From a virus, in the IMG/VR virus record IMGVR_UViG_3300029310_000197, positions 1-5,132 of that record: a stretch of DNA of 5,132 nucleotides; one strand, 5' to 3'. Both the position numbers and the translations under genes were made by a program. The notes under the pieces are model-generated. The model saw only the letters and a list, made by a program, of their open reading frames with translations. It was not told where the DNA came from and did no database searches. Within the stretch, counting starts at the first letter, position 1; each line of letters opens with the position of its first letter. Positions 1 to 5,132 of this stretch are shown here, piece after piece.

Positions 1-99
1 ACCAAAATAAGGATTTGTACCACTCGCAGAAACGTACTTAACTATGTAAGACGAGGAACGTTCTTTCGAACGACATTCCTCTATAGAGGAAAAACCACA
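1..99. repeat. Terminal direct repeat, copy 1 of 2. Identical to 5034-5132. A circular genome was linearised with 99-nt redundancy, so the true unit length is 5033 nt.
   Basis: Read directly: the first 99 nt (accaaaataaggatttgtaccactcgc...ggaaaaaccaca) recur exactly at 5034-5132. The repeat falls inside one continuous minus-strand reading frame. Confidence 0.95.
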
Positions 100-528
100 G
101 TTCCAAATTTTTTTTAAAATACAAGGGAAATACTTAGCATCTACACCATTGACGAAATATAACGCATGGTAATGTGGACGCTTGAATTTACTTTTAACTT
201 TATCCTGATTTTTCGTCTGCGGGCCATACTCAGACGCAAGAAAATATTTGAAAGTCAAATTTAATTTGCGCCGAGTAATAAAAATCCGCAAACGTTTATG
301 AAAAAGTTGTATCATACGTTTAGAAGGATGCACAAGACCAAGAGTCTTAGGCAAATGCTCATCATCAATGGTCAAAGTGACAAAGAAAACTTTATCGGTA
401 GTCTTACATTCCAAAAGGCAACGCTGACGCCAATCGCTTGCTCGATGATTGACGCAATCAATGCACTTTCCGCACGGAACATCATACATTTGGCCATTTT
501 TGGTTATCTGTACAGGAGATATACACAT
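1..528 (-). CDS. Replication initiator (rolling-circle Rep, Microviridae VP4-like), N-terminal part. The ATG is at 528..526 and aa 1-176 are encoded down to base 1. The ORF continues across the circular junction into 5033..4470.
   Basis: Hand translation of the minus strand gives MCISPVQITKNGQMYDVPCGKCIDCVNHRASDWRQRCLLECKTTDKVFFVTLTIDDEHL...KFKRPHYHALYFVNG...SSYIVKYVSASG. RCR motif I (FFVTLTID) is present. So are the HUH motif (PHYHALYF) and the catalytic two-tyrosine motif (YIVKY, cf. phiX174 gene A YVAKYVNK). An N-terminal CGKCxxC cluster matches what I recall for gokushovirus VP4 proteins. An in-frame upstream stop lies at 537..535. The frame is open to base 1 and is in phase with the ORF leaving 5132. 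Confidence 0.9.
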   Translation of the reverse strand, partial: MCISPVQITKNGQMYDVPCGKCIDCVNHRASDWRQRCLLECKTTDKVFFVTLTIDDEHLPKTLGLVHPSKRMIQLFHKRLRIFITRRKLNLTFKYFLASEYGPQTKNQDKVKSKFKRPHYHALYFVNGVDAKYFPCILKKIWNCGFSSIEECRSKERSSSYIVKYVSASGTNPYFG

Positions 529-549
529 GATGCACTATTTTTTAATACA

Positions 550-581
550 CAAAGGTAAATATTATATTTGACATTACCAAT
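550..581 (-). promoter_or_regulatory. Candidate promoter for rep. A Bacteroidetes-type -7 motif TAccTTTG (minus strand, plus coordinates 557..550) has a TTG about 20 nt upstream (580..578) and an A10 UP-like tract. A sigma70-like TATAAT also lies at 566..561.
   Basis: The minus-strand sequence is ...ctactAAAAAAAAAAttggtaatgtcaaaTATAATatTTACCTTTGtgtattaaaaaatagtgcatcATG. The -7 motif matches the Bacteroides TAnnTTTG consensus. It sits about 21 nt upstream of the rep ATG. This is the only sizeable non-coding stretch upstream of rep. Confidence 0.3.
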
Positions 582-596
582 TTTTTTTTTAGTAGC

Positions 597-616
597 TGAC
601 ACAGAGGACTGTGTCA
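597..616. other. Hairpin with an 8-bp perfect stem (tgacacag / ctgtgtca) and a 4-nt loop. It is adjacent to a T10/A10 homopolymer at 581-590 and lies in the rep-upstream intergenic region.
   Basis: Read directly: 597-604 is the reverse complement of 609-616. T10 at 581-590 is the only long homopolymer in the genome. Confidence 0.55.
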
Positions 617-674
617 CTCCGCAATAATTGTCAAGTAAAAGGAGCGGAGCGCCGCTTTATGTAGCGGACGGCAT

Positions 675-729
675 AAAAAAGCCCCCGCGCAAGTTGATAA
701 TCAAAGATTATCAACGATTGCGCGAGGGC
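675..729 (-). terminator. Rho-independent terminator for the VP1-ORF116 transcription unit. It is an imperfect 49-nt palindrome at 681-729 (about 20 bp of stem) followed on the minus strand by a T6 tract at 680..675.
   Basis: Plus-strand 681-690 gcccccgcgc pairs with 720-729 gcgcgagggc, with 1 mismatch. The inner 693-702 gttgataatc pairs perfectly with 706-715 gattatcaac, leaving a 3-nt loop. On the gene (minus) strand the stem ends ...GCGCGGGGGC and is directly followed by TTTTTTAT. Confidence 0.6.
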
Positions 730-763
730 AAACAACCTCAAACTATTCTACTCTATGTTATCA

Positions 764-1114
764 TCAGTTTTTTTCGGTTTTTTGAGGAACGGAAGAATTG
801 TCTGTATCACTGACATCAGACACTGCAGAATTATCTTTAACATCTTGATTATTATTTTGATTATTATTTTGTTGAACATTAACAGTATCATCAAGGACAC
901 CAAGTTCATCTACATTAGGAAAGACATCGGAAAGATCTTGACCATACGCAATATCAGGAACATACGACATCATCGGGTCTTGGCCGGACATAGAAATAGA
1001 AATGATATCCTGGACAGATTTGGACATGTCCGGCATAGTAAGTTGAACACCAGAATTGACTTCATCCACGAAAGAATTTTCACGCGGAAGATAGGGGGAA
1101 CGATACGTACTCAT
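764..1114 (-). CDS. Hypothetical 116-aa acidic protein with an N/Q-rich low-complexity C-terminus. Possibly a scaffolding-like or VP5-like accessory protein.
   Basis: The ATG at 1114..1112 lies 2 nt after the VP1 TAA, which suggests translational coupling. The TGA stop is at 766..764. The product has many D/E/S residues (VDELGVLDDTVNVQQNNNQNNNQDVKDNSAVSDVSDTD). No motif is recognised. A rho-independent terminator follows about 35 nt downstream. Confidence 0.55.
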   Translation of the reverse strand: MSTYRSPYLPRENSFVDEVNSGVQLTMPDMSKSVQDIISISMSGQDPMMSYVPDIAYGQDLSDVFPNVDELGVLDDTVNVQQNNNQNNNQDVKDNSAVSDVSDTDNSSVPQKTEKN

Positions 1115-1116
1115 AA

Positions 1117-2808
1117 TTATAAATGTGGGTCTGCATATTTAGGAATCAAACGGAAAGCTTCAACCTGATTATATATCTGACAGTAAAGAGGATGCGCGAC
1201 ATCAGAAGACACAGCAAGGACATTGTCAACATTAGCATTATCATACGTAATAAATGAAGTATTCAGCATAGGAGCATTTTTGAAAGAACGAGCCATGTGC
1301 CAAAACCGTAAAGAGGAACGGAACTCACCATGTATTTCGTTAGGATTATACCTATATTCAGCATAGCGAGGAGCGTAACCAAATTCTTGATTTGAAAGAG
1401 CATGAACCGAGTTGGAAAGGGACTTATTTCCAAAGAAGTCAAAATAAATTTCTTTGTTACGGATAGCCTGTTCACCGATATTTGCGAACTCAGGCCAATA
1501 ATATTCATCCCAGGATTCACGACAGAACTTGCGCGGAACGCCTTGAAAATAAGCAGACTTAGGCATAACAGACAATATACCAATGAGTTGACCATGTTCT
1601 TCAAAACGGCGAGAGAATGCGAAATTAGACGATGCAGAAGTAGCATTACCAGCGAGCATACCAAGCGGCTCCTGAACAACACCGGACTCAGTAGTCTTAG
1701 AGGCACCAGTTTGTTGAACCTCAGACATAATTAGAGGAGTTTTAAGGCCACAAAGATACTCAGGACGCTGAAGACGAGCATCAGACGAACGGACACCGAA
1801 ATGCGAAAAGATTTGTTCAATATAACGTGAACCGCCAATAGCTTGGCGTTCGAGCCATTCTTGAATTTTGAAAGCGCGACGAAGATCGACAACGGAAGGA
1901 ACAGTTGAAGAAGTAAAACGAACTTTTAGATCTTTGGAATTATCAATGTGAACGTTACTTGAATTGGGAAGCCCTTGATCAGCATCAGACGAATTAGCAA
2001 ACGAAGTAAGAAGATTGCCAACACCATCAGATCCGAGAATACCTTTAGGAGGATCATCCAAGCCATTGGAACCATAAATAGCATTACCAGACGAAGAAGG
2101 ATTATAGTAAACTTCACCAGAACCAAAAGGCAAAGTCACTGGATTAGTGCCATACTGCGGCCAGGGGAGAGCAGAAGTAAAGTAATCATGTATCCAAGCA
2201 CGACGCTGAAGTTGCATGAGACGGAGAGACTCAGTTTTATCAACAGTACCAGAAGCACGTGAAAACTCTATCTCAGCAGTGAGATTTTGGTCACGATAAT
2301 ACTCATTATATATAAGCGCATACGCGCGGAACGGCAGTGCATCAATAGACGAAAGAGTGCCGCCGAAATCCTTAGTAGGAACCTCATTAACAGTAGGAAA
2401 ACCAAAGTAGTCATAAAGACTTCCAGGGGATATTTCAGAAGGAATATCCCTCATATCGTTGTAAGGACCATTAGGAATAGAAACCTGCAAAGACGGACGG
2501 ACGGGTAGGACAGCAGAACCAGGCTTTTTTACATTTGAAATGAAGTCTTGGAAATCATCCCATACAAGACGATTAGGTACGAAGAAATAATGCATGTACA
2601 CATCTACCTGCTGCATGAGTGGAGCCAAGGTGGGAGCCATACGAATAAGATGTTTTTGGCCAACCTTGAAGGCATCACCAGGTAAAACCTCCTGATGAAA
2701 AAACGGTATAAGTTGACCGAACTTCGCAGTAAGGCGATTTTCATAAGAAAGGTCAAAACTTGAGCCAGAAGGCTTAGTAAGACGAATTGAATTAAATATA
2801 TTAGCCAT
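1117..2808 (-). CDS. Major capsid protein (Microviridae VP1 / phiX174 F homologue, gokushovirus-type), 563 aa.
   Basis: The ATG is at 2808..2806 and the TAA at 1119..1117. The N-terminal region (SFDLSYENRLTAKFGQLIPFFHQEVLPGDAFKVGQKHLIRMAPTLAPLMQQVDVYMHYFFVPNRLVW) closely follows the conserved N-terminal pattern of gokushovirus VP1 as I remember it (Chp2/SpV4: SFDRS...L.P.F..EVLPGD.F......R.A.P.L.......Y.FFVP.RL.W). The 563-aa size is typical for Gokushovirinae VP1. An internal G/S/N-rich stretch matches the known variable surface-loop insertion. Confidence 0.93.
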   Translation of the reverse strand: MANIFNSIRLTKPSGSSFDLSYENRLTAKFGQLIPFFHQEVLPGDAFKVGQKHLIRMAPTLAPLMQQVDVYMHYFFVPNRLVWDDFQDFISNVKKPGSAVLPVRPSLQVSIPNGPYNDMRDIPSEISPGSLYDYFGFPTVNEVPTKDFGGTLSSIDALPFRAYALIYNEYYRDQNLTAEIEFSRASGTVDKTESLRLMQLQRRAWIHDYFTSALPWPQYGTNPVTLPFGSGEVYYNPSSSGNAIYGSNGLDDPPKGILGSDGVGNLLTSFANSSDADQGLPNSSNVHIDNSKDLKVRFTSSTVPSVVDLRRAFKIQEWLERQAIGGSRYIEQIFSHFGVRSSDARLQRPEYLCGLKTPLIMSEVQQTGASKTTESGVVQEPLGMLAGNATSASSNFAFSRRFEEHGQLIGILSVMPKSAYFQGVPRKFCRESWDEYYWPEFANIGEQAIRNKEIYFDFFGNKSLSNSVHALSNQEFGYAPRYAEYRYNPNEIHGEFRSSLRFWHMARSFKNAPMLNTSFITYDNANVDNVLAVSSDVAHPLYCQIYNQVEAFRLIPKYADPHL

Positions 2809-2822
2809 TAATTTTGATTTAG

Positions 2823-2848
2823 GTGTGCAGCGCTAACGCGCTGCACAC
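2823..2848. other. Perfect GC-rich hairpin, an 11-bp stem (gtgtgcagcgc / gcgctgcacac) with a 4-nt loop (taac). It lies in the 214-nt intergenic region upstream of VP1.
   Basis: Read directly: 2823-2833 is the exact reverse complement of 2838-2848. It is a GC island in an AT-rich genome. No U/T tract follows on either strand, so it is not a canonical intrinsic terminator. Confidence 0.7.
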
Positions 2849-2950
2849 AATTAATAAGGTTAGGACATTTTTTAAACTATCAAAACGAAAAAGATCATAA
2901 ATGAAAAACACGAAAATCAAAGATGATCAATAGCAATTTGAAAGTTAAAT

Positions 2951-3016
2951 TTACAGGCGAATACCACCACGCGGCATGATATAGGTAGTGGAACGCTTAC
3001 CAGAATTTTTTTTCAT
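2951..3016 (-). CDS. Candidate micro-ORF of 21 aa, MKKNSGKRSTTYIMPRGGIRL. It has net charge about +6 and no acidic residues. Possibly a J/ORF8-like small DNA-binding packaging protein.
   Basis: An ATG at 3016..3014 leads to a TAA at 2953..2951. It sits directly after the ORF122 stop, in the same frame 6 nt downstream, and before the VP1 gene. This is the position where phiX174 has J before F, and where gokushoviruses carry a small basic ORF8 after VP3. It is very short, so it could be chance. Confidence 0.2.
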   Translation of the reverse strand: MKKNSGKRSTTYIMPRGGIRL

Positions 3017-3022
3017 AAGCAG

Positions 3023-3391
3023 TCATTTATTTTTATGTGAAACATCATCGAGAACTTGATTAAGCAAAGAGTCAATAAAATCCTCATCAGTGCGAACACG
3101 AGATTTAAAACACAAACGCTCGATATAAAGACAGATACGAGTAAGATCAGACGTTTTAAGATAACCCAAAGATTTGTGTAAACGAGAAACACATTTATTA
3201 TAGGCAATCAAACGCTCAGGAAAGGAAGGACAGACAGCAGTATTTGCGTAGAAACGCTTCCAAAACAAATCAGGAAGAATGTCCATAACGAAGTAAAGTT
3301 GCTTTAACGAAAGAGTGTCAAGAAGATTATATACCTTATCATAATCGAAAAGGCAAACATCATCTGAATTAGGAGATTTCTTATTATTCAT
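3023..3391 (-). CDS. Hypothetical 122-aa protein in the VP3 (internal scaffolding) position, immediately downstream of VP2.
   Basis: The ATG at 3391..3389 lies 5 nt after the VP2 TAA at 3399..3397. The frame is same-strand and tightly coupled, with coding-like composition and a TGA stop at 3025..3023. No motif is recognised. The VP3 assignment is positional only. Confidence 0.55.
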   Translation of the reverse strand: MNNKKSPNSDDVCLFDYDKVYNLLDTLSLKQLYFVMDILPDLFWKRFYANTAVCPSFPERLIAYNKCVSRLHKSLGYLKTSDLTRICLYIERLCFKSRVRTDEDFIDSLLNQVLDDVSHKNK

Positions 3392-3396
3392 AACAT

Positions 3397-4464
3397 TTAA
3401 TATTTTTGAGAACGAAGTTTTAATTCATGCCTGGCATCCTTATCGACATCATCCAAATCACCAGTAATAAGAGCACCAGTCTTAAGACCTTGTGAGAACA
3501 TATCCGAACCATACATATCAGTATAAGCCTTGACAAAGCCGAACAAGTCCAATATTTCATATTGACGCTGTGCAGTCATTGCCTGAAAATGACGATTTTG
3601 GAGAATATCCAACATAGAAGCATTAGCTAACTTATACTCACTAATTTTTAATTGAGTACAAGCATCATCAAGAGCATTCTGATACTTTACACGAAGTGTA
3701 CTTGTGGCTGAATTTTGTGCATTTGTGGCAGCATTTTGCGCATTTGCATTTGCATTCACACGATTTGCGTAAGTTTGAGACCGAAGATTTTCGAGATATG
3801 CGGGGAAAGCTTCAATTTTCAATGCGAGTTCATCAGCTTGCTTACCAGAGAGCCGAGTTTGCGCGGCTATTAAATCACCTTGCTTTTGAGCATTATAGTA
3901 CTCTTGAACTTTCAAATCAATATCTTTACCTTGAATAGTGACAATATTTTTTTGCTGCTGCAAGATAATAGGCCATTGTTCAAGACTGAATTTTGTTAAA
4001 CCATTCTGATAAGACACACGAGAATTGAGAGTATCGCGAAGATACTGAGTGTCGAGGGCTTTATTAGCAATGAGTGCTAAGTCCAATTGATTTTGTGTTT
4101 CCTGTCTACGAACTTGAGACCGAGCTAGTTTCATACTCGTAACAGCAGAAACACCCTTAAACATACTATCAGAATAATCGACAGGTGCGACAGTACCAAG
4201 CGAAGTAGACGTATTATTTGAAGAATTGCCAGAAACACCATTACCATAAACGAGGTTAGGATTAAGTCCAGCAGCCTGAAGACGTTGCATCTGCGCTGTG
4301 GGAGCGTTATACTCGTTCTGTTTATTCCAAAGGTCGAGATTTTGCTGATACTGCAGCTGCATAAGTTTTTTTGTATAGTTATAATTTTGTCGTTGAGAAA
4401 TGGCAGATCCAATCATGCCAATGCCAGCGCCGATAGCGCCTTCAGCAATAGAAGCCCAGTTCAT
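3397..4464 (-). CDS. Minor capsid / DNA pilot protein (Microviridae VP2-like; functional analogue of phiX174 H), 355 aa.
   Basis: The ATG at 4464..4462 lies 5 nt after the rep stop. The N-terminus is glycine-rich and hydrophobic (ASIAEGAIGAGIGMIGSAIS, glycine-zipper-like). A long Q/N/A-rich predicted helical, coiled-coil-like central part follows (ANRVNANANAQNAATNAQN). Size and position relative to rep and the capsid gene are typical of gokushovirus VP2. Homology was not verified by search. Confidence 0.75.
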   Translation of the reverse strand: MNWASIAEGAIGAGIGMIGSAISQRQNYNYTKKLMQLQYQQNLDLWNKQNEYNAPTAQMQRLQAAGLNPNLVYGNGVSGNSSNNTSTSLGTVAPVDYSDSMFKGVSAVTSMKLARSQVRRQETQNQLDLALIANKALDTQYLRDTLNSRVSYQNGLTKFSLEQWPIILQQQKNIVTIQGKDIDLKVQEYYNAQKQGDLIAAQTRLSGKQADELALKIEAFPAYLENLRSQTYANRVNANANAQNAATNAQNSATSTLRVKYQNALDDACTQLKISEYKLANASMLDILQNRHFQAMTAQRQYEILDLFGFVKAYTDMYGSDMFSQGLKTGALITGDLDDVDKDARHELKLRSQKY

Positions 4465-4469
4465 ATTAT

Positions 4470-5132
4470 CTAACTATAAATTTGTGAAAGGTATTGCAAA
4501 TCATTTCGCAAACGCTTCTTGTCAAATGATTTATAAAACTCCTGAAGGACATGGCACTGGGCTTCCTTCCACTCAGAACGTAAAGAACGTTCAGACTCAG
4601 AAAGATTATAATCTGATACAATGAAAGAACAACGACGATAGGCATTGCGAAGCAAAGAATATATAGGAGATACACACTCAGAAAAAGTACGCGTAGGAGC
4701 ATCAAAAGTATACTCCTTAGAAATCGGAATATTAAAAAGAATAGTCTCATATGGAGAAAACAAATTAAAGAAAAGTTTGACGTAGTCGATATCTTGGAAA
4801 TCAGAAGAAAGAACTTGTTTGATAATCCGTACTATGTTAACATTTTGAGAACGTAGAAACTTTATAATTTCAGCAAGATTTTTTTTAAAACGAGGGGCTA
4901 AAACTTCCTGAAAATACTTTTTACCAATAGAAGTACTATGTAAACAAAAAGTATTATAAGTACGAGCATCAAAAAAAGCTGAAAAGGACGAGCGCTCAGA
5001 ATAGCTAACATAATCATCAAATTTTAATTCATTACCAAAATAAGGATTTGTACCACTCGCAGAAACGTACTTAACTATGTAAGACGAGGAACGTTCTTTC
5101 GAACGACATTCCTCTATAGAGGAAAAACCACA
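4470..5132 (-). CDS. Replication initiator (VP4-like), C-terminal part. 4470..5033 is unique (aa 177-363 plus a TAG stop at 4472..4470). 5034..5132 duplicates aa 144-176 already encoded at 1..99. The full protein is 363 aa.
   Basis: There is no stop in this minus frame from 5132 down to the TAG at 4472..4470. The frame is continuous with codons 102..100 at the window start. The 97-aa track ORF 4470..4763 is just the tail of this frame, beginning at an internal TTG (plus 4761-4763 = caa). Confidence 0.9.
   Translation of the reverse strand, partial: CGFSSIEECRSKERSSSYIVKYVSASGTNPYFGNELKFDDYVSYSERSSFSAFFDARTYNTFCLHSTSIGKKYFQEVLAPRFKKNLAEIIKFLRSQNVNIVRIIKQVLSSDFQDIDYVKLFFNLFSPYETILFNIPISKEYTFDAPTRTFSECVSPIYSLLRNAYRRCSFIVSDYNLSESERSLRSEWKEAQCHVLQEFYKSFDKKRLRNDLQYLSQIYS
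5034..5132. repeat. Terminal direct repeat, copy 2 of 2. Identical to 1-99.
   Basis: Exact 99/99 identity with the window start. Confidence 0.95.

Follow-up and report, generated by a model that had tools for sequence, protein, structure and literature searches.

All Pichovirinae carry their core genes in the order VP4-VP2-VP1 (Roux et al., 2012, PMC3394797), and all six possible orders occur within Family 3 (Kirchberger et al., 2022, PMC9239249). Integration of microviruses through XerCD and dif was proposed from Bacteroidales proviruses (Krupovic and Forterre, 2011, PMC3091885) and later shown experimentally (Kirchberger and Ochman, 2020, PMC7062461). The window, i.e., the whole stretch of 5,132 nt analyzed here, is very probably the complete circular genome of a temperate microvirus (Microviridae) from gut Bacteroidales, which belongs to the Family 3 assemblage and has the gene order typical of its clade. 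Insertion into the host chromosome through a dif-like site inside rep is of more interest than the "rearranged" gene order for which this genome had been singled out.

Genome organization and gene content

Positions 1-99 of the window are 100% identical to positions 5034-5132 at a spacing of 5033 (self-comparison), and this exact 99-nt terminal repeat, which lies within rep and reflects assembly overlap on a circular molecule, thus defines a circle of 5,033 nt. An independent ENA assembly (L139) contains the same genome at 99.98% identity, its circle closed by a 119-nt terminal repeat of its own. After circularizing, the minus strand holds all long ORFs, in the order Rep, VP2, ORF122, a 21-aa basic ORF, VP1 and ORF116; every feature located below lies on this strand. 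Coding sequence makes up about 92% of the circle, with a non-coding stretch of 235 nt between ORF116 and rep, and the T content of the coding strand is 35%. The genome is presumably ssDNA. The earlier note had described a complete, tightly packed Microviridae genome of 5033 nt with all genes on one strand; the terminal repeat, L139 and the VP1, Rep and VP2 matches bear this out, VP1 and Rep being significantly similar to Microviridae proteins in profile searches, and the gene order that it gave is exact.

The major capsid protein, VP1 (1117..2808, 563 aa), matches Pfam Phage_F (1.4e-107) and PHROG 514 (4.6e-155), and the VP1 alignment reveals a hypervariable insertion at about residues 225-300. 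The DNA pilot protein, VP2 (3397..4464, 355 aa), matches PHROG 8689, 31272 and 8693, each annotated "pilot protein for DNA ejection," with 3.8e-24 for the strongest. Directly upstream of VP1 lies the K/R-rich 21-aa ORF (2951..3016, MKKNSGKRSTTYIMPRGGIRL) with the C-terminus RGGIRL. An ORF of this kind, with a (P/S)RGGIRL end, is kept in relatives whose VP1 identity is as low as 46%; the C-terminal residues are RGGIRF in Chp2 ORF8 and RGGIRL in the DNA-binding protein of phiMH2K. Judged from its sequence, the window ORF truly encodes a DNA-binding protein of the VP8/J type. By homology, VP1 would build a T=1 capsid, VP2 would pilot the DNA and VP8 would neutralize the packaged DNA.

ORF116 (764..1114) is acidic and carries the motif S.TVPD.S.S[IV].E[IL][IL]...G...DL.D. 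It belongs to a widespread microvirus family, members of which turned up in 100 of 133 sequences (132 loci plus the window), and corresponds to PHROG 22155, whose annotated function is unknown. An hhalign comparison with gokushovirus VP3 (probability 30%, P 5.5e-4, N-terminal 54 columns) weakly suggests that ORF116 is the likeliest internal scaffolding protein, a candidate VP3 equivalent. ORF122 (3023..3391), an all-helical protein that bears no function label, fills a variable slot between VP2 and VP8. It has homologues in six loci, the window included, but matches neither Pfam nor PHROG and does not resemble VP3, VP5 or ORF116-family proteins; the AF2 model (pLDDT 66) has five helices and no fold match. 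The earlier placing of ORF122 in a "VP3 module" has no support, since hhalign against VP3 gives P=0.51 and the homologues are confined to the closest relatives.

A perfect 11-bp GC-rich hairpin, GTGTGCAGCGC-gtta-GCGCTGCACAC (2823..2848; -15 kcal/mol, z -5.8), separates VP8 and VP1. It is kept in the related loci L120, L121 and L004, and in L005 the stem differs but is still complementary. Upstream of rep, TACCTTTG (550..557, 21 nt from the ATG) is a candidate promoter that fits TAnnTTTG, reportedly the Bacteroides -7 promoter consensus (Bayley et al., 2000); TAnnTTTG is also found upstream of rep in L120 and L004. At the other end, a terminator-like 22-bp hairpin followed by TTTTTT (675..729; -22.4 kcal/mol, z -7.6) closes the rep-to-ORF116 transcription unit. 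At this position L120, L004 and L005 have other sequences that, by inspection, are again long inverted repeats. A single transcription unit on the T-rich virion strand may comprise rep, VP2, ORF122, VP8, VP1 and ORF116, ending at the hairpin and T-run.

Phylogenetic placement and gene order

In a bootstrapped NJ (distance) tree of 138 VP1 sequences, the window falls in a clade of 15 with 100% bootstrap, itself nested in a larger one (21 members, 96%) to which bajarodmic virus 1128 and Microvirus mar5 also belong. VP1 identity to these two is 47 and 46%, to the Parabacteroides prophages YZ-2015a/b 44 and 42%, to the Pichovirinae reference Fen7918_21 37%, and to Chp2, SpV4 and phiMH2K 31-36%. 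Deep branches have bootstrap values below 20, so the placement relative to Pichovirinae sensu stricto, the Parabacteroides prophages and Gokushovirinae is tentative. The phage belongs to the Gokushovirinae/Pichovirinae assemblage, the "Family 3" of Kirchberger et al. (2022), in a well-supported unnamed clade with rodent and marmot faecal microviruses.

NCBI-style labels and some family-wide trees would file such a phage in Gokushovirinae proper, with a derived gene order. The RGGIRL terminus of VP8 in common with Chp2 and phiMH2K and the VP1 insertion typical of the assemblage fit this assignment, as does the tree in the phiHBP1 paper, which puts the neighboring "Bajarodmic/Dulem/Tortoise" groups in Gokushovirinae (PMC13064476). 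It is nevertheless unlikely, given the low VP1 identity to three type gokushoviruses that sit elsewhere in the tree, the different core gene order, and the lack of any VP3 (PF09675-type) or VP5 homologue in the window by Pfam, phmmer and hhalign. The phage is not a gokushovirus in the strict sense, and "gokushovirus-like," the term used in the earlier note, is loose.

A second reading, that of the earlier note, sees a novel or under-described lineage in which an unusual rearrangement brought a pilot/VP3 module in between the rep and capsid genes. The classical gokushovirus order does differ (Chp2 has VP1-VP2-VP3-ORF8-ORF4(rep)-ORF5), and the resemblance to Pichovirinae noticed there is real (Fen7918_21 has VP1-VP4-hyp-VP2). 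The arrangement does not mark novelty, however. VP4-VP2-VP1 is the order in every clade relative for which VP1, Rep and VP2 could all be located (the window apart, nine loci with VP1 identity of 46-89%), the same-order loci named being L120, L121, L005, L006, L122-L125 and the deposited bajarodmic virus 1128 (PQ007403) and Microvirus mar5 (MZ089751); it recurs in 80 of 124 related loci and has been in print since 2012 (PMC3394797), with all six orders since reported in Family 3 (PMC9239249). The nearest clade therefore has the same order, the outcome that the note itself had named as refuting its view, and VP1-Rep-VP2 is typical of the clade as well as of Pichovirinae and Aravirinae. "Under-described" is true insofar as the best complete GenBank phage genome reaches only 47% VP1 identity and nothing closer than 44% was found in GTDB representative genomes and IMG/VR, but public assemblies already contain identical copies as well as relatives with 82-95% VP1 identity, and nr includes one MAG protein at 86%. 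In favor of a rearrangement, the clade lies apart from classical Pichovirinae/Aravirinae in the NJ tree, beside Bacteroidales prophages of other order, so that the order may have arisen independently, and the ORF116-family gene follows VP1 here but Rep in Pichovirinae. With ORF122 not detectably VP3, this reading is improbable and largely refuted, and the interpretation offered in the note is, as a whole, partly supported.

Rep, candidate origin and integration site

Rep (VP4, 363 aa) is encoded across the circle junction (528..1 joined to 5033..4470). It matches PF23343 (1.9e-13) and PHROG 942 (7e-41), and codons 1-176 (1..528) carry rolling-circle initiator motifs: CxxC (residues 19-25), motif I FFVTLT (48-53), motif II HYHALYF (119-125) and motif III YIVKY with two tyrosines (161-165). 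At the level of sequence motifs, Rep is shown to be a two-tyrosine rolling-circle initiator. Codons 177-363 and the stop (4470..5033) include a clade-specific C-terminal domain (residues 250-363), which is kept in L120 and matched by only 5 clusters among 1.84 billion representatives. In all prophages this domain is a separate ORF at attL.

Just upstream of rep, a candidate viral-strand origin (597..649) consists of a 6-bp stem (649-644 with 622-617) and a loop of 21 nt in which ACTTGACAATTATTG (636-622) is invariant, followed by a hairpin, TGACACAG-tcct-CTGTGTCA (616-597). Five of the six stem pairs covary while the loop sequence is invariant; all cells are paired, none of 500 shuffles reaches the score, and the region folds with z = -6.2. 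Each of the nine close-clade loci examined has one exact copy of ACTTGACAATTATTG, immediately before rep. The covarying stem-loop displaying it is likely the replication origin, and Rep probably nicks ACTTG^ACAAT in the loop, the nick site being putative.

The dif-like attP, TGTTAACATAG-TACGGA-TTATCAAACAA (28 nt, 4815..4842), lies inside rep codons 241-249 (VNIVRIIKQ). The motif occurs once in the window vs. 0.03 matches expected, and no single-strand fold was found at the site. Its core follows the pattern ATTTAACATAA-N6-TTAT.. that E. coli dif also shows, and similar dif-like sites flank other Bacteroidales microvirus prophages. Prophage/host junctions fall exactly at this site in L004, L005, L122 and L124 (VP1 90, 82, 65 and 54% identical to the window) and in L137, the same phage (99.98-100% identical) joined to Bacteroidales host DNA at attL. 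Integration therefore splits rep, removing the last third of Rep, and the prophages read attL, Rep C-terminal domain, VP2, ORF122, VP8, VP1, ORF116, Rep residues 1-249, attR. Host genes flank both sides of L005 and L124; in L004 they lie to the left, with about 150 nt of non-phage DNA to the right, and L122, a different phage, occupies the same host locus as L004. At the sole position where the arms differ, attL has the host-type and attR the phage-type base, as a real crossover would give. GC skew across the attachment site flips in L005 but not in L124. L137 runs past a phage-type attP into further phage sequence and may represent either prophages in tandem or an assembler's route between the integrated and free forms; L138, a scaffold, contains an N gap.

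From these junctions, the phage is judged to be temperate. L120 and L121 (89% VP1) are without the dif-like motif, and temperance is thus not universal in the clade. That the phage is strictly lytic and the junctions are assembly chimeras at a short chance repeat is highly improbable: the imperfect witnesses L137 and L138 and the motif-free L120/L121 would suit it, but the same 23-28-nt core is the breakpoint in four diverged lineages of prophage that come from different samples, and the flanking DNA, the shared locus, the base pattern of the arms and the recurrence of the dif layout beside other prophages all argue against it. For the temperate phage, which encodes no integrase, host XerC/XerD would recombine the in-rep dif mimic with chromosomal dif. 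Beside L004, the host flank encodes an RsmI protein with the same sequence as CDE57769.1 (Prevotella sp. CAG:873), and other flank proteins cluster with those of Prevotellamassilia and Muribaculaceae; by these flanks, the host is a gut member of Bacteroidales.

Comparison with known systems

The candidate origin resembles that of phiX174 (AACTTG^ATATTAATAAC vs. ACTTGACAATTATTG here) in having ACTTGA followed by an AT-rich stretch, and a two-tyrosine Rep serves both. In phiX174 the origin is within gene A, whereas here the motif lies between genes, within a loop closed by a covarying stem, and its cleavage is putative.

Like Pichovirinae (Roux et al., 2012; Fen7918_21, KM589513), the window phage has a small genome, the core order VP4-VP2-VP1, only VP1, VP2 and VP4 as readily recognizable genes, and a small gene of the ORF116 family. 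Fen7918_21 falls in a separate clade of the NJ tree; in Pichovirinae Rep has about 275 aa vs. 363 aa here, and they come from aquatic or peat settings and have no known host, in contrast to a temperate phage of gut Bacteroidales. Closer are the unclassified rodent and marmot faecal microviruses bajarodmic virus 1128 and mar5, which have the identical order VP1, ORF116-like, Rep, VP2, a VP8 ORF ending in SRGGIRL just before VP1, and TAnnTTTG upstream of rep. In neither is the Rep C-terminus detectably related to that of the window, no dif-like motif of the window type was found in them, and only mar5 has a partial origin-like motif, ACTTGACA...TGACAC. The Parabacteroides prophages YZ-2015a/b (Quaiser et al., 2015) share the Bacteroidales host, the prophage state and an ORF116-family gene directly after VP1, but have the core order VP1-VP2-VP4.

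The Alpavirinae proviruses BMV1-7 are likewise Bacteroidales prophages with dif-like flanking repeats and no recombinase gene. By published description, they have genomes of about 6.3 kb, larger capsid proteins, the order Rep-VP1-VP2, an attachment site upstream of rep and no identifiable J/VP8 homologue (PMC3091885). Enterogokushoviruses such as EC6098 also do without an integrase: their dif motif recombines with host dif through XerC/XerD, the role proposed for these proteins here, and free circles coexist with the prophage (PMC7062461). They differ in their Enterobacteriaceae host, in their gokushovirus gene order and in the location of the dif motif, in non-coding DNA or occasionally the VP4 N-terminus rather than at rep codons 241-249. 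The layout found here, a dif-like site within the phage's own replication gene, is modestly novel.

Genome anatomy and gene products

Bases 1-99 are identical to 5034-5132, so the window represents a circle of 5,033 nt with 99 nt repeated at its ends. The same genome recurs in an independent ENA assembly (L139), 99.98% identical and closing with its own 119-nt overlap, so that circularity is no artefact of a single assembly. After circularisation the minus strand carries all substantial ORFs: Rep (VP4, 363 aa, 528..1 joined to 5033..4470), VP2 (355 aa, 4464..3397), ORF122 (3391..3023), a 21-aa basic ORF (3016..2951), VP1 (563 aa, 2808..1117) and ORF116 (1114..764). Non-coding DNA of 235 nt precedes rep, the coding density is 92% and T makes up 35% of the coding strand. 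The anatomy read by the earlier note (99-nt repeat, 5,033-nt circle, one coding strand, gene order) was correct throughout. Profile searches of the 563-aa and 363-aa proteins, the check it had proposed, identify the former as VP1 (PF02305, Phage_F, 1.4e-107 over residues 16-562; PHROG 514, 4.6e-155) and the latter as Rep (PF23343, PHROG 942). VP2 matches three pilot-protein PHROGs. These three profile matches, together with the one-strand circle of 5,033 nt, place the genome in the Microviridae, as the note had claimed. By homology, the virion would be T=1 with single-stranded DNA. Rep contains a CxxC motif, FFVTLT (residues 48-53), HYHALYF (119-125) and the two-tyrosine motif III YIVKY (161-165); with motifs I and II and this motif III, it is by sequence a Superfamily I rolling-circle Rep.

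A K/R-rich ORF ending in (P/S)RGGIRL lies just upstream of VP1 in all clade members examined, down to 46% VP1 identity, and the C-terminal ends of its counterparts are RGGIRF in Chp2 ORF8 and RGGIRL in the phiMH2K DNA-binding protein. Because of this conserved position and shared C-terminus, we regard the 21-aa ORF (2951-3016, minus strand) as a real gene for a predicted DNA-binding peptide of the VP8/J type. Only one of the five called gene tables checked includes it. The peptide does not match PHROG 10695, and neither the VP8 peptides nor the C-terminal domain of Rep matched any PHROG. ORF116 belongs to a widespread family of small acidic proteins that has members in 100 of the 133 sequences searched and is marked by the motif S.TVPD.S.S[IV].E[IL][IL]...G...DL.D. 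The family corresponds to PHROG 22155, which has no assigned function, and has no match in Pfam or among PDB sequences. Its gene follows VP1 in the window and in Parabacteroides-type prophages, and Rep in Pichovirinae. Tentatively, given a weak hhalign match to the N-terminus of gokushovirus VP3 (probability 30%, P 5.5e-4), ORF116 is the likeliest candidate for a scaffolding protein. ORF122 is restricted to relatives with VP1 identity of at least 82%, its slot being filled by unrelated ORFs in more distant clade members. The earlier note had placed a VP3 module here, a label that finds no support: ORF122 has no Pfam or PHROG match, hhalign relates it to neither VP3, VP5 nor the ORF116 family, and its single-sequence AlphaFold model, a five-helix bundle with a pLDDT of only 66, gives nothing below E 0.3 in a Foldseek search of BFVD.

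Several elements can be recognized between the genes on the minus strand. Directly after ORF116 and before rep, a 22-bp hairpin followed by TTTTTT (675-729, z -7.6) is likely the terminator of a single transcription unit; a bulge hid it from a consensus terminator scan, and relatives carry different sequences at this position that again form long inverted repeats. In the adjacent element (597-649, fold z-score -6.2), a 6-bp stem closes a 21-nt loop in which ACTTGACAATTATTG never varies, and a TGACACAG/CTGTGTCA hairpin comes next. Across seven sequences, compensatory changes affect five of the six stem pairs, all cells are paired and no shuffle scores as high. Since the loop sequence ACTTGACAATTATTG resembles the phiX174 origin (AACTTG^ATATTAATAAC), we infer that this stem-loop is the viral-strand origin and includes a candidate nick site. 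The exact extended origin pattern occurs in one IMG/VR contig only (L136). Farther on, TACCTTTG (550-557), 21 nt upstream of the rep ATG, fits the Bacteroides -7 promoter consensus, TAnnTTTG; equivalents are present in contigs L120 and L004, bajarodmic virus 1128 and Microvirus mar5. This putative promoter element is consistent with a Bacteroidales host. A sigma-70 promoter scan, not informative for such a host, stayed at chance level (14 found, 14.4 expected). Between VP8 and VP1, a perfect 11-bp GC hairpin without a following T-run (2823-2848) is kept in close relatives, with a different yet complementary stem in L005 (VP1 82% identical), and is missing in the 65% and 54% relatives. By analogy with the J-F region of phiX174, it may act as a partial terminator or mRNA stabiliser. 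No tRNA was found in the window, and the Rfam search returned nothing beyond a sub-threshold U12 match on the plus strand, the non-coding strand inside VP2 (3579-3721; 26.5 bits against a gathering threshold of 53, E 0.026), which was taken as chance. The origin candidate and the VP8 gene are concrete features in a group where such small elements usually go unannotated.

Relatives and gene order

Among complete GenBank phage genomes, bajarodmic virus 1128 and Microvirus mar5 come closest, at 46-47% VP1 identity, and GTDB representative genomes and IMG/VR contain no relative above 44%. Closer VP1 sequences in a large protein collection come from Logan/ENA assemblies (95, 90, 89, 87% and lower), with one nr MAG protein at 86%. 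The exact VP1 of the window occurs on at least six ENA/Logan contigs, four of them from four ENA assemblies. The genome is a new uncultured microvirus, already present many times in public assemblies, whose nearest complete genome in the GenBank phage collection searched is 47% identical in VP1. In a neighbour-joining tree of 138 VP1 sequences (100 bootstraps), the window lies inside a 100%-supported clade of 15 and, together with bajarodmic 1128 and mar5, a 96%-supported clade of 21; support for deeper nodes is below 20%. The references for named groups fall elsewhere in this tree, poorly supported as its deep nodes are: the type gokushoviruses (Chlamydia, Spiroplasma and Bdellovibrio microviruses) at 31-36% VP1 identity, the Aravirinae reference at 32%, and the Parabacteroides and Stokavirinae group at 38-44%. 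The Pichovirinae reference Fen7918_21 (37%) is in a separate clade, the connecting nodes having bootstrap values below 20. Identity to the 6.3-kb Bacteroides phage phiHBP1 is 23.5%. The size, 5.0 kb with a VP1 of 563 aa, is atypical of Alpavirinae, whose genomes are about 6 kb with a VP1 of about 630 aa.

For the strict Gokushovirinae, the marks sought besides VP1 grouping were VP3 and VP5 homologues, the order VP1-VP2-VP3...VP4-VP5 and the basic VP8/ORF8 peptide, and only the last of these was found here. A VP3 HMM and phmmer searches for VP5 found matches in gokushovirus-type loci only, and Pfam gave no VP3 or VP5 match in the window. The term gokushovirus-like used by the earlier note is therefore imprecise: it suits the C-terminus of VP8, common to Chp2 and phiMH2K, and does not suit the low VP1 identity to the type phages, the missing VP3 and VP5 or the different gene order. 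Family 3 (Kirchberger et al., 2022, PMC9239249) joins genomes by amino-acid identity links of at least 30% to Gokushovirinae, Pichovirinae, Stokavirinae and Parabacteroides prophages, judged here by VP1. Because of the tree placement and VP1 identities of 31-44% to all Family 3 references compared, the genome fits this broad family, probably outside the strict Gokushovirinae and with no placement in a named subfamily.

The earlier note had also taken the gene order as the mark of a potentially novel lineage, unless the nearest clade proved to share it. VP1, Rep and VP2 were located by iterated HMMs in all fetched loci. All three were found in 124 loci, of which 80 share the order VP1-Rep-VP2 with the window and 44 run VP1-VP2-Rep. 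The order of the window recurs in every clade member in which all three core genes were found, and contig L004, where rep runs past the contig end, still has an agreeing layout. The arrangement is thus simply typical of the clade, and the claim of novelty based on it falls, the more so as the order was published in 2012. According to Roux et al. (2012, PMC3394797), all Pichovirinae are arranged VP4-VP2-VP1 and other groups VP4-VP1-VP2. The window shares this Pichovirinae core order, which bears out the resemblance that the note had pointed out; the same order is visible in the records of Fen7918_21 and of Fen7895_21 (Aravirinae). It may nevertheless have been acquired independently in the clade of the window, because the position of the ORF116 gene differs from that in Pichovirinae and because the neighbours in the weakly resolved tree are Bacteroidales prophages with the order VP1-VP2-Rep. 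Microvirus genomes exist in thousands, and gene order by itself is a poor signal of novelty in the Microviridae, so the gene-order finding as such matters little. In Family 3, all six orders of four conserved genes have been reported (Kirchberger et al., PMC9239249).

Integration site and host

Several VP1 relatives lie on long contigs with bacterial genes; the presence of ordinary bacterial genes rules out that these contigs are concatemers. When the circle is aligned to them, phage homology starts and stops at one 23-28-nt core found at both prophage ends, with copies of the core at 8062 and 13006 in L004, 7852 and 12994 in L005, 7938 and 12938 in L124 (VP1 54% identical) and 665 and 5698 in L137. 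In the window the core is a 28-mer on the minus strand (4842..4815) that reads, in gene orientation, TGTTAACATAG-TACGGA-TTATCAAACAA, two 11-nt arms around a 6-nt spacer; the core pattern occurs once, against 0.03 expected. The host-side copies read (A/C)TTTAACATAA-N6-TTATC... and have the arm-spacer-arm layout of dif, the host site of XerC/XerD recombination, which in E. coli is, as reverse complement, ATTTAACATAA-TATACA-TTATGCGCACC. The two prophage ends could be assigned as attL and attR in L004 and L005. In L124 the core recurs on either side of the prophage as a 23-nt direct repeat, and in L122 (VP1 65% identical) and L137 only attL was seen. The sole position at which host and phage arms differ has the host base at attL and the phage base at attR, as a true crossover predicts. 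Searches of the six ORFs of the window against Pfam and PHROG gave no match to an integrase or recombinase. For a phage without a recombinase gene, the natural reading is that it would integrate through the host XerC/XerD at this dif-like site. Such integration has been proposed for Bacteroidetes proviruses (PMC3091885) and demonstrated for enterogokushoviruses (PMC7062461). GC skew, read over flanks of only about 8 kb per side as a test of whether the target is the host chromosomal dif at the replication terminus, flips at the site in L005 and not in L124.

The phage of the window itself is present on contig L137 at 99.98-100% identity, with attL linking it to host DNA. Over positions 1-5806 this contig leads from host flank and attL through one complete phage copy to a phage-type attP and then continues for about 83-85 nt in phage sequence; the layout reflects a tandem prophage or else a path on which the assembler joined integrated and free forms. 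L138 and L140, whose called gene lengths differ, were considered as mosaics; this was rejected, as both agree with the window at 99.9-100% identity wherever they align. Public data contain this one phage both as a free circle and integrated, in keeping with a temperate lifestyle. The ability to integrate appears to have been gained or lost within the clade: two contigs of circular size with 89% VP1 identity, L120 (2492-3577) and L121 (3415-4500), have other codons where the att site would lie and lack a dif-like motif. Intergenic TTTAACATAA-N6-TTATG sites were also seen in other Bacteroidales microvirus prophages, next to rep in L012 (1030) and L016 (4045), next to VP2 in L023 (3618) and downstream of an ORF116-family gene in L007 (10540). 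The first three prophages have the order VP1-VP2-Rep, the last that of the window. Taken together, these four sites suggest a provisional Bacteroidales dif consensus.

Because relatives in GTDB and IMG/VR are at most 44% identical, the host was read from genes flanking the Logan/ENA prophages. L004 is flanked by an RsmI protein identical to the one in Prevotella sp. CAG:873, and other flank proteins cluster with proteins of Prevotellamassilia and Muribaculaceae. L004 and L122, which are different phages, occupy one host locus, and the flank of L137 is about 90% identical to theirs. An uncultured microvirus clade is thereby linked to gut Bacteroidales (Prevotella sp. CAG:873-like, Muribaculaceae-like). 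A few kb past htpG, L005 also contains an unrelated partial tailed-phage prophage with portal, protease, capsid and tail genes (15383-21692).

The attachment site inside rep

The dif-like site coincides with rep codons 241-249 and leaves the reading frame of rep open in the window. Circles derived from the prophages likewise keep the frame, as read directly for L004 and L005 and from coordinates for L124; in L122 the attL side, the only one checked, agrees. In every prophage, the copy of Rep at attR retains only about 240 phage-encoded residues, the split falling after about codon 249, and residues 250-363 (window 4473-4814, minus strand) form an ORF of their own at attL, directly before VP2. 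This layout is kept across prophages whose VP1 is 54-90% identical to that of the window. The C-terminal domain itself is rare: a search of 1.84 billion representative proteins yields only five matching clusters. Two of them are full-length Reps of 361 and 354 aa, two are free-standing ORFs of about 100-115 aa, and the fifth is a weak match to a 444-aa protein. The free-standing ORFs are the prophage attL form of the domain.

XerCD integration would truncate Rep after residue 249 and carry the conserved, clade-specific C-terminal domain to the other prophage end; the integrated genome would then be unable to make the full-length initiator, which excision would rebuild. An attachment site embedded in an essential gene could explain a quiet prophage that has neither repressor nor integrase. 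Control of lysogeny by the splitting of rep is speculation, and it is a possible but rather doubtful proposal that the dif mimic in the rep frame serves the clade as a lysogeny switch, a repressor-free control in a six-gene phage. This layout, together with the link to a host and the candidate origin, makes the genome slightly more valuable than its gene order alone would. A literature search of limited reach found no earlier report of a dif site within rep. The enterogokushovirus study counted dif motifs only where they lay in non-coding DNA or at the N-terminus of VP4 (PMC7062461), and in BMV proviruses the attachment site is located upstream of rep (PMC3091885), whereas in the window it lies within rep, at codons 241-249.

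Follow-up and report, generated by a model that had tools for sequence, protein, structure and literature searches.

A covarying hairpin upstream of the capsid gene of temperate Bacteroidales microviruses, with a possible T_J-like role in RNA

A GC-rich hairpin lies directly upstream of the gene for the major capsid protein VP1 in a circular microvirus genome, and its pairing has been kept, with compensatory changes, throughout a clade of close relatives. By analogy with the coliphage microviruses, it is proposed that this hairpin would act mainly in RNA, as an intercistronic stem-loop that is the counterpart of the T_J element of phages phiX174, G4 and alpha3. This reading is given a probability of about 0.45, because sequence cannot separate a hairpin in RNA from a hairpin in the ssDNA of the virion. 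The stretch of DNA analysed, referred to here as the window, comprises 5,132 nt (IMG/VR record IMGVR_UViG_3300029310_000197, positions 1 to 5,132) and represents a Microviridae genome of 5,033 nt, its first and last 99 bases being identical (assembly overlap).

Genome organisation and the intergenic hairpin

All convincing genes of the window are located on its minus strand. As the virion strand of Microviridae is of mRNA sense, this strand was also taken to be the virion strand. The genes and signals referred to below are as follows (coordinates are those of the window).

528 across the junction to 4470, minus strand: Rep/VP4, 363 aa (PF23343, phrog_942)
4464..3397, minus strand: VP2 pilot protein (phrog_8689)
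3391..3023, minus strand: ORF122, no family match
3016..2951, minus strand: J-like basic ORF of 21 aa, MKKNSGKRSTTYIMPRGGIRL followed by the stop codon; conserved in both clades described below (ending in GKRTTTYVVPRGGIRL before the stop)
2874..2950, minus strand: AT-rich insertion of 77 nt, restricted to the window and L081, a copy identical to it
2856..2868, minus strand: 5' flank ATGTCCTAACCTT, 7 nt upstream of the stem, near-invariant in the alignment of the clade
2848..2823, minus strand: hairpin, coding strand GTGTGCAGCGC-GTTA-GCGCTGCACAC, with 5' arm 2848-2838, loop 2837-2834 and 3' arm 2833-2823
2809..2822, minus strand: A-rich, unstructured spacer of 14 nt, CTAAATCAAAATTA, from the stem to the VP1 ATG, without a Shine-Dalgarno sequence
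2808..1117, minus strand: major capsid protein VP1, 563 aa (PF02305, E = 1.4e-107; phrog_514)
1114..764, minus strand: ORF116, no family match
729..675, minus strand: canonical intrinsic terminator after ORF116, a nested GC-rich hairpin (729-681) and then T6 (680-675)
550..580, minus strand: Bacteroidetes-type promoter, TTGG-N19-TACCTTTG, with its box at 557-550

The J-like ORF had not been listed among the open reading frames of the window and was revealed by comparison with relatives. Its likeness to protein J is one of size, charge and position alone, and a PHROG search with this basic ORF of 21-25 aa gave no match in any profile family. The promoter consensus of Bacteroidetes is TTTG-N19-21-TAnnTTTG, and 21 nt separate the end of the promoter at 550..580 from the rep ATG at 528. 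A TAnnTTTG box was found at the equivalent place in L168, L170, L172 and L173, and it is the sole box of this type that is positionally conserved. Upstream of VP1, no Bacteroidetes -7 box (TAnnTTTG) is conserved among the relatives; a near-match in the window, TAATTGTG, was rejected, being replaced in relatives. A scan for sigma-70 promoters returned matches at chance level and none near the hairpin. At the other end of the gene series, the stem of the terminator (729-681) is retained with altered sequence in the alignment of the region upstream of rep. The simplest model would be a single transcript carrying rep, VP2, ORF122, the J-like ORF, the hairpin, VP1 and ORF116; with genes on one strand, one conserved promoter and one terminator, the hairpin is therefore most likely internal to the mRNA.

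The lineage is temperate and forms prophages, six of which were identified within bacterial contigs (L082, L169, L174, L176, L178 and L220). These prophages are flanked by a dif-like repeat, TTAACATA(A/G)TACGGATTATC(A/G)AAC, the window copy of which (4817-4840) lies inside rep; dif-like repeats around proviruses of Bacteroidetes microviruses have already been described (PMC3091885). An HtpG gene flanking a prophage is about 100% identical to a protein labelled 'Bacteroidales bacterium' by its source. Together, the prophage contigs, the HtpG neighbour and the dif-like flanks support a Bacteroidales host. A dif-like Xer site, in which two 11-bp arms flank a spacer of 6-8 bp, was considered for the hairpin itself and rejected, as it shares nothing with the repeat at the prophage junctions. 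In some relatives the reverse of the 3' arm, GGTGCGCA, looks like the XerC arm of E. coli dif, but the arms at the prophage junctions are quite different.

Read on the plus strand, positions 2823-2848 are GTGTGCAGCGC-taac-GCGCTGCACAC, which form the perfect GC-rich 11-bp stem with a 4-nt loop that the sequence-only reading of the window had pointed out. Of 2,000 Markov-1 random genomes with matching composition, just 0.9% contained a perfect stem of 11 bp or more closed by a loop of 3-8 nt. For the 30-nt hairpin segment, the predicted folding energy is -15.7 kcal/mol (z = -6.7) in the case of DNA and -22.9 kcal/mol (z = -6.3) in that of RNA. The hairpin begins 102 nt past the J-like stop codon and ends 14 nt ahead of the VP1 ATG. 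Its intergenic location upstream of the capsid gene, as originally described, therefore stands, although the intergenic region is shortened by the J-like ORF (3016..2951). The sequence-only reading had also judged that the hairpin was not a simple terminator, and this holds. A T tract directly after the stem is absent on both strands; the coding strand continues with CTAAATCAAAATTAATG, a T6 run appears on the plus strand about 20 nt beyond the stem, and a terminator scan made no call at the site. A canonical rho-independent terminator was consequently rejected, the stem being followed by CTAAATCAAAATTA and not by a T tract, whereas the real terminator at 729-675 possesses T6.

The spacer between stem and ATG measures 13-18 nt and is A-rich in all hairpin-bearing relatives. 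The ATG that it precedes is the VP1 start, or, in L174 and L175, the start of a VP1-like remnant. On the other side of the stem, the 5' flank takes the form ATGTACCAACCGC in L174. In the members of the clade other than the window and L081, the J-like stop codon is followed almost at once by AAAAAATGTCCTAACC.

Several further features of this region were considered and set aside. A mini-ORF (ATG-TCC-TAA) in the conserved flank varies in length among relatives, comprising 6 codons in L082 and running through the hairpin in L174. An extended helix of UUAUUAAUU with AAUUAAUGG over the VP1 start codon is specific to the window and absent in relatives. Rfam gave no match at the hairpin; a match to U12 at 3579-3721 was sub-threshold (26.5 bits vs a gathering score of 53) and was treated as chance.

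Conservation and covariation among relatives

Relatives were gathered by VP1 searches of IMG/VR, metagenome contigs and a large protein collection, along with contig look-ups. Group A consists of L001, L082, L168-L176 and L219-L221, together with L081, which is identical to the window; VP1 of this group is 81-95% identical to that of the window as protein and 73-87% as DNA. The hairpin was identified in every member of Group A, in the same place and always with 11 bp and a 4-nt loop. Twelve distinct genomes, namely the window and eleven further distinct relatives, carry it, and in all of them the stem is fully Watson-Crick paired. Alignment of ten sequences gave Watson-Crick pairing in 110 of 110 pair cells with two pairs changed on both sides, and the pairing was lost when the partner columns were slid by one to three positions. 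L219 and L220 provide two more distinct intact stems beyond the ten aligned.

The stem has changed solely by double substitution, and in two places: pair 4 (T:A to C:G) and pair 8 (G:C to C:G). The resulting variants are GTGTGCAGCGC/GCGCTGCACAC, GTGCGCAGCGC/GCGCTGCGCAC (pair 4 changed) and GTGCGCACCGC/GCGGTGCGCAC (pair 8 also changed). The loop reads GTTA, GCCA, GTCA or TTCA on the coding strand; a rule of G-N-N-A for this loop was discarded, as it is broken by L219 (TTCA). The mean pairwise difference of the stem is 0.063 and entirely compensatory; that of the loop is 0.239, and that of VP1, where 93% of third-codon columns are variable, is 0.236. The stem is thereby about four times slower in divergence than VP1 overall, while the loop drifts at the VP1 rate. 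The variants at pair 4 are out of step with VP1 similarity, with L168 (87% DNA identity) possessing C:G and L172 (77%) possessing T:A; being unlinked to VP1 similarity, they point to repeated change or to movement by recombination. It is the pairing and not the bases that appears to be conserved, because symmetric double changes favour pairing over base-specific recognition by a protein. G-U wobble pairs, which could tell which strand or molecule is selected, were not seen in the stem.

Rearrangement has also occurred around the hairpin. In L174 and L175 it is still attached to a remnant VP1 start codon after a recombination event, and L174 carries an insertion of about 90 nt with the VP1 remnant beside the hairpin.

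Group B (L083 and L177-L180) is the sister clade, with VP1 protein 62-65% identical to that of the window. No hairpin was found in its members, although gene order and J-like ORF are as in Group A. What follows the J-like stop codon in these genomes is either the VP1 ATG, after about 14 nt, or an additional ORF of about 60 aa. A homologous Rep is present in Group B and was assigned to PF23343 where the complete gene was scored. The conservation and compensatory changes that were to be looked for in relatives were thus found within the clade of 81-95% VP1 identity and end at the sister clade, from which the hairpin is absent.

Wider searches gave no further examples. A whole-genome megablast against GenBank phages returned short VP1 fragments only and no close relative. 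Within IMG/VR, the exact hairpin pattern had 0 matches and a degenerate pattern recovered only one relative that had already been found. GTDB genomes with VP1 were distant relatives only (at most 44% identity), none with the hairpin, and 80 IMG/VR relatives with 40-45% VP1 identity showed no equivalent hairpin before VP1. A few unrelated hairpins of 7-8 bp occur about 59 nt upstream of VP1 in freshwater lineages. As judged from these comparisons, the hairpin is a clade-specific insertion under what appears to be strong selection for pairing.

The question of the viral-strand origin

The sequence-only reading had raised the possibility that the hairpin is an origin or Rep-nicking signal in ssDNA, and had likened a string beside it to the AT-rich spacer of the phiX174 origin. 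Two features bear on this question.

2850..2857, plus strand (non-virion, non-coding): ATTAATAA, the string compared with the phiX174 origin
649..617, minus strand: candidate origin stem-loop upstream of rep, CTCCGC (649-644) / GCGGAG (622-617), in the intergenic region 763..529

Nicking in hairpin loops is common among HUH Rep proteins, and ATTAATAA also occurs within the phiX174 origin, CAACTTGATATTAATAAC. This likeness did not withstand comparison, however. The string is on the non-virion strand and at chance level (1 found vs 0.76 expected, with at least one in 103 of 200 shuffles), and it is not kept in relatives, the coding strand of which has TTTTTAAC, TTTTTCCC, TTTTAATC and others. The viral-strand origin of phiX174 was read as CCCCCAACTTG^ATATTAATAAC, and its nick is annotated at position 4306. 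This origin (CAACTTG^ATATTAATAACACTATAGACCAC) lies inside gene A and is not itself a hairpin; only the 8-mer ATTAATAA is common to it and the present region, on opposite strands. The nick heptamer is not found here, as no CAACTTG-like sequence is present within 2800-2900. A CAACTTG heptamer at 696-690 (minus strand, in the terminator stem) was rejected, as it is not conserved in L082 and L169 and about 0.6 occurrences are expected by chance.

The hairpin resembles the origins of CRESS-DNA viruses and rolling-circle plasmids in having a GC-rich stem, within a circular ssDNA genome that encodes Rep. The loops of those origins comprise 9-13 nt and contain an invariant nick motif, whereas the loop of the hairpin, with 4 variable nucleotides, has neither the size nor the constancy needed for presenting a nick site. 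The homologous Rep of the sister clade, moreover, is found in genomes that have no hairpin. It is accordingly very improbable that the hairpin is the viral-strand origin, presenting a Rep nick site beside a phiX-like ATTAATAA spacer.

A stem-loop upstream of rep fits the pattern of CRESS and rolling-circle origins much better. Its loop is of 21 nt, the last 14 nt of which are ACTTGACAAT(T/A)ATT, with the stem bases GC next. The 16-mer made up of these 14 loop nucleotides and GC is invariant and occurs exactly once on the coding strand in 16 of the 16 loci holding the region, in both clades. ACTTGACAATWATT is invariant in the loop in both clades, and ACTTGACAATWATTGC, unlike the hairpin, is present in all 16 of the loci with the region upstream of rep. 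Within window 636-621 (ACTTGACAATTATTGC), the ACTTGA of this loop matches the nick context of phiX174, AACTTG^A, and by that analogy a Rep cut would be predicted between G632 and A631. The stem occurs as CTCCGC/GCGGAG, TTCCGC/GCGGAA, CTCAGC/GCTGAG, CTTCGC/GCGAAG and TCTGGC/GCCAGA, with compensatory changes at four of its six pairs. An adjacent stem, TGACACAG-N4-CTGTGTCA (616-597), also covaries; pairing over both stems together is 99.4%, and 6 pairs have changed on both sides. We infer that the stem-loop at 617-649 is a better candidate for the origin than the hairpin.

Comparison with T_J and explanations of function

Among the known systems, the closest match is the J-F hairpin of phiX174, a comparison already drawn in the sequence-only reading: the position is the same, the stem is GC-rich, the loop is a tetraloop and about 15 nt separate the stem from the capsid ATG. 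T_J of phiX174 lies after the strong P_D promoter and has the arrangement TAA(J)-ttgc-AGGGGC-ttcg-GCCCCT-16 nt-ATG(F), without a real T tract. The J-F hairpins of G4 (GTGGGAC-cgcg-GTCCCAC, 19 nt before ATG(F)) and alpha3 (GGCCC-ttcg-GGGCC, 16 nt before ATG(F)) are of similar design. T_J has been described as a leaky rho-independent terminator with an efficiency of about 32-60%; the phiX174 transcripts ending at it are the most stable, and its disruption speeds mRNA decay (PMC3335065, PMC11527146). Like T_J, the present hairpin is found on the coding strand between the gene of a small basic DNA-binding protein, to which the J-like ORF is likened, and the major capsid gene, with a perfect GC-rich stem, a 4-nt loop, a similar distance to the capsid ATG and a weak or absent T tract. 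In both cases, the structure is kept while the sequence of the stem differs among lineages. Unlike T_J, its stem is of 11 bp and not 5-7 bp, which makes it about twice as stable; its host belongs to the Bacteroidales instead of being E. coli, it has no known strong promoter close upstream, and it is confined to one sub-clade. There is no sequence homology, and no sign of common descent, with the element of the Bullavirinae. Because the stems share no similarity and the sister clade is without a hairpin, the hairpin would be independently acquired, analogous and not homologous. A further likeness is to REP-type and stabiliser hairpins (malE-malF, pap, puf), which are stable, lie between cistrons and could set differing half-lives of mRNA. 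Unlike the dispersed REP repeats of hosts, this hairpin is present once per genome, and a search of the bacterial DNA flanking the prophages did not find it.

On the T_J-like reading, a very stable stem (-22.9 kcal/mol as RNA) would form in the transcript 14 nt upstream of the capsid start codon and divide the mRNA into the upstream genes on one side and the capsid gene on the other. It may do so by stopping a fraction of RNA polymerases (partial termination), by blocking exonucleases and so giving the mRNA segments on its two sides differing half-lives, or by keeping the A-rich initiation region of VP1 clear of competing structure; any of these three effects could be the dominant one. Since the sister clade does without the hairpin, a tuning element fits better than an essential replication signal. 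Several points stand against the T_J-like reading. A terminator placed before the gene of the most needed protein, with the sole recognised promoter far upstream, seems counterproductive, and the conserved 5' flank ATGTCCTAACCTT is left unexplained by such a role. As the terminator at the end of the operon has T6, the host probably needs a T run for efficient termination.

The virion strand and the mRNA are of the same sense, and therefore every argument from sequence for a hairpin in RNA applies equally to virion ssDNA. An accessory complementary-strand (minus-strand) origin, a hairpin that would stay folded in virion ssDNA coated with SSB and admit host primase, the PriA primosome or RNA polymerase, is accordingly to be weighed, and is regarded as rather unlikely. 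As in the complementary-strand origins of G4 and phiX174, a stable hairpin (-15.7 kcal/mol as DNA, z = -6.7) is present on the virion-sense strand, in an intergenic region beside the capsid gene. The annotated origin of G4 is a GC-rich intergenic hairpin with a GAAA loop, flanking F, and its hairpin I thus shares the GC-rich stem and a G..A loop. Such origins vary even among the coliphage microviruses, which makes a clade-specific one conceivable, and the conserved 5' flank ATGTCCTAACCTT could belong to a recognition site. The F-G intergenic site of phiX174 for the primosome (n'/PriA) appears to be a hairpin region of greater length, and the G4 region holds several inverted repeats, whereas a single short perfect hairpin is found here. 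In G4, hairpin I is directly followed on its 3' side by a CTG start site, but no start trinucleotide or other start motif is conserved 3' of the present stem: CTA occurs in most genomes and is absent from L170 and L219. The covarying hairpins upstream of rep, common to both clades, could serve the essential role, and this hairpin is missing from the sister clade, whose genes are in the same order and whose host is presumably of the same kind. For other Microviridae, covarying conserved intergenic hairpins have been proposed, without proof, as primosome sites (PMC9865509), which counts in favour of this alternative. A related view, which we consider unlikely as a whole, is that the hairpin is a recent, clade-specific signal of the virion ssDNA, for example a second, host-adapted entry site for priming, that may have been gained by an insertion of about 50 nt together with the flank ATGTCCTAACCTT.

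The hairpin might otherwise serve the translation of VP1, as a standby or insulator element whose stem insulates the A-rich start lacking a Shine-Dalgarno sequence and uncouples VP1 from the J-like ORF. In Bacteroidetes, the initiation of translation relies on A-rich leaders free of structure; the spacer always has both properties, and the steady distance of 13-18 nt from stem to ATG accords with this. So does the retention of the hairpin with the remnant start in L174 and L175, which suggests that hairpin, leader and start codon form one unit. The VP1 start of the sister clade, however, can sit 14 nt after the J-like stop without any hairpin, and we hold a purely translational role to be quite unlikely; it overlaps with the T_J-like reading rather than competing with it. 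That the palindrome is instead a functionless passenger, carried by descent, is improbable. Its limitation to one narrow clade, its absence in the sister clade and the adjoining variable insertions (77 nt in the window; about 90 nt with the VP1 remnant in L174) would suit a passenger. Against this, the stem evolves about four times more slowly than VP1 with only compensatory changes while the loop and immediate flanks drift, and the pair-4 variants cross VP1 similarity, which indicates repeated change or recombination under constraint. A role as a dsDNA operator, at which a dimeric regulator from host or phage would bind replicative-form or prophage DNA and control the structural genes, is decidedly improbable. 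A perfect 26-bp palindrome just before the main structural gene would suit such a site, in a lineage that forms prophages yet has no identified repressor and has two ORFs without assigned function (ORF122 and ORF116). Both stem changes, though, are symmetric doubles that keep the pairing and alter the bases a protein would read; the palindrome overlaps no recognisable promoter, and the temperate sister clade, including prophage L178, lacks an equivalent site.

Microviridae were already known to have intergenic hairpins that are conserved and covary; what is new is an independent example between a J-like gene and the capsid gene, in a temperate lineage of Bacteroidales. If the ssDNA-signal reading were true, the hairpin would be the first complementary-strand origin to be defined beyond the coliphage microviruses, and would exemplify the gain of an origin within one small clade. 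By itself the hairpin is a small result, and its practical value lies in redirecting the search for the origin: the site is in effect ruled out as the Rep origin, and the stem-loop upstream of rep, with its invariant ACTTGACAATWATT, offers a testable alternative. The analysis also yielded a probable operon map with a single promoter and a single terminator, located a dif-like attachment site within rep, and supports a Bacteroidales host. On the T_J-like reading, microviruses of gut Bacteroidales would have independently evolved the phiX174-type order of a small basic protein gene, a stable hairpin and the capsid gene, and the recurrence of this arrangement suggests a general need to separate the expression of the capsid gene from that of the genes upstream.

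Stem-loops in the intergenic region upstream of rep

Three hairpin structures and one invariant motif were located in the intergenic region upstream of rep:

Window 617-649, minus strand: stem-loop with a CTCCGC/GCGGAG stem and a 21-nt loop.
Window 636-621, minus strand: invariant 16-mer ACTTGACAAT(T/A)ATTGC.
Window 597-616: hairpin TGACACAG-N4-CTGTGTCA, directly after the candidate origin stem.
Window 675-729, minus strand: long nested GC-rich hairpin GCCCTCGCGCAA..GTTGATAATC-ttt-GATTATCAAC..TTGCGCGGGGGC, then T6.

Judged from sequence, the strongest candidate Rep nick site is the stem-loop at 617-649. The 16-mer is composed of the final 14 nt of its loop together with the first two stem bases, and is invariant in 16/16 loci holding this region, which come both from the clade carrying the GC-rich hairpin before VP1 (the major capsid protein gene) and from its sister clade. 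Compensatory covariation was found at four of the six pairs of the stem. The ACTTGA within the 16-mer matches the nick context of phage phiX174 (AACTTG^A). The adjoining hairpin at 597-616 is also kept in both clades, with compensatory variants (..CAC/GTG.., ..CGC/GCG.. and ..CAA/TTG..), and its loop is enlarged to about 25-30 nt in the sister-clade version. The GC-rich hairpin at 675-729 with its T6 tract looks like the operon terminator; its structure is retained in relatives, while the sequences of the inner stem differ.

GC-rich hairpins and the VP1 start

The sister-clade locus L083 has no hairpin before VP1. Two GC-rich hairpins were observed upstream of rep in this locus:

L083, within 4523-4585: first hairpin, AGCCGCGC-ggctaa-GCGCGGCT.
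L083, within 4523-4585: second hairpin, AGGCAGCGC-ggccaa-GCGCTGCCT.

The core GCAGCGC...GCGCTGC is common to the second of these and to the hairpin before VP1 in the window (2823-2848), and GC-rich palindromes may therefore move from one intergenic region to another. Among distant, freshwater-type relatives (L037, L039, L068, L070, L075 and L076), an 8-bp hairpin with a UUCG-type loop, ACCT(T/A)CCC-ttcg-GGG(A/T)AGGT, is located some 59 nt upstream of the VP1 ATG, its variants differing by one compensatory change.

In two loci, L174 (7900-8000) and L175 (1650-1748), the hairpin is separated from VP1 by an insert of about 90 nt. At its start stand an ATG and about 20 codons similar to a VP1 N-terminus (MSNPFNEIKHPDAPMHRFF...), which are out of frame with respect to the real VP1. 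The insert has the look of a scar left by recombination, with retention of the hairpin, the leader and the start codon. In the window, UUAUUAAUU upstream of the stem is able to pair with AAUUAAUGG, the stretch covering the VP1 start codon (positions involved: 2807-2816 and 2846-2855), and the helix is thereby extended; this pairing is possible in the window only, relatives being unable to form it. An Rfam search also returned a U12 snRNA match on the plus strand at 3579-3721, the non-coding strand of the VP2 (pilot protein) gene. It scored 26.5 bits (E = 0.026), below the gathering score of 53, and was taken as a chance match.

J-like ORF, circular genome and integration into the host

A small ORF and sequences related to integration were identified as follows:

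Window 2951-3016, minus strand: very basic ORF of 21 aa, conserved in both clades.
Window 4817-4840, minus strand: dif-like sequence TTAACATAGTACGGATTATCAAAC, inside the rep ORF.
L082 (bacterial contig), 2205-2234 and 7166-7195: direct repeats bordering a prophage, spacing 4,961 nt.

The 21-aa ORF probably encodes a J-like DNA-packaging protein. Its C-terminus reads ...TTY[IVL][MV]PRGGIRL in both clades, and no PHROG family match was obtained for it.

Positions 1-99 of the window recur exactly at 5034-5132, as a terminal repeat of 99 nt. The window is a circular genome, 5,033 nt in length, whose 363-aa rep ORF crosses the circular junction and is for this reason missing from the ORF list. The dif-like sequence matches the L082 prophage repeats exactly or almost exactly; the attachment site thus lies within the rep coding sequence, and rep is split by integration. 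Xer/dif-type integration has already been published for Bacteroidetes microviruses (PMC3091885).

Prophages were found in bacterial contigs for both clades (L082, L169, L174, L176, L178 and L220), with the same host genes as neighbours, namely TP_methylase, PAD_porph and HtpG. The neighbouring HtpG matches, at about 100% identity, a protein labelled 'Bacteroidales bacterium' by its source, which points to Bacteroidales as the host.
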